Positions 1 to 64,000 of a stretch of DNA of 64,000 bases are shown here, one piece after another. How positions within the stretch are numbered: position 1 is the stretch's first letter; each line of letters opens with the position of its first letter. The position numbers were made by a program, and so were the translations under genes. The DNA is taken from positions 5,343 to 69,342 of the forward strand of contig JAYQOT010000003.1 in assembly GCA_038144955.1 (NCBI GenBank), written 5' to 3'. The stretch comes from Burkholderiales bacterium. GTDB taxonomy: Bacteria; Pseudomonadota; Gammaproteobacteria; Burkholderiales; SG8-41. The notes beneath the pieces are model-generated. The model was given only the letters and a program-made list of their open reading frames with translations. It was not told where the DNA came from and did no database searches.

Positions 1-7
1 ACGGCGC

Positions 8-1099
8 CTAGGCTTTCGCGCCGAGCTGGAGCGCGCGGTCTTTCGATGCTTTCAGGCTGTCCGGTGTCGCGCTGCCGGTCCAGCCAAGCACGTTTTTCAG
101 TGTGATGTCGGTCAATGCGTGGATCCAGTCGTTGCGCTCGTTGAGGCAGGGGATATAGTGCAGTTCCTTGCCGCCGGCCTTGAGGAAATCGCCCCTGGCT
201 TCGATCGCGATTTCTTCCAGCGTTTCCAGGCAGTCGCTGACAAAGCCGGGACAGGTAACATCGACGCGCGGAATTTTCTTTGTCGCGAGTTCCTTGAGCG
301 TTTCGGAGGTGTACGGTTTAAGCCATTCGGCGCGGCCGAAGCGCGACTGGAAGGTGATGGTGTAGAAATCCGGCTTCAGCCCGATCTGCTCGGCGATCAG
401 GCGGCCGGTTTTCAGGCATTCGCAGTGGTAGGGGTCGCCGAGTTCGAGCGTGCGCCGCGGCACACCGTGGAAGCTCAGAACGAGGTGGTCGCCGCGGCCG
501 TGCTTGAACCAGTAGTCCTGGATATTCTGGGCAGAGGCCTTGATGTAGGCGTCGTGGTCATGGAAGTGTTTCACCGTGCGCAGCGCCGGCTGGTTGCGCA
601 TGCTGGCGAGGGCGTCGAATGCAGCCTTGAATACGGTGGCGGTGGTACTCGCGGAATACTGCGGGTACAGCGGTAGCAGCAAGATGCGGTCGCAGCCTTG
701 CGCTTTCAGGGTTTTGAGTTTTGTATCGATCGAAGGTTTACCGTAACGCATCGCGTAGTCGACGACATGGGGCTGCTTCAACCGTTCCCCCAGGTAGCCG
801 CGCAGCAGGTTGGCCTGGCGTTCGGTGTGCACTTTCAGCGGCGAACCCTCGTTGGTCCAGATCTGCGCGTAGCGCTGCGCCGAAGCTTTCGGCCGCAGGG
901 TCAGTACGAACAGGTTGAGAATCACCCACCACACCGGACGCGGGATTTCGACGACAAAAGGGTCGGACAGGAATTCACGCAGGTAGCGGCGTACTGCACC
1001 GGGAGTCGCGGCATCGGGGGAGCCGAGGTTGATCAGCAGGATGCCGATCTTCGGCTGCGTGCCGTGGGCAAAAGACGGTTCTTTGGTGAAGGGGCCCAT
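8..1099 (-). CDS. hemH: ferrochelatase
   Basis: 363-aa ORF. N-terminus [38 protein letters not shown] is the classic ferrochelatase signature region, and the length is typical. Confidence 0.9.
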
Positions 1100-1165
1100 C
1101 GTTGTGAAAGTCAGGTTCGTGGAGGGCCTAGGGTAACACCACGTGCGCTGCCCCCGGCTGCGTGG

Positions 1166-2200
1166 CTAGCGTTGGGTTAATGCGCTGCTGAGCAGTTTCG
1201 CGGTGATATCGACGATGGGGATGACGCGCTCGTAGGCCATGCGCGTGGGTCCGATGACGCCGACGGTGCCGACTACCTTGCCGTCGACTTCGTACGGGGC
1301 GGTGACGACGCTGCATTCGTCCAGCGGCTGCAGCCCCGCTTCGCCGCCGATAAAGATCTGCACGCCCTGGGCACAGCTGGATACGTCGAGCAGCTGCAGC
1401 AGCGTAGTGCGGTGCTCGAACAGGTTGAACAGGTCGCGCAGCTTGGTCATGTTCGACGACAGGTCATCGATGCCAAGCAGGTTGACTTCGCCCGAGATCA
1501 CCACGTCCTCCGCGGAATCGCTGGCGGCCTGATCGCCCGCGGCCAGTGCCGCCGACATCAGCTGGGTCATGTCTTCCCGCAACTGTTTGAGTTCAGCGTG
1601 GATGCGCCGACGGATTTCGTCGAAGCTGCAGCCGGCGAAATTCTGGTTGAGGATGTTGGCGGCTTCGACCAGTTCCGCCGGGGTGTACGATTTTTCGGTC
1701 TGGATGATGCGGTTCTGCACGTCGCCTTCGGCGGTGACCAGGATCAGCAGGATGCGTTTTTCGGCGAGCTTGAGGAATTCAATGTGGCGGAAACCGCCGC
1801 TGCGCCGCGGCGTGACCACGACGCCGGCAAAGTGGGTCAGCTCCGACAGCATGTGCGAGGCCGAGGACACCAGCTTGTGCGTGTTCTCGACCTGCAACTG
1901 GCCCTCGAGCTGGTTGATTTCGATGCGGTCCAGCGGTTTGACCGTGAGCAGGGTGTCAACGAAGAAACGGTAGCCGCGCGGGGTCGGTATGCGTCCTGCC
2001 GAAGTGTGCGGGCTGGCGATGAAGCCCATTTCTTCGAGGTCGGCCATCACGTTGCGGATGCTCGCCGGCGACAGGTCCAGTCCCGAAAACTTCGACAGTG
2101 CGCGCGAGCCCACCGGCTGCCCGTCGGCGATATAGCGCTCGACCAGCGTTTTCAGCAGCAGCTGGGCGCGTTCGTTCAGTGCCTGTGATTCCTTTGCCAT
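1166..2200 (-). CDS. hrcA: heat-inducible transcriptional repressor HrcA
   Basis: [36 protein letters not shown]...[28 protein letters not shown] matches the HrcA N-terminal winged helix. Start moved to the internal ATG at 2200; the longer ORF to 2263 would cover a CIRCE-like repeat. Confidence 0.9.
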
Positions 2201-2231
2201 GAAATTTATTTTACACAAAAAGCTTTGTTTG

Positions 2232-2258
2232 CCAGCACTCCCGGTGGTGGAGCGCCAA
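2232..2258. promoter_or_regulatory. CIRCE-like inverted repeat (degenerate)
   Basis: CCAGCACTC-N9-GAGCGCCAA compared with the CIRCE consensus TTAGCACTC-N9-GAGTGCTAA. The spacer is exactly 9 nt and each arm matches about 7/9. It lies about 30 nt upstream of the hrcA ATG. Confidence 0.3.
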
Positions 2259-2320
2259 TCCATTGTTTTTAATGGGTTTGCTGGAAACCGGGTAGCGGGG
2301 AATTATGGTTTAATGCCGCC

Positions 2321-3199
2321 ATGCCTTCCGCCTTCAACACCGTTGCACTGATCGGCAAATACAACTCTCCGGAGATCGCCGGTCCGGTGCTGCAGCTCGC
2401 ACGTTTTCTGGAAAAGCGTGACGTCCGGGTGCTGATTGACCGCCTGACCGCGGCGCATATTCCGGATTGTCCCTACTCGGTGCTGCGGCTGGAGGACCTG
2501 GGGCGGGAAGCCGACCTGGCCGTAGTGCTTGGCGGCGACGGCACCATGCTCAACATCGCGCGCACCTTCGCCCCCTACGAGGTGGAACTGGTAGGGGTCA
2601 ACCAGGGGCGCCTGGGATTCCTTACCGACATTTCCCTCGACACCATGTTCGAGACGATCACCGCGATCCTGGACGGCCAGTACGTGACCGAGGAGCGCAT
2701 GCTGCTTTCCGCCGAGGTGTGGAGCGGCAACGGTGAACAGGAACGTGTATTCGAGGTGCTCGCTTTCAACGATGTGGTGGTCGCCAAGGGTTTTGCCGGC
2801 GGCCTGGTCGAGATCGAGGTTCGCGTCGATGGCCAGTTCATCTACAACCAGCGTTCCGACGGACTGATTGTGGCGACGCCGACCGGTTCCACCGCCTATG
2901 CGCTGTCGTCGGGCGGACCGATCGTGCACCCGTCGCTGTCGGTGATTACCCTGGTGCCGGTTTCACCGCATACCTTGTCCAATCGCCCGATCGTCCTCAG
3001 CGGGGACTGCACAGTGGAGATCATCGTGCGCAGTGCGGATGATCCGCGTGCGCATTTCGACAGCCATTCGCATTTTGACCTGCGTGAAGGTGATCGGGTT
3101 GCGGTGAAGCGTTATCCGCACAAGATCAAGCTGCTGCATCCGGTCGGCCACAGTTATTACGCGATGCTGCGTGAGAAGCTTCACTGGAATCGGGACTGA
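2321..3199 (+). CDS. nadK: NAD+ kinase
   Basis: 292 aa with the GGDGTMLNIAR motif and NAD-kinase architecture. Divergent from hrcA and followed by recN, a common arrangement. Confidence 0.9.
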   Translation: MPSAFNTVALIGKYNSPEIAGPVLQLARFLEKRDVRVLIDRLTAAHIPDCPYSVLRLEDLGREADLAVVLGGDGTMLNIARTFAPYEVELVGVNQGRLGFLTDISLDTMFETITAILDGQYVTEERMLLSAEVWSGNGEQERVFEVLAFNDVVVAKGFAGGLVEIEVRVDGQFIYNQRSDGLIVATPTGSTAYALSSGGPIVHPSLSVITLVPVSPHTLSNRPIVLSGDCTVEIIVRSADDPRAHFDSHSHFDLREGDRVAVKRYPHKIKLLHPVGHSYYAMLREKLHWNRD

Positions 3200-3369
3200 T
3201 CCTCAAAATCCCTGTGCTTGAAATGAATTCGTTGCGCGCGGAGTTTATCCCGGTGTTTCCCCCGGGATTCCTCCTCGCCTTGCCCTCGTGTAATGTCTCG
3301 TCGAAGCCTCGCGCGCTCCTTGTCCTGCCTGCGCTCGGACAATTTTGAGAAGGGTTCAGCGATAACAAT

Positions 3370-5028
3370 ATGCTCGTTCGTCTCGTCATCCAGGATTTCG
3401 TCATTGTCGAGCGCCTCGAACTCGAGTTCGGCTCCGGCTTCACGGTCTTGACCGGCGAGACGGGCGCGGGCAAATCCATATTGATTGATGCACTGGCGCT
3501 GACGCTGGGAGAACGTGCGGAAGCCATCGCAGTGCGGCAGGGCGCGAGCAAGGCGGATATCACTGCCGAGTTTGCAGTCGACGGCAACCAGCCGCTGCGG
3601 ACCTGGCTCGATGCCAGCGATCTTGCCGGCGACGAAGGCGTTTGCCTGTTGCGCCGGGTCATCGAATCTTCAGGGCGTTCGCGCGGTTTCATCAACGGCC
3701 ATCCGGCAACCGCTGCGCAGCTGCGGGAAGCCGGCGATTTCCTCGTAGATATCCACGGCCAGCACCAGCACCAGTCGTTGAGCCGGCCCGGGACGCAGCG
3801 CGCGCTGACCGATGGTTACGGCGGTCTTGAGGCGCAGGCGGTGCAGGTTGCTGACCTGTGGCGGACGTGGCAGCGGCGGCGCGAGGAGCGGCTTGCGTTC
3901 GAAGGCAATGCCGCCGCCATTTCCGCGGAGCGCGAACGGCTGGAATGGCAGTTGCAGGATCTTGATGCGCTGAAGCCCGTTCCGGGGGAATGGGCTGCGG
4001 TGGGTGCCGAGCATGCCCGTCTCGCCCATGCGGCCAGCCTGATCGAGGCGGCGCAGTCCGGCGTGGAAATGCTGTCCGAGGGGGAGGGGGCCGCACTGGA
4101 ACAGTTGAACGCGGTCATTGCCCGGCTGCAACCGCTGCTGCAGCACGATATGCGGTTGAAGGACATTCTCGATGCGCTGGAACCGGCGCAGATTCAACTG
4201 CAGGAGGGAGTCAGTGCGCTGCGTCGTTACGGCGAACGCACTGATCTTGATCCGCAGCGCCTGAAAGAAGTGGAGCAGCGTCTTGATGCTCTGCACAGTG
4301 CGGCGCGCAAGTACCGGGTTGACCCCGAGGCGTTGCCGGAACTCATTGAGCATGTCCGCGAACGCCTGGCAGAGCTCGCTGCCGGTGGTGATCCGCAGAC
4401 GCTGCGCAGGCGCGAAGCGGAAGCCGAGGCTGCTTATACAGAGGCGGCGAAGAAACTGACAGCTGGAAGAAAAAAGGCTGCAAAGAAGCTGGGTGAAGCG
4501 GTAACGGCTGCGATGCAGGACCTGGCGATGCAGGGCGGACGGTTCGAAGTGGCGCTGGAGGCGGTGGAGACACCCGCGGCGTACGGGCTCGAGCAGATCG
4601 AGTTCCGGGTGGCTCCGCACAAGGGCATGACGCCGCAGCCGCTGGCCAAGACCGCTTCCGGAGGCGAACTGTCGCGGCTCTCGCTGGTGATCCAGACGGT
4701 ATTAAGCCGCCTGGCACAGGTGCCGACGCTGATTTTCGACGAGGTGGATGCCGGCATCGGCGGCCGCGTGGCCGAAATCGTCGGCCGCATGCTCAAGGCG
4801 CTGGGGGCAAAACACCAGGTGATGTGCATCACCCACCTGCCGCAGGTGGCAGCCGCAGCGGACCGGCAATGGCGGGTGAGCAAATCCGCAGCTCGCGGCA
4901 AGACCACTTCCACCGTGGAGGCACTGGAAGCCCGTGCGCGGGTCGAGGAAATCGCGCGCATGCTCGGCGGCGTGAAAATCACCGATACCACGCGCAAGCA
5001 CGCGGCCGAACTGCTCGGCGGGAAATAA
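3370..5028 (+). CDS. recN: DNA repair protein RecN
   Basis: 552 aa with N-terminal Walker A (LTGETGAGKSILIDAL), a long coiled-coil middle and a C-terminal SMC signature (ASGGELSRLSL...LIFDEVDAGIGG). Confidence 0.95.
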   Translation: MLVRLVIQDFVIVERLELEFGSGFTVLTGETGAGKSILIDALALTLGERAEAIAVRQGASKADITAEFAVDGNQPLRTWLDASDLAGDEGVCLLRRVIESSGRSRGFINGHPATAAQLREAGDFLVDIHGQHQHQSLSRPGTQRALTDGYGGLEAQAVQVADLWRTWQRRREERLAFEGNAAAISAERERLEWQLQDLDALKPVPGEWAAVGAEHARLAHAASLIEAAQSGVEMLSEGEGAALEQLNAVIARLQPLLQHDMRLKDILDALEPAQIQLQEGVSALRRYGERTDLDPQRLKEVEQRLDALHSAARKYRVDPEALPELIEHVRERLAELAAGGDPQTLRRREAEAEAAYTEAAKKLTAGRKKAAKKLGEAVTAAMQDLAMQGGRFEVALEAVETPAAYGLEQIEFRVAPHKGMTPQPLAKTASGGELSRLSLVIQTVLSRLAQVPTLIFDEVDAGIGGRVAEIVGRMLKALGAKHQVMCITHLPQVAAAADRQWRVSKSAARGKTTSTVEALEARARVEEIARMLGGVKITDTTRKHAAELLGGK

Positions 5029-5065
5029 CGGTCGGGGAGTCAGGCGGGCTGCCCGCTGGATCCGG

Positions 5066-5497
5066 TCAGGCCCGGTTCTTGTGCGGACAGTTGTTCTTCA
5101 GGCAATCGGCGTAGATGTGCAGCGAATGATCGTGGATGCGGAAGCCGCGTTCCTTGGCGATCTTTTCCTGCCGTTTTTCGATTTCCGGGTCGTAAAATTC
5201 CTCGACATGACCGCACTGGACGCAGACCAGGTGATCGTGATGGTTGCCCTGGTTGAGTTCGTACACTGCCTTGCCGGATTCGAAATGATGGCGCATCAGC
5301 AGTCCGGCCTGCTCGAACTGGGTCAACACCCTGTAAACCGTGGCAAGCCCGGTATCCGTTCCTTCCTCGACCAGTTTTTTGTAGACGTCTTCGGCAGAAA
5401 GATGGCGGATATCGCTTTTCTCGAACAATTCGAGAATGCGCAGGCGCGGCAACGTGGCCTTGAGGCCGATGGTTTTCAGGTCGTCCGGAGAGCTCAT
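5066..5497 (-). CDS. fur: ferric uptake regulator Fur
   Basis: 143 aa with [14 protein letters not shown]...[15 protein letters not shown] and the [11 protein letters not shown]...C..NC metal-site motifs. Confidence 0.9.
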
Positions 5498-5597
5498 GCT
5501 GGTCGTGCCGGTCGGTGCGCCTTTCGCAGGTCAATTCGGCTATGATACCAACAAAGATATCTTGATTGCCCCTTGCGAGCCGGGCGCCTTAAATCCA

Positions 5598-5963
5598 ATG
5601 AAAAAGCTGCTGATCATCGTTTTGTTGCTGCCGGGCTGCAGTTACGTTCCTGCAATTCCCACGCTGGCTCCGTACAAGATCGACATCCAGCAGGGCAATT
5701 ACGTGACCCAGGACATGGTGGCCAAGCTGAAGCCCGGCATGTCGCGCAGCCAGGTGCGTTTCGCGCTGGGTACGCCGCTGGTTGCCGACCCTTTCCATGC
5801 AGACCGTTGGGATTACGTCTATATGCTGCACAAGAAAGGCGATCTCGTTGAGCAGCGTCTGGTCACGGTATTGTTCAAGGGCGACCAGCTCGAAAGGATA
5901 GAGGGCGATGTGGTGCCGGGCCCTGCCAATCCAGCATCACCTGCTGCGCAGGAGAAGAAATGA
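5598..5963 (+). CDS. bamE: outer membrane protein assembly factor BamE (SmpA/OmlA lipoprotein)
   Basis: Signal peptide plus lipobox [14 protein letters not shown], then an [24 protein letters not shown] SmpA/OmlA-like core. Start moved to the internal ATG at 5598. Divergent from fur, as in many proteobacteria. Confidence 0.8.
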
Positions 5964-6781
5964 CTGCGACCGGAGTGACACGCATCGCCATCGCCGGCAG
6001 CAGTGGCCGCATGGGGCGCATGCTGCTTGAAGCCGTTGGCAACGATGCGCGTGCCCGGTTGGCGGCTGCGCTGGAAATCGCGGGCAATCCGCTGGTCGGC
6101 CGCGATGCCGGGGAACTCCACGGCGCTTCACGTGGCGTGAAGCTCAGTGATGACCCGGAACGGGCGCTGTCCGGCGCTGACGTGCTGATCGATTTCACCC
6201 GGCCCGAGGGTACGCTGCACCATGTCGCAGTCTGTCGCAAGCTCAAGGTGCGGATGGTGATCGGCACGACTGGATTTGACGAGGCCGGCAAAAATACGAT
6301 TGCCGAAGCTGCGCGCGACATCGGCATAGTGTTCGCGCCAAACATGAGCGTCGGGGTCAACGTCACGCTGAAACTGCTGGAGATGGCGGCCAAAGCCATG
6401 GGCGCTGACCATGACATCGAGATCATCGAGGCGCATCACAAACACAAGGTCGATGCACCGTCGGGCACCGCGCTGAAGATGGGCGAAGTGATTGCCGGCG
6501 CGCTCGGGCGCAACCTCAAGGACTGCGGCGTATTCGCCCGCGAGGGTGTCACCGGGGAACGCAAGCCCGGCACCATCGGCTTTGCCACGATACGCGGCGG
6601 GGACATCGTCGGCGATCACACCGCCATGTTTGCCGGTACCGGCGAGCGCGTTGAAATTACCCACCGTTCCAACAGTCGGGCCAACTACGCCCTGGGTGCG
6701 CTTCGCGCCGCACATTTCCTGATGACGAAGCCCGCCGGGCAGTTCGACATGTGGGACGTGCTTGATCTTAAAAGAAAATAA
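5960..6781 (+). CDS. dapB: 4-hydroxy-tetrahydrodipicolinate reductase
   Basis: 273 aa with [13 protein letters not shown] Rossmann start and [15 protein letters not shown] catalytic motif. ATGA overlap with the bamE stop. Confidence 0.9.
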
Positions 6782-6802
6782 AATCAACAGGTTATAAAAA
6801 CC

Positions 6803-7573
6803 GTGAAAAGGCTGTCGCAAGCCGCAGTTGTCACCATCCTCTTCGCAGTGATGGGCGTTGCTGCAGCCGCCGGAATCACGGTGCGTGACGTCAGCTACCG
6901 CAACGGCGACATCGAGGTCGGCGCCAAACTCTATCTGCCCGAAGGCCGCGCGCCGCATCCCGCGGTGCTTTATGTTCATGCCCGCCGCGGCTGGGATCTC
7001 GAGGCCGACGCCCAGGTGCGGCGTATCGTCGCCCGCGGCATTGCGGTAATTGCGCCGGACTATCACAGTCCGCGCTTCATCACGGCGTGGCCCATCGAAC
7101 ACGATCCGGCTACCGAAAAGGATGTCGAACTGGCGATCGACGCGCTGAAGAAAATCCCGGAGGTTCGATCTGACCGCATCTGCGTAGTCGGCTTCTCGCG
7201 CGGCGGCTACCATGCCGTGCTGCTTGCGGCGCGCCGTAGCGAAGTTGCCTGCATCGTGACTTATTACGGGCACATGGTAAATCCGAATGCCCCGGAGCCG
7301 GTCCAGGTCTACCGCTATGCGCCTGAAATTGAAAAAATCAGCGTGCCAGTGATGTTCATCGTCGGCGACGAGGAGCAGGAACTGCGCCGCACCGGCATCC
7401 GCCGTGCCTATTACGCACTGCTCAAGCGTGGCGTGCCGGTGGAAATGCTGATGTATCCCCATGCGCGCCGTGCTTTCGATTTCCGCCAGGATCAGCGCGA
7501 GGAGGAGAAAATGGCGACCGAAGATGCGGCAAAACGGGCCTCTGAGTTCATCCGGCGTGCTCTGAACCGATGA
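6803..7573 (+). CDS. secreted alpha/beta hydrolase, dienelactone-hydrolase family
   Basis: Signal peptide, then a GFSRGG nucleophile elbow and a PVMFIVGDEE...H tail typical of DLH-fold hydrolases. GTG start. Confidence 0.6.
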   Translation: MKRLSQAAVVTILFAVMGVAAAAGITVRDVSYRNGDIEVGAKLYLPEGRAPHPAVLYVHARRGWDLEADAQVRRIVARGIAVIAPDYHSPRFITAWPIEHDPATEKDVELAIDALKKIPEVRSDRICVVGFSRGGYHAVLLAARRSEVACIVTYYGHMVNPNAPEPVQVYRYAPEIEKISVPVMFIVGDEEQELRRTGIRRAYYALLKRGVPVEMLMYPHARRAFDFRQDQREEEKMATEDAAKRASEFIRRALNR

Positions 7574-7598
7574 TTTGGCCTCAAATTTCGGTCAAGGG

Positions 7599-7627
7599 TT
7601 TGTCGCGGTAGCGCCTCTCGCGTATAA
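7599..7627 (+). promoter_or_regulatory. candidate sigma70 promoter of carAB
   Basis: TTGTCG, 17 nt spacer, TATAAT, located about 80 nt upstream of the carA start. Confidence 0.4.
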
Positions 7628-7706
7628 TTCTTTCTCCAAGAACAGCGGGACGGGCTGCAATCCGTCCCGCTTGTCGTATCAAACCCAATAAAATCAGGAG
7701 CTTGTC

Positions 7707-8850
7707 GTGTCCTCGCGTACGCCTGCCATTCTTGTACTGAAGGATGGCACGGTATTTCGAGGCGTCTCGATAGGTGCTGAGGGCCTGGTTGCCGGGGAAG
7801 TGGTGTTCAACACCGCGATGACCGGATATCAGGAAATCCTTACCGACCCCTCGTACTGCCGGCAGATCGTCACTCTGACCTATCCGCATATCGGCAACAC
7901 CGGCGCCAATCCTGAAGACGTCGAATCTGAAAAGATCCAGGCTGCCGGACTGGTGATCCGCGACCTGCCGCTGCAGGTTTCGAATTTCCGTTCCACCCAG
8001 GCGCTGGACGATTACCTGCGCGCCGGCAAGGTGGTGGCGATCGCGGGCATCGACACCCGCAAACTTACGCGCTTGCTGCGCGACAAGGGTGCGCAGGACG
8101 GCTGCATCATGGCCGGCAAAATCGATGAAAAGGCCGCACTGAAGGCGGCCAGGGAATTTCCTGGACTCGTCGGCATGGACCTGGCGAAAGTTGTGTCCTG
8201 CGCGAAACCCTACGAAACCGATGAGTCGGTGTGGGCGCTCGGTTCCGGCTACGGCAAACGCGGCGAAACGAAATTCCATGTCGTTGCCTATGACTTCGGT
8301 GTCAAGCGCAACATCCTGCGCATGCTTGTCGCACGCGGCAGCAAATTGACTGTGGTGCCGGCGCAGACGCCCGCGGCCGAGGTGATGAAACTCAATCCCG
8401 ACGGCGTGTTCCTGTCCAACGGTCCCGGCGATCCCGAGCCCTGCGACTACGCGATTCGCTCCATCCGCGAACTGCTCGGGATGGGCGTGCCGCTGTTCGG
8501 CATCTGCCTCGGTCACCAGTTGCTGGCGCTGGCCTGCGGCGCGAAAACGCTGAAAATGAAATTCGGTCACCATGGTGCCAATCACCCGGTCCAGGATCTC
8601 GACACTAAACGGGTAATGATCACCAGTCAGAACCACGGCTTTGCGGTGGACGCCAAAACACTGCCGGCCAACGCACGGGTGACTCACGTTTCACTGTTTG
8701 ACGGCAGCCTGCAGGGCTTTGCACTGACCGACAAACCCGCATTCTGTTTCCAGGGCCATCCGGAGGCCAGTCCGGGCCCGCATGATGTCGATTACCTGTT
8801 CGACCGGTTCATCGGATTGATGGACAAGAAAAAAGCCGGGACGGTGCGCC

Positions 8851-8858
<8 letters not shown>
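7707..8858 (+). CDS. carA: carbamoyl-phosphate synthase small (glutaminase) subunit
   Basis: 383 aa with [14 protein letters not shown] start and the GICLGHQLL catalytic Cys motif. GTG start. 8-nt overlap with carB. Confidence 0.95.
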
Positions 8859-12072
<3,214 letters not shown>

Positions 12073-12151
12073 GTTCAAGGCGGCACATGGTGCCGCTGTC
12101 CGGTGGCTCGACAATATTTTCAGGTTAATACGGAAGATGGGGGGATAACCC

Positions 12152-12628
12152 ATGAATGCGAAAACTCCATTGACGGTCAAAGGCGCTGAACTGCTGCGCG
12201 CCGAGCTTCACGAATTGAAGACGGTGCAGCGACCGGCGATCATCAACGCCATTGCGGAGGCGCGTTCCCACGGGGATCTTTCTGAAAACGCTGAATATTC
12301 GGCGGCCAAGGAACGGCAGAGCTTTATCGAAGGCCGCATCGCCGAACTTGAATCGAAAATCTCGAATGCGCAGATCATCGACCCTGCGACGATCGATACT
12401 GATGGTCGTTGCGTATTCGGCGCTACGGTGGATCTTGAGGAAGAGGGCGGTGCTGCTGTGACTTACCAGATCGTCGGGGACGACGAGGCTGACATCAAGC
12501 AGGGCAAGATATCCATCAGTTCCCCGATCGCGCGTGCGCTGATCGGCAAGTACGCAGGCGATGTTGCTGAAGTCCAGGCCCCCGGGGGGCTGCGAGAATA
12601 CGAGATTATCGACGTCCGTTACGTGTAG
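12152..12628 (+). CDS. greA: transcription elongation factor GreA
   Basis: 158 aa with the [24 protein letters not shown] coiled-coil motif. Confidence 0.95.
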
Positions 12629-12708
12629 TCTGGACTTGGTACGAAGAAGCCCCCAAGACAGGGGTTTGCGTGTGTTGCCTTCCTGTCAGGCCGGCGGGTA
12701 ACTGCCGG

Positions 12709-13098
12709 TTAAGATCCCTGATAACTGCGTTTGGTGCGACGTGGTTCCCTGCGCGGCGCGGAACGTTTTCCGTTCTTCGGTTTCCCTGAGGTTTTGATCT
12801 GCGAAGGCGAGGAATCCGGATCTGCGTCGGGACGTGGCCGGTAGACGACGAGGATTTTTCCGATATGCTGCACGGGCGCCGCGTCGAGTTGATTGCAGAC
12901 GGTATTGATGAGACTTTCGCGTGCTCCACGGTCGTCGCCAAGCACGCGTATCTTGATCAGTTCGTGGCTTTTGAGAATGGCGTCGATTTCGCGTGAGACT
13001 GCGGGTGTAAGCCCGGCATCACCGATCATCACGACGGGTTGCAGGTGGTGGGCGCGTGCGCGCAGCGCACGGCGTTCGGCAGGTGTCAGGTTCAGCAT
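12709..13098 (-). CDS. yhbY: ribosome assembly RNA-binding protein YhbY (CRS1/YhbY domain) with a basic C-terminal tail
   Basis: LTPAERRALRARAHHLQPVVMIGDAGLTPAV...ELIKIRVLG is the YhbY fold signature. Start moved to the internal ATG at 13098. Divergent from rlmE-ftsH as usual. Confidence 0.8.
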   Translation of the reverse strand: MLNLTPAERRALRARAHHLQPVVMIGDAGLTPAVSREIDAILKSHELIKIRVLGDDRGARESLINTVCNQLDAAPVQHIGKILVVYRPRPDADPDSSPSQIKTSGKPKNGKRSAPRREPRRTKRSYQGS

Positions 13099-13138
13099 GG
13101 TGCGAAGTTTAACAGGGCACGGCGATTGATCGACGGTT

Positions 13139-13765
13139 ATGGCCAAGAACAAATCCAGCAAAGCTTGGATGCACGAGCATGTCACAGATCCCTATGTACG
13201 GCGGGCGCAGTCCGAGGGCATGCGTTCGCGGGCGGCTTACAAGCTGCAGCAACTGGCCGAACGCGATCATCTGCTGAAACAGGGACTTACCGTGATCGAT
13301 CTGGGAGCTGCGCCAGGTGGGTGGTCACAGGTGGCGAGGCAGGCCGTTGGAGACTCGGGGCGGGTAATTGCCGTCGATCTGCTGGAAATGCAGCCGGTTG
13401 CCGGTGTCGAATTCATCCGCGGCGATTTTGGCGAGGACCCGGTACTCAAGGCGCTGGAAGACATGCTGGGTGGGCAAGGGGTGGATCTTGTGTTGTCGGA
13501 TATGGCCCCCAATATCTCAGGGGTTGCTGCCGTGGATCAGGCACGCAGCGTCGGATTGGCGGAGCTGGCACTGGATTTTGCAGTCAACCACCTGAAACCG
13601 AAGGGGAATTTTCTGGTCAAAGTGTTTCAGGGCTCGGGGTTCGATGCGCTGGTTGCCGAAGTCAGGCGGCGGTTTGTGCAGGTGCTGATCCGCAAACCCG
13701 AAGCCTCGCGCAGCCGTTCGAACGAGGTTTACGTGGTTGCCAAGGGTCTGAAAACCGGGAAATAG
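13139..13765 (+). CDS. rlmE: 23S rRNA (uridine2552-2'-O)-methyltransferase RlmE/FtsJ
   Basis: 208 aa with [13 protein letters not shown]...G.RSRAAYKL and the [16 protein letters not shown] motif. Confidence 0.9.
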
Positions 13766-13855
13766 CCGGGTTTCCGGGCTGCGATAATGGGTAAAAACGT
13801 CTAGAATTGAAATACTTAGATTCATGCGCATCTGCTTGCCGGTGCGCGACAAGGA

Positions 13856-15751
13856 GTGATTTTGAACAATCTGATGAAAAACATGGCGGTATGGCTGGTC
13901 ATCGCGCTGGTGCTGATGACGGTGTTCAATCAGTTCAATGCGCGGCAGTCGACCCAGAAGGCCATGGAGTACTCGCAGTTCATCGACGAGGTGAAGCAGG
14001 GCAAGATCGCCAAGGTGACCATAGAGGGGCGAGTGGTGAAGGGCGTCAAGTCCACCGGCGAGAAATTCACCACCTACGCACCATCCGACATCTGGATGGT
14101 GACCGACCTGCTGAAAAACGGCGTGATCGTCGAGGCCAAGCCCGAGGACGAGCCCTCGCTGCTGATGAATATTTTTGTGTCCTGGTTCCCGATGCTGCTG
14201 CTGATCGGCGTCTGGATATTCTTCATGCGCCAGATGCAGGGTGGTGGTCGTGGCGGTGCGTTTTCGTTCGGCAAGAGCCGGGCGCGCATGCTGGATGAAA
14301 ACAACAACACGGTGACTTTTGCCGACGTTGCGGGTTGCGAGGAAGCCAAGGAAGAAGTCTCAGAGCTCGTGGAGTTTCTGCGTGATCCTTCCAAATTCCA
14401 GAAACTTGGCGGGCGTATCCCGCGCGGCGTGCTGATGGTCGGTAATCCCGGAACCGGCAAGACGCTGCTGGCGCGCGCCATTGCCGGCGAGGCCAAGGTG
14501 CCTTTCTTCTCGATCTCGGGTTCTGATTTCGTCGAAATGTTCGTCGGCGTGGGTGCGGCCCGCGTGCGTGACATGTTCGAGAATGCCAAGAAGCATGCCC
14601 CCTGCATCGTGTTCATTGACGAGATCGACGCGGTCGGTCGTCAGCGCGGCGCCGGCCTCGGTGGCGGCAACGACGAGCGTGAGCAGACGCTGAACCAGTT
14701 GCTGGTGGAAATGGACGGCTTCGAGGCGAATTCCGGCGTCATCATCATCGCTGCGACCAACCGTCCCGACGTGCTTGACCCTGCGCTGATGCGCCCGGGC
14801 CGTTTCGACCGCCAGGTGGTGGTGCCGCTGCCCGATATCCGTGGTCGCGAACAGATCCTTCTGGTGCACATGCGCAAGGTGCCGGTGGCCCCCGACGTCA
14901 AGGCCGACATCATCGGCCGCGGCACTCCGGGATTTTCCGGTGCCGATCTGGCCAATCTGGTAAACGAGGCAGCACTGTTTGCGGCTCGTGCGAACAAGCG
15001 CCTGGTTGATATGGACGATTTCGAGCGGGCCAAGGACAAGATCATCATGGGCGCGGAACGGCGTTCGATGGTGATGCCTGAACACGAGCGGAAAAACACC
15101 GCGTATCACGAGGCCGGCCATGCGCTGGTGGCACGACGACTGCCCAAGACCGATCCGGTGCACAAGGTCACCATCATTCCGCGCGGCCGTGCGCTGGGCG
15201 TGACCATGCAGTTGCCGACTGAAGACCGTTACAGCATGGACCGCGAGCAGATCCTGCAGAACATTTCGGTATTGTTCGGCGGCAGGATTGCCGAGGAAGT
15301 ATTCATGGGGCAGATGACCACCGGTGCCTCCAACGACTTCGAGCGTGCCACCGAGATGGCGCGCAACATGGTCATGCGCTGGGGCATGAGCGACAGCCTC
15401 GGCCCGATGGTCTACGGCGAGAACGAGGGCGAAGTCTTCCTTGGCCGTTCGATTACCACGCACAAGAACGTGTCGGAGACGACGATGCAGCAGGTAGATG
15501 CCGAAATCCGCCGCATCATCGATACCCAGTACAAGCTGGCGCGCCGCCTGATCGAGGAAGACCGCGACAAGGTCGAGGCAATGGCAAAGGCACTGCTCGA
15601 TTGGGAAACCATAGATGCCGACCAGATCAGCGACATCATGGAAGGCCGTCCGCCACGGTCGCCGAAACCGGTAGCCGCGCCGGTGCCCAAGCCGCCCAAG
15701 GACAGCACGCCGGGCGCTGCGGCGACCAATACGCCCGCTGCAGAAGCCTGA
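13856..15751 (+). CDS. ftsH: ATP-dependent zinc metalloprotease FtsH
   Basis: 631 aa with AAA+ Walker [15 protein letters not shown], and the zinc site HEAGHALV. The exact start (GTG 13856 or a nearby codon) is uncertain. Confidence 0.95.
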
Positions 15752-15830
15752 GCGCTGCGCGATCGGGTTTCCGGATGGAACGGAAGTCAACGGCCGGAGT
15801 TGCCATAACCCGGCCGTTTCTTTTCCAGCG

Positions 15831-16670
15831 ATGAAATTTCTTCAGTGCGGCAAGTTCCGCCTGACGCTTGACCGGCCGCTGCTGATGGGGGTGGTCAACG
15901 TGACCCCCGATTCATTCTCGGATGGCGGACGCTATCTGCAGACTGCTGCCGCCGTAACCCATGCCCGGCAACTGGTGGCAGAAGGCGCGGACATTCTTGA
16001 TATCGGCGGGGAATCGACTCGTCCCGGTGCCGCACCAGTGTCGCTGGAGGAGGAGCGCCGGCGGGTGCTGCCGGTGCTGGAGGCACTGGCGGATGCCGGC
16101 CTGCCGCTGTCCCTGGATACGCAGAAACCCGAACTGATGCGGGAGGCGGCAGCTGCGGGGGTAGCCATGATCAACGACGTCAATGGTTTCGAGAGTGCAG
16201 GAGCCTTTGAGGCGGTCCTGGCAGGGGACAGTGCGATCTGCATCATGCATCGCCAGGGCAATGCCCAGACCATGCAGCAGTCGCCGCAATATGCCGACGT
16301 GGTCGATGAGGTGCATGCCTATCTGGAACAGCGCGTCGCTGCGGCACAACGCGCCGGCCTGGGTCGCGAGCGCATCGTGATCGACCCCGGTTTTGGTTTC
16401 GGCAAGACCCTGGACCATAATCTCGAATTGCTGCGTTTCATGGGGCGGCTTGCCGCAAGCGGAATTCCGGTGCTGGCGGGCCTGTCACGCAAGTCCATGA
16501 TCGGTGCGCTGACCGGTCGCGAAACCGGAGACCGGGTTTTTGGCAGCGTCGCAGCGGCACTGATCGCTGTCCAGCGTGGGGCGTGCATCCTCCGGGTGCA
16601 CGACGTTGCGGCCACGCGAGACGCGCTGGCGATATGGAACGCTGTAGAATCCGGTAAAAATCGCGATTAG
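15831..16670 (+). CDS. folP: dihydropteroate synthase
   Basis: 279 aa with [15 protein letters not shown] and [11 protein letters not shown] pterin-binding motifs. Confidence 0.9.
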
Positions 16671-16696
16671 ATTTTTTCCAATCCGGAGTTCATGGC

Positions 16697-18046
16697 TTGA
16701 GCAGAAAATATTTTGGCACCGATGGCGTGCGCGGACTGGTGGGGACGGATCCGATAACCCCGGATTTCGTCATGCGTCTGGGGCATGCCGCGGGCAGAGT
16801 GCTGGCGCGGAAAACCGCTGGGACAGAACGGCCGGCAGTGCTGATTGGCAAGGACACCCGGGTCTCGGGTTACATGCTGGAATCAGCGCTGGAAGCCGGG
16901 CTGTCGTCGGCTGGTGTCGACGTGCTGCTGATCGGACCGATGCCGACGCCAGGTGTTGCGTATCTGACACGCGCGCTGCGGCTGTCGGCGGGCATAGTCA
17001 TCAGCGCATCGCACAATCCTTACCAGGACAACGGCATCAAGTTTTTTTCCGCAGACGGCAACAAGCTGGCCGATGCCACCGAGTTGGCAATCGAGGCGGC
17101 GATGGCGGAGCCGCTGCGTTGCAAACCCTCATCGGGTCTGGGCAAGGCGCGCCGGGTCGACGACGCGGCCGGGCGCTATATCGAATTCTGCAAGAGTACG
17201 TTTCCGGGAGATCTGGACCTGCACGGACTGCGCATCGCGGTGGATTGCGCGCATGGCGCCGCGTACCACATTGCACCGCATGTCTTTCACGAGCTTGGTG
17301 CAGAGGTGGTGTCCGTGGGTGCCGAGCCGGACGGTTTCAACATCAACAAGGACGTCGGGGCGACTCATGCAGAATCTCTGCAGCGCGCGGTCAAGCGGGC
17401 CCGGGCCGACATCGGCATTGCGCTGGATGGCGACGGCGACCGGCTGATCATGGCCGATGCCGCGGGAAGGGTCTACGACGGTGATGAGCTGCTTTATGTG
17501 ATTGCCGCGCATCTCAAGCGTATGCGCATGTTCAAGGGTGGCGTGGTCGGTACGCAGATGACCAACCTCGCCATGGCGCAGGCGCTGGCGAAACTGAAAA
17601 TCCCGTTCGCCCGTGCCAAGGTGGGTGACCGCTATGTACTCGAGATGCTGCAGCAGCGTGGCTGGAAACTGGGTGGCGAGAATTCCGGTCACATCGTCTG
17701 CCTTGACCAGCACACCACGGGGGACGGCATCGTATCGGCACTGCAGGTGCTGCAGGCGCTGATCGCGGCAAAAACCACACTTACCAAGGCGGTGAATTTC
17801 AGCCTCTACCCCCAGGTCCTGGTCAATGTGCGGCTGAGCGGTGTCGCGGCGAGCGGTGTGATGGGTGCGAAAGAGGTGCAGGTGGCAGTTGCGGATGCCG
17901 AGCGCGCATTGGGAGCCTCCGGCCGCGTCCTGCTGAGGCCTTCCGGAACCGAGCCGGTGGTCCGGGTAATGGTCGAGGGCAGGTCCCGGCGCCAGGTCAC
18001 GCAACTGGCCAATACCATCGCACGTGCAGTGCGGAACGTGAAGTAA
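16697..18046 (+). CDS. glmM: phosphoglucosamine mutase
   Basis: 449 aa with [12 protein letters not shown] and the active-site [17 protein letters not shown] start; the upstream ATG hits a stop after two codons. Confidence 0.95.
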
Positions 18047-18207
18047 TACCGGCAGCAGTATTGCCCGGCCCAAAACCCGGCTTTGTCATCAGGCTGTCAT
18101 ACCGGGTTGGCATGCTCGTCTCCTTAATGCATTGCAGGTGATTCCTTTTCGCTTGTGGGTGCAGAAACCCGTGACAATTCCTGAACTGAATCTTGCTCGA
18201 TTCCCAG

Positions 18208-18711
18208 ATGAGTGAACCTATGGTTTACAACGTCCTTTTTCTTTGTACTGGTAACTCCGCGCGCAGCATCCTGGCCGAAGTCATGATGAACAGCATGGGC
18301 AAGGGACGCTTTCATGCCTACAGTGCGGGCAGCATGCCCAAGGGAGAGGTGCATCCTCTTGCGCTGGATCTTTTGGAAAAGAACCACCTGCCCATAGACG
18401 GTCTGCGCAGCAAGAGCTGGGAGCAATTCGCCCGGTCCGGTGCGCCGGCGCTGGACTTTGTTTTCACCGTCTGCGACAACGCCGCAGGCGAAGTCTGTCC
18501 GGTATGGCCTGGCCAGCCGATGACCGCGCACTGGGGTATCCCTGATCCTGCGGCGGCTGAAGGCGGCATCGAAGACAGACGCAGGGCGTTTTTCACCGCC
18601 TACAGCCAGTTGGGGGCGCGCATTTCGCTGTTCATCAATCTGCCGATCGACCGCCTTGACCGGATGACCCTGCAGAAAAAACTGCGGGATATCGGCAGCA
18701 CGAAATTATGA
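18208..18711 (+). CDS. arsC: arsenate reductase, LMW-PTPase (thioredoxin-coupled) type
   Basis: P-loop CTGNSARS near the N-terminus and a downstream Cys pair CDNAAGEVC. The start among ATG 18193, 18208 and 18220 is uncertain. Confidence 0.8.
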   Translation: MSEPMVYNVLFLCTGNSARSILAEVMMNSMGKGRFHAYSAGSMPKGEVHPLALDLLEKNHLPIDGLRSKSWEQFARSGAPALDFVFTVCDNAAGEVCPVWPGQPMTAHWGIPDPAAAEGGIEDRRRAFFTAYSQLGARISLFINLPIDRLDRMTLQKKLRDIGSTKL

Positions 18712-19379
18712 CCTTGGGTCGCCGCCTCGCAGCCGAAGCCCTGGGGACGGCGTTTCTTCTGGCCGCAGTGATTGGCTCGGGCATCATGGGCGAGCGCCTG
18801 GCCGGGGGTAATGTGGCGATTGCGCTGCTGGCCAATGCGATTGCCACCGGGGCCGCCTTGGTGGCCCTGATTCATGCTTTCGGTCCGGTGTCAGGTGCCC
18901 ATTTCAACCCTGCAGTGACGCTGGTAATGGCACTCCGTGGTCTGCTCTCGCGCCGTGACGCCTGCGCCTACGTGGCGGTGCAGGTGGCCGCGGCTTTTGC
19001 CGGCGTTGCCTGTGCGCATCTGATGTTCGGTGAACCGCTGTTCTCGGAATCGTTGAAGGTGCGCACTGGTGGGGCGCAGTGGTGGAGCGAAGTGGTGGCG
19101 ACTTTCGGGCTGATTGCAATGATTCTGGGCTGCCTGCGTTCACGTGCCGATGCCGTGCCCTATGTGGTCGGGCTGTATATAACCGCGGCCTACTGGTTCA
19201 CTGCATCCACTTCGTTTGCCAATCCGGCAGTCACGCTGGCGCGTGCTGCAAGCAATACGTTCGCCGGTATCCGTGCGCTGGATGCGCCGATGTTCATTGC
19301 TGCGCAACTGGCCGGCGCCTTGCTCGCATCGGCAGCGATGTGGTGGTTGCTGGGCGAAGAGCGTTCCGCATCCCGATAG
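18708..19379 (+). CDS. MIP-family channel (aquaporin/aquaglyceroporin-like)
   Basis: 223 aa with six predicted TM segments and two NPA boxes (HFNPAVT and ANPAVT). ATGA start/stop overlap with arsC. Confidence 0.8.
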   Translation: MTLGRRLAAEALGTAFLLAAVIGSGIMGERLAGGNVAIALLANAIATGAALVALIHAFGPVSGAHFNPAVTLVMALRGLLSRRDACAYVAVQVAAAFAGVACAHLMFGEPLFSESLKVRTGGAQWWSEVVATFGLIAMILGCLRSRADAVPYVVGLYITAAYWFTASTSFANPAVTLARAASNTFAGIRALDAPMFIAAQLAGALLASAAMWWLLGEERSASR

Positions 19380-19420
19380 CCTCACACGCGGGATCTGAGG
19401 TTCCGGGATTTTTCCTGCAA

Positions 19421-19438
19421 GTGTCATGAAGCTGTCAT
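19421..19438 (+). promoter_or_regulatory. Pho box (PhoB binding site) candidate
   Basis: GTGTCAT-GAAG-CTGTCAT: two 7-bp direct repeats with a 4-bp spacer (11-bp periodicity), matching the CTGTCAT-N4-CTGTCAT consensus. Located just upstream of pstS. Confidence 0.5.
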
Positions 19439-19506
19439 CTCTTCTGGCTACCATCGGTCTGGCACTCAAAAAGACCATGACTGAAAATTGTTCAGGAGAA
19501 AAGAAA

Positions 19507-20544
19507 TTGAAATTAGTCAATAAAATCATATCGTTATACATCGCCTCCCTGCTCGCGGCTGCAGGATCCGCTGCCGCAGCCGAAATTACCGGCGCTGGCG
19601 CCTCGTTTCCGAACCCGGTGTATTCCAAGTGGGCTGATGCCTACAACAAGGCCACCGGCCACAAGCTCAATTACCAATCGATCGGTTCTTCCGGCGGCGT
19701 ACGCCAGATCAAGGCGAAAACCGTGGATTTCGGTGCTTCCGATGCGCCGCTGAAGGCGGCCGATCTGCAGAAGGACGGCATGATCCAGTTTCCGACCGTG
19801 TTCGGCGCGGTGGTGCCGGTGATCAACCTCCCGGGCCTGAAACCCGGCGAGATGAAGCTCACCGGTGAGGTGCTCGGCGACATCTATCTGGGCAAGATCA
19901 AGAAATGGAACGATCCGGCGATCACCGCTCTGAACCCCGGGCTGAAATTGCCGGATACAGCTATCGGTGTGGTGCGTCGGGCCGATGGCTCGGGCACAAC
20001 TTCGATATTCACCAATTACCTGTCGAAAGTGAATGCCGAGTGGAAAGCGAAAGTTGGTGAAGGTTCGACGGTGCAATGGCCGGCGGGCCTGGGTGGCAAG
20101 GGCAACGAGGGCGTGTCGGCCTTTGTGCAGCGGCTGCCCGGGTCGATCGGTTATGTCGAGTTTGCCTACGCCAAGCAGAACAAGCTGCCGCATGCACAGT
20201 TGAAGAATGCTGCCGGCAATTTTGTCCAGCCGGGCGACGATACGATCCAGGCGGCGGCAACGGGCTGGGGTGCAGACGGCAACTACATCCACCCGACGGA
20301 TCAGAAGGGCGCGAAAGCGTGGCCGATCACCGGTGCGACCTACATCATCATCCACCAGAAAGCCGAGAAACCCGGGCAGACCGTCGAGGTCATGAAGTTT
20401 TTCGACTGGGCCTATAAAAACGGCGACAACCTGGCGCTGGAGCTGGACTACGTTCCCATGCCTGACAGCATGGTCAAGCAGATCCACGCTGCCTGGGCGG
20501 CGGTGAAGGATGCCTCTGGCAAGGCAGTGTGGCAGGCAAAGTGA
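19507..20544 (+). CDS. pstS: phosphate ABC transporter substrate-binding protein PstS
   Basis: The mature part AEITGAGASFPNPVYSKWA... is the PstS signature. The longest ORF starts at 19426, inside the Pho box. TTG 19507 follows the RBS AGGAGA (19494-19499) by 7 nt and yields an ideal signal peptide MKLVNKIISLYIASLLAAAGSAAAA. ATG 19477 is an alternative. Confidence 0.85.
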   Translation: MKLVNKIISLYIASLLAAAGSAAAAEITGAGASFPNPVYSKWADAYNKATGHKLNYQSIGSSGGVRQIKAKTVDFGASDAPLKAADLQKDGMIQFPTVFGAVVPVINLPGLKPGEMKLTGEVLGDIYLGKIKKWNDPAITALNPGLKLPDTAIGVVRRADGSGTTSIFTNYLSKVNAEWKAKVGEGSTVQWPAGLGGKGNEGVSAFVQRLPGSIGYVEFAYAKQNKLPHAQLKNAAGNFVQPGDDTIQAAATGWGADGNYIHPTDQKGAKAWPITGATYIIIHQKAEKPGQTVEVMKFFDWAYKNGDNLALELDYVPMPDSMVKQIHAAWAAVKDASGKAVWQAK

Positions 20545-20560
20545 ATTATCCTGCCGGTCC

Positions 20561-20589
20561 CAGGGGTGCTTGGCGCCCCTGATTTTTTT
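20561..20589 (+). terminator. stem-loop plus U-tract between pstS and pstC (partial terminator/attenuator)
   Basis: CAGGGGTGC-TTG-GCGCCCCTG followed by ATTTTTTT. Confidence 0.6.
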
Positions 20590-20624
20590 GACGTACCCGG
20601 AATGGTTCTTGCCGGAGATGAGCG

Positions 20625-21641
20625 ATGAATCTGCAGGTCACAGGTGAGCGTGTAGAATTGAGCGCGATGAACAATGCGCAGCCTGATACCGCAGTGCCCG
20701 TCCGCCGTAGCCAGATCCGGGATGTCGTTTTCTACAATATTGTTCGCGGCATAGCACTGCTGACGCTGCTGATACTGCTGGGCATCATCGCTTCGCTGAT
20801 CGTCAGTTCGTGGCCTTCGATCCAGAAATTCGGTTTTTCATTCATCTGGACGACAGACTGGAACCCGCCGGCTGAAAAGTTCGGTGCGCTGATTCCGATA
20901 TACGGCACCCTGGTCACCTCGGTTATTGCCCTGTTCATAGCGGTGCCAGTCAGCTTCGGCATTGCTCTGTTCCTGACTGAGCTATCTCCGGCCTGGTTGC
21001 GCCGCCCGCTGGGTACCGCCATCGAACTGCTCGCTGCAATTCCCAGCATCGTCTACGGCATGTGGGGTTTGCTGGTATTCGCGCCGCTGTTCGGCCAGTA
21101 CGTGCAACCGCTGCTGGCGGAGACGCTGGGGAAGCTGCCACTGATCGGTGTGCTGTTCGAGGGGGCGCCACTGGGAATCGGCCTGCTTGCTGCCGGGGTG
21201 ATACTGGCAATCATGATCATCCCCTTCATTGCCGCGGTAATGCGTGATGTTTTTGAGGTGACGCCGCCCATGCTCAAGGAATCTGCATATGGTGTGGGCG
21301 CCACGACCTGGGAGGTTATGTGGAATGTGGTTCTGCCCTATACCAAGGTCGGTGTCGTCGGCGGCATCATGCTGGGCCTGGGGCGCGCACTGGGCGAGAC
21401 CATGGCGGTCACGTTTGTAATCGGAAACACCAATCTGCTGGACAATGTCTCGCTGTTTTCCCCGGGCAACAGCATTACTTCAGCGCTGGCCAATGAATTT
21501 TCCGAAGCGGACCCGGGGCTGCACACTGCGGCGCTGATGGAGCTCGGACTGATCCTGTTCATGATCACATTCATGGTCCTGGCATTCTCCAAGTGGTTGC
21601 TGGCGAGGATGAAAATCAATGAAGGTTCTCCGGTAGCCTGA
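20625..21641 (+). CDS. pstC: phosphate ABC transporter permease PstC
   Basis: 338 aa polytopic permease with an EAA-like loop, in pstS-C-A-B order. Confidence 0.9.
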
Positions 21642-21643
21642 CC

Positions 21644-22480
21644 ATGGATATCGTCAAACGTCGCAGGCTGGTCAACCGGCTGGCACTCTTTCTTTCCGTT
21701 TGCGCGATGGCATTCGGCGTGTTGTGGCTGGTCTGGATATTATTTGATGTTTTGCGACTGGGTGTCGGTGGTCTTTCACCGGCGCTGTTCACCAAGATGA
21801 CTCCTCCGCCGGGAGAGGATGGCGGTCTGCTCAATGCCATTGTCGGCAGCTTCATGATGTGCGGCCTGGCGATGCTGATCGGCACCCCGATCGGGGTGCT
21901 TGCGGGTATCTATCTGGGTGAGTACGGCCAGCGAGGCTGGCTGGGATCGACGACCCGTCTCATCAACGACATCCTGCTGTCTGCACCTTCGATCGTACTC
22001 GGTCTTTTCGTCTATGCCGTGGTGGTGGCGCGGACCGGCGGATTTTCCGGTTATGCCGGGGTTATCGCACTGACACTGATCGTTGTGCCCGTGGTAGTGC
22101 GCACCACTGAAAACATGCTGATTCTGGTACCCAATGGCATGCGCGAGGCTGCCTACGCCCTGGGCGCTCCAAAATATCATGTCATCCTCTCGGTCACCCT
22201 GCGCGCAGCCAGGGCCGGTGTGATGACCGGGGTGTTGCTGGCACTGGCGCGGATCGCCGGTGAAACTGCGCCACTGCTGTTCACGGCACTGTCCAACCAG
22301 TTCTGGTCACTGGATCTGGGCAAGCCCATGGCCAATCTGCCGGTCACCATTTTCAAATTTGCGATGAGTCCGTTCGAGGACTGGCAAAAGCTGGCGTGGG
22401 CCGGAGTGTTCCTGATCACGCTGGGCGTGCTGTTGATCAACATCATCGCACGTGTGGTGCTGAGGGAAGGGAGGCGGTAG
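21644..22480 (+). CDS. pstA: phosphate ABC transporter permease PstA
   Basis: 278 aa permease with [11 protein letters not shown]...REAAYALGA motif. Confidence 0.9.
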
Positions 22481-23305
22481 ATGGTTTCCGTGAGGGCGTC
22501 AGCCGGAAGAGCGGCGGGTAATGAAGATCGTGCAATCGATGATGACCAGAAGACCGTGCACATCGCAGCACGCGGCGTCAACTTCTACTATGGTTCCTTT
22601 CAGGCGCTCAAGGATATTAATTGCGAGATATACAAACGCCATATCACGGCGTTTATTGGCCCCTCCGGCTGTGGAAAATCCACGTTCCTGCGCTGTTTCA
22701 ACAGGATGTTCGAACTTTACCCGGAGCAGAGAGCCGAGGGGGAATTGCTGCTAGATGGCGAGAACATCATCGGCAAGAAGGTCGATGCCACCACTTTGCG
22801 GGCCAAGGTAGGCATGGTGTTCCAGAAGCCGACACCATTTCCTATGTCCATCTATGACAATGTGGCCTGGGGCGTTTCGCTGCATGAGCGTTTGCCCAAG
22901 GCCATGTTGGACGAACGTGTTGAGTGGGCGCTGAAACGCGCGGCCCTCTGGGACGAGGTCAAGGGCATATTGGGGCAGAGTGGCATGAGTCTCTCAGGTG
23001 GGCAGCAGCAGCGCCTGTGCATTGCACGGGGTATCGCGGTGAAACCCGGTGTTTTGCTGCTCGACGAACCGACTTCTGCGCTCGATCCGATTTCCACGGC
23101 CAAGATCGAAGAGTTGCTGAATGAGTTGAAGCGGGATTTCACGATCGTCATTGTCACCCACAACATGCAGCAGGCCGCGCGCATTTCCGACTACACCGCG
23201 TACATGTATCTGGGCGAACTCATTGAATTCGGTCAGACCGATTCGATCTTCATCAAGCCGAAGAACAAGCAGACCGAGGACTACATTACCGGGCGTTTCG
23301 GCTGA
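22481..23305 (+). CDS. pstB: phosphate ABC transporter ATP-binding protein PstB
   Basis: Walker [10 protein letters not shown], signature [13 protein letters not shown], Walker [12 protein letters not shown]. Confidence 0.9.
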
Positions 23306-23439
23306 CGCCACGACTCCCGGCCCGGGTTGAACCGGCGCCGGATATTGAATCCACTGGGCTTTCTGCTGTCGAACCCGTATCTTTGTACCGCGGGCTTGGG
23401 TACAATATTCGGATAAACCGGCGCAGTTATAAATTACCG

Positions 23440-24369
23440 ATGAAAATCAAGGACTTGACAGGGGTTCGCGGCAGCATGGTAGCCATCGTCACTCCCATGA
23501 CGGAGGACGGCGCACTGGACTTTGATGCATTCCGCAGTTTGATCGACTGGCATATTGCCGAAGGCACTGACGGCATCGTCGTGGTGGGCACTACCGGCGA
23601 ATCGCCCACTGTGGATTTCGATGAACATCGGCAGCTGATCGAGATCGCTGTCCGGCATGCGGCAAAACGGGTGCCCATCATCGCGGGAACCGGTGCCAAT
23701 TCGACCAAGGAAGCCATCGAATTGACGGAGTATGCCAAGGCGGCCGGTGCCGACATGAGTCTTTCGGTTGTCCCGTATTACAACAAGCCGACCCAGGAAG
23801 GTCTTTACCGGCACTTCCGCAGCATTGCCGAGGCCGTGGATATTCCCCAGATTCTCTACAACGTGCCGGGGCGTACGGTGGCTGATCTGTCGAACGATAC
23901 CGCGTTGCGACTGGCACAGGTGCCGGGCATCGTGGGTATCAAGGATGCTACCGGCAATCTGGAGCGTGGCTCCGATCTTTTGCGGCGTCGCCCCGATACC
24001 TTTCACGTCTACAGCGGTGACGATGCCACGGGCATCGCGCTGATGTTGCTGGGAGGGGATGGTGTCATCTCCGTGACGGCCAACGTGGCGCCGCGCATGA
24101 TGCATGACATGTGCGCCGCAGCCCTGAGCGGCGAGGCAAACCAGGCGGTGAAATTGAACAACCAGTTGCTGGGATTGCATCGCCATTTGTTCTGTGAGGC
24201 CAATCCCATACCGGTGAAATGGGCGGTGCAGCAACTGGGCTTGATGAAGGGCGGGATCCGGTTGCCCTTGACCCCGCTGTCAGCCCAATATTACGAGTTG
24301 GTCCGAGGCGCCATGCAGCAGGCAGGTGTGGCGCCGATTTCTTCAGGGAAAAAGCATGTCGTTGCTTAA
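23440..24369 (+). CDS. dapA: 4-hydroxy-tetrahydrodipicolinate synthase
   Basis: [10 protein letters not shown]...[11 protein letters not shown]..., YNVPGRT motif and the [10 protein letters not shown] catalytic Lys region. Start moved to the internal ATG at 23440. Confidence 0.9.
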
Positions 24370-25495
24370 AGCAGTTGCTGTAATGATGGTCGCCGCATCG
24401 GCGTTGGTGGGGTGTAAATCGGTTGAGATACCTACCAAAAAAATCGACTACAAATCCTCGACCAACCCCAAGCTGCCCCCGCTGGAAGTTCCGCCCGACC
24501 TGGCGCGTCCCAGTACCGATGACCGTTTCAGGATTCCAGACGTCAATCCCAAGGGGTCGGCCACCTATTCGGATTACAACAGGGAACGCACGGGCAAACC
24601 GCGGGTGTCCTCCGCCACGTCCGCAGTGCTACCCAAGATCGAAAATATCAGCATTGAGCGCGCCGGTACCCAGCGCTGGCTGGTGGTTCCCGGAACCCCG
24701 GAGAAAATCTGGCCCATCGTCAAGGAGTTCTGGCAGGAAAACGGCTTTCTGGTGAATGTCGAAATGCCTGAAGCCGGCGTCATGGAAACGGACTGGGCCG
24801 AAAATCGCGCGAAAATTCCCGAAGGCGGTCTTCGCGGTTTGCTCGGCGGTTTTCTGAACAGCATGTATTCCACCAGCGAACGTGACAAGTTCCGCACCCG
24901 TCTTGAACCCGGAGCACAGCCCGGGACCACGGAAATTTATGTCAGCCATCGCGGCATGGAAGAGGTTTTCATTAACGAAACTAAAGACCAGCTGCGTTGG
25001 CAACCACGGAAACCGGACCCGGACCTTGAGGCGACGATGCTGCGCCAGATGATGGTCCGTTTAGGGGTGCAGGAGGAGCGTGCCAGTGCCCAGATAGCAT
25101 CCGTAAAACTGGATCCGCAGGCGAAAATTGAGCGCGGCAGTGAAGGTGGACGGTTGTCTTTGACCGACCAGTTCGACCGCGCCTGGCGCAGGGTAGGCCT
25201 AGCGCTGGATAGGGTCGGCTTTACCGTTGAGGACCGTGATCGTTCCAAGGGTCTGTATTTCGTTCGTTACATAGATCCGGATTCGGATCTGAAAACAGCC
25301 GAAAACAAGAGCTGGCTATCCAAGCTGATGTTCTGGCGCAGTACCGAGAAGGTTCCCAGCAAGGAACAGTACCGCATTCTGGTTCAGGGGGATGCAAAAG
25401 GGAGCGAAGTCCGGATTCTCGACAAGAACGGCAGCAGGGAGCAGTCTGATACCGCCAACCGGATCTTGACCCTGCTCTACGATCAATTGAAGTGA
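24356..25495 (+). CDS. bamC: outer membrane protein assembly factor BamC (NlpB lipoprotein)
   Basis: Lipobox ALVGC and the PPLEVPPDL motif. The conserved dapA-bamC adjacency supports the call. Start moved to ATG 24356. Confidence 0.75.
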
Positions 25496-25568
25496 GGGCT
25501 TTGCGCTTGTTGCCTGCCCGTAACCCCCGGCCGCAGGTTTTCCCCTCCAGTTTTCCGATTTTTCGCCG

Positions 25569-26339
25569 ATGATGCGCTTCGCTTCGCTGGGTAGCGGCAG
25601 TGAAGGCAACGGGTTGGTGGTGGAGGCGGGCAGTACCCGGCTGCTGCTTGATTGCGGTTTCAGCATTGCGGAAACCGTGCGTCGGCTTGAGCGACTGGGA
25701 TTGCAGCCGGATATGCTCGATGCGGTTCTGGTTACACATGAGCATGAAGATCACGTCGGCGGTGTTTCAAGGTTTGCCTCGCGATACGATATTCCGGTGT
25801 ATTTGACGCATGGTACCCGTGCCGCGTCTCTCAATGGCAACGGTGACTTTGCCGATTCGGTTCTGATTGACAGTCATGACCAGTTTTCAGTCGGGGATAT
25901 CGAGATTTTCCCTTACCCGGTGCCCCATGATGCACGGGAGCCTACCCAGTTTGTTTTCAGTGACGGCCAGTCACGTCTGGGAGTGCTGACGGATGCCGGA
26001 TCATCGACCCCGCATATCGAGGAGATGCTGTCCGGACTGGATGGACTGGTAATCGAATGCAACCATGATCCTGCAATGCTGGCGAACAGCGCCTATCCGG
26101 AGCGGCTGAAAGAGCGGATCGGCGGCCGGCTTGGCCATCTCGGCAACGCCCAGGCTGCACAGATCCTGTCCAGAATCGATACGCAACATTTGCAACACGT
26201 CATTGCCGCCCACTTGTCGCAGAAAAACAACCGACCGGAACTGGCTGCCGCGGCGCTGTCTGCTGCGCTGAATTGCACCCAGGACTGGATCGGCATAGCC
26301 TCCCAGGCCGAAGGTTTTGCCTGGCGTATGCTGGACTGA
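25569..26339 (+). CDS. MBL-fold metallo-hydrolase
   Basis: 256 aa with the THEHEDHVGG (HxHxDH) motif. Confidence 0.7.
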   Translation: MMRFASLGSGSEGNGLVVEAGSTRLLLDCGFSIAETVRRLERLGLQPDMLDAVLVTHEHEDHVGGVSRFASRYDIPVYLTHGTRAASLNGNGDFADSVLIDSHDQFSVGDIEIFPYPVPHDAREPTQFVFSDGQSRLGVLTDAGSSTPHIEEMLSGLDGLVIECNHDPAMLANSAYPERLKERIGGRLGHLGNAQAAQILSRIDTQHLQHVIAAHLSQKNNRPELAAAALSAALNCTQDWIGIASQAEGFAWRMLD

Positions 26340-26361
26340 CCGGAAATGTATTTGCCAAAAG

Positions 26362-26388
26362 AAAAAGCCGGCTTTCGCCGGCTTTTTC
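26362..26388. terminator. bidirectional rho-independent terminator
   Basis: AAAAAGCCGGC-TTTC-GCCGGCTTTTT lies between convergent genes. Confidence 0.65.
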
Positions 26389-26406
26389 AATGCTGCTGTT
26401 AAAGCC

Positions 26407-26688
26407 TTATTTCTTTACCGCATCTTTCGCGGCATCTTTTACGGCTTCCTTGGCTGCATCTTTTGCTGCATCCATCGCCTTGTCTTTTGCGGCGTCGGCG
26501 GCGGCAGGTGCATCAGCTTTCGGGGCATCTGCAGCAGGGGCGGCAGCATCAGCTTTCGGTGCATCGGCCGGGGCAGCGGCAGGTGCCGGAGCAGGCGCCG
26601 GAGCAGGTGCCGGAGCGGGGGCGGGTTTGTCGCCGCAGGCGGCCAGGCCGATTGACAACAGGGCGGCAATGAGGAGAGAGCGATTCAT
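26407..26688 (-). CDS. small Ala/Pro/Lys-rich low-complexity lipoprotein
   Basis: 93 aa with a signal peptide and lipobox (LSIGLAAC), then (AP)6, two ADAPKADA repeats and KDAAKDA-type repeats. Confidence 0.55.
   Translation of the reverse strand: MNRSLLIAALLSIGLAACGDKPAPAPAPAPAPAPAPAAAPADAPKADAAAPAADAPKADAPAAADAAKDKAMDAAKDAAKEAVKDAAKDAVKK
26582..26617. repeat. 12-bp tandem repeat x3 inside the lipoprotein gene
   Basis: GGTGCCGGAGCA / GGCGCCGGAGCA / GGTGCCGGAGCG, encoding the (AP)n tract on the minus strand. Confidence 0.8.
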
Positions 26689-26833
26689 GATGTAACTGTC
26701 CTTCGAAGATGGTTGATATTTGGATGGCCGGATTTATCGTCACATGCGTGAAGACTGTGGGCACGCTAAACCCGTTACCGGCGCGCATGCTAACAGCGTA
26801 CGGATCAACTCAAGAGGGGCGTGCTACAAACCG

Positions 26834-27334
26834 TCACAATCCCGTGACGTTGGTGGCCAGAGGCGGGCCCGCGCAATCCTCAATTTCACTGAAGCGATCG
26901 ACCAGTTGCTGGGCGCCTGTGGCATCGTGGGTGCCCTGTGCCGCGCGCATGTGATCATAGTGGAAGCGGTGCACATAATGGCTGCCGTCAAAAACCACAA
27001 ACGGATCGTAGACATGCTTGGCGCCGCGCAGAGTTTCCCGGACACGGCAGGCATGGCTGAACTGTTGTGCAAAGCCGATGAACCGTGAGAATTCGGCAGC
27101 CAGCGGGCGGGTTTCATGCAGAATGATCAATACCCGATTGGTGCGATTGGCAAGCAAAAACTGCCGCAGCAGTTCGATGCGCGCCGGAGAGTTCCATTCC
27201 CGACTCAAGGTTTTGTCAAAAACGCGGATGATCTGCTGCGTCAGCGGGATCATCCCGTTTATGATCTGTTCATATTCGTTGTTGCTTTCGAACCGCCGGT
27301 ATTCGGCATTAGGCGGATTGCCGGTCATATCCAT
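26834..27334 (-). CDS. hypothetical protein (166 aa), probably co-transcribed with the upstream cupin/JmjC gene
   Basis: ORF begins 17 nt after the stop of the 27351..28481 gene. I recognise no motif. Confidence 0.5.
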   Translation of the reverse strand: MDMTGNPPNAEYRRFESNNEYEQIINGMIPLTQQIIRVFDKTLSREWNSPARIELLRQFLLANRTNRVLIILHETRPLAAEFSRFIGFAQQFSHACRVRETLRGAKHVYDPFVVFDGSHYVHRFHYDHMRAAQGTHDATGAQQLVDRFSEIEDCAGPPLATNVTGL

Positions 27335-27350
27335 CAGCGGACCTCATTGT

Positions 27351-28481
27351 TCAAGGGGCGTACGCCCCGGGGTGCAGATAGCCGGCCCGGTACCAGTCGT
27401 ACAGGGTATTCAGCGCGGCAGCGGACAAAGTACGGATGCCGGTCAGTATTCTGCGATCGGCAAGTCGCTGGAGGAGAGTGGTGCAACCGGCGGGAGGCTG
27501 CAGGCGGTTACCGTTGATATAAAAGGCGCGGTTGTCGTAAAGCAGTATGGATTTCGGGTCGAGACGCAGACCGTGCATATTGACTGCACGTTTGAAAGCG
27601 CTGCGCGATAACGACCGACGGGGTGCGGAAAACATGATGTGGGGTTTGGGCGTGCTCAGATCCGTGCCGATGAAATTCAGCATATCTGCACGCGACCAGC
27701 GGGCGTGACGGAGCAGGTTGAGCAGCTTACGGGTCATTTGGCTGTCGATGCGTGCGGGGCGGTGCGTTGCACGGAGTTGCGGATCGACATAATGCTCCCG
27801 AACATCAAGATGATCGGCAAGGAAGTCGAAAAAACGATTGCAAAGATCTTGTGCGGAAGGAGCGCGGAATCCGACTGAGTAGGTGATGCAGGGGGTTACG
27901 GCGACGCCGTCATGTGCCCAACGTGGCGGCAGGTAAAGCATGTCTCCTGGATCCAATGTCCATTCGTCCATTGCACGGAAATTGCGCAGGATTTTCAGTG
28001 GTGCATTTTCAACCAGGCTCAGGTCGCGTTGATTGCTGATCCGCCAGTTTCGCTTGCCCTCGCCCTGGACCAGAAATACGTCATAGCTGTCGAAATGGGG
28101 GCCGACGCCGCCTCCGGGTGGTGCGTAGCTCACCATCAAATCGTCGAGGCGGGCATAGGGAATGAAAGAAAAAGGTGCCAGCAGTTCCCCGGCCTGGGGA
28201 TGCACAAGGTTGACGCCCTGTACCAGCAACGTCCAGTTGCGCCGCGGCAGCCTGCTGAAGTCATTCTTGCGGAATGGCCCGTGAGAAACCTGCCATTGTT
28301 TGCCTTTTCGCAATATCAACCGCGCCTCGGTTTCAGGATATTGCGCGAGTTCGAGCAAGTCGCTGGGTGTCAGTGCACTGGCAGCAGATGGCAGGGCAAG
28401 GCGAGACAACAGGGGTGTTTTTTGCCAGTGTCGGCGCAGGAATTGAGCTGGCGCAAGGCTATTGAGCAGTTTATGGCGCAT
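27351..28481 (-). CDS. cupin/JmjC-domain ribosomal oxygenase (YcfD/RoxA-like, 50S protein L16 Arg hydroxylase family)
   Basis: 376 aa with FLRRHWQKTPLL start, the GGGVGPHFDSYDVFLVQGEGKRNWRI Fe(II) facial-triad region (HxD) and WAHDGVA. The overall YcfD layout includes a C-terminal winged-helix part. Confidence 0.7.
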   Translation of the reverse strand: MRHKLLNSLAPAQFLRRHWQKTPLLSRLALPSAASALTPSDLLELAQYPETEARLILRKGKQWQVSHGPFRKNDFSRLPRRNWTLLVQGVNLVHPQAGELLAPFSFIPYARLDDLMVSYAPPGGGVGPHFDSYDVFLVQGEGKRNWRISNQRDLSLVENAPLKILRNFRAMDEWTLDPGDMLYLPPRWAHDGVAVTPCITYSVGFRAPSAQDLCNRFFDFLADHLDVREHYVDPQLRATHRPARIDSQMTRKLLNLLRHARWSRADMLNFIGTDLSTPKPHIMFSAPRRSLSRSAFKRAVNMHGLRLDPKSILLYDNRAFYINGNRLQPPAGCTTLLQRLADRRILTGIRTLSAAALNTLYDWYRAGYLHPGAYAP

Positions 28482-28656
28482 TGCGCATGATTATAAGTTC
28501 AGTGCGCTTGACCCGGAGGCGCTTTCTTCACAGAATCCACAATGGAAACAGGAGTTGCTCCAGTGTCGCAGGACACGAATGCCGCGGCTCCCGTCTGGCG
28601 CGGGCTTGCAACCTTTTCCGTGCCCTGGAAAAGTAATTACTAATCGGAAAAAACTG

Positions 28657-29136
28657 ATGCAGATCGCAAAAAATACCGTTGTAACGCTGAATTTCGAGTT
28701 GATGGACGCACAGGGCAACTTGATCGAAAAAACAGAACAGCCCATGGCCTATTTGCATGGCGGGTATCACGGCATGTTTCCCCTCGTCGAACAGGCGCTG
28801 GATGGGAAGTCGGCCGGTGACACTTGCCGCGTACGTCTGGCACCGGGTGACGCCTTCGGGGAATACGATGCCGAGCTGGTGCATGTGGAGTCACGCAGCA
28901 AATTTCCTGCGGAAGTTGCGGTGGGTATGCAGTTTGAGGGCCGTGGTGAGCAGTCGGGACAGGCTACGGTCTATACGGTGACGGATGTTGCCGATGACAA
29001 GGTTGTAGTTGACGGCAATCATCCCCTGGCAGGGCAGACACTGGATTTTCAATGTACCGTGACCGAGGTACGGGCTGCGACCGGGGAGGAGCTCGAGCAT
29101 GGCCATGTGCATGGTCCGCACGGCCATCACCATTAA
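28657..29136 (+). CDS. slyD: FKBP-type peptidyl-prolyl isomerase SlyD with a His-rich tail
   Basis: MQIAKNTVVTLNFELMDAQGNLIE...HPLAGQTLDF...EHGHVHGPHGHHH. Start moved to ATG 28657. Confidence 0.85.
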   Translation: MQIAKNTVVTLNFELMDAQGNLIEKTEQPMAYLHGGYHGMFPLVEQALDGKSAGDTCRVRLAPGDAFGEYDAELVHVESRSKFPAEVAVGMQFEGRGEQSGQATVYTVTDVADDKVVVDGNHPLAGQTLDFQCTVTEVRAATGEELEHGHVHGPHGHHH

Positions 29137-29157
29137 AATAAATTAAAACCGATACCC

Positions 29158-31737
29158 TTATTCTTCCGGGTCTTTACCGGCCATTTCGTGCAGCCGGTAC
29201 AGAAGAGCGAGTGCATCGCGTGGTGTCAGCGCGTCCGGATCGCAGTCGCGTAGGGCATCCACCGCAGGGTTAGGTTCGGCGGCGGGTGGGGCTGCGGCAG
29301 CGGACCCCGGACTGAACAAATCCCCCTGCGGAATCTGTGCCGCAGCCGCCGCTTCGAGCCCGGCGAGGTGCTTGCGGGCGCTGCGGATCACCGCCGATGG
29401 CACCCCCGCCAGCTTTGCCACCTGAAGACCATAGCTGCGACTCGCCGGTCCTTCTTCAACACTGTGCAGAAAGACTATGCTGTCCTTGTGTTCCACGGCA
29501 TCAAGGTGCACGTTTGCAACCTGTTTGTATTCGGCTGCAAGCTGTGTCAATTCGAAGTAATGAGTGGCGAACAGTGTATAGCTGCCATTGCGTTCTATCA
29601 GGTGGCGTGCGATTGCCCAGGCCAGCGCCAGGCCGTCGTAAGTCGAAGTTCCACGGCCGATTTCATCCATCAGGACCAGACTGCTGGACGTGGCATGGTG
29701 CAGGATAAAAGCGGCCTCCGTCATTTCCACCATGAACGTCGATCGTCCGCCAGCCAGATCATCGGCTGCGCCGATGCGGGTGAAAATCCGGTCCAGCGGA
29801 CCCAGCCGGGCACGGTTTGCAGGAACAAACGACCCGCAATGCGCAAGCAGGGCAATCAAGGCCGTCTGCCGCATATAGGTGGACTTTCCCCCCATGTTGG
29901 GTCCGGTGATCAGCAGCATGCGCCGCATGGCTGAGAGCTGCGTGTTATTGGCGATGAAAGGCTTGGTTTGTGCCTCGACTACCGGATGGCGTCCGCCGGT
30001 GATTTCGATAACCGGGTCTTCGACAAACTCCGGCATTGTCCAGTCGAGAGCAATTGCACGTTCGGCATAGGCGGCGAGCAGGTCGAGTTCGGCGAGGGCG
30101 TTTGCGGCAGCTTGCAGTGCCGGAACGTGCGGAGTCAGCTCTCCGAGCAATTGATCGTAGAGGAGTTTTTCCCTGGCAAGGGCGCGGTCCTGTGCGGACA
30201 GAGCCTTGTCCTCGAAGGTTTTCAGTTCCGGCGTGATGTAGCGCTCGGCATTTTTCAGGGTCTGCCGGCGGCGGTAATCGTCAGGTACCTTTTCCGATTG
30301 TGCCCTTGTGACTTCGATATAAAAACCGTGCACCCGGTTGTATTCCACCTTGAGCGTGGTGATGCCGGTGCGCGTCCGTTCGCGGATTTCCAGCTCGGAG
30401 AGAAAAGTACCGCAGTTTTCCTGGATGCCTCGCAATTCGTCGAGTTCAGCATCGTATCCATCGGCGATGACGCCACCTTCGCGTATCACCGCCGACGGCT
30501 CGGGTCTGATTGATGAGGTCAGCAGGGAGACCAGCGCTTCCTGTGGCGAAAGTGCTGTAGCGAGCTGTGCGAGTCGGCCATCTGCATCGGCGTTAATGGC
30601 GGTGAGCAGTTCGGGCAGCCTCCTCAGTGAATCCCGCAGCGATGACAGGTCGCGTGGTCGTGCAGTGGTTAGGGCGATGCGGGCCGTGATGCGTTCAATA
30701 TCGGCAAGGTGGCGCATGACATTGCGTACTGCCGTGCCGCGGCCATCATCAATCAATCGGGCTACTGCCTGGTGTAGCGCCTGTATCTGTTTCCTGTCGG
30801 TCAGCGGATGGTGCAGGGCATGACGCATGCGCCGGCTGCCCATGCCGGTTACGCAGGTATCAAGCAATGACAGCAGCGTCGGTGACTGTTCACCGCGTAT
30901 CGTTTCGGTCAGCTCGAGATTGCGCCTGGTCGACGGATCCATGCGCAACCAGGCACCCTCGGATTCGACAGTGAGCCCGGTAATATGGGAAAGATCCGTG
31001 CCCTGGGTCGATTTTGCGTAATCGAAAAGGGCGCCTGCGGCCGCTACCGCCATATCCATGTCTTTTGCACCATAACCGCTGAGATCATGGGTGCCGAACT
31101 GTGCACACAGCATTCGCAGTGCATTTTCCGCATCAAAGCGCCATAGCGGCAGGCGGCGGACGGCAAAACGCGCTTCATCGACCAGGTCTGAACCTTCTGC
31201 AACCAGTACTTCCGCGGGCTGCAGGCGTTCCAGTTCGGCAACGAGGTTTGCGGTCGATGTTTCCATCACGCAGAACCGTCCGGAAGAAAGTGATAGCCAT
31301 GCCAGCCCGAGTTGATTGCCGTTGCAGTAGGCTGACAGCAGCAGGTTTTCACTTTTTTCATCCAGCAGCGCCGATTCGGTCAGAGTGCCGGGCGTGACAA
31401 TGCGAACCACCTTGCGTTCGACCGGACCCTTGGAGGTGGCAGGGTCACCTATTTGCTCGCAGATCGCCGCTGATTCACCGAGCCTGACCAGCTTTGCAAG
31501 ATATTGGTCAACGGAATGGAATGGTACCCCGGCCATTTTGATCGGGGCTCCCGCGGATTCCCCGCGAGTGGTCAGCGTGATATCCAGCAGGCGCGATGCC
31601 CGTTCGGCATCGTCAAAAAAGAGTTCATAGAAGTCGCCCATCCGGTAGAGCACCAGCACGTCCGGATGTTCCGACTTGATGCGCAGATATTGCTGCATCA
31701 TCGGGGTGTGCGCGGACGTCGTCGCTGCGGATTTCAT
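29158..31737 (-). CDS. mutS: DNA mismatch repair protein MutS
   Basis: 859 aa with [16 protein letters not shown], Walker [14 protein letters not shown] and STFMVEM. Confidence 0.97.
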
Positions 31738-31867
31738 GCGCGTATTTTACGAGATGCCCGGGTGGCCGTGATACCGGGCTGCGTATCCGGCGCAGTCGCC
31801 GGATCGTACATGGAAATGGCGCGCCTTGTGCGCGCCATTTCGGTTTTGAAGGAGGCCTGGAGGCCCT

Positions 31868-32938
31868 TTAGGCGGCCTTGCTCCGGTTCTTTTCCAGCCA
31901 GCCATCCACCAGATTCACGGTCGTATCAACGACCGATGATTGCATGCCCTTCTGGGCGGCAATGGTCTTGACCAGGCGATCAACGCGTTCGATGTTTGGT
32001 GCGCCCGCCGCGAGTGCTCGGGCTGCCGACGACGGGCTGCCCAGCGACAGGGCAGCATTGGCGTATTTCTCGAACGGGACCAGGTCTTTTTCGTTGGCAC
32101 CCAGAGAAACGCACAATTTGACCACCCAGTTGTAGACAGTGCGCGTGGCATCGATATCACTGTGCACGGCATCCTTGATCGGCCGCATTTCGTTTTTTTG
32201 CACGCAGCGGTAGTTGCCGGCAATCAGCATGGCCCATTTCGCCAGTGGCACGAATACCGAGTCATGTACTTTGAGCTTGACCGGCAATTCGATTTTCTTG
32301 CCGTCGCCCGGATCGAAGCGTACGGCTTCGATGTCGGCTTCGAGCTGGCGCAGGATCGCGGTGTGAGCGTCGGAGTCAAAGCGTGCGGATTTGAAATTGG
32401 TCGGCAGCCGGACTTGAAGTACGTTGACTTTTTCTTCAGGGGGACGGAATGCCTGGGGGTCGGGACTGCACAGCGTCAGTGTTTTCGGGTCAAAGCTGTC
32501 CCATACTGATGCGTCGGTATAGCAGTCCCGGCAGCCATCGGCGTTCAGCCCGGGGATACGCTTCAGATAGGGCAGCGGCGGCATGTTCATGATCGACATG
32601 CACGGAACGCGGGATTTGGCCACTTTGTCGAGCAGTTCGCGGACTCCCGGGGAGCGATATTGTGGCTCCTGCATGGCAAGAACGATCAGATCATAGTCCG
32701 CGGGATTGGCTGAATCAGGGCCGCCTGCCGTAAGCTTTCCGGGCAGGTCGCGGGAACGGATTTCAACGAGACCCTCACGGCCCTTGATCGGCATGCGCAC
32801 GATCGCGCCTTCAGAATTGAACAGTTCGGCTTCAGCCGGCAGACAGATCATCTTGACGGTATGTCCGGCCAGCAGCAGTTTGGTTGCCAGCAACGAGCCA
32901 TAGGAGGCGCCCAGAATCAGGATCTTATACGTGCGCAT
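31868..32938 (-). CDS. putative NAD(P)-binding oxidoreductase (ketopantoate-reductase/ApbA-like N-terminus)
   Basis: N-terminal beta-alpha-beta KILILGASYGSLLATKLLLAGHTV; the remainder is unrecognised. Start moved to ATG 32938. Confidence 0.45.
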   Translation of the reverse strand: MRTYKILILGASYGSLLATKLLLAGHTVKMICLPAEAELFNSEGAIVRMPIKGREGLVEIRSRDLPGKLTAGGPDSANPADYDLIVLAMQEPQYRSPGVRELLDKVAKSRVPCMSIMNMPPLPYLKRIPGLNADGCRDCYTDASVWDSFDPKTLTLCSPDPQAFRPPEEKVNVLQVRLPTNFKSARFDSDAHTAILRQLEADIEAVRFDPGDGKKIELPVKLKVHDSVFVPLAKWAMLIAGNYRCVQKNEMRPIKDAVHSDIDATRTVYNWVVKLCVSLGANEKDLVPFEKYANAALSLGSPSSAARALAAGAPNIERVDRLVKTIAAQKGMQSSVVDTTVNLVDGWLEKNRSKAA

Positions 32939-33238
32939 TCTCGATACTTTCCTTTTGAAAAAATTGGAGACCGCCGGAAGCGGGAAGCAGCGGGGTCTAA
33001 GGATGTTGCAATCCCCGACAGCAAGCAGTACAGCGGCTATGTTAGTCAGTAAGCCGCTCTGGTGCAACGAGACATCACCAAGTGAAATCGCGTGGCGCAG
33101 GACATTGCGCACTGCAAAATCATGGTTAACTGATCAAGGTTCGATGGCTTGCCATTGGAGGCCGCAAAGATGCAGCAAAATTACGATTCTCGGGGGCTGT
33201 GGCATCGCATCGCAGCATGACAGCCAGTTTGAACAGGC

Positions 33239-34225
33239 TTATTGGATGACGCCCAGTTTGCCGCTGTGCGAACCCATGTACCAAAGCCGTCCGGCCCCAT
33301 CAACAATCATCTTTCGGATGCCGGAATTCGGGGTCGGCAGAGGAATGACCTGCATTTTCTCGGTTGCAGGATCCATACGGATTACTGCGTCGCTTCTGAT
33401 CTCGTTGGCCCAGACAACGCCGGATCCGTCCACCGTGACAGCATATGCTCCTGCTCCTTTGCCACCGGGCAAGTCATAGGTCTTGAGGATTTTCATCTCG
33501 ACGGGATCAATCTTGACCAGGGCGCCCTTGCCATAAAGAGTGACCCATAGCATGCCATCGGGTGCGGTTGCCATGCGCCGGGGGCGTGAACCTCGGCCGG
33601 TGTCGAGTTCCCTGATTGCACCACTCTCGGGTTCAAGCCTGCCGAGTTTGTCCTCGTTCATCCTGCACCACCAGACGTTGCCAGCGCGGTCGATCGTGAT
33701 GCCATAGGGACCGCCGGACGTGCTGTACTCAACTATTCTGCCGGTGGCGGTGTCGAGGCTGCCGATGCGGTCACCGCTTTGCATGGTGAACCAAAGAGTT
33801 GCACCATCTTCGCTGGAAACAATGGTGTGGGGACCTCCACCTCCTGAGGGTACCGTGAACTCTGTGGACATGCGCGATGCGGGTCTCAGTTTGCCGATCG
33901 TGCCGTTGCCGTTGCCGGTGGTCCAGACGGTACCGCGCTTGTCGACCAGCAAGCCATGGGGGTGATGGCCGCGGGGCATGTTCCACTCGGTGAATGTCTG
34001 TGTCCTGGGATTGAAACGTGTGACCTTGTTGCCGGTCATGACGGCAATGTAAATGCTGCCGTCCGGAGCGACTGCAGGGTCACGGGCGAACTCGGGGGAG
34101 GGTACGGACCATTCCCTGACTGTGCCGGCGTAATTCTGCGGAGTTCCGGGTGCGACCGTGTAATGCGAGCCACCGGCGTGAGCGATGACCGGCAGTATGA
34201 CGACAAGAAGTAGCAGTAGCCTCAC
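33239..34225 (-). CDS. secreted Vgb-family (virginiamycin B lyase-like) beta-propeller protein
   Basis: Signal peptide, then about six repeats of the G(P)xGIxxDxxGxlWft-type blade (for example GPYGITIDRAGNVWW, GPHTIVSSEDGATLWF, GAYAVTVDGSGVVWA). Confidence 0.6.
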   Translation of the reverse strand: MRLLLLLVVILPVIAHAGGSHYTVAPGTPQNYAGTVREWSVPSPEFARDPAVAPDGSIYIAVMTGNKVTRFNPRTQTFTEWNMPRGHHPHGLLVDKRGTVWTTGNGNGTIGKLRPASRMSTEFTVPSGGGGPHTIVSSEDGATLWFTMQSGDRIGSLDTATGRIVEYSTSGGPYGITIDRAGNVWWCRMNEDKLGRLEPESGAIRELDTGRGSRPRRMATAPDGMLWVTLYGKGALVKIDPVEMKILKTYDLPGGKGAGAYAVTVDGSGVVWANEIRSDAVIRMDPATEKMQVIPLPTPNSGIRKMIVDGAGRLWYMGSHSGKLGVIQ

Positions 34226-34456
34226 GGCGGGGAGTAGGGGTGAATGTCGAAATCAACTATATATGATTACGCGATTACCATGCTTTCTAATACAACGGTG
34301 GACGAAGAATGACAAGTGTGTGCGACCAGAATCGTCTTGCAGTCACGCAAATACAACGCCCGGAATGGCTCTTGCCGCTAACACTTCTGCAGAATTTCCT
34401 CACCAGCAAGGGTGAGCATCATTGCGGGGATGCAATTGGGAGGTGGCAGATGTTGT

Positions 34457-35404
34457 TCAGGAACTGACGATACGGTTGCGCAGCGTCATCGCCGGTTTTT
34501 CGAAAGCACATTCGACTACATCTCCGGGTTTCAGAAACAGCGCTTCCGCGTTGGCTTTGCCGACTGCAACTCCGCCCGGAGCGCCGGTGGAAAACATGTC
34601 GCCGGGTTGCAGGTCGAGCAGGCGTGAAAAATGCTCGATGATGTCCGGAAGTTTCCATATCTGGTCGCTGGTGTTGACCCGCATGCGTTGTTCGCCGTTG
34701 ACACTGCAGGTGACCCAGATGTCGTAAGGGTCCGGCACTTCGTCCATGGTGATGATGTAAGGTCCCAGCGGGCCGAAGGCAGGCGCATTCTTTGATGTCC
34801 AGAAGCGAGAGCCCGAGGCGACTTCGGCTTTCTGGGTGTCGCGGCAGGTCAGGTCGTTAAGTATGGTGATGCCGGCAATGTAGCTGAGAGCGTCTTCGCG
34901 CTTGGCGCCAAAGGCACGTTTGCCCAGTACGAAAACCAGTTCAGGTTCGTAATCGAGGCGGGAAACGGTGGCGGGGCGCGGAACTTCACTCTCATGCCCG
35001 GTGAGACACGAATTCAGCTTTACGAAGCCGGTGGGTTCACCGGGCATTTCCTTGATCAGGTCGTTTTTCCGCAGTTCTTCAAGGTGCGTGCGGTAGTTCT
35101 TGCCTACACAGAGAAATTTGTCTGCGTCGGGGACCGGCGGCAGATAGCAGACCTCGGTTACCGGTGCCAGTGTTTTCCCGTCGAGCGAAGCTGCGTTTTT
35201 TGTTGCATATCGTGTCACTTCCCTTGCCCGTGCAAGTCCGGTTTCACCCAGTGCGAGCAGTTTCTTCATTGAAGGGGGGATGATCCGTTTTCCGTCACCC
35301 ATGGCCTGTTCGCCAGCCACAAGATCAAGCATCTTTTGATCGAGCAGTGCGCCGATGCGCACGATTTCAGGGGTATTTTTGAGTGTGTAAGTGGCCAGGC
35401 GCAT
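34457..35404 (-). CDS. fumarylacetoacetate hydrolase (FAH) family protein
   Basis: 315 aa; the C-terminal half has the FAH fold (GKNY..H..E, EPELVFVLGK, ILNDLTCRD, GDMFSTGAPGGV). Confidence 0.85.
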   Translation of the reverse strand: MRLATYTLKNTPEIVRIGALLDQKMLDLVAGEQAMGDGKRIIPPSMKKLLALGETGLARAREVTRYATKNAASLDGKTLAPVTEVCYLPPVPDADKFLCVGKNYRTHLEELRKNDLIKEMPGEPTGFVKLNSCLTGHESEVPRPATVSRLDYEPELVFVLGKRAFGAKREDALSYIAGITILNDLTCRDTQKAEVASGSRFWTSKNAPAFGPLGPYIITMDEVPDPYDIWVTCSVNGEQRMRVNTSDQIWKLPDIIEHFSRLLDLQPGDMFSTGAPGGVAVGKANAEALFLKPGDVVECAFEKPAMTLRNRIVSS

Positions 35405-35413
35405 TGCTGAATC

Positions 35414-35446
35414 CTTTAAAAGAAACGGCGCGGGGAGCCGCGCCGT
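35414..35446 (-). terminator. rho-independent terminator after the LysR gene
   Basis: On the minus strand: ACGGCGCGG-CTCC-CCGCGCCGT followed by TTCTTTTAAAG. It ends about 10 nt before the FAH ribosome-binding site. Confidence 0.5.
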
Positions 35447-35524
35447 CCGTGGTTACGCGTGATAACCGGCATTTTAATATCCAGGAACGCCTTCCTTCCA
35501 GTTTCTGCGCTAGTTTGAGCGTGT

Positions 35525-36472
35525 TCAGGGCATTGCCAGGTGATCGAAAACCAGCGTTTTTGCGGTCTTGCGGGTGAAATCCATGAATCCCTGGGCGATA
35601 ACCGGCAATTGCTTGCCTACTGGGTAGGCAAAGACCCAGTTGCGCTCGACCGGCAGACCGTCAACGTCCAGCACGGCCAGTTTCTCATGTGACATGTCCA
35701 GGCCCAGCGTGTAACGGGACATGATCGACACGCCGAGCCCGGCGATGATGGCTTGTTTGATGGCTTCGTTGGTGGACAACTCCATTCGTATATCGGGCTT
35801 GCACCCATGTTCCTGGAATACCTTGCTGGCAATCATGCGTGTGCCGGAGCCGGGTTCCCTCATCAGGAACGGCTCTTCGGCGAAACGTGCGAACGGAATT
35901 CCTTTTTCTTTGGCGAGAGGGTGTTCAGCATGGGCATAGGCCACCATCGGATTCGGGAGTATGACCTGGGTTACCACGTCGATGTCATCAGGAGGGCTGG
36001 CGAATATGTACAAGTCATCCATGTTCAGGGTCATGCGCTCGATAAGGGTGGCCCTGTTGTGGATCTGCAACGACACCTCGATATCGGGATGCTGTTTGAC
36101 GAATTCGGCCAGTACGCGGGGCGCAAAGTACTTTCCGGTGGTGCTGACCGCAAGTTGCAGTCTTCCGCTCTTCATGCCACGCAGATTGTCCAGCTCACGG
36201 CTGGTTCCAGTCAGTACATCGAAGATTTCCGTGCAGGATTCATGCAGAACGCGACCGGCGTCGGTCAGGTGTATGCGTTTGCCGATCTGTTCGGTCAGCG
36301 GCATCCCTACCGTCTCACTGAGTTTTTTCATTTGAACCGATACCGTAGGCTGTGCCATGTAGAGTTCTTCGGCGGCTTTGGTATAGCTGCCCAGTCGGGC
36401 AACGGCTTCGAAGACGGAGAGTTGCGGCAGCAGGCCATGCTTGATGAAGCGGCGGATGTTTGCCTGAGACAT
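35525..36472 (-). CDS. LysR-family transcriptional regulator (CbbR-like sequence)
   Basis: HTH LPQLSVFEAVARLGSYTKAAEELYMAQPTVSVQMKKLSE plus a LysR substrate-binding domain. Start at ATG 36472 preceded by AAAGGAAC. Confidence 0.9.
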   Translation of the reverse strand: MSQANIRRFIKHGLLPQLSVFEAVARLGSYTKAAEELYMAQPTVSVQMKKLSETVGMPLTEQIGKRIHLTDAGRVLHESCTEIFDVLTGTSRELDNLRGMKSGRLQLAVSTTGKYFAPRVLAEFVKQHPDIEVSLQIHNRATLIERMTLNMDDLYIFASPPDDIDVVTQVILPNPMVAYAHAEHPLAKEKGIPFARFAEEPFLMREPGSGTRMIASKVFQEHGCKPDIRMELSTNEAIKQAIIAGLGVSIMSRYTLGLDMSHEKLAVLDVDGLPVERNWVFAYPVGKQLPVIAQGFMDFTRKTAKTLVFDHLAMP

Positions 36473-36572
36473 GTTGTTCCTTTCGTTACGAGCTAAATTG
36501 TCCACCGCACCCTCCGCAAATGCGGAAGGCGCGACCTTCACCTCGAATGGACGACAGCCGGTTTACGGCCAT

Positions 36573-36722
36573 AAAAAAAGACCTCGCCCATTCAGGCAAA
36601 GGTCTCGCTCGCAACGACAGGACCTGGGTATGTCGGACTGCCAGCCACCCCGGGAACAAGCATAGTTCCGAATTGACGAGACGGCTAACGCCGGTTTCCC
36701 GGCTGAGCTACTCCCCTTTGGA
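36573..36722 (-). promoter_or_regulatory. yybP-ykoY (Mn2+) riboswitch-like leader with overlapping intrinsic terminator
   Basis: Minus-strand RNA reads CAAAGGGGAGUAGCUCAGCCGGGAAACCGGC..GUCUCGUCAAUUCGGAAC..GUUCC..CGACAUACC..GCGAGCGAGACCUUUG. Conserved L1 block GGGGAGUAGC, GUCGUCAAU block and 3' GAGACC are present, and P1 is CAAAGG/CCUUUG. The terminator AGACCUUUGCC-UGAAU-GGGCGAGGUCU plus U7 (36573-36605) shares the ACCUUUG strand with P1. Confidence 0.75.
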
Positions 36723-37082
36723 GGGAGCGCGCATAAATAAATATGCGCACCTGAGTATTAAAGCATGCCATTTGTGTCATGGCAAGTCGTAAAGGTTTTT
36801 GGTCCGCGCTGGCATTGATATTACAAAAAGTAATCAAAAGCATTTTTGGATGGCATGAAAACCCGCCGGGTAGCCTGCTCCTGGCCCTTCGAATCTTCCA
36901 TTTTTATGTGCATTACATTTTCTGATTAGTCGTATTGCGAGTTATCTGAAATTTTGTGATGAGTAATGCTGAAGATTGCAAACTTTCATTTCACTTCTGA
37001 TGTCGACGTGTTGATAATTCGGCCGTGCGCAGTAGCAGGCGCATGCAGTCGCGAGAGGTTGTTCGAGTGACTGCGGTTGTTG

Positions 37083-37223
37083 CCGGGGGAGTAGCTTCAG
37101 CGGCGCAGGCAGAAATTGCGTCGTCAGCGGTGCGGTCGTCAATACGGGTAATACCCGGTCGCACCGGCAGCCTTCAGTGGTGCAAGCGAGACCAGGTTGC
37201 GGGCACGCGGAAACGCGGCGTGC
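37083..37223 (+). promoter_or_regulatory. yybP-ykoY (Mn2+) riboswitch-like leader upstream of the TerC-family gene
   Basis: CCGGGGGAGUAGCUUCAG..GGUGCGGUCGUCAAUACGGGUAAUACCCGGUCGCACC..GCAAGCGAGACCAGG carries the same three conserved blocks as the minus-strand copy. P1 is weaker (CCGG/CC-A-GG) and the last hairpin is shorter. It is followed by the hairpin GCACGC..GCGUGC. The genomic context (TerC family) is canonical. Confidence 0.6.
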
Positions 37224-37252
37224 AATTTGATCTCTTACTTGAAGGAGGAAGC

Positions 37253-38530
37253 ATGGAGTTACTTTCAACTGAGTTTCTTTCCGCCCTGCTGGCCATTGTC
37301 ATCATCGACCTTGTTCTGGCCGGCGACAATGCCATCGTCATTGCGCTGGCGGCGCGGAACCTGCCTGATAATCTGCGTAAGAAGGCGATCATCTGGGGTA
37401 CCTTCGGTGCTATTGCAGTGCGTACCGTGATGACGCTGGCCGTGGTCTGGCTGCTGAAGATTCCCGGATTGTTGCTGGCTGGCGGGGCGTTACTGGTGTG
37501 GATTGCCTACAAGCTGCTGGCCGACAACGATGGTTCCCACCACGAGGTCAGTGCCGCCGGCAATTTCTGGGGCGCCATGAAAACCATCGTGGTTGCAGAT
37601 GCCGTGATGGGGCTGGACAACGTGCTGGCTGTTGCCGGCGCGGCGCACGGCAGCTTCCTGCTGGTGGTAATCGGTTTGCTGATCAGCATCCCGATCGTGA
37701 TCTGGGGCAGCACGCTGATTCTTCATTACGTCGAACGCTTTCCCTCCATCGTTTATATCGGTGGCGGCGTGCTGGCGTGGACATCTGCCAAGATGATGGT
37801 CAGCGAGCCATTGGTCAAAGATTACCTTGCCGCCAGCGGTTTTCCGGTGGTGTTGATCTATGCCATCGTCATGCTGGGCGTTCTGGGTGCCGGTTTCTGG
37901 GTGAACCATGCCCGTGCCCGTGCCCGAGTGGCGGCGCATCTGGTCGATCTTGCCGCCACACCCGAAGTAAATTCCGTTTCAACTCATTCAGCTGTTCCTG
38001 CCAACCTGCAAGGAGGTGTCAAAATGGTCAAGATTCTCATTCCGGTAGATGGTGGCGCAAATGCGCTGAACTCGGTGCGTCATGTGGTCAACCGCTTCCT
38101 TGCCAACCCTGCCATGGAAGTGCACCTGCTGCATGTGCGCGAGCCGCTTTCTCAACACATTGCCCGTTTTGTCAGCCGTCGTGACCGTGAGGCATTTCAC
38201 CGGGCAGAGGCCGAGCGTGCACTGCAACCGGCGCGTGACCTCCTCAATCGCTTCGGGGTGCCGCACGCTGACCATATCGAGCTTGGGGACAAGGCGACAA
38301 CGATCCACCGTGTTGCGCAGCGCCTGCGTGTTACCCAGATCGTAATGGGCACAGCACGCAAGAATTCGCTCACCCGCATGCTTGAAGACTCGGTCACCAA
38401 CAAGGTGCTTGAACTGGCGCAGGTTCCGGTGGAGGTGGTGGCTGGGCAATCCGTATCGAAGCTGGAAAAGATCGGCGTACCGGCCGGAGTAGGGGCGGCC
38501 ATGGCATTACTGATTGTAGCGGTGGATTGA
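37253..38530 (+). CDS. TerC/YjbE-family membrane protein fused to a C-terminal universal stress protein (UspA) domain
   Basis: N-terminal about 235 aa has the paired DLVLAGDNAIVIA and MGLDNVLAVAG TerC motifs. The C-terminal about 150 aa (KILIPVDGGANALNSVRHVV...IVMGTARKNSLTRMLEDSVTNKVLELAQVPVEVV) is a USP fold, followed by a final hydrophobic segment. RBS GAAGGAGG precedes ATG 37253. Confidence 0.85.
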   Translation: MELLSTEFLSALLAIVIIDLVLAGDNAIVIALAARNLPDNLRKKAIIWGTFGAIAVRTVMTLAVVWLLKIPGLLLAGGALLVWIAYKLLADNDGSHHEVSAAGNFWGAMKTIVVADAVMGLDNVLAVAGAAHGSFLLVVIGLLISIPIVIWGSTLILHYVERFPSIVYIGGGVLAWTSAKMMVSEPLVKDYLAASGFPVVLIYAIVMLGVLGAGFWVNHARARARVAAHLVDLAATPEVNSVSTHSAVPANLQGGVKMVKILIPVDGGANALNSVRHVVNRFLANPAMEVHLLHVREPLSQHIARFVSRRDREAFHRAEAERALQPARDLLNRFGVPHADHIELGDKATTIHRVAQRLRVTQIVMGTARKNSLTRMLEDSVTNKVLELAQVPVEVVAGQSVSKLEKIGVPAGVGAAMALLIVAVD

Positions 38531-38587
38531 AAGCGGCTTGAATGCGGATCCCGCAGGCAGCGGGGTCCGCAAAACCGGTTGCAGGTA

Positions 38588-39136
38588 TCAGAATTTAGGC
38601 TTGCGTGTAGCCTGCTGGTAACCGGAAACCCCGGCAAGAATTTCCTTCTTGGCTTCGTCGGGTCCGACCCAGCCCACGACCTTGACCCATTTCCCGGGTT
38701 CCAGGTCCTTGTAATGTTCGAAGAAGTGCGCGATTTGCGCCAGAGTGCCTGCGGGCAGGTCGCCGGGCGTTCGTATGGCGGAATATAGCGGGGTCAGTTT
38801 GTCGATGGGTACGGCCAGTATTTTGGTGTCGTCGCCCGCCTCATCTTCCATTTTCAGCATTCCCACGGGTCGGCAACGTACCACCACCCCCGTGATCAGA
38901 GGTACTGGAGACAGTACCAGTACGTCCACCGGATCTCCGTCTCCCGACAGGGTATGCGGTACATATCCGTAATTGCAAGGGTAGTGCATGGCGGTCGACA
39001 TGAAACGGTCGACGAACATCGCGCCGGTGCTTTTTTCCATTTCATACTTGATCGGCTCGGCATGCATCGGAATCTCGATGATGACGTTGACGTCGTTGGG
39101 TACGTCATTGCCTGAGCTGACACGATCCAGATTCAC
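38588..39136 (-). CDS. ppa: inorganic pyrophosphatase (soluble, family I)
   Basis: 182 aa with VIIEIP...KYE, the [23 protein letters not shown] signature and [10 protein letters not shown]. Confidence 0.95.
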
Positions 39137-39236
39137 TTTGCGGAACCCCTTCAGTCACAAAGCGCCATTATAGCGTTGCAGGCTCTGCGGCTCTTTCCCC
39201 GTGCTAGGATCATGCTTCGAATATTCCGGAGCAATC

Positions 39237-39827
39237 ATGAAACTCTACATTACCCCTACGTCCGGCAATGCCTGGAAAGTGCGCCTGCTGCTGTCAATGC
39301 TGAAGCTGCCTTACGAAACCGTTGTGCTGGACACCAAGAAAAAGGAACACAAGTCGGCTGATTTCCTCAAGCTCAATCCCCGCGGCCAGGTTCCGGTGCT
39401 GGTGGATGGTGACAGGGTGTTCTGGGATTCCACGGCCTGCTTGGTCTACCTGGCGCGCAAGCACGGCGGTGAACAGTGGTTGCCGACAGACGCTGCCGGA
39501 ATGGCGGAGGTCCAGCAATGGCTAGCCCTGTCCAACAACGAGATGCATTACGGCCTGCAATGGGCCAGGGGCATCAAGACCGGCATTCGTGACATTGGCA
39601 GTTACGACGAATATGCCGCTTATGGCCGCAGCGGTCTTGCAGTGCTTGAGGGCCGGCTGAAATCGAATGACTGGCTGGCTTGCGGGCGGCCGACCATTGC
39701 CGATCTCGCGTGCTACTGCTACACGTCTGTCTCTCCCGAGGGGGGCTTCGATCTGGTGGCGCATCCTTCCGTCGCGGCGTGGGTGAAGCGCGTGGAAGCG
39801 TTGCCCGGCTGGATCAAGCGGGTCTGA
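39237..39827 (+). CDS. glutathione S-transferase family protein
   Basis: MKLYITPTSGNAWKVRLLLSML...NPRGQVPVLVDGDRVFWDS thioredoxin-like N-domain plus a helical C-domain. Start moved to ATG 39237. Confidence 0.8.
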   Translation: MKLYITPTSGNAWKVRLLLSMLKLPYETVVLDTKKKEHKSADFLKLNPRGQVPVLVDGDRVFWDSTACLVYLARKHGGEQWLPTDAAGMAEVQQWLALSNNEMHYGLQWARGIKTGIRDIGSYDEYAAYGRSGLAVLEGRLKSNDWLACGRPTIADLACYCYTSVSPEGGFDLVAHPSVAAWVKRVEALPGWIKRV

Positions 39828-39840
39828 AGGGACTGCGGTC

Positions 39841-40947
39841 GTGGCCAACCTGTTCCGCAGCGGGCATGCCGGCGCCCCGGACTGGCGTGCTGCTGCCCAG
39901 ACCTGCCTGGAGCAGCTTGGAGCCGGTCCGGGAAACCTCGGTTTCCTTTATGTCACGGACCATTTTTCCGGCGATCTGGCTGAAATACATGCCTACTTTG
40001 CGGAGCATACCGGGGTCCCGCACTGGACTGGCACCACGGGAATCGGCATCTGCGCCGGCGGCCGGGAGTACATGGATGAGCCGGCGATAGCGGTAATGAT
40101 CGGAGATTTCCCGAAGGACTCGTTCAGCATGTTTGGTGGACTGAACGGCTCCGCACTGCAGGAGGCCGATCTGCAATGCGGTGGGGCGCCTGCCAGCATA
40201 GCGATAGTGCACGGCACCCCGCTGGGCGGCGATATCGCACAGCAGATACGCGGACTGGCAAAGCGGACCGAGAGCGGTTTTCTGGTCGGAGGGCTGGCCA
40301 GTTCGCGAGGCGAGAACCTGGTTCTGGCCGATGGCGTTTACAGTAATGGCTTTGCCGGCGTCGCATTTTCTGATGCGGTTGCAGTAGCGACCCGGCTGAC
40401 TCAGGGGTGCAGTCCGATCGGTGCGGTCAGGGAAGTCACGGGAGCACAGAACAACATTGTCCTGACTCTGGACGGACTGCCCGCTCTCGAGGCCTTGCGC
40501 GCCGATGTCGGCATTACCGCCAACGAGGACCTGGCGCAACTGGGCGGTCAGATATTCGTCGGGCTGTCGGTTTCCGGAAGCGATACCGGTGATTATCTGG
40601 TACGCAACCTGATCGGCATTGATCCCGGCAACAAGCTGATTGCCGTAGGGGATATCGTGCGCAAAGGGCAGCGACTGCATTTTTGCAAGCGTGATTCGAA
40701 AACGGCACGTGCCGACATGACGAGGATGCTCGACAGCATCCGCGAGGGACTGTACACCCCTCCGCGCGGCGCACTTTATTATTCCTGTCTTGGCCGTACG
40801 GGTGCGCTGTTCGGCGGCGAATCCGCGGAACTGAGGATGATCCGTGAATCTCTGGGGGACGTACCGCTTGCCGGCTTTTTCGGCAACGGGGAAATCTCGC
40901 ATAACAGGCTCTACGGCTATACTGGGGTCCTGACCCTTTTCATCTGA
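39841..40947 (+). CDS. FIST-domain (FIST_N + FIST_C) sensory protein
   Basis: 368 aa with overall FIST layout, including the C-terminal ALYYSCLGRG..LFG....E......PLAGFFGNGEI motif. GTG start. Confidence 0.65.
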   Translation: MANLFRSGHAGAPDWRAAAQTCLEQLGAGPGNLGFLYVTDHFSGDLAEIHAYFAEHTGVPHWTGTTGIGICAGGREYMDEPAIAVMIGDFPKDSFSMFGGLNGSALQEADLQCGGAPASIAIVHGTPLGGDIAQQIRGLAKRTESGFLVGGLASSRGENLVLADGVYSNGFAGVAFSDAVAVATRLTQGCSPIGAVREVTGAQNNIVLTLDGLPALEALRADVGITANEDLAQLGGQIFVGLSVSGSDTGDYLVRNLIGIDPGNKLIAVGDIVRKGQRLHFCKRDSKTARADMTRMLDSIREGLYTPPRGALYYSCLGRTGALFGGESAELRMIRESLGDVPLAGFFGNGEISHNRLYGYTGVLTLFI

Positions 40948-40978
40948 TTGTCGCGGGCCGCTGCCCGTCGGAGTTGCG

Positions 40979-41704
40979 ATGACCGCTGATCGACTTTTTG
41001 CTGAGCTCAGCCTGACCTGGCTCGACGTGAGCGCTTTCCTGTTTTTCCTGCTTGCCTGGGCGGTTTATGCCCTGTTCGCTGAATGGCATTCCAGTTCCGT
41101 TCCCTCGTTGCACAGCACGATGGACGGATACCGGCGGGAATGGATGCTGCGCATGATCGAACGCGATAACCGCATGGTCGATGTCAACATCATGCGCAAT
41201 CTGACGCGCAGCTCGCAGTTTTTTGCTTCGACGACCATGCTGGTACTGGGTGCGCTGATTGCGCTGCTGGGCTACGTGCAGCAGGCCATGGATGTGGTAT
41301 CGGGGCTGCCATTCACCGTCAAGGCTTCGCAGCGGCTGCTGGAAATCAAGATGATCCTGATGGTCCTGATTTTCGTCTACGCCTTTTTCAAGTTCTCCTG
41401 GGCGATCCGCCAGCTCGGAAACTGTTCGACGCTGGTGGGTGCTGCGCCCAAGGCTCCCAAGGAAAATCCGGAGCAGTACGCCGTGCACATCGATCGCATC
41501 GCGCTGATTACTTCCTATGCCAGCACCAATTTCAATGCCGGGTTACGGGCCTATTATTTCGCTCTGGCGGCGATGACGTGGTTTCTCCACCCTTACCTGA
41601 TGCTGATTGCCACGGCCTGGGTGGTTTATATCCTGTATCACCGGGAATTTGCGTCGAAGACGCTAAAGGCGCTGCTGACCGGAGATGCTGCGCCGCCGAC
41701 CTGA
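40979..41704 (+). CDS. DUF599-family membrane protein
   Basis: 241 aa with 3-4 TM segments. The pattern M..YRREWM..M..R..RMVDVNIM..L..S..FFASTTML resembles DUF599. Confidence 0.6.
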   Translation: MTADRLFAELSLTWLDVSAFLFFLLAWAVYALFAEWHSSSVPSLHSTMDGYRREWMLRMIERDNRMVDVNIMRNLTRSSQFFASTTMLVLGALIALLGYVQQAMDVVSGLPFTVKASQRLLEIKMILMVLIFVYAFFKFSWAIRQLGNCSTLVGAAPKAPKENPEQYAVHIDRIALITSYASTNFNAGLRAYYFALAAMTWFLHPYLMLIATAWVVYILYHREFASKTLKALLTGDAAPPT

Positions 41705-41820
41705 AACCGCATTGTTTCAAGGAATGCGGGAAGGCCTGCAAGTGTTACTGTTTTCACCGGCCGCGGCTTGCGGTCCGGATTGTTGGGAACTGAGGCGACA
41801 CAAAACCAGGGAGGGCAGAC

Positions 41821-42810
41821 ATGTCACAACAGAGATCATTGTTCCTGCGCTTTATAGCAATCGTGCCGGTCTTGATGGCCTTCATCGGCATGGGGACGGC
41901 AGCCGCGCAAGCGTGGAGCCCGGAAAAAGCGGTAGAAATAGCGGTATCGTCCGCGCCGGGAGGCAGCAATGACCGCATTGCGCGTACCCTGCAGCGGATC
42001 ATCCAGGAACAGAAGCTGGTGCCGGTTCCGGTGTCGGTGCTGAACAAGCCGGGCGGGAACCAGACCATTTCCCGTGTTTATATCAACCAGAGTCCGGGCG
42101 ACGGGCATTACATGGACATCGGCAATCCGACGCTGATTGCCAACACCATCGCCGGGCGTCAGCAGTACACCGATTTCACGCCTATCGCACTGCTGGTCAA
42201 CGAGTTTTCCGCTTTTTCGGTACGCGCGGACTCGCCGTACCGGAACGCGAAAGACCTCGTCGAGCAGCTGAAAAAGGATCCGGACTCGATTGCCATTGGT
42301 GTCAGCAACCGGGGCGGCACCAACCATCTGGCGATTTCCCTGCTGGCCAAAGCGGGGGGTATCGATCCGCGTAAACTGAAAGTGGTCGTGTTCAAGACCA
42401 ATGCCGAGGGCATCACCGCGTTGCTCGGCGGGCATATCCAGCTCGTTTCCTCGGCCGTAGGCACCGCGGTTGGCAGGGTACGGGACGGCAAAACCCGCAT
42501 CCTGTCGGTCAGTTCCCCGGAGCGTCTGGGCGGCGACCTCGCCCAGGTGCCGACGTTGCGCGAGCAGGGGTATGACGTGTCTCTGTCCAACTGGCGCGCG
42601 ATCATCGGTCCCAAGGGACTGAGCGCGGCGCAGGTGACCTACTGGGAAAACGTTCTGGAAAAAGTGATTGCCACTGAAGAGTGGAAAAGCGGCCTTGCAA
42701 AAAATTTCCTTGACGGCCATTTCCTGCGCGGCAAGGAATTCGGCGAATACATGAAAAAGGAATACGGCCTGACCAAGACCATCATGACCGAGCTCGGACT
42801 GGTCAAATAG
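41821..42810 (+). CDS. tripartite tricarboxylate transporter substrate-binding protein (TctC/Bug family), orphan
   Basis: 329 aa with a signal peptide and Bug-family motifs (APGGSNDRIAR, NKPGG, WRAIIGPKGL). No tctA or tctB nearby. Confidence 0.85.
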   Translation: MSQQRSLFLRFIAIVPVLMAFIGMGTAAAQAWSPEKAVEIAVSSAPGGSNDRIARTLQRIIQEQKLVPVPVSVLNKPGGNQTISRVYINQSPGDGHYMDIGNPTLIANTIAGRQQYTDFTPIALLVNEFSAFSVRADSPYRNAKDLVEQLKKDPDSIAIGVSNRGGTNHLAISLLAKAGGIDPRKLKVVVFKTNAEGITALLGGHIQLVSSAVGTAVGRVRDGKTRILSVSSPERLGGDLAQVPTLREQGYDVSLSNWRAIIGPKGLSAAQVTYWENVLEKVIATEEWKSGLAKNFLDGHFLRGKEFGEYMKKEYGLTKTIMTELGLVK

Positions 42811-42825
42811 GTATTGTTTCGGAAT

Positions 42826-42856
42826 AAAAAACGGCCGGGATTTCCCGGCCGTTTTT
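42826..42856. terminator. bidirectional rho-independent terminator
   Basis: AAAAAA-CGGCCGGG-ATTT-CCCGGCCG-TTTTT lies between convergent tctC-like and hppA genes. Confidence 0.65.
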
Positions 42857-42873
42857 GTTGATGCCCGTCAGGC

Positions 42874-44943
42874 TTACAGCAGCGGAACGATCAGCAAGGC
42901 GACGATGTTGATGATCTTGATCAGGGGGTTGATCGCCGGGCCTGCGGTGTCCTTGTAGGGATCGCCGACGGTGTCACCCGTGACCGCTGCCTTGTGGGCC
43001 TCGGAGCCTTTGCCGCCATGGTTGCCGTCCTCGATGTATTTCTTGGCGTTGTCCCAGGCGCCGCCGCCGGTACACATCGAAATCGCGACGAAGAGGCCGG
43101 TGACGATGGTGCCCATCAGCATGCCGCCCAGAGCCTGAACACCGGCGTCCTTGCCCATCAGCATGCCGACGATCAGCGCCACCGCGACCGGAGCCAGCAC
43201 CGGCAGCAGCGAGGGCACAATCATTTCCTTGATCGCGGCACGGGTGAGCATGTCGACAGCGCGGGAGTAGTCCGGCTTGGCGGTGCCTTCCATGATGCCG
43301 GCGATTTCCTTGAACTGGCGGCGCACTTCGACGACCACCGAGCCGGCGGCGCGGCCAACCGCTTCCATCGCCATTGCGCCGAACAGGTAGGGGATCAGTC
43401 CGCCTGCAAACAGACCGATGATGACTGCCGGGTTTGACAGGTCGAACGTGAGGTGACGGCCGGTTTCCTCGATCTTGTGGGTGTAGTCCGCGAACAGCAC
43501 CAGTGCGGCGAGGCCAGCCGAGCCGATGGCGTAACCCTTGGTCACCGCCTTGGTGGTGTTGCCCACCGCGTCCAGCGGATCGGTCACGTCGCGCACTGCT
43601 TTGGGCAGTTCCGACATCTCGGCGATGCCGCCGGCGTTGTCGGTAATCGGACCGTAGGCGTCAAGGGCGACGATGATGCCGGCCATCGACAGCATCGAGG
43701 TCGCTGCAATGGCGATGCCGTAGAGGCCGCCCAGGGTGTATGAAACGTAGATCGCGACGCAGACTGCCAGCACAGGCCAGGCGGTGGAACGCATCGATAC
43801 GCCGAGGCCGGCGATGATGTTGGTGCCGTGGCCGGTGGTCGAGGCGGAGGCGACGTGGCGCACCGGGGAATACTCGGTGCCGGTGTAGTACTCGGTGATC
43901 CACACCAGGAACGCGGTCAGCGCGAGGCCGACAACCGAAGCGCCGTAGAGTTTTGCGACAGTAAGATTCGGATAATGCTCGGCAATGTTGCCCAGCATCC
44001 AGTTGGTGATCGGATAGAACGCGATCAGTGCCAGCACGCCGGCGACGATCAGGCCTTTGTACAGTGCCCACATGATGTTCTTGCCGTCAGTTGCCTTGAC
44101 GAAGAAGGCGCCGATGATCGAGGCGATGATGGCGAAACCGCCGAGCACCAGCGGATAGATCACCGCGCCCTGGACCACTTCAGGTTTGGGCAGCAGCAGC
44201 GCGCCCAGCACCATGGTGGCGATGATGGTCACCGCGTAGGTTTCGAACAGGTCGGCCGCCATGCCGGCGCAGTCGCCCACGTTGTCACCGACGTTGTCGG
44301 CAATCACCGCCGGGTTGCGCGGGTCATCTTCAGGGATGCCGGCTTCAACCTTGCCGACGAGGTCGGCGCCGACGTCAGCACCTTTGGTAAAAATGCCGCC
44401 GCCGAGACGTGCGAAGATCGAAATCAGCGAGGAACCGAAAGCCAAACCGATCAGCGGCTTGACGATTTCGCTCATTTTGGCGCCCGCGCCGGCACTGCCG
44501 AGCAGGAACCAGAAGAAGCCGACCGTGCCGAGCAGACCGAGACCGACGACCAGCATGCCGGTGATCGCGCCGCCGCGGAACGCGATGTTCAGCGCCGGAT
44601 TGATGCCGTTCTTGGCGGCTTCGGAAGTGCGCACATTGGCGCGTACCGAAACGTTCATGCCGATATATCCGGCAGCGCCTGAAAGGATGGCGCCGATGGC
44701 GAAAGCGATTGCCGTGGTGCCGCCAAGCGCAATCGCGATCAGCACGAACAGCACGGCGCCAACGATGGCGATCGTGGTGTACTGGCGATTGAGATAGGCC
44801 TTGGCGCCGGCCTGGATGGCAGCGGCAATTTCGCGCATGCGGTCATTGCCGGAGGGCTGGGCGACGATCCACTGGATCGACAATCCGCCGTAGACCAGGG
44901 CGGCAATGGCGCAGACCAGCGCAAAAATCAAACCATTCGTCAT
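42874..44943 (-). CDS. hppA: membrane-bound proton-translocating pyrophosphatase
   Basis: 689 aa, polytopic, with H+-PPase motifs [38 protein letters not shown] and [13 protein letters not shown]. Confidence 0.95.
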
Positions 44944-45229
44944 GTTGATGCTCCTAACCTATTGTTTTAATTCATTAATTTTAATGCAGCCAGTGGCTGG
45001 GCCGCGCTAGGGTGCCTTGATTTGGTGCAAAGCGCAAGACCCTGGGCGAAATACTTGCCTGACTTTTGATCTTGGTTAAAGTTGCCCGAGCCCGGATCGG
45101 GGTTTGGGTCCGGTTTGAATCGCTGCCGTTAAAGTCGCTGGCTGTCCCAGTCCGGAGTCAGGCGGATTATATAAAACCCGCAGCTGTCCATGTCCGGATC
45201 AGGTGGCTGCGATGAAAACGAAATGACGG

Positions 45230-46504
45230 TCAGGGCAGTTTCCGGTAATGCGCGGGTAATTGCCGGCGAATGGGTTTCAGCCGCAATTTGGCGTGCAGCG
45301 GCAGGCCGTCATTGAACGGGGGCCATGCCTCGCCGTTTATCAACGGGGCAAAGTAGCGTCTGGCACGTGCGGTCAGCCGGAAACCGTCGGCAGTCAGAAA
45401 GGCGCGGGGCAGGCGTTTTTCACGGTTCATGATGCCTGCCAGCGGTGCCGGTTCGAGATGCCAGCGGTAGGGCCGGTCATGGCTACGGACAATAACCGGC
45501 ATGACATCGCTTAGGCCGCGAACGGCAAACTGGACCGCCGCGCGGCCAACTGCGTAGGCCTGCTCGACATCCGTTTTCGAGGACAGGTAGCGTGCCGAAC
45601 GCTGCACGTAATCAAGCACGCTCCAGTGCACCTTGACCTTCAGTTCGTTGCGGATCATCGCCGCGATCAGCGGGGCGACGCCGCCCAGCTGGTCGTGTGC
45701 CGGGATGCCGTCTCCCCCCACCTGGGTCAGCCGTCTGCCATCGGCAAGACAGATGCCCTCGGCCACCGCCACGGCACAGTAACCGAAACGGGCAATGCGG
45801 GCGCGCACACCGGCCAGAAAGCGGATTCGGTTGAACCGGATCTCCGGCACCAGCAGCAGCAAGGGGCCGTCGTCGCCAGCGGTCTGCGCCATTCCGCAGG
45901 CAGCAGCAATCCATCCGGCATGGCGGCCCATTACTTCCATCACAAAGACTTTGGTTGAACTGTTAGCCATCGAAGCCAGGTCCGCCATGGCTTCACGCAG
46001 GCTGGTGGCCACATGCTTGGCGACCGAGCCGAAACCCGGACTCGAATCAGAGTGCAGGATGTCGTTGTCTATGGTTTTGGGCACGGCGATCGAGGTGACC
46101 GGGTAACCTATCTGCGGGAGGATGGTGGCGATGAAGTGTGCCGTTTCGGCGGAGCCGTTGCCGCCGTTGTAGAAGAAGTAGCCGATGTTGTGGGCGCGGA
46201 AGATCTCGACCAGGCGTTCGTACTGGAGGCGACCTTGCGGCAGCGGGGACAGGTCGTAGCGGCACGAGCCGAATGCCCCCCCTGGGGTGTGACGCAGCGC
46301 CCGGATCGCGGACAGCGACTCGGCGTTTATGTCTATGAGGTCCTCGGTCAGGGCACCGATGATGCCGTTGCGGGCGGCAAGGATGCCGGAGATATGGCGA
46401 CGGTAACGGCGCGCCGCCTCGAACAGACCGCAGGCCGTGGCGTTGATGGTGGCGGTGACACCGCCGGACTGGGCGTAGAGTGCGTTGCGGGCGGGCACGT
46501 GCAA
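45230..46504 (-). CDS. pfp: 6-phosphofructokinase, probably pyrophosphate-dependent
   Basis: 424 aa with NALYAQSGGVTATINA, FFYNGGNGS and AVPKTIDNDI. Lys in PKTIDND is the PPi-type residue, while GGNGS is not the classic GGDD. Adjacency to hppA supports the PPi-dependent call. Confidence 0.8.
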   Translation of the reverse strand: MHVPARNALYAQSGGVTATINATACGLFEAARRYRRHISGILAARNGIIGALTEDLIDINAESLSAIRALRHTPGGAFGSCRYDLSPLPQGRLQYERLVEIFRAHNIGYFFYNGGNGSAETAHFIATILPQIGYPVTSIAVPKTIDNDILHSDSSPGFGSVAKHVATSLREAMADLASMANSSTKVFVMEVMGRHAGWIAAACGMAQTAGDDGPLLLLVPEIRFNRIRFLAGVRARIARFGYCAVAVAEGICLADGRRLTQVGGDGIPAHDQLGGVAPLIAAMIRNELKVKVHWSVLDYVQRSARYLSSKTDVEQAYAVGRAAVQFAVRGLSDVMPVIVRSHDRPYRWHLEPAPLAGIMNREKRLPRAFLTADGFRLTARARRYFAPLINGEAWPPFNDGLPLHAKLRLKPIRRQLPAHYRKLP

Positions 46505-46571
46505 AAACTCGGCTTCTGATCCTGTCGACGCTGGAGTATTTAAGGCTTCAGCCGGTCACCACTGCGGTCAT

Positions 46572-47255
46572 TCAATGTTTCGCGCGGTTGTGTGGAGCGT
46601 GCGATTCGATGGCAGCGAAGATCTTGTCGCGGATGTGCTCGACTGAACCGCGGCCGTAGATGTTGACGTAGTTCGGTGCCCGTGGATCACCGCTGGCAGC
46701 CCAGCTGAGGTAGTAGTTCACCAGTGGTTTGGTCTGCGAGTGATACGTCGCGATGCGTTTGGTGACGGTTTCCTCATTGTCATCTGCACGCTGGATCAGC
46801 GGCTCACCGGTGACGTCGTCCTTGCCCTCGACACGCGGTGGATTGAATTCGACGTGATAAGAGCGTCCGGAAGCCGGATGTATGCGTCGGCCGCTCATGC
46901 GGCGCAGTATTTCGCCGTCGCCAACCTCAACTTCGATGACGAAGTCGATGTCTATCCCCGCCTGGCGCAGCGCCTCGGCCTGCGGCAGGGTTCGCGGAAA
47001 ACCGTCCATGATGAAACCGTTGACGCAATCGGGAGACTTGATGCGTTGCTTGACCAGTTCGATGACCAGCGGATCAGGCACCAGGGCTCCGCGGTCCATG
47101 TAGGAGCGTGCTTCATTGCCGAGCGGCGAATTTTCCTTCATCGCCGCGCGCAGCATGTCGCCGGTGGAAATCTGCGGAATCTTGTAACGTTCGATCAGGA
47201 AATGGGCTTGGGTGCCTTTGCCTGCGCCAGGCAATCCAAGTAACAGTATGCGCAT
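46572..47255 (-). CDS. adk: adenylate kinase
   Basis: [17 protein letters not shown]...ISTGDMLR; 227 aa. Confidence 0.95.
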
Positions 47256-47335
47256 GTCAGCTTGCCGGTTGAAGGTCGGGTGAATGAGTATAGCCGTGCG
47301 GTGGCTGTCCGCAAAATCAGTGCAGGATTCCGTGT

Positions 47336-48091
47336 TCAGCGCAGCAAACGGCGTATGCGCCTGAGGTCCGCGGGGGTGTCGACACCGGGATGCGGTGCTG
47401 TGCTGGTCAGCGCTACGCTGATGCGGTAGCCGTTGACCAGCGCGCGCAACTGCTCGAGCGCTTCAGCACGTTCGATGGCCGCGGGTCTGAGCCGGCCGTA
47501 TGTTTTGAGGAAGCCCGCGCGATAGGCATAAATGCCCAGATGACGCAGCACCGGCAGACCGGGAGGGAGTTTGCGGATGCCGTGTTTGAACGCGTCGCGG
47601 GCGTATGGAATCGGGGCGCGGCTGAAATACAGCGCATGTCCCTCCGCATCAAGGGTGACCTTGACCACGTTGGGATTGGTCATGTCTCGCGGATCGCTGA
47701 TGCGTGTAGCGGCAGTGGCGATTGCGGCTGCAGGATGCTCGGCGAGGTTTTCAGCGACCCTGTGAATCAGGGACGGTGCGATCAGGGGCTCATCACCTTG
47801 CACGTTGACCACGATGGCGCTGTCGGGCAACCGCAACCTGCGCGCTACTTCAGCAATGCGGTCGGTGCCGGTGGCATGGTTTTTTCGGGTCATCATCGCC
47901 TGGAATCCGTGATCTTCCACGACGGTTGCGATGCGTGGATCATCGGTGGCAACCACGACCCGGGCCGCGCCGCTCCTGGCCGCGCGTGCGGCTACCTGGA
48001 CCACCATGGGCTTGCCGCGGATTTCGGCCAGCGGCTTCCCCGGGAAACGCGACGATGCGTAGCGTGCGGGGATGACAACGATGAATTTCAT
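47336..48091 (-). CDS. kdsB: 3-deoxy-manno-octulosonate cytidylyltransferase
   Basis: 251 aa with [17 protein letters not shown] and [10 protein letters not shown]. Confidence 0.9.
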
Positions 48092-48095
48092 CGTC

Positions 48096-48275
48096 TCAGA
48101 GTTCTGTTTCGGCGGGTATCTTGCGTGCGTCGTCTTCGAGCATGACCGGGATGCCGTCCGTGATCGGATAGGCGAGTCGGCATGGTTTGCAGATCAGTTC
48201 GCCCTCGGTTTTGCGGTAGAGCAGCGGACCCTTGCAGATCGGGCATACCAGTATGTCGAGCAGTTTTTCGTCCAT
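48096..48275 (-). CDS. Trm112/YcaR-family small zinc-ribbon-like protein
   Basis: [20 protein letters not shown]......[26 protein letters not shown]. Start moved to ATG 48275. Conserved position between lpxK and kdsB. Confidence 0.8.
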
Positions 48276-48279
48276 GGCG

Positions 48280-49260
48280 TCAGGCCTGTGAAAGACGGGT
48301 GAGTATTTTTGCGCCCAGTTCCGGTTCAACGACGGCATCAACGGCCAGCACCCAGCAGGTTGAAGTCGCGAACCCAACGCATTTTACCGCATCCTTTTCC
48401 GTCATCACGACATCATCTACCCTGGCAAACTGCAGATCTGCGGGCACGTAGGGATGATGATCCGGGAACGGATGTTCGCTGCATTCGATGCCGATCCTGT
48501 GCAAATGTTCGAAAAAACGCTGCGGATTGCCGATGCCGGCAACCGCGTGCACGCGACGGCCGCGGAAATAAGCGGCGGGTGCGGTGGTATGCGGATCGCG
48601 CAGGTTGCGGAAAGTCATGCCCTCGAGATCCATCCTGATCGCACCGGGGCAGTCCTGCTGCGCACCGTTGACCACCACGGCGTCGACTGTCGCCAGCCGT
48701 GATGCCGGTTCACGCAGCGGGCCTGCCGGCAGCGGCCAGCCGTTGCCCAGTCCGCGGGCGCCGTCGATGACAGCAATTTCGAAATTGCGGGCGAGCCGGT
48801 AATGCTGCAGGCCGTCATCACTGATGATCACGTCGATTGCGGGATGCGCGGCATGCAATGCGCGGACGGTTGCGGCGCGATCAGTGCCCACCCATACCGG
48901 GCAGCCGGCGCGGCGTGCCAGCAGGCAGGGTTCGTCGCCGTAGTCGGCAGGGAGGCCTTCAGGTGGAACCTGGCGTGGATCGGTGCGCGATGCGCCGTAA
49001 CCGCGGCTGATAATCGCGGGGTGACGGCCTTGTTCCGCAAGAAACCGTGCCAGCCACAGCACCAGCGGTGTTTTGCCGGTACCGCCGGCGGTGATGTTGC
49101 CGACGACGATGACCGGAAGGCCGGTTTTCTCAGGAGTCAGCAGCCCGCTGCGCCAGGCGAGGCGCCTCAGGGTTGCCGCGAGCAGGAAGAGCAGCGCCAG
49201 GGGTAACAGCAGAATGGCGCGCAGGCCACGGTTCTGCCAGTGAGCAGGAGAGGACATCAC
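48280..49260 (-). CDS. lpxK: tetraacyldisaccharide 4'-kinase
   Basis: 326 aa with [16 protein letters not shown] Walker A and ISRGYG. Confidence 0.9.
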
Positions 49261-49302
49261 GGGAGAAGCGTACCCCCATAGTCGGCCGCCGTCGAGGCCG
49301 GG

Positions 49303-49722
49303 TTACTTGCGCGGCGCCTTGGTGGTAAAGGTGATTTTCGGATAACCCGCCATCTGTGCCGCCTCCATCACCCGCACTACCGACTGGTGTGCGGCGTTGG
49401 CGTCGGCATTGATGACGATGACCGGCTCTTTCATCTCGCCGGCAGCCCGTTTCAGCGCGTCGCTGAGCATGCCTGCGTTGGTGGCGGTGACCGCCGCCTT
49501 GTTGATCGAGTAATTGCCCTTGGCATCGATTGCCACGTCGATCTGTGCAGGCCGCTCGGGTGGTCTTTCGGCCTCGGCCGTGGGCAGATTGATCTGCAGT
49601 TCGGCGAACCGCGAATAGGTGGTGGTCACCATCAGGAAAATCAGGATGACCAGCAGCACGTCGATCAACGGTATGAAGTTGATCTCAGGTTCCTCGCGGA
49701 AGGCGCGGTGGCGGAATTTCAT
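49303..49722 (-). CDS. exbD: biopolymer transporter ExbD/TolR family
   Basis: 139 aa with the INFIPLIDVLLVILIFLMV TM signature. Confidence 0.85.
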   Translation of the reverse strand: MKFRHRAFREEPEINFIPLIDVLLVILIFLMVTTTYSRFAELQINLPTAEAERPPERPAQIDVAIDAKGNYSINKAAVTATNAGMLSDALKRAAGEMKEPVIVINADANAAHQSVVRVMEAAQMAGYPKITFTTKAPRK

Positions 49723-49746
49723 GCGGGCATTTCCGGTTGCCGGGGC

Positions 49747-50355
49747 TCAGGCATCCCGTTCGCCGTGGATGATTTCGACCAGCTTGACGGCCTGCATCTG
49801 CATTTCAACCAGCAGCGCATCGACCTTGGTGCGGAAGTAGCGGTAGAACACCATGCTGGGTACGGCGACGACGAGGCCGAAAGCGGTGTTGTAGAGGGCG
49901 ATCGAAATGCCGTGGGCCAGTACCAGCGGGTTGGTGCCGGAAGGCGTCTGCGAGCCGAATATTTCGATCATGCCAATCACCGTACCGAACAGGCCGAGCA
50001 GCGGTGCTATGGCGGCAATGGTGCCCAGGCTGGTGAGAAAGCGCTCAAGGTCGATGGCGACCACGTGGCCGGCTTCCTCGATGGATTCCTTCATGACCTC
50101 AGGGGCATGTTTTTCGTTGCGCAGTCCGGCGGCGAGGATCTGGCCGAGCGGTGAGCTGGTCGCGAGCTGGTTGAGCATCTGTGAAGTGACACCGTTCTGG
50201 CGGTACGCCTGCACGGTGTGTGCCAGCAGGTTTTTCGGCAATACGACGTTCTGGCGCAGCGACCACAGGCGCTCGCCGATGATGGCCAGCGCGATGACTG
50301 AACAGAGGAGCAAGGGCCAAATCGGCCAACCGGCCGCTTGAATGATGGAATACAC
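49747..50355 (-). CDS. exbB: MotA/TolQ/ExbB proton-channel family protein
   Basis: 202 aa, three TM segments, with LGTIAAIAPLLGLFGTVIGMI motif. GTG start. Confidence 0.85.
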   Translation of the reverse strand: MYSIIQAAGWPIWPLLLCSVIALAIIGERLWSLRQNVVLPKNLLAHTVQAYRQNGVTSQMLNQLATSSPLGQILAAGLRNEKHAPEVMKESIEEAGHVVAIDLERFLTSLGTIAAIAPLLGLFGTVIGMIEIFGSQTPSGTNPLVLAHGISIALYNTAFGLVVAVPSMVFYRYFRTKVDALLVEMQMQAVKLVEIIHGERDA

Positions 50356-50466
50356 GCGGACTCTTTTCTTCAGTGGTTCAAAAAACTGGCGTAACTGTAG
50401 CGGCCATGGCCTGAATCAGCAAGCGCAGCGCAGGCAAGAGCTTTGAGCTAAAACGGCTTTTTCGGC

Positions 50467-50489
50467 TTTTCCACATTTATTGTGGATAA
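50467..50489. promoter_or_regulatory. pair of facing DnaA boxes
   Basis: TTTTCCACA (50467-50475) and TGTGGATAA (50481-50489; TTATCCACA on the minus strand, a perfect consensus) are separated by 5 bp. Confidence 0.4.
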
Positions 50490-50885
50490 GCCTGTGCACA
50501 GCCTGTAAACGGTCAACCTAAGTCCCGCTTCCGGCTCAGAAAAAGCGGATTGCCTATTTCATGGACTGGTAATAAAAGTCAATTAAAACATATAGTTAAT
50601 TAAATCATCCCGGGGCGATGTGAAAGCGCTTTTTGAGTAAATGTTTTGCGTTCCGGGATTGTGGATGACTTGTGCCGGAAAAATCGTTTTGCATCCGCGG
50701 TTTGCGGCGCTTTTCGCGGCGTGCTCGCCACGTTTTTTCATGGCTCCGGTGGATTGCGACAGCAATCAACTACGCTTTAAGCATGGCTGGCGCAGCGGAT
50801 TGATTGCCACGTGAGATGTTCACGGCGAAAATAAACGGGTGTCGAATAAAATCATCAACACAGCAAGGCCAAAGGAAATGCATCA

Positions 50886-51185
50886 ATGACTTTTTTCGTC
50901 GAAGGCGTCAACAAATCCCTGGAACCGCAAAAACAGGTGCGCCGCATCGGCGAGTTCAAGACGGTGGCAGAGGCGGTCGAAGTGGCACAAAAGACCGTGG
51001 ATGCTTTTCTGCAGAGCCAGCATCGCCCGGGCATGGAGGCCAAGTCGCTTTTCGCCATGTATCAGGAGAAAGCTGAATTCCCGTTCATTTTCCGCGACGA
51101 TGACCGCACGTTCAACGTGCCCGGTTTCAATCATGTCCAGTATTCACACCAGAGGATCAAGGCGCTTTGCGAAGCCAAACGCTGA
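50886..51185 (+). CDS. hypothetical small protein (99 aa)
   Basis: ORF with the RBS AAAGGA 8 nt upstream and non-repetitive, globular-looking composition. No recognisable motif. Confidence 0.4.
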   Translation: MTFFVEGVNKSLEPQKQVRRIGEFKTVAEAVEVAQKTVDAFLQSQHRPGMEAKSLFAMYQEKAEFPFIFRDDDRTFNVPGFNHVQYSHQRIKALCEAKR

Positions 51186-51252
51186 GCCTGTTTCCCCCGT
51201 TTGTTTTTTCCTTTGCTCCGGTGGTTGTTGACCGGTCCGGCAGCATCCTCTG

Positions 51253-52593
51253 ATGTCCGATCTGCTCGAGCAGGCGACACAGCAAACCGTCATCTCGGTC
51301 GCCGAACTGAACCGCCTCGCCCGCAGCGCCATCGAGCGCCATGTGCCGCTGTTGTGGGTCGCGGGAGAGATTTCCAACTACAAGCGCTATGACAGCGGGC
51401 ACTGCTATTTCTCGCTGAAGGACGAAGCTGCCCAGGTTGATGCGGTGATGTTCCGTCACAAGGCGCAGCATCTCGACTGGGTCCCGGAAAACGGCATGCA
51501 GGTCGAAGTGCGGGCAACCGCGACCGTCTATGAGGCGCGCGGCAAATTCCAGCTGGTGGTGGATGCCATGCGCCGTGCCGGCCTTGGTGCGCTCTATGCT
51601 GCGTTCGAAAAACTCAAGGCCAGGCTGGAGAAAGAAGGCCTGTTCGACGCGGCGCTGAAGCGGGAACTGCCGCCTTTCCCGCGCACGGTCGGCGTGGTGA
51701 CTTCACCGCAGGCCGCGGCGCTGCGCGACGTGATCAGCGCACTGCGCAGGCGCATGCCCGGAATAGGCGTCATCCTTTACCCGGCGCCGGTGCAGGGAGA
51801 GGGTGCTGCGCAGAAAATTGCGGATGCGATTGCGCTGGCGGGCGCCCGCGCAGAATGCGATGTGCTGATAGTCTGCCGGGGCGGAGGCAGCATCGAGGAT
51901 CTGTGGGCGTTCAACGAGGAAGTGGTGGCGCGGGCGATCCGCGCCTGTCCGCTGCCGGTGGTCTCGGGCGTCGGCCACGAAACCGATTTCACGATCGCGG
52001 ACTTTGCGGCTGACCTGCGTGCCCCGACGCCCACTGCCGCCGCCGAGCTGGTCAGTCCCGATGCGGCGAAACTGCGGCGTGACCTGGCGCTGGCCGGTCA
52101 GCAGCTGGCTCGGGTGTTCGCGCGCGGGATCGAAGATCGCATGCAGCGGCTTGATTACCTGTCGCGGCGGCTGACCCATCCCGGAGAACGCCTGCGCAAC
52201 CAGTTCATCCATCTTCAGCATCTGGGCAGCCGCCTGCGCGGCAGCTGGCGGCTGGGAGCGGAAGCGCAGACATGGACTTTGCGCGATGCTGCACAGCGGT
52301 TGCGTGCTTCGGCGCCGGATACCAGCCTTCGGCAGCACCGGCAGCAGGAGCTGGCGCGGCGACTTCACGGCGGTCTGCGCGATCATCTGGCAACGGCGGT
52401 AGAAAGGGTGGGCGCGGTGCGCGCCCACCTGCTGCACCTCAATCCGCAGCGTGTCCTCGAGCGCGGTTACAGCATCACCGAGACCGCTGACGGCGTCATC
52501 GTGCGCGACAGTGCGAAATTGTCAGCGGACCAGGAGCTCAAGGTCACGCTGGCGAAAGGCTGGGCCGGGGTGCGGGTGAAGCGCACGGGATAG
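51253..52593 (+). CDS. xseA: exodeoxyribonuclease VII large subunit
   Basis: 446 aa with the OB-fold start VSELN.....IE......WV.GEISN......SGH.YFSLKD and VIVCRGGGSIEDLW. Confidence 0.95.
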   Translation: MSDLLEQATQQTVISVAELNRLARSAIERHVPLLWVAGEISNYKRYDSGHCYFSLKDEAAQVDAVMFRHKAQHLDWVPENGMQVEVRATATVYEARGKFQLVVDAMRRAGLGALYAAFEKLKARLEKEGLFDAALKRELPPFPRTVGVVTSPQAAALRDVISALRRRMPGIGVILYPAPVQGEGAAQKIADAIALAGARAECDVLIVCRGGGSIEDLWAFNEEVVARAIRACPLPVVSGVGHETDFTIADFAADLRAPTPTAAAELVSPDAAKLRRDLALAGQQLARVFARGIEDRMQRLDYLSRRLTHPGERLRNQFIHLQHLGSRLRGSWRLGAEAQTWTLRDAAQRLRASAPDTSLRQHRQQELARRLHGGLRDHLATAVERVGAVRAHLLHLNPQRVLERGYSITETADGVIVRDSAKLSADQELKVTLAKGWAGVRVKRTG

Positions 52594-52605
52594 CGACGCC
52601 GTGCC

Positions 52606-52634
52606 TTGACGTGCAGCCGGTTGCTGCATATAAG
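52606..52634 (+). promoter_or_regulatory. candidate sigma70 promoter
   Basis: TTGACG, 17 nt spacer, TATAAG, about 90 nt upstream of the cNMP-domain gene. Confidence 0.35.
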
Positions 52635-52724
52635 GTCTTTCCGGGGAGGCGATGGAAGCGGGACCCTGTCCCGGTTCGCAGGACAGCTGCAGACGCACTG
52701 CCCACAGACAACGGGGTTTGAACC

Positions 52725-53555
52725 ATGAACGAGTTCGATTTCACGCGGCCTTCCCAGAGCGAGGTTTACAACGCCAACGTCGCGCGACTGTTTTTTCACG
52801 CCAATGGCCAGACGCGCAGCGTTGCAGCGGGCAACGTGCTGTTCAAGGAAGGCGCTCCCGGCGACTCCATGTATTTCCTGGCCAGTGGCGACATGGCGCT
52901 GACCCGTGGCGGCAAGCCGCTGGACGTGATCAAGGCCGGGGAGGTGCTGGGCGAGATGTCGGTGCTGACCGGTGTGCCGCGCAGTGCCACGGCGACCGCC
53001 AAGTCGGACTGTGAAGTGATCGAAATGAGCGGACCGGTATTTTCCGGGGCCATTCAGAAGTCGCCTGAATTCGCACTGATGCTGCTGGCGATTCTGATCA
53101 AGCGCCTGCGCCTGGCCCTCGCCATGCAGATGCTCGGCAAGGGTGCTGCCGGCGCCAACGAAGCCATTCCAACCTCTGGTGCGGTGTTCGACGCGGCATT
53201 GCTGCAGGAACTCACTTCCAATTTTCCGGCGCGGCCCCCGGTTTACCAGCCCAAGAACGCAGTCATCATGCGCGAGGGCGAGGCCGGCATCTTCATGTAC
53301 GTGGTTATCGACGGCATCATCCGCATCAGCGTAGGCGAGAAGGTGGTCGAACTGGTCAAGGCCGGTGGGGTTTTCGGCGAGATGGCGCTGGTCGACCAGT
53401 CCAAGCGCGCCGCAACTGCGGCTGCATCGGCGGACAGCAACCTGATGTCGATCAACCGCAACGACTTTCTGACGCTGATCAAGACCAACCCGGCTTTCGG
53501 GCTTTCGCTGCTCAAGGCGCTGGCCAACCGCCTGCGCAATACCGGGAAAAAATAA
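52725..53555 (+). CDS. protein with two tandem cyclic-nucleotide-binding (CAP-effector) domains and no output domain
   Basis: Two phosphate-binding-cassette-like segments: GEVLGEMSVLTGVPRSATATA and GGVFGEMALVDQSKRAATAAA. Each is followed by a hinge helix; 276 aa total. Confidence 0.8.
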   Translation: MNEFDFTRPSQSEVYNANVARLFFHANGQTRSVAAGNVLFKEGAPGDSMYFLASGDMALTRGGKPLDVIKAGEVLGEMSVLTGVPRSATATAKSDCEVIEMSGPVFSGAIQKSPEFALMLLAILIKRLRLALAMQMLGKGAAGANEAIPTSGAVFDAALLQELTSNFPARPPVYQPKNAVIMREGEAGIFMYVVIDGIIRISVGEKVVELVKAGGVFGEMALVDQSKRAATAAASADSNLMSINRNDFLTLIKTNPAFGLSLLKALANRLRNTGKK

Positions 53556-53568
53556 ACTCTGCTGTCTT

Positions 53569-54534
53569 TCAGGACTCGCCGGCGATCACGATCGCCTCGA
53601 GTTCCTGGCGCACGTATTCCAGCACCAGGTCGCCGACATTTTCGGCGAGGCAGTCGAACTCGGTGAGATCCTCCATTCCCCGCAGCCAGGTCAACTGGCG
53701 CTTGGCGAGCTGGCGGGTTGCCGCGATGCCCTGTTCGCGCAGTTCCTCGAGGCTGATTTTTCCCGTGATGTGGTCCAACGCCTGTCGGTAGCCGACGCAG
53801 CGCATCGCCGGCGTATCGGGGTCGAGTGCGTATTCATCTTGCAGCCGGCGCACTTCATCGACCAGCCCGGCGGAGAGCATGGCATCGAACCGCGCCGCAA
53901 TACGTTCATGCAGCACCGCGCGGTCGCCAGGCACCAGCGCGATGCGGATCGGGGTGTAGGGGAAATAGACGTATTTGGGTTTCTTCAGCAGGTCGGTCAT
54001 CGACTTGCCGGTGATGTAATAAATTTCCAGCGCGCGCTGGATGCGTTGTGCATCGTTGGGGTCCAGCCTTGCCGCGGTCTCGGGATCGACCTTGCGCAGT
54101 TTGTCGTGGATCGCAGGCCAGCCTTCCTCCTCGGCCATGGTTTCGATGATCAGCCGTATGGCCGAGTCGGCTTCGGGCAAGTCGTTCAGTCCTTCGACCA
54201 GTGACTTGAAATACAGCATCGTGCCGCCAACCAGCAGGGGGATGTTGCCGCGCTCGGTGATTTCGCGCATCAGCGCCAGCGCGTCGTCGCGGAAGCGCGC
54301 TGCGGAATAGCTTTCATGCGGTTCGATGATGTTGATCAGGTGATGCGGCGCGCGCGCCAGCGTTTCGGCGTCGGGTTTGGCGGTGCCGATGTTCATTTCC
54401 CTGTAGATCTGCGCCGAATCGACGCTGATGATTTCGCAGGGCAGCGTGGTGGCGAGCCGGATGGCTATCGCGGTCTTGCCGCTGGCCGTAGGGCCCATCA
54501 CCAGGATGGCTGGCGGTTGCACGGGAGTGGACAT
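53569..54534 (-). CDS. miaA: tRNA dimethylallyltransferase
   Basis: 321 aa with ILVMGPTASGKTAIAI P-loop, ISVDSAQIYREMNIGTAKP and LVGGTMLYFK. Confidence 0.95.
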   Translation of the reverse strand: MSTPVQPPAILVMGPTASGKTAIAIRLATTLPCEIISVDSAQIYREMNIGTAKPDAETLARAPHHLINIIEPHESYSAARFRDDALALMREITERGNIPLLVGGTMLYFKSLVEGLNDLPEADSAIRLIIETMAEEEGWPAIHDKLRKVDPETAARLDPNDAQRIQRALEIYYITGKSMTDLLKKPKYVYFPYTPIRIALVPGDRAVLHERIAARFDAMLSAGLVDEVRRLQDEYALDPDTPAMRCVGYRQALDHITGKISLEELREQGIAATRQLAKRQLTWLRGMEDLTEFDCLAENVGDLVLEYVRQELEAIVIAGES

Positions 54535-54562
54535 AAAAATAATTAATTAAAACATATAGTTA

Positions 54563-56320
<1,758 letters not shown>

Positions 56321-56478
56321 GGACTGATTATAAGGCGTAGGCTGCCTCCGGAACTGCGCGGGGAGTGGTGGTTCCCGTATAATCCCGCCATGTGGAGCGG
56401 CATGCCATGCCGCTCACGGTGTTTCATCCATTCAGGTCCTGCGGACCCTCAACTGAAGGTGCTGGAAAAGGGGAGTTC

Positions 56479-58065
56479 ATGCCTCAGACGATTGGTGTGC
56501 CAAAAGAAACGGCGGCGGGTGAGCGGCGCGTGGCGACCGTTCCTGAAGTCGTAGAAAAACTGATCAAGCTCGGCTTCAAGGTGCGCGTCGAGTCCGGTGC
56601 CGGTGATGCCGCCAACGTCAGCGACGAGGCGTATCGCGCGGCCGGTGCAGAGATTGCTGCGACTGCCGCCGAACTGTGGTCCGGCTCGGACATCGTGTTC
56701 AAGGTGGCTGTGCCGACGGCAGCCGAAGTCGGCCTGCTGCGCGAAGGCGGCACGCTGATCGGTTTTATCTGGCCGGCGCAGAATCCGGAATTGATGCAGC
56801 AGCTTGCTGCGAAAAAAGCTACCGTGCTGGCCATCGATTCGCTGCCGCGCCAGCTCTCGCGCGCGCAGAAGATGGACGCACTGACATCCCAGGCCAGTGT
56901 TGCCGGCTATCGCGCGGTGATCGAGGCAGCCAACGCCTTCGGCCGCTTCTTCAACGGCCAGATAACTGCCGCGGGCAAGCTGCCCCCGGCCAAGGTATTC
57001 ATCGCTGGCGCCGGTGTTGCCGGTCTGGCTGCGATCGGTACCGCCGCGGGGCTCGGCGCCATCGTGCGCGCCAACGACACCCGCGCCGAAGTCGCCGACC
57101 AGGTGGTTTCGCTGGGCGGTGAGTTCGTCAAGGTGGATTACGAGGAAGAAGGCTCCGGCGGCGGCGGTTACGCCAAGGTCATGAGCGAGGGCTTCCAGCA
57201 GGCGCAGCGCGAGATGTATGCGAAGCAGGCGCGCGAGGTGGACATCATCATCACCACAGCGTTGATTCCCGGCAAGCCTGCGCCGCGGCTGATCAATGCC
57301 GACATGGTGAAGTCGATGAAACCCGGCAGCGTGATTGTCGACATGGCGGCGGAGCGTGGCGGCAACTGCGAACTGACCGAACCCGGGCAGGCCGTGGTGA
57401 AGCACGGCGTGACCATCATCGGCTATAGCGATCTCAACTCGCGCCTGGCCAAGCAGTCGAGCACCCTGTATTCGACCAACCTGTTCCGCCTGACGGAGGA
57501 ACTGTGCAAGACCAAGGACGGCGTGATCAACGTCAACATGGAAGACGATGCCATCCGCGGCCTGACGGTGATCAAGGACGGCGGCATTACCTGGCCGCCA
57601 CCGCCGATCAAGATGCCCGCAGCGCCGCCCAAGCCCGCCGCGGCCGCCAAGCCGGTCGAAAAGAAAGGCCACGGCCACGATGTCGGCGGACCGATGCCGG
57701 CAAAGACGCTGGCCATCGTGTTCGGCATCGGCGCGCTGGCATTCTGGTTTGTCGGCGCCTATGCGCCGCCGGCCTTCCTCAACCATTTCACGGTGTTCGT
57801 GCTGGCCTGTTTCGTCGGCTACATGGTGGTGTGGAATGTGACACCGGCGCTGCATACGCCGCTGATGAGCGTGACCAACGCCATCAGCAGCATTATCTGC
57901 ATCGGCGCGCTGGTGCAGGTCGCGCCCCCGGTGGCGGAGGCGGCGGGTTCGCGTCCCGCGGCGTGGATACTGGGGCTGGCAGTGGCCGGCATAGTGCTGA
58001 CTGCGATCAACATGTTCGGCGGCTTCGCGGTGACGCGACGCATGCTCGACATGTTCCGCAAGTAG
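56479..58065 (+). CDS. pntA: NAD(P) transhydrogenase alpha subunit (fused dI + dII-alpha)
   Basis: [15 protein letters not shown]..., the [13 protein letters not shown] Rossmann motif and C-terminal TM helices. Start moved to ATG 56479 after the RBS GGGGAG. Confidence 0.9.
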
Positions 58066-58072
58066 GAGACCG

Positions 58073-59491
58073 ATGATGTCATTCAGTCTAGTCACGGTTG
58101 CCTACATCGGCGCCACCATCCTCTTTATTCTCAGTCTCGGCGGCCTGTCGCATCCGGAAACTTCGCGTCGCGGCAACCTCTACGGCATCATCGGCATGAC
58201 CATTGCCGTGCTGGCGACCATATTCGGACCCCAGGTCACGGCCCAGGGTTACGCCTGGATCATTATTGCCATGGTCATCGGCGGCTCGATCGGTCTCTAT
58301 GCCGCGCGCACCGTCAAGATGACCCAGATGCCGGAACTGGTCGCGCTGATGCACAGCCTGGTCGGGCTTGCCGCGGCACTGGTCGGTTTTGCCACCTACA
58401 TCGATCCCGCGGCCAATGCGGGCATGCAGGGCGCGGAAAAGGTCATCCACGAAGTGGAGATCTATGTCGGCATCCTGATCGGTCTGGTTACGTTCTCCGG
58501 CTCGGTGATTGCCTTTGGCAAGCTCTCCGGCAAGATCGGCGGGAAACCCATGCTGCTGCCCGGGCGGCACTGGCTTAACCTGGCGGGATTGCTGATCGTC
58601 ATTTATTTCGGAGCCCAGTTCATCAAGGCCGGGTCCATCGTTTCCGGCATGCTGCCGCTGGTGGTGATGTCGGTGATCGCGCTGCTGTTCGGCATACACA
58701 TGGTGATGGCCATCGGCGGTGCCGATATGCCGGTGGTGGTCTCGATGCTCAACAGCTATTCGGGATGGGCTGCAGCGGCGACCGGCTTCATGCTCAACAA
58801 TGACCTGCTGATCGTCACTGGCGCGCTGGTCGGCTCCAGCGGTGCGATCCTGTCCTACATCATGTGCAAGGCGATGAACCGCCATTTCATCAGTGTGATT
58901 GCGGGTGGTTTCGGCACCGGCGGTGGTGCACCTGCGGCGAAGGCAGGCGAGCAGCCGGCCGGCGAGGCGGTACCGGTCAGCGCCGCCGAAACTGCAGAGA
59001 TGCTGCGCGAGGCGAAGAACGTGATCATCGTCCCCGGCTACGGCATGGCGGTGGCGCAGGCACAGCATACGGTGTTCGAAATAACGAAACTGCTGCGTGA
59101 GAAGGGTGTAAACGTGCGCTTCGGCATCCACCCGGTCGCCGGTCGCATGCCGGGCCACATGAACGTGCTGCTTGCCGAAGCCAAGGTGCCCTACGACATC
59201 GTCCTTGAAATGGATGAACTCAACGAGGACTTTCCGGATACCGACGTGGCGATGGTCATCGGCGCCAACGACATCGTCAACCCGGCGGCGCAGGACGATC
59301 CATCGAGCCCTATTGCCGGCATGCCGGTGCTGGAAGTGTGGAAGGCCAAGACTTCGGTGGTGATGAAGCGCAGCATGGCTTCGGGTTATGCGGGTGTTGA
59401 TAATCCATTGTTTTATAAAGAAAATAACCGCATGCTCTTCGGGGACGCCAAGAAGATGCTGGACGAAGTGCTGACTGTGCTGAAATCCTGA
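58073..59491 (+). CDS. pntB: NAD(P) transhydrogenase beta subunit
   Basis: 472 aa with an N-terminal polytopic domain and C-terminal dIII ([13 protein letters not shown]...[20 protein letters not shown]...GANDIVNP). Confidence 0.95.
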
Positions 59492-59508
59492 CCGGGATCC
59501 CCCGTCAT

Positions 59509-59543
59509 AAAAAAACAAGGGCCGCAGTTGCGGCCCTTGTTCA
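59509..59543. terminator. hairpin terminator between convergent genes (stronger on the minus strand)
   Basis: AAAAAAA-CAAGGGCCGC-AGTT-GCGGCCCTTG-TTCATT. Confidence 0.5.
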
Positions 59544-59564
59544 TTGCTGCAGCCTTTTCGCGGC

Positions 59565-60524
59565 TCAGTCGAGGCGAACCTTGGTCTGCCGGACCACGTC
59601 TTTCCAGCGCTGGTCTTCGGAAACCAGCAGCTTGCGGAAGTCTGCGGGACTGCCAATGGCAGAATCGAATGTCAGCGAAGCGAAACGGTCCTTGACTTCA
59701 GGTGCGGCGAGAGCCTTGTTGATCGATTGATTGAGTATCGTAACCACGTTGTTCGGCAGTCCGGCAGGACCGAGAATGCCGTACCACTGGAAACTGACGA
59801 AATCCTTTACGCCCGCTTCCACGAATGTTTGCGTGCCGGGCAGCAGCGGGTGGCGCTGCGGGCTGGTGATTGCCAGCACCTTGAGACGTCCGGCTTTGAC
59901 ATGCGGCATCGCGGCAGGAACGGCGTTCATCACCAGCGGGATCTGGCCGGCTGCGGCATCGGCCAGCGAGGGGCCTCCACCCTTGTACGGCACATGGTTG
60001 AGGGTCAGGCCGGTCTTGAGGCGCAGCCATTCATAGACCAGGTGTGGTCCGCTGGCGAGCCCGCTCGAGCCCATCGCGAGTTTTTCGGTCTGGGCCCGCG
60101 GCATCTTCAGCAGTTCACTCAGGGTGTTGGTATTGAACTTGGGATTTGCAAGCAGGGCCTGCGGCGAGGTGGCCACCAGATTGATCGGTGAGAAGTCCCG
60201 GATCGCGTCATAAGGCGGCTTGGCGTACACCAGCGAATTGATGGTGTGCGGCGCATCGGCAAGAATGATGGTGTGGCCGTCGGCCGGCGCACGCGCCGCG
60301 ATGAGTGTGCCGATCAGCCCGGTAGCGCCGGGGCGGTTGTCGATGACGAAAGTCTGGCCCAGGTATTCGTTCAGCTTGTTGCCGATGGCGCGGCCAGTGA
60401 TATCCGAACCGCCGCCGGGCGGATAGGGCACGATCAGCCGCACCGGCCGGGTCGGGTAGCCGTCGGCTGCGAACAGGGATGGTCCCGCGATCAGCAGGAG
60501 CAGGGGCAGCAGAAAACGGGACAT
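59565..60524 (-). CDS. tripartite tricarboxylate transporter substrate-binding protein (TctC/Bug family), orphan
   Basis: Signal peptide MSRFLLPLLLLIAGPSLFA, then YPTRPVRLIVPYPPGGGSD and NRPGATG Bug motifs. Start moved to ATG 60524. Confidence 0.85.
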   Translation of the reverse strand: MSRFLLPLLLLIAGPSLFAADGYPTRPVRLIVPYPPGGGSDITGRAIGNKLNEYLGQTFVIDNRPGATGLIGTLIAARAPADGHTIILADAPHTINSLVYAKPPYDAIRDFSPINLVATSPQALLANPKFNTNTLSELLKMPRAQTEKLAMGSSGLASGPHLVYEWLRLKTGLTLNHVPYKGGGPSLADAAAGQIPLVMNAVPAAMPHVKAGRLKVLAITSPQRHPLLPGTQTFVEAGVKDFVSFQWYGILGPAGLPNNVVTILNQSINKALAAPEVKDRFASLTFDSAIGSPADFRKLLVSEDQRWKDVVRQTKVRLD

Positions 60525-60639
60525 GACTGTTCTCCTCAGGGCGTGGCGTGTGCGATGGATATCCGCTGTCCAGATTAGCAGCAAGCCCTGCGCTACGGAA
60601 GCGCCGGTCTGCTACCATGCCCGGGAAAAGGGATCACTG

Positions 60640-61785
60640 ATGACCGGCATCGACTGGGCCCGGATCCGGGCCGAATTTCCAGCGCTGGCGAACTGGACCT
60701 ATCTCGACACCGCGCGCAAGACCGTGCCGCCGCGCTGCCAGCAACGCACCATGCAGGAATACTGGCGGGATATTGAGGATACCGCTGGTGCCGACGCCTG
60801 GTCGGCGGAGAACGTAGGCGCTACGCGCGCTGAACTGGCGACCCTGCTTGGAGCAAAACCGGGCGAAATCGCTTTCACCAAGAACACCACCGAGGGCCTC
60901 AACATTGCCGCCCACGCATTCGATCTCCAGCCTGGCGACAACATCGTGCTCACGGACATGGAGCATGTCGCCAATATCTGGGTGTGGAAGCACTGGGAGC
61001 AGAAAGGTGTGGAGATCCGCTTCGCACGCAACCGCGAGGGGCGGCTGCCGACAGCTGCCTTTACCGAGCAGATGGATGCGCGTACGCGGGTGGTTTCCAC
61101 GGCCTATATCACCTACGGCAACGGCTATCGCGTTGATCTGCCCGCACTGGGTGCTGCCTGCCGCGAACGTGATGTGCGGCTGGTGGTTGATGGGGTGCAG
61201 GCTGCAGGGGTGTTGGCTGCGCCGCTGGCCGAACTCGGTGCCGATCTCGTTGCCATCGGCGGCCACAAGAACCTGTTCGGCCTGACCGGATCAGGGATGC
61301 TGTGGTGCCGCGAGGAACTGGTCGACCGCTTGCGCACGCCGTTCATCAAGCCTTCAGAGGGTGGCGTCAAGGCGAAGGCGCACGTCAACAGCCAGTTTGA
61401 TTACGTGCGCACGGCACACCGTTTTGAGGGCGGAAACCCGAATTTTCTGGGGCTGAAAGTCCTCCGCGCCGGAGCAGAATTCATCCGCGGCATCGGATTG
61501 CAGAACATCGAAGCGCGTGTGTGCGAACTGACTTCGCTGCTGATGCGGGAGCTGAAGCAGGCGGGGCTTGCGGTCAATACACCCGACCCGTGGGCTGAAC
61601 GCGCCCAGATCGTCAGCGTACAGGTGGCTGATCCCGGAACGCTGATGCAGAAGCTGCGCGATAAGTATCGCGTGGTGGTCAACGTGAAGGACGATGCGCT
61701 GCGGATTTCTCCCGGGTTCGCCAATGACGAGAGCGATATCGAACGCCTGATGGCAGCGCTGCGCGGGGAAGGTGTAGCGGGTTAA
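60640..61785 (+). CDS. aminotransferase class V-fold PLP-dependent enzyme (cysteine-desulfurase-like)
   Basis: FPALANWTYLDTA start, TTEGLN, and the PLP-lysine region AIGGHKNLFGLTGSG. Start moved to ATG 60640. Confidence 0.8.
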   Translation: MTGIDWARIRAEFPALANWTYLDTARKTVPPRCQQRTMQEYWRDIEDTAGADAWSAENVGATRAELATLLGAKPGEIAFTKNTTEGLNIAAHAFDLQPGDNIVLTDMEHVANIWVWKHWEQKGVEIRFARNREGRLPTAAFTEQMDARTRVVSTAYITYGNGYRVDLPALGAACRERDVRLVVDGVQAAGVLAAPLAELGADLVAIGGHKNLFGLTGSGMLWCREELVDRLRTPFIKPSEGGVKAKAHVNSQFDYVRTAHRFEGGNPNFLGLKVLRAGAEFIRGIGLQNIEARVCELTSLLMRELKQAGLAVNTPDPWAERAQIVSVQVADPGTLMQKLRDKYRVVVNVKDDALRISPGFANDESDIERLMAALRGEGVAG

Positions 61786-61814
61786 GCGGGATGCTGGATC
61801 AATACCAGGCCGGT

Positions 61815-62600
61815 CTACCGGCTGGCAGTGGGGATGGTGCCATCGTTCGCTTGCTTGAAGTGGATGTCCCCGTACCAGGCCTGGGCCTGTTCGCCGGTAT
61901 TGTCGGTATCGGTCATGATGCCCACCGCGGTGATCCGGCCGGGTTCCGCGCCGAAGGCGCGGCGATAGTCCTCATACACGTTGCGCCGGATGTGCTGCCA
62001 GGCGCCGAGATTGCCAACACCTGATTCGGCGACGATCATCTTGATGCGCGAGGTGTGCTGGTTGGCGATCACGGTGCCGCGGGGTGCGCGGTTTTCCCAG
62101 ATATACATCAGGGTGGCATAGGGCAGTTGCTGGCCGGTCAGCAGGTGAACGCTGGATATGAACAGGCGGTCCTGTGCGGGCAGGCTCTCGATGTTGCCGT
62201 CGAAGCTGACCAGCAGCCGCACCGGGGAATCCTCTAGATGCCGCTGGTTATTGTCGGCTCGGGCGATGGGGCGTTCGATTTTCCAGCGCCATTCAATCAA
62301 AGGCTGCTGCCGGGCATCGATGGACAGCGGATGAATCAGGCCCGAAGCCGATGAGCGCGCATCGGCACGCATGACGGTGATGCCATCCTTTTGGACCAAC
62401 CGGTATTCGGTGGGGCGCTTGAATCCGGACAGTACCCATGGTGCCCAGCCGGGTGGCAAAGCATTCCCGGGAGGATGCGCTGAAAAACTGCCGACCTTCT
62501 GCGGGAGTCGGCCCGCAACCGATGCATCGTCAAGCGGCGCCGAGGCACAGCCGGCAACGAGCAGCAGTATGCTGACCGCAACTATCCGGTGTCCGGGCAT
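61815..62600 (-). CDS. DUF3047-family lipoprotein
   Basis: Lipobox LLVAGC, then W..W.....K.PTEY......DG..V..A.A..SASGL...........P...W.WKI, the layout I associate with DUF3047. Confidence 0.6.
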   Translation of the reverse strand: MPGHRIVAVSILLLVAGCASAPLDDASVAGRLPQKVGSFSAHPPGNALPPGWAPWVLSGFKRPTEYRLVQKDGITVMRADARSSASGLIHPLSIDARQQPLIEWRWKIERPIARADNNQRHLEDSPVRLLVSFDGNIESLPAQDRLFISSVHLLTGQQLPYATLMYIWENRAPRGTVIANQHTSRIKMIVAESGVGNLGAWQHIRRNVYEDYRRAFGAEPGRITAVGIMTDTDNTGEQAQAWYGDIHFKQANDGTIPTASR

Positions 62601-62689
62601 CTTTTTTTCCTCCTCCAGCCGCGCTCAGGCGCTTGTTCTATGCAGCGGATTCTAGAGCAATTGATCCGTGGGCAGGAATCCCCTGGGTT

Positions 62690-64000
62690 TCAGGGATTGG
62701 ATACGACCTTGGCGGGTGCCAGTGGCGGGTTCTTCGAGAAATAGCGCTTGATCCCGGTGAAAATCGCTTCTGCCATCCGCCCCTGGTATTCCGGATTGCG
62801 CAGTTTCTGTTCTTCCTCGGGATTGCTGATGAACGCGGTCTCGACCAGGATCGACGGTATGTCCGGTGCCTTGAGCACGGCGAATCCCGCCTGCTCGACG
62901 TAATTCTTGTGCAGCTTGTTGATGTTGCTCATTTCCGAGAGCACGGCCTTGGCCAGTTTCATGCTGTCGTTGATCGAGGCCGTCTGCGACAGATCGAGCA
63001 GCGTCTGCTTCAGGTAGGTGTCCTTGATGCCGAGGTTGACGCCGCCGATCAGGTCGGCGTCGTTTTCCTGCTTGGCCAGCCAGCGCGCCGCCGCCGAGGT
63101 CGCGCCGCGTTCAGACAGGGTGAATACCGATGAGCCGCTGGCCGAGGGCTTGATGAAGGCGTCGGCATGCACCGAGACCAGCAGGTCAGCGCGGATGCGC
63201 CGGGCTTTCTCGACGCGTGCACCCAGCGACATGAAAAAGTCTGCGTCGCGCAACAGCACGGCGCGCATGCCGGGCTCGGCGTCGATGCGTTCCTTCAGCC
63301 GGCGTGAAATGGCGAGCGTGACATTTTTTTCCAGCGTGCCGCGACGACCGCGCGCACCGGGATCTTCGCCGCCATGCCCGGGATCGATGGCGATGGTGAT
63401 CAGCCGCTGCGAGAGCGGTTGCGGTGGCGCCGGCGTGGGTGCTGCATGCGCATCCAGCGGGATGAGCTCGGTGCCGCCGGAGGAGTGGGCCGCCTCGTGT
63501 TTTTTCAGGAATGCCAGCAGCGGATCCGGCGGCTGCAAAGGGTAGATGTCCAGTACCAGGCGGTGGCCGTATTCGCCGACCGGCGCCAGGGCGAAGGTTT
63601 CGGGTTTGACCTGGGTTTTCAGGTCGAACACCAGGCGCACGGTGCCCGGCTTGAAGCGACCGACGCGGACACCTTTCAGATAGGGATCTTCAGTACTGAT
63701 TTTTCCCGATATCTCGTTGAGGGTGGCGCTCAGTGCGACATCGTCGATGTCGAGCACCAGCCGGTCCGGATTGTCGATGCTGAAGAACTTGTAGCGGATC
63801 GCCTGCTGCGATTCGATGGTGATGCGGGTGTAGTCGGGCGCCGGCCATACCCGCGTCGAGGTGACCAGGATATCTGCGGCCCACGCCGTGGCGGCGGCCA
63901 GCGCCAGTGCGGCGCCGGCGAGCAGGGTCAGAATTTTGGGGAAAAGGAGTAACAGCAGCGGACTTGCCGCCGGGCAGATGTCGGGTCTCAGTCTTTCAGT
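62690..64000 (-). CDS. amiC: N-acetylmuramoyl-L-alanine amidase (AmiC-like; AMIN domain + amidase_3), 5' end outside the window
   Basis: Amidase_3 core (ITIAIDPGHGGEDPGA...VSVHADA...FAVLKAPDIPSILVETAFISNPEEE). The reading frame stays open upstream of the listed GTG 63757 through an AMIN domain (TRVWPAPDYTRITIES...PDRLVLDID) and a signal-like segment to the window edge. Confidence 0.85.
   Translation of the reverse strand, partial: TERLRPDICPAASPLLLLLFPKILTLLAGAALALAAATAWAADILVTSTRVWPAPDYTRITIESQQAIRYKFFSIDNPDRLVLDIDDVALSATLNEISGKISTEDPYLKGVRVGRFKPGTVRLVFDLKTQVKPETFALAPVGEYGHRLVLDIYPLQPPDPLLAFLKKHEAAHSSGGTELIPLDAHAAPTPAPPQPLSQRLITIAIDPGHGGEDPGARGRRGTLEKNVTLAISRRLKERIDAEPGMRAVLLRDADFFMSLGARVEKARRIRADLLVSVHADAFIKPSASGSSVFTLSERGATSAAARWLAKQENDADLIGGVNLGIKDTYLKQTLLDLSQTASINDSMKLAKAVLSEMSNINKLHKNYVEQAGFAVLKAPDIPSILVETAFISNPEEEQKLRNPEYQGRMAEAIFTGIKRYFSKNPPLAPAKVVSNP

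Follow-up and report, generated by a model that had tools for sequence, protein, structure and literature searches.

A riboswitch of the yybP-ykoY class lies in the leader of a gene encoding a LysR-type transcriptional regulator in the window analysed here (the whole stretch of DNA, 64 kb in length). We estimate a probability of roughly three in four that it acts as a Mn-type ON riboswitch with this regulator as its output gene. This core reading had been put forward in a first-pass annotation of the sequence, and it is supported by tests of family membership, by the conserved linkage of the two elements and by very compact leaders in distant relatives. The features of the locus are listed in Table 1.

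Table 1. Features of the LysR locus and of the divergent TerC gene, in window coordinates.
Feature	Position	Strand	Description or basis
Intrinsic terminator after LysR	35415..35441	-	GGCGCGG-CUCC-CCGCGCC, then UUUCUUUU; terminator scan
LysR-type transcriptional regulator, 315 aa	35525..36472	-	Pfam HTH_1 and LysR_substrate
Shine-Dalgarno GAAAGGA (36484-36478) and ATG (36472-36470)	36470..36484	-	Sequence
Downstream box GUCGUCCAUUCGAGGUGAAGGUCG	36532..36555	-	Conserved across the aligned platforms; can pair with the P1 3' strand/terminator 5' arm
Expression platform: hairpin GACCUUUGCC-UGAA-UGGGCGAGGUC (36604-36580) and U7 (36579-36573)	36573..36604	-	Terminator scan
yybP-ykoY (Mn2+-type) aptamer	36595..36722	-	Four-way junction by MFE, covariance models, covariation
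Parts of this aptamer			L1 block GGGGAGUAGC, GAAA-capped P2, P3 with CGUCAAUUCG internal loop, P4, 3' block AGCGAGACC
5' leader hairpin GUGCGCAUAU-UUAU-UUAUGCGCGC	36727..36750	-	MFE; directly after the predicted transcription start site (TSS)
Predicted sigma-70-type promoter	36757..36785	-	-35 TTGCCA (36785-36780), 17-nt spacer, TG-extended -10 TTTAAT (36762-36757)
Perfect palindrome ATTAC-N5-GTAAT (TTA-N7-TAA, T-N11-A)	36820..36834		Candidate LysR-type operator, centre ~77 bp upstream of the predicted TSS
TerC-side control region: dyad GTAAT-N7-ATTGC (36963-36979), promoter-like TTCACT-N17-GATAAT (36990-37018)	36963..37018	+	Promoter scan
Second yybP-ykoY aptamer, TerC-Usp leader	37080..37199	+	Model R1 76.3 bits; model R2 89.4 bits, E = 1.1e-20
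TerC (YjbE-type) membrane protein fused to a universal stress protein (Usp) domain	37256..38530	+	Pfam, NCBIfam

The class is defined by four helices, P1 to P4, that meet in a four-way junction, and by internal loops in P1 and P3 (PMC9495176). When folded in isolation, the aptamer of the LysR leader adopts such a junction as its minimum free energy (MFE) structure, closed by a P1 helix that pairs CAAAGG (36720-36715) with CCUUUG (36602-36597) on the minus strand. This helix and the hairpin GCCGG-GAAA-CCGGC were both seen where the first-pass annotation had placed them. It had also recognised three sequence blocks typical of the class. The first and the third are present (AAAGGGGAGUAGC at 36719-36707 and GAGACCUUUG at 36606-36597 of the minus strand), but the middle one had been misread: the window has CUCGUCAAUUCG and not GUCGUCAAUUCG, which is the middle block in most orthologues. 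The consensus structures computed by RNAalifold on 23 and on 50 sequences fit the four-helix junction. Compensatory changes were found in 14 of the 33 pairs of the aptamer alignment, values that none of 500 shuffles reached, and paired cells make up 98% of the alignment, against 31-48% in slid controls. Among the 50 LysR-associated aptamers, 21 of 35 pairs are compensatory. The P1 helix is invariant among the aligned aptamers, and hence there is no covariation in it. The L1/L3 blocks (GGGGAGUAGCU, CGUCA, AGACC) do not vary in 40 local aptamers representing three classes, nor in the 50 LysR-associated ones, and the model alignment has them in E. coli alx too (GGGGAGUAG..., ...CGUCA..., ...AGAGACC). 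We take these nucleotides, mapped by homology, to be the metal pocket of the solved Mn riboswitches.

Family membership was assessed with two covariance models, R1 built from local betaproteobacterial elements only, and R2 built from E. coli alx and from aptamers of TerC leaders in other genomes, with no sequence from the window or from a LysR leader. The element in the LysR leader scored 80.8 bits with R1 and 54.8 bits with R2 (E = 4.9e-12 in the 64-kb window). Reciprocally, R1 detects the validated alx riboswitch of E. coli (42.4 bits, E = 2.7e-8) and R2 detects E. coli mntP (E = 0.006). The Rfam model RF00080, which the first-pass annotation had proposed as a check, had no match in the window at its gathering score or at E <= 10, an outcome that the annotation had named as refuting its reading. 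This negative is uninformative, since the same model (177 positions) missed the validated alx entirely and gave mntP 41.6 bits, below the gathering score of 45. Judging by the reciprocal detection of validated E. coli members and by the covariation, the LysR-leader aptamer is a member of the yybP-ykoY family. A putative third aptamer at 34229 on the plus strand (GGGGAGTAG) lacks the 3' block and is matched by neither covariance model; we regard it as a chance 9-mer.

The LysR mRNA would begin at the sigma-70-type promoter near 36785-36757, with a predicted start site near 36750, giving a leader of about 280 nt in which the aptamer is the first structured domain. The motif TTGTCA/TTGCCA-N17-T(G/T)TAAT is kept at equal distance in the orthologous leaders; the consensus promoter scan did not flag this promoter in the LysR leader of the window, because its -10 box has a T at position 2. 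A GC-rich 5' hairpin is found at the same place in every orthologous leader, with differing sequences. At the other end of the leader, the ribosome-binding site and the ATG at 36472 are present, as annotated, about 100 nt beyond the terminator. The arrangement CGAAAGGA-N5-7-ATG is conserved among orthologues and the tblastn alignments begin at residue 1. An upstream ORF or N-terminal extension was considered and rejected, as neither the GTG at 36541, which is in frame, nor the ATG that follows the U-tract is conserved among orthologues (one of them, L002, has a stop codon).

The platform hairpin (dG -13.6 kcal/mol) has a stem of 10 bp with a single bulge, and U occupies 7 of the 8 positions after it. 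Its 5' arm contains CCUUUG, the 3' strand of P1, and P1 and terminator are therefore mutually exclusive, in agreement with the first-pass description of a strong terminator overlapping P1. We propose that at low metal P1 would not be held shut, CCUUUG (inside GACCUUUGCC) would pair with GGGCGAGGUC to form the hairpin ahead of U7, and RNA polymerase would stop close to 36573, some 100 nt short of the LysR start codon. When metal is high, loops L1 and L3 would dock around the ion and CAAAGG/CCUUUG would be stabilised during transcription, which would block the terminator and allow transcription of the LysR gene. In distant relatives, where the Shine-Dalgarno sequence lies in the competing arm or borders it, an equivalent logic would act on translation. 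The computed folds bear on the balance between the two states. The terminator replaces P1 once downstream sequence is added to the fold, P1 is absent from every MFE structure that includes the 5' flank, and the OFF fold of the full leader (-80.6 kcal/mol) is favoured by 11.4 kcal/mol over the P1-forced fold (-69.2 kcal/mol). As the OFF fold is energetically favoured, the ON state would depend on co-transcriptional tertiary folding that requires ligand and Mg. A CUCCCUC segment in the 5' part of the leader can pair with L1 nucleotides.

None of the 23 orthologous leaders lacks the hairpin, and RNAalifold run on the expression platform recovered this invariant hairpin alone, with no covariation. 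The U-tract is more variable: it has at least 6 U in 8 positions in 12 leaders, 5 in 8 in five leaders, and at most 3 in 8 in the remaining six, which suggests that intrinsic termination is not a universal read-out. In addition, the conserved downstream box can form a duplex with GAGACCUUUGCC of -15.2 kcal/mol, where the terminator arm reaches -13.5 and P1 -7.5, and in 11 of 17 leaders the MFE structure has the box paired with the P1 3' strand. Considering the poor U-tracts together with this distal anti-P1 box, termination may not be the sole or even the main read-out. In the clade of the window, the decisive step could thus be translation initiation, Rho-dependent termination or mRNA stability, acting through the second anti-P1 box, with the P1-adjacent hairpin serving mainly as a structural competitor. 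Distant relatives use sequestration of the Shine-Dalgarno sequence (see below), and PMC11647493 describes E. coli mntP as a translational riboswitch combined with Rho-dependent termination. However, the window has a textbook hairpin with U7, and the predicted accessibility of the LysR Shine-Dalgarno sequence, averaged over the 23 leaders, is the same in the P1-forced and hairpin-forced states (0.45 vs 0.41). This equality also fails to support an anti-Shine-Dalgarno relay, in which the conserved box GUCCGUYCG would sequester the LysR Shine-Dalgarno sequence and let it go in the Mn-bound state. On balance, we consider control at such a later step rather unlikely, and retain the Mn-type ON switch acting through P1 and the terminator as our preferred reading.

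For the ligand of this ON switch we infer Mn2+, and read-through that depends on it. Alternatively, the same fold could control LysR in response to Ca2+, another divalent metal, or alkaline pH through folding kinetics. Ligand specificity cannot be read from sequence, and the literature, PMC12934788 included, describes class members that answer to Ca2+ (mgtA of S. pneumoniae) and to alkaline pH (alx of E. coli). In metagenomes, the same aptamer signature also precedes genes for Na/Ca-exchanger-type proteins and P-type ATPases. Yet the aptamers neighbouring the LysR leaders control TerC genes of the YjbE/Alx type, E. coli Alx being annotated as a Mn2+ exporter, and the L1/L3 nucleotides that we map by homology to the metal pocket of the crystal structures are invariant. 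A signal other than Mn2+ is for these reasons improbable in our view.

The linkage between aptamer and regulator is conserved well beyond the window. Among 23 orthologous loci, all from metagenome-derived genomes of uncultured bacteria, 22 carry the aptamer at -237 to -249 from the LysR start codon; the exception (L012) lacks it. The first-pass annotation had proposed to test whether orthologues retain the element with compensatory changes; they do for the aptamer as a whole, but not for P1, which does not vary. In metagenomes, 43 of the 74 assessable aptamers of the same type precede a LysR homologue (49-82% identity), a proportion biased towards LysR by a search pattern derived from the LysR leader. 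Six of these 43, in distant relatives, have only 25-38 nt between aptamer and ATG, and their Shine-Dalgarno sequence is part of the anti-P1 arm or follows it directly. These compact leaders leave no space for an independent LysR promoter, which excludes one in those lineages. By these comparisons, many uncultured bacteria have kept the riboswitch-LysR pairing. In two orthologous loci (L022 and L024), the LysR-side and TerC-side aptamers have an identical core of about 85 nt, which shows exchange between the two inverted copies. This identity, the strong terminator 100 nt upstream of the LysR start codon and the conserved box in the spacer could also be explained if aptamer and terminator made up a self-contained short RNA (trans-acting, a decoy, or left over from an inverted duplication of the TerC leader) with no control over a LysR gene transcribed from its own promoter in the spacer, but this is very improbable given that the 100-nt spacer showed no promoter of the sigma-70 or sigma-54 type, either by scan or by eye, that the distance to the start codon is fixed in 22 genomes, that the six compact leaders join aptamer and start codon closely, and that compensatory changes maintain the structure while LysR diverges to 49% identity, which would be unexpected for a functionless duplicate.

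The output gene of the proposed riboswitch encodes a regulator with the domains HTH_1 (PF00126, 65.8 bits for a cut-off of 26.6) and LysR_substrate (PF03466, 164.4 bits for a cut-off of 28). It shares this architecture with CbbR-like regulators, and its best NCBIfam match is CbbR itself (NF045990). We rejected an assignment as the RuBisCO operon regulator, because the score of 233 bits is far under the cut-off of 450; moreover, there are no RuBisCO genes nearby and the gene is flanked by TerC and FAA-hydrolase genes instead. On these scores, the protein is CbbR-like and the equivalog of no named regulator. The gene is followed by a hairpin at 35441-35425 with a T-rich tail, and a hairpin of the form ACGGCGCG-loop-CGCGCCGT with a U-run stands just 5' of the FAA-hydrolase Shine-Dalgarno sequence in most orthologous loci. 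The conservation of this terminator supports the earlier suggestion that LysR is monocistronic.

The divergent gene had been described as a TerC-family gene with its own copy of the riboswitch, and Pfam, NCBIfam and the covariance models confirm this. Its product scores 163.6 bits for TerC and 66.2 for Usp in Pfam, and 227.4 bits for TIGR03717 ('R_switched_YjbE', cut-off 134.8). A TerC-Usp protein is a canonical kind of output for Mn riboswitches. In the orthologous loci, LysR always faces a riboswitch-gated TerC gene, of either the YjbE-Usp or the Alx type.

LysR-type regulators use operators of the form T-N11-A, which the palindrome upstream of the predicted LysR promoter fits, as it does TTA-N7-TAA. 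The box ATYAY-N5-GTAAT is present in 30 of 65 regions upstream of LysR leaders; none of 64 coding controls has it, and the expectation from shuffles is 0.09. In metagenomes, it is specific to LysR-associated leaders, being found with 16 of 41 of them and with 1 of 38 others (Fisher p = 6e-5). LysR probably binds the conserved ATTAC-N5-GTAAT box that precedes its own promoter. The divergent TerC exporter gene may be another target; there, a dyad and a promoter are conserved in the loci carrying TerC-Usp. The dyad GCAAT-N7-ATTAC has 2 matches in the window against 2.5 expected, which is at chance level, so that its significance lies solely in its positional conservation. All targets named here for the LysR protein are predicted ones.

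The conserved gene arrangement and the candidate operators lend support to a hypothetical feed-forward circuit, as the first-pass annotation had suggested. Tentatively, and as one possibility among others, riboswitch and LysR might together form a composite Mn-responsive transcription factor, in which the RNA senses the metal and sets the dosage of LysR. LysR, autoregulated through ATTAC-N5-GTAAT, would then drive a Mn-stress regulon including the divergent TerC exporter, whose expression would also require its own riboswitch copy to be ON, i.e., a coherent feed-forward AND gate. Such a device would take over the role of MntR-like protein sensors in widespread uncultured Burkholderiales and in related bacteria of soil, sediment and freshwater.

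The closest known systems are the transcriptional Mn2+ ON riboswitches of the class, yoaB of L. lactis and yybP/ykoY of B. subtilis, with which the LysR leader shares the four-way junction, the conserved L1/L3 and the overlap of P1 with the terminator. In L. lactis, switch helix P1(.1) gives its 3' strand to the intrinsic terminator as well, and ligand leads to read-through (PMC11087558). The LysR leader differs from these systems by its distal anti-P1 box and its 5' CUCCCUC segment, and by an output that is a LysR transcription factor and not an exporter or membrane protein. The translational riboswitches alx and mntP of E. coli have homologous aptamers, and the compact LysR leaders of metagenomes resemble them in that the anti-P1 arm sequesters the Shine-Dalgarno sequence. 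As for E. coli mntP, the TerC exporter would here have both a protein regulator and a riboswitch. However, the regulators of mntP, MntR and Fur, sense metal themselves, whereas here the RNA would gate the synthesis of the regulator, and this LysR has no recognisable metal-sensor signature. Cascades from riboswitch to regulator exist for other ligands: in Enterococcus and Listeria, the Eut and Pdu regulators are subject to B12 riboswitches, and there are transcription-factor genes with c-di-GMP riboswitches upstream. The arrangement described here is alike in that an RNA sensor sets a regulator, and differs in the class of ligand.

Our literature search revealed no metal-ion riboswitch of the yybP-ykoY class placed before a transcription factor, although a mention in the supplements of the founding papers (Dambach 2015, Price 2015) is still possible; where 'LysR' occurred in the matches, it came from reference lists, from LysRS or from unrelated genes. 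All outputs of Mn riboswitches described in the reviews and surveys examined are transporters or membrane proteins acting directly on metal levels. Here, the level of a DNA-binding regulator, and not that of a transporter, appears to be set by a metal-sensing RNA. Surveys relying on the RF00080 model as used here would overlook this association. The two platform designs, terminator and sequestration of the Shine-Dalgarno sequence, provide a natural system in which an aptamer is rewired to different read-outs. The pairing also defines a family of LysR regulators whose inducing condition is predictable and for which there is a candidate operator with which to find targets. If our reading is true, an RNA sensor could control a whole regulon through a conserved transcription factor, and Mn homeostasis in these bacteria would be organised in two tiers, RNA then protein.

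The arrangement described by the first-pass annotation, an aptamer followed by a LysR-family gene, is present in the window. The ORF carries the HTH_1 and LysR_substrate domains that this reading called for. As its top NCBIfam match is CbbR (233 bits, cut-off 450), we class the protein, from its sequence, as a CbbR-like LTTR of unassigned specificity. The conserved intrinsic terminator after the gene backs its description as monocistronic. The aptamer blocks quoted earlier are also found, but the middle one has to be corrected to CUCGUCAAUUCG in the window, versus GUCGUCAAUUCG in most relatives.

Features of the window and of the compared loci (L numbers)
Feature	Position	Strand	Remark
Promoter-like TTGCCA-N17-TTTAAT	36785-36757	minus	predicted from sequence
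GC-rich 5' hairpin	36750-36727	minus	between promoter-like site and aptamer
yybP-ykoY aptamer, LysR leader	36722-36595	minus	models R1, R2
Hairpin + U7	36604-36573	minus	terminator of LysR leader
Distal box	36555-36532		second anti-P1 sequence
Spacer, 100 nt		minus	between U7 and LysR SD
SD GAAAGGA and ATG	ATG at 36472	minus	LysR gene
LysR ORF, 315 aa	36472 to 35525	minus	both domains well over Pfam cut-offs
Intrinsic terminator	35441-35415	minus	3' of LysR
LysR-FAA-hydrolase spacer	35405-35524	minus	
414-aa ORF	31868-33112	minus	
Perfect palindrome ATTAC-N5-GTAAT	36820-36834		T-N11-A form; upstream of LysR-leader promoter
yybP-ykoY aptamer, TerC leader	37080-37199	plus	models R1, R2
TerC (YjbE type) fused to Usp domain	37256-38530	plus	divergent from LysR
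Short aptamer variant	L003 1000-1098, L004 1683-1781, L012 3649-3749, L017 1069-1165, others	minus	
Paired aptamers	L022 3747-3881, L024 854-992	plus	
Paired aptamers	L022 3360-3476, L024 473-589	minus	
~460-aa family members	L077 266-1663, L134 42-1430	minus	
~460-aa family members	L109 9536-10918, L123 3588-5021, L147 975-2369, L129 463-999	plus	

RF00080, the Rfam yybP-ykoY family proposed earlier as the check on the aptamer, gave no match at E <= 10 within 36300-37500, and no Rfam family reached its gathering score across the whole window (cmscan). Since the aptamer blocks are so obvious, we ran positive controls. RF00080 gave the validated E. coli mntP leader (L001 2462-2558) 41.6 bits, short of the model's gathering score of 45, left the validated E. 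coli alx leader (L073 2374-2501) unreported at E <= 1, and reported none of the betaproteobacterial aptamers in four related loci tested. In the Rfam copy used, the model has 177 positions, lacks the closing P1 and includes a long unstructured 3' part. Given its failure on the mntP and alx controls, the lack of a match in the window is a false negative of this copy, and the check is not diagnostic here. Surveys relying on it would under-count the family.

Two covariance models were built in this analysis. R1, made from 40 aligned local elements gathered by two conserved blocks, finds exactly two copies in the window, in the LysR leader (80.8 bits) and in the TerC leader (76.3 bits), and detects the E. 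coli alx riboswitch directly 5' of alx (42.4 bits, E = 2.7e-8). To avoid the circularity of R1, R2 was built on separate sequences, TerC-leader aptamers of other genomes and E. coli alx, excluding all LysR-leader copies and anything from the window. R2 matches the LysR-leader element over its full length (54.8 bits, E = 4.9e-12), the TerC-leader copy (89.4 bits) and E. coli mntP (E = 0.006). These reciprocal matches with validated members place the LysR-leader element, by homology, in the yybP-ykoY family, in line with its first identification. A putative third aptamer, GGGGAGTAG at 34229-34237 (+) between the Vgb-lyase-like and FAA-hydrolase genes, has no 3' block or covariance-model match and was dismissed as a chance match.

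The aptamer alone folds (MFE) into a four-way junction with P1 (CAAAGG/CCUUUG), an inner P1 helix, P2 capped by GAAA, P3 with an internal loop, and P4. RNAalifold gives the same junction for 23 orthologous leaders, where 14 of 33 pairs stay paired through two-sided changes. Paired cells amount to 98% in these leaders versus 31-48% with slid partners, the covariation score is 0.322 versus at most 0.097 in slid controls, and none of 500 shuffles matches the observed pairing and covariation values. A set of 50 aptamers associated with LysR in genomes and metagenomes shows compensatory changes at 21 of 35 pairs. The compensatory changes sought in orthologous LysR loci lie outside P1, which is invariant in the compared aptamers together with the conserved loop blocks L1 and L3. 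This invariance is neutral on P1 pairing and is expected for ligand-pocket and switch nucleotides.

The search for orthologues (one genome per species) retrieved 24 loci with LysR proteins of 65-84% identity, all of them MAGs of uncultured Burkholderiales or Betaproteobacteria. Upstream sequence was long enough in 23 loci, and 22 of these have the aptamer on the same strand as LysR, at -237 to -249 relative to the start codon; L012 is the exception, and the census by covariance model agrees. In the loci checked, census included, LysR relatives of <= 48% identity had no aptamer before them. In metagenomes, the aptamer signature was matched in at least 120 contigs. Among the matches listed (81 aptamers in 80 loci), a LysR homologue of 49-82% identity comes next on the same strand in 43, a proportion biased upward by a search pattern derived from the LysR-type leader; the absolute number and divergence of these proteins are unaffected. 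The next gene is of the TerC family in 11 cases, another gene in 20 and off the contig in seven. The remaining genes behind this aptamer type encode TerC, P-type cation ATPases, and Na/Ca-exchanger-type and other transporters, which are classical outputs. Proteins of ~460 aa with signal-peptide-like N-termini are also encoded directly 3' of such aptamers in metagenome contigs; the L077 member has no Pfam match, and the family may be an uncharacterised Mn-riboswitch output. The aptamer of L076 (541-670, minus strand) is atypical in how its arms are organised, and the LysR homologue behind it has an in-frame stop near its N-terminus (RRYLRH*TLPQL), possibly reflecting a pseudogene or a sequencing error.

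Once the sequence 3' of the aptamer is added to the fold, GACCUUUGCC-UGAA-UGGGCGAGGUC plus U7 displaces P1, which agrees with the mutually exclusive layout of P1 and terminator seen at first reading. The hairpin has a dG of -13.6 kcal/mol, with U in seven of the eight bases after it. For the whole predicted leader, this OFF fold (-80.6 kcal/mol) is favoured by 11.4 over the P1-forced fold (-69.2), and in it the L1 nucleotides GGGGGAG are paired to a conserved CUCCCUC that immediately precedes P1. The L. lactis Mn switch has the same layout, with P1 overlapped by the terminator; there, P1.1 stabilised by Mn2+ keeps the overlapping terminator from invading the helix as the RNA is transcribed (PMC11087558). 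Two observations qualify this reading. All 23 orthologous leaders retain the hairpin next to P1, but the U-tract has at least 6/8 U in only 12 (including the window), 5/8 in five and at most 3/8 in six. A conserved distal box (...CGAGGUGAAGGUCG), ~45 nt downstream, is also complementary to the P1 3' strand (CCUUUG); in duplex energy with this strand the distal box has -15.2 kcal/mol, the terminator arm -13.5 and P1 -7.5, and 11 of 17 leaders include the distal-box pairing in their MFE structure. A simple anti-SD relay is unsupported: forcing P1 gives an SD accessibility of 0.45, and forcing the hairpin gives 0.41.

The main rival explanation is that the aptamer does not control LysR, which would use its own promoter in the spacer. 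The compact leaders remove this explanation for their lineages, since the ATG lies 25-29 nt (L148, L127, L108, L105) or 34-38 nt (L136, L149) past the aptamer, leaving no room for an independent promoter; for the window we consider it unlikely. In compact leaders the anti-P1 arm (GGGCGAGGUG, GGGCGGAGG, GGGCAAUGGAG) includes or adjoins the SD, which is a standard translational ON design. For the core interpretation, a riboswitch controlling a LysR regulator, the comparative support is strong. Mechanistically, a Mn2+-type ON switch is the likeliest; it would set the level of the regulator through competition of P1 with the terminator in the window, and with an SD helix in compact relatives.

The divergent gene had been described as a TerC-family gene with its own riboswitch, and this is borne out by the TIGR03717 'R_switched_YjbE' match of the TerC-Usp protein (227 bits, over cut-off) and by R1 and R2. 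Synteny is conserved in the order PPase, TerC-Usp (divergent), LysR, FAA-hydrolase, Vgb-lyase-like and a conserved 414-aa ORF. In L012, L017-L019 and L021, which lack TerC-Usp, an Alx-type TerC gene with a shorter aptamer takes the divergent position, and a riboswitch-gated TerC gene lies opposite LysR in every locus extending far enough. The short variant (~96-101 nt, P1 GAAGG/CCUUC, no P2 hairpin) precedes Alx-type TerC genes of 318-341 aa, and some genomes therefore have three yybP-ykoY copies in 3 kb. L012 is alone among the orthologous loci in having no aptamer in the LysR leader, and the terminator after LysR is missing there too; its Alx-type TerC aptamer lies at -266 on the opposite strand and its LysR is still 77% identical, suggesting a secondary loss. 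The LysR-side and TerC-side aptamers of L022 and of L024 have in common an identical core of ~85 nt, which suggests gene conversion between inverted copies. The sequences also suggest that the LysR-leader aptamer arose from the TerC leader by inverted duplication.

The palindrome upstream of the LysR-leader promoter is a candidate LysR operator. Of 65 regions upstream of LysR leaders, 30 contain its relaxed form, versus none of 64 coding controls and 0.09 for shuffled sequence. Among listed metagenome leaders, 16 of the 41 associated with LysR have it, versus 1 of the 38 remaining ones (Fisher p = 6e-5). The dyad GTAAT-N7-ATTGC, which adjoins the -35 of the TerC promoter and whose window count is at chance level, is the candidate on the TerC side. 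In the divergent intergenic region of L015 (~3245-3757), a ~155-nt tandem duplication includes the ATCATTTCTCGTAAT box, so that the candidate operator is present twice.

Elsewhere in the neighbourhood, the LysR-FAA-hydrolase spacer (window and L002-L024) holds a conserved CTGGAA...CGTAAAATA with a promoter-like -10, followed by a conserved terminator and the FAAH SD. If this element is a promoter, FAAH would lie behind a leader terminator, a possible attenuator. No protein of the neighbourhood is more conserved than the product of the 414-aa ORF (82-93% identity among orthologous loci), which has no NCBIfam match. In L004, the Rfam family anti-hemB (Burkholderia RNA 7) is weakly matched just 3' of TerC-Usp (2040-2120, minus strand; 30.5 bits, E = 0.002, with the gathering score at 49.5).

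In the papers surveyed, the outputs described for the yybP-ykoY class are exporters, TerC proteins, P-type ATPases and membrane proteins. Within this literature we found no report of such a riboswitch before a transcription factor. The aptamer adds a member to a known class, and what is new is the type of output and the proposed RNA-then-protein architecture, which are relevant to the riboswitch and metal-homeostasis fields.

Follow-up and report, generated by a model that had tools for sequence, protein, structure and literature searches.

Does the divergent spacer between a LysR-family transcription regulator gene and a TerC-USP fusion gene carry a manganese riboswitch on each strand, and which genes would such switches control? 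The DNA analysed here (the window) was a stretch of 64,000 nucleotides, and its source organism was an uncultured betaproteobacterium. The spacer (36473–37252, 780 bp) was located between the LysR coding sequence on the minus strand and the TerC-USP coding sequence on the plus strand (Table 1). A preliminary description of this DNA had placed a riboswitch-like copy on each strand of this divergent 780-bp spacer, and both the coding-sequence coordinates and the covariance-model searches reported below agreed with it.

Pfam searches of the LysR protein detected an N-terminal HTH_1 domain (PF00126, E 3e-18) and a C-terminal substrate-binding domain (PF03466, E 3e-48). The protein fell into no named NCBIfam subfamily, its best match being CbbR (233 bits against a cutoff of 450), and it is classed as only distantly CbbR-like. 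Orthologs with 67–80% identity were found by tblastn at the same position in 13 loci; their alignments began at residue 1, and the start region (ACGAAAGGAC followed by AUG) was kept in the 13 orthologs. An in-frame GTG at 36541 was rejected as the LysR start, as the intervening stretch was a sequence-variable hairpin and the ortholog alignments began at the ATG. The TerC domain of the TerC-USP protein matched NCBIfam TIGR03717 (R_switched_YjbE) with 227 bits against a cutoff of 134.8.

Table 1. Coordinates of genes and predicted elements of the divergent LysR/TerC-USP locus (window numbering; motifs are given on the strand named)
Feature	Position	Strand	Remarks
LysR-family transcription regulator gene	35525–36472	-	315 aa; predicted target of the minus riboswitch; Pfam HTH_1 + LysR_substrate
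LysR ribosome-binding region	36472–36483	-	SD AAAGGAA 36477–36483; ATG 36472–36470
Post-terminator block	36533–36559	-	RNA GGCUGUCGUCCAUUCGAGGUGAAGGUC; conserved; complementary to the whole terminator hairpin
Intrinsic terminator of minus leader	36573–36604	-	Hairpin GACCUU(U)GCC-UGAAUG-GGCGAGGUC 36580–36604, then U7 36573–36579
Minus-strand Mn (yybP-ykoY) aptamer	36595–36722	-	RNA from UCCAAAGGGGAGUAGCUC to GCGAGCGAGACCUUUGCC; P1.1/L1/P1.2, P2, P3.1/L3/P3.2, P4
5′ stem-loop of minus leader	36729–36748	-	GCGCAUA-UUUAUU-UAUGCGC; direct reading, MFE fold
Predicted LysR-leader promoter	36757–36785	-	-35 TTGCCA 36780–36785, 17-nt spacer, TGn-extended -10 TTTAAT 36757–36762
Inverted repeat ATTAC-N5-GTAAT	36820–36834		Candidate LysR operator half-site pair; conserved in long-spacer orthologs
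Inverted repeat GTAAT-N7-ATTGC	36963–36979		Candidate LysR operator directly upstream of plus -35
Predicted sigma-70 promoter of TerC-USP leader	36990–37018	+	TTCACT-17-GATAAT; 9/12 matches in promoter scan; kept in 13 orthologs
Plus-strand Mn (yybP-ykoY) aptamer	37080–37199	+	RNA from UUGCCGGGGGAGUAGCUUC to GCAAGCGAGACCAGGUUG; P1.1 with conserved purine-purine mismatch
Anti-aptamer hairpin	37188–37234	+	GAGAC-CAGGUUGCGGGCACGCG-GAAA-CGCGGCGUGCAAUUUG-AUCUC; no usable U-tract after it
TerC-USP translation initiation region	37237–37255	+	ACUUGAAGG, SD GGAGGA 37244–37249, ATG 37253; homologs align from residue 1
TerC-USP fusion gene	37253–38530	+	425 aa; predicted target of the plus riboswitch; Pfam TerC 14–184 + Usp 260–396

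Covariance model R2 was built from 14 sequences outside the clade, among them two validated riboswitches, E. coli mntP and alx. With filters off and both strands of the 64-kb window searched, its sole matches were the minus copy (77.7 bits, E 1e-18) and the plus copy (54.1 bits, E 3e-12), the next-best score being 11 bits (E ~1). A second model (R1), built from minus copies only, scored 112.9 bits on the minus copy and 56.3 bits on the plus copy, and recovered E. coli alx (46.1 bits) and mntP (32.5 bits). The preliminary description had proposed a search with RF00080, which was run with the gathering cutoff, and with E<=10 both on 1 kb and on 181–201-nt stretches. The minus copy reached 7.3 bits against a gathering score of 45, and the plus copy gave no match, but the model itself was insensitive: the validated E. 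coli mntP scored 41.6 bits, also below the gathering score, the canonical TerC leaders L057, L059 and L061 gave no match at E<=1, and for the Bacillus-type leader L058 the score was 26.7 bits. Since RF00080 scores mntP below its own cutoff and misses textbook TerC leaders, its failure on the two copies reflects the model and is uninformative on the RNAs, and it was set aside as a refutation of the class, for which a score at the gathering cutoff is an operational and not a defining mark.

A four-way junction of two hairpin legs (P1.1-L1-P1.2-P2, and P3.1-L3-P3.2 plus P4) was found in both copies by RNAalifold. For the minus copy (16 orthologs), 14 of 32 pairs were compensatory and 97.4% of the alignment cells were paired, as against 35–48% in slid controls. 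The plus copy (13 orthologs) gave 97.2% paired cells against 31–48% in slid controls, and seven compensatory pairs (0–4 in controls), with changes in helices P2, P3.1 and outer P1.1. L1 (GGGGAGUAG...GAGACC) and L3 (UCGUCAAU) were invariant in both ortholog alignments. The first A of UCAAU in L3 is presumably the equivalent of A41, a position taken from the L. lactis construct. A41 is the Mn-contacting adenosine, in which N7 plays a role (PMC11672702). Homology to validated members by R2 and R1, a four-way junction with covariation and invariant L1/L3 thus bear out the earlier reading of both copies as Mn-riboswitch-like, and by sequence and model both belong to the yybP-ykoY (Mn2+) riboswitch class. 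Responses to Ca2+ or to pH are on record within the family (PMC6649816, PMC8632737), so it is by class membership that Mn2+ is named here as the putative ligand of the two aptamers.

Blocks shared between the copies had also been described, and these were recovered as inverted repeats: GGGGAGTAGCT (37086–37096 / 36706–36716), TCGTCAAT (37136–37143 / 36672–36679) and GC(A/G)AGCGAGACC (37181–37193 / 36601–36613). One block needed correction, as GUCGUCAAU was exact in the plus copy only; the minus copy has CUCGUCAAU, and the common part is UCGUCAAU. The plus and minus copies were 54–61% identical in all 13 loci, while orthologs were 63–79% identical among themselves. By these comparisons the copies are old, separately conserved paralogs and not a recent duplication, in line with the selection that had been proposed. 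Thirteen species-level Burkholderiales genomes have kept the divergent aptamer pair, each of the two aptamers showing compensatory changes; lack of conservation in relatives, which the preliminary description had named as a ground for dismissing the plus-strand copy, was not found. About 20 more distant genomes had the LysR-side switch only, and the TerC-USP loci there were without a plus copy. Altogether the aptamer was linked to LysR in ~34 loci (species-level Burkholderiales genomes), with varying platforms.

The two aptamers were on opposite strands, 357 nt apart, each 3′ of its own outward-facing predicted promoter. Since conserved sigma-70 promoters are predicted upstream of both, both aptamers would lie in 5′ leaders, and the transcription start sites of the two units are placed by prediction. 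The consensus promoter scan did not call the LysR-leader promoter; its putative placement follows the spacer alignment, in which the promoter columns were conserved and the -35 was TTGTCA in most orthologs. The plus copy, ahead of TerC-USP, has a target of the kind expected for the class, whose leaders belong to genes of membrane proteins in Mn homeostasis (MntP, TerC, YybP, P-type ATPase); the gene downstream of the minus copy is, unusually, that of a LysR-family regulator.

On the minus strand, the 5′ arm of the terminator was the P1.1 3′ strand (GACCUUUG) of the aptamer, so that a ligand-stabilised P1.1 would prevent termination. The stem was imperfect (~9 bp by terminator scan and MFE fold). 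The hairpin was kept in 13 orthologs, and the U-tract was degenerate in L008, L009, L010 and L012; in the window the terminator scan matched the hairpin and U7, as expected from the canonical terminator reported earlier for this copy. Mn2+ would lock the docked L1/L3, P1.1 would close, the terminator would be blocked and RNA polymerase would read into the LysR gene. The minus copy would thus be a Mn-ON switch of standard design, as B. subtilis yybP and L. lactis yoaB.

Past the terminator, the conserved block could, in read-through RNA, pair with it in an alternative long-range helix of 22 bp (22 pairs by RNAalifold). This helix was 97.2% paired, as against 34–47% when slid, and had four compensatory pairs (0–1 in controls), two of the four in the window and one in the terminator loop. 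In such RNA the downstream block may pair with the whole terminator region. At the other end of the leader, the pairing of the 5′ stem-loop was retained in orthologs despite differing sequences; next to the stem-loop comes CUCCCUCC, a complement of GGGGAG in L1 of the same leader.

Other platforms were found among the distant genomes, some of which appear to sequester the LysR ribosome-binding site directly, while some switches precede an HTH-only LysR fragment. In L017, L020 and L029 the aptamer was 33–39 nt from the LysR ATG with no terminator between, and CCUUUGC pairs with the SD GCAAAGG. In the HTH-only homologs L037, L041 and L042 the start region was complementary to the P1 3′ strand.

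On the plus strand, P1 was weaker (GCCgGG / CCaGGU with a G.A mismatch). The 5′ arm of the anti-aptamer hairpin was the aptamer's L1/P1.1 3′ strand (GAGAC-CRGGUU, 13/13 orthologs); formation of the hairpin takes up this strand and so excludes P1 closure. Every one of the 13 orthologs had the hairpin in its unconstrained or P1-open MFE fold (-24 to -38 kcal/mol), and the hairpin sequence differed between the two sub-clades. It was rejected as an intrinsic terminator, as the terminator scan did not call it and its tail, depending on the sub-clade, was UUUGAUCUC or GAUGGUUAAC. These features match the weaker P1 and the GC hairpin with a poor U-tract that had been described for this copy (in the window the tail is UUUGAUCUC only), and the different expression platforms as well, since only the minus copy has a terminator. 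In both copies the platform (minus terminator, plus anti-aptamer hairpin) competes with the P1.1 3′ strand.

A second pairing in the plus leader had been proposed between CCUUCAGU (37171–37178), in the P4 loop, and ACUUGAAGG (37237–37245), flanking the SD. The two are complementary and were paired in the unconstrained MFE fold, and the pairing was found in the window and in L005 and L007, but it was absent from the L002 and L008 sub-clades. It is therefore not treated as a conserved switch helix and was rejected as a general mechanism, being lineage-specific. The P1.1 3′ strand (CC-R-GGNN) was complementary to NNC-AUGG at the TerC-USP start in 12 of 13 orthologs. Of the six pairs of this helix, three are fixed by coding or aptamer constraints and one or two covary between sub-clades (RNAalifold), so a start-codon/P1.1 helix is offered as a possibility, not a finding.

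Output of the plus copy is probably translational. In the proposed mechanism the weak P1.1 would compete with the strong anti-aptamer hairpin, whose 3′ end is 6–18 nt from the SD, and on this competition so near the SD, Mn2+ binding would most likely remodel the TerC-USP translation initiation region. Rho-dependent polarity, as in E. coli mntP, might be added at this leader. The direction is taken as ON by family precedent.

Between the two promoters, the spacer contained inverted repeats that are candidate LysR operators. GTAAT-N7-ATT(G/A)C was found in 10 of 13 clade members, the window included. As a universal operator the GTAAT/ATTAC half-site was rejected, being absent in distant loci, which carry an ATC-N9-GAT-type LTTR box instead. 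This box was enriched in the same spacer of the distant loci (1.36 vs 0.01 per kb), the motif having been defined by eye from the same spacers later used for its enrichment test; in the window spacer the diverged GTAAT/ATTGC form is the only one. It is probable that LysR binds the spacer inverted repeats and regulates both TerC-USP and itself. Mn2+ would then act twice on TerC-USP, through its own leader and through the riboswitch-gated LysR, in a feed-forward arrangement.

A Mn-OFF plus copy would turn this polarity around. On closure of P1 by Mn2+, the 3′ arm of the anti-aptamer hairpin (GAUCUC; CUCGCAUCC in the L008 sub-clade) would be freed as an anti-SD, pair with SD GGAG and lower TerC-USP translation; when Mn2+ is absent the anti-aptamer hairpin would hold the anti-SD and leave the SD free. 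With a Mn-ON LysR, the result would be an incoherent feed-forward loop. The layout of three elements (P1 3′ strand / anti-SD / SD) in both sub-clades, made from different sequences, speaks for this, since such a layout with an anti-SD is usually found in OFF switches. Folding pointed the same way: closing P1 took the mean unpaired probability of the SD from 0.53 down to 0.29, with a fall in 11 of 13 orthologs (no effect in L006 and L009), while the same test gave the opposite, ON-type result for the two-element leaders L059, L061, L072, L020 and L029. However, the test also came out OFF-type for E. coli alx, which is experimentally ON, and it is thus not decisive for the plus copy. Reading ON or OFF from SD/AUG accessibility was rejected for this reason and because full-leader results were inconsistent, those on the 3′ part only being OFF-type. 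The anti-SD/SD helices, moreover, are just 4–6 bp with G-U pairs included, and the AU-rich single strand set free 5′ of the SD might just as well serve as a ribosome standby site, which would make the switch ON. Every characterised yybP-ykoY member is ON, leaders of TerC genes included (PMC8632737, PMC11672702), and we regard an OFF switch here as rather unlikely.

Each aptamer might also be something other than a Mn switch for its neighbouring gene. A ligand other than Mn2+ (Ca2+, another divalent ion, or alkaline pH acting via transcription kinetics) for one or both seems improbable: an S. pneumoniae mgtA member responds to Ca2+ in vitro (PMC6649816), alx and the E. coli/B. subtilis motifs respond to alkaline pH (PMC8632737), and a wider role in stress is hinted at by the transporter's USP domain, but the Mn-site nucleotides are intact in both copies and the TerC subfamily is among those with a known link to Mn riboswitches. 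We consider it quite improbable that the minus copy is an orphan aptamer, or an independent, terminated small RNA comparable to streptococcal SSRC10, and that LysR has a promoter of its own past the terminator. The strong terminator 100 nt before the LysR ATG would suit such an RNA, as would the best Rfam match of this copy, an sRNA family, and the ~100 nt of conserved leader past the terminator could hide a promoter. Yet the promoter scan called no minus-strand promoter between 36473 and 36573, and the post-terminator block, being complementary to the terminator, would be part of the same RNA; the linkage to LysR holds in ~34 loci despite changing platforms, including L017, L020 and L029, where in place of a terminator the P1 3′ strand pairs with the nearby LysR SD, and the HTH-only homologs, which the aptamer directly abuts. 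That the plus copy is a decaying, non-functional relic, leaving TerC-USP under the LysR protein alone, is very improbable. Its purine-purine mismatch in P1.1, its non-canonical expression platform and the ~20 more distant TerC-USP loci without any plus copy would fit decay; against it stand the invariance of all L1/L3 core nucleotides across 13 species, compensatory changes in P2, P3.1 and outer P1.1, 54 bits with an independent model, and an anti-aptamer hairpin kept over the 3′ strand in both sub-clades by different sequences. The P1.1 of E. coli mntP is mismatched as well.

The reading that we prefer, and hold to be likely, is that of two divergent sigma-70 units, each opening with a genuine Mn riboswitch, in which the LysR switch would be terminator-based and ON, the TerC-USP switch most likely translational, and LysR the feed-forward link. 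Not only the transporter but also the protein regulator beside it appears to be under the control of a metal-sensing RNA.

The plus copy resembled the leaders of E. coli alx and B. subtilis ykoY in aptamer class (46 bits for alx, 54–56 bits for the plus copy), in a TerC membrane protein as target (NCBIfam "R_switched" subfamilies YjbE/YkoY/Alx) and, as in E. coli alx and mntP, in a non-terminator platform. It differed from alx and ykoY in its target, a TerC-USP fusion with a divergent, putatively riboswitch-controlled LysR neighbour, in the purine-purine mismatch conserved in P1.1, and in the long anti-aptamer hairpin with its end beside the SD. The minus copy had the design of the transcriptional ON switches of B. 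subtilis yybP and L. lactis yoaB, in which the terminator 5′ arm is the P1.1 3′ strand and ligand-stabilised P1.1 prevents termination (reviewed in PMC8632737). Unlike these, it precedes a LysR-family regulator and not a transporter or membrane protein, and its leader has a conserved post-terminator block able to re-pair with the whole terminator.

Placement of a riboswitch before a regulator gene is also known from Vibrio cholerae, where the c-di-GMP riboswitch Vc2, upstream of tfoY, gates a regulatory protein and passes the signal on to other genes (10.1101/617340, PMC7371385). It differs from the LysR switch in ligand class, RNA family and regulator family, Vc2 is reported to be OFF, and there is no second riboswitch of the same class on a neighbouring target gene of the regulator, unlike here. 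Tandem riboswitches, with two aptamers or full switches in series on one mRNA, likewise place two same-class sensors for one ligand at one locus, but the present aptamers are not in series on one RNA: they are on opposite strands, in separate predicted transcripts from back-to-back promoters ~230 bp apart, so that any cooperation would go via the LysR protein and not via RNA. The locus shares with classical LysR systems a divergent regulator-target pair, and its candidate repeats would correspond to their inverted repeat or T-N11-A-type box overlapping the target's -35. It departs from them in that synthesis of the regulator would be gated by a metal riboswitch and several relatives are without the effector-binding domain; from this loss, sensing seems to have moved to RNA.

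To our knowledge, riboswitches almost always act on the directly downstream enzyme or transporter gene, and gating of a transcription factor is rare. In the searchable literature we found no link between Mn riboswitches and LysR and no report of a LysR-class target for the yybP-ykoY riboswitch. With the switch before LysR in ~34 species-level Burkholderiales genomes, the platforms evolved (terminator, SD sequestration) while the linkage stayed constant. If LysR controls TerC-USP, this would be a natural relay from riboswitch to transcription factor, extending the regulon of a metal riboswitch beyond its cis targets; in the HTH-only relatives the ligand-sensing domain of the protein would have been functionally replaced by an RNA sensor, and the window clade would offer a feed-forward circuit of two same-class switches with different platforms in which the tuning of thresholds and dynamics could be studied. 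A broader history can be put forward tentatively, at rather less than an even chance: a Mn riboswitch was recruited as the sensor of LysR, so that Mn2+ gates LysR and LysR controls TerC-USP; some lineages lost the effector domain, leaving RNA as the sole sensor; and in the window clade TerC-USP gained a switch of the same class, possibly with the opposite (OFF) output, giving an RNA-protein feed-forward loop for one ion. As the RF00080 model misses the copies described here and several textbook aptamers, Mn riboswitches are probably under-annotated in GC-rich betaproteobacteria.

The TerC-USP protein was scanned against GTDB species representatives, giving 80 loci, the best matches being 78-79% identical in protein sequence; the window itself belongs to an uncultured betaproteobacterium (Burkholderiales). 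A covariance model built from 16 minus-strand copies only (R1) gave 46.1 bits to E. coli alx and 32.5 bits to mntP with filters off. It also picked up TerC leaders in Cupriavidus, Pigmentiphaga and Bacillus-type genomes, and scored the plus copy of the window at 56.3 bits. A second model (R2), trained on 14 sequences including mntP and alx with the window's clade left out, was run on the whole window with filters off and returned exactly two significant matches, the minus and plus aptamers listed in the table; the next best scored 11 bits. Folding the minus and plus ortholog sets separately yielded the four-way junction of the class in each: in both sets 97% of cells were paired, versus 31-48% with the 3′ partners slid, and compensatory changes were found at 14 pairs in the minus set and 7 in the plus set. 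Loops L1 (GGGGAGUAG ... GAGACC) and L3 (UCGUCAAU) were invariant in both sets; in a solved structure the Mn2+-contacting adenosine falls within L3 (PMC11672702). The two riboswitch-like copies of the preliminary description, one per strand, are thus members of the yybP-ykoY class, and from class membership Mn2+ is the presumed ligand of both RNAs.

Features of the LysR/TerC-USP locus and of related loci
Feature	Position	Strand	Remarks
LysR-family gene	35525-36472	minus	Pfam HTH_1 + LysR_substrate
Divergent intergenic spacer	36473-37252		780 bp, between LysR and TerC-USP genes
Post-terminator block	36533-36559	minus	15-40 nt past U-tract; complementary to entire terminator hairpin (36580-36604)
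Minus aptamer	36722-36595	minus	R2 77.7 bits, E 1e-18
Predicted LysR-leader promoter		minus	upstream of aptamer; -35 TTGTCA/TTGCCA, extended -10 TGn-TTTAAT; conserved
ATTAC-N5-GTAAT	36820-36834		inverted repeat between promoters
GTAAT-N7-ATTGC	36963-36979		inverted repeat adjoining plus -35; 10/13 clade members
Predicted sigma-70 promoter	36990-37018	plus	TTCACT-17-GATAAT; upstream of aptamer; conserved
Plus aptamer	37080-37199	plus	R2 54.1 bits, E 3e-12
Shared block GGGGAGTAGCT	37086-96 / 36706-16		inverted repeat
Shared block TCGTCAAT	37136-43 / 36672-79		inverted repeat
Shared block GC(A/G)AGCGAGACC	37181-93 / 36601-13		inverted repeat
TerC-USP fusion gene	37253-38530	plus	ATG 37253; Pfam TerC + Usp
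Third aptamer, relatives	L002:4389-4487, L003:4481-4579, L044:4508-4606	plus
Third aptamer, relatives	L008:4556-4654, L009:4601-4699, L010:4437-4534, L012:4549-4647	plus
Third aptamer, relatives	L004:1506-1604, L074:860-958	plus

The Rfam model of the class, RF00080, detected nothing anywhere in the window at its gathering threshold (score 45), nor did a search of 1 kb at E<=10 yield a match; with stretches of roughly 200 nt, the minus copy obtained 7.3 bits and the plus copy no match. At face value this result spoke against the proposed plus-strand riboswitch, but the same model failed on controls. The validated E. coli mntP riboswitch scored 41.6 bits, under the gathering score, and textbook-looking betaproteobacterial TerC leaders of Pigmentiphaga, Ramlibacter and Hydrogenophaga gave no match at E<=1; a Bacillus-type leader reached 26.7 bits and one relative's minus copy 21.5 bits (control stretches included L001:2462-2558, L057, L059 and L061). 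The closing P1/GAGACC strand was absent from the RF00080 consensus in the printed alignment. RF00080 is insensitive for these RNAs, and its silence carries no weight because it misses the controls. The consensus of another Rfam family, RF02617 (SSRC10, 'Streptococcus sRNA 10'; GGGAGUAGC ... CGUCAAUACG ... AGCGAGACC plus a terminator), compared with window 36573-36720, resembles a yybP-ykoY riboswitch catalogued as an sRNA.

Thirteen species-level genomes carried the divergent pair (the window, L002, L003, L005-L012, L044 and L045). The two copies of one locus were 54-61% identical versus 63-79% between orthologs; therefore the pair is older than the clade, in agreement with the earlier argument against a recent duplication. 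Their likeness was limited to the aptamer core, as also argued earlier. All three shared blocks named earlier were found as inverted repeats, but GUCGUCAAU was exact in the plus copy only, the common block being UCGUCAAU. The downstream elements differed as described: a hairpin followed by U7, called by a terminator scan, lay 3′ of the minus copy, and the plus copy had no terminator, its 3′ GC-rich hairpin lacking a proper U-tract. The two RNAs do not overlap, because their promoters point outward with about 230 bp between them. A 501-aa ORF from GTG 37025 (+), running through the plus riboswitch, was rejected; homologs align from M 37253, which a GGAGGA Shine-Dalgarno sequence precedes by 4 nt, and the N-terminal extension is an artefact.

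In the minus leader of the window, the 3′ strand of P1.1 (GACCUUUGCC) is also the 5′ arm of the terminator hairpin, and as modelled the leader is a standard ligand-ON antitermination design. Alignment of the spacers revealed a covarying 5′ stem-loop in this leader. The conserved post-terminator block and the terminator can pair into a 22-bp helix, 97% paired in 13 orthologs, with four compensatory pairs. Two of these occur in the window; one involves the loop of the terminator, dispensable for the terminator itself. By its position this predicted helix could form only in read-through RNA. A comparable second hairpin, its 3′ arm matching the 5′ arm of the first terminator, was seen in the Bacillus-type TerC leaders L058 and L077. 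Directly 5′ of the aptamer (minus RNA 36717-36728, ...GCUCCCUCCAAAGGGGAG...), CCCUCC is complementary to GGGGAG of L1; this pairing was present in the MFE fold, CCCUCC was kept in the clade and in Pigmentiphaga TerC leaders, and it may serve as an additional lock that holds the RNA ligand-free.

A LysR ortholog lay 3′ of the aptamer in every clade member, and the LysR-side copy occurred alone in about 20 more distant TerC-USP loci. Loci L017, L020 and L029 had 33-39 nt from aptamer to LysR ATG and a CCUUUGC complementary to GCAAAGG of the LysR Shine-Dalgarno sequence, a predicted simple translational ON platform with which folding agreed for L020 and L029. At five more distant TerC-USP loci (L025, L027, L037, L041 and L042) the gene after the minus-strand aptamer encoded the LysR HTH_1 domain only (106-126 aa), without the effector-binding domain, and TerC-USP had no riboswitch of its own; there the sensing role may have been taken over by the RNA. 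Judged by these gene neighbourhoods, the aptamer-LysR linkage is no positional accident, and the minus copy most probably controls the LysR gene.

The TerC domain of TerC-USP was assigned to TIGR03717 'R_switched_YjbE', which is among the three TerC subfamilies whose names refer to riboswitch association, and by its sequence TerC-USP is the expected kind of target for the plus copy. In this transporter a universal stress protein domain (260-396) is fused C-terminally to the YjbE-type TerC domain (14-184); the fusion is kept across many Burkholderiales MAGs, and Cupriavidus, Pigmentiphaga and Bacillus-type homologs match the TerC part only.

The weaker P1 ascribed to the plus copy was borne out, P1.1 reading CC-R-GG / CC-R-GG and 12/13 orthologs having a purine-purine mismatch there. 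Its hint of translational control, a pairing of the P4 loop with the Shine-Dalgarno sequence, exists in the window and in L005/L007 and is not conserved elsewhere. The post-aptamer hairpin was extended in every ortholog (GAGAC-CRGGUU with AAUUUG-AUCUC; in the L008 sub-clade GCGAG-ACCA with UGGU-CUCGC). On folding, this anti-aptamer hairpin (-24 to -38 kcal/mol) was incompatible with P1 closure in every ortholog, and its 3′ end was also complementary to the Shine-Dalgarno GGAG. RNAalifold showed the start codon region to be complementary to the 3′ strand of P1.1. The plus copy probably acts on translation initiation, perhaps combined with Rho-dependent polarity of the kind reported for mntP (PMC11647493). 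By family precedent it is probably an ON switch. An OFF switch has a real minority chance: in a simple open/closed folding test, exposure of the Shine-Dalgarno sequence fell from 0.53 to 0.29 on P1 closing, which suggests OFF, but this test, although it called simple leaders correctly ON, mis-scored E. coli alx.

Besides the inverted repeats of the window's spacer, distant loci carried one to three candidate LysR boxes of the ATC-N9-GAT type in the same spacer. Perfect matches occurred at 1.36 per kb in spacers versus 0.01 per kb in the remaining locus sequence, an enrichment that is supportive only because the motif was defined from the same spacers. The repeats and boxes, taken with how LysR-type regulators commonly behave, suggest that the LysR protein binds within the spacer, regulating TerC-USP as well as its own gene. 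Mn2+ would then act through a riboswitch-gated LysR regulator on TerC-USP in all about 34 loci, and in the window's clade also through a direct riboswitch.

Both aptamers add new members to a class that is well known and whose targets in reviews are MntP, TerC/Alx/YkoY, YybP and P-type ATPases, TerC genes being classical. Neither a yybP-ykoY link to a LysR-family or other regulator gene nor a divergent same-class riboswitch pair was found in the searchable literature. A riboswitch before a regulator is not a categorically new idea, because in Vc2-tfoY (10.1101/617340) the riboswitch likewise precedes a regulator gene, as the minus copy precedes LysR.

In the window, which lacks the third aptamer listed for relatives, TerC-USP was followed instead by an inorganic-pyrophosphatase-like ORF (38588-39136, minus), and no third R2 match was found across the 64 kb. 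Directly 3′ of TerC-USP at L008:4217-4297 (+) lay an unrelated, sub-threshold anti-hemB-like, terminator-like element, and at L042:4391-4487 (+) another unrelated match, above threshold with 65.8 bits, was to a bacterial small SRP RNA. In relatives, a third yybP-ykoY aptamer was located just 3′ of TerC-USP, before a classical Alx/YkoY-type TerC gene (about 320 aa).
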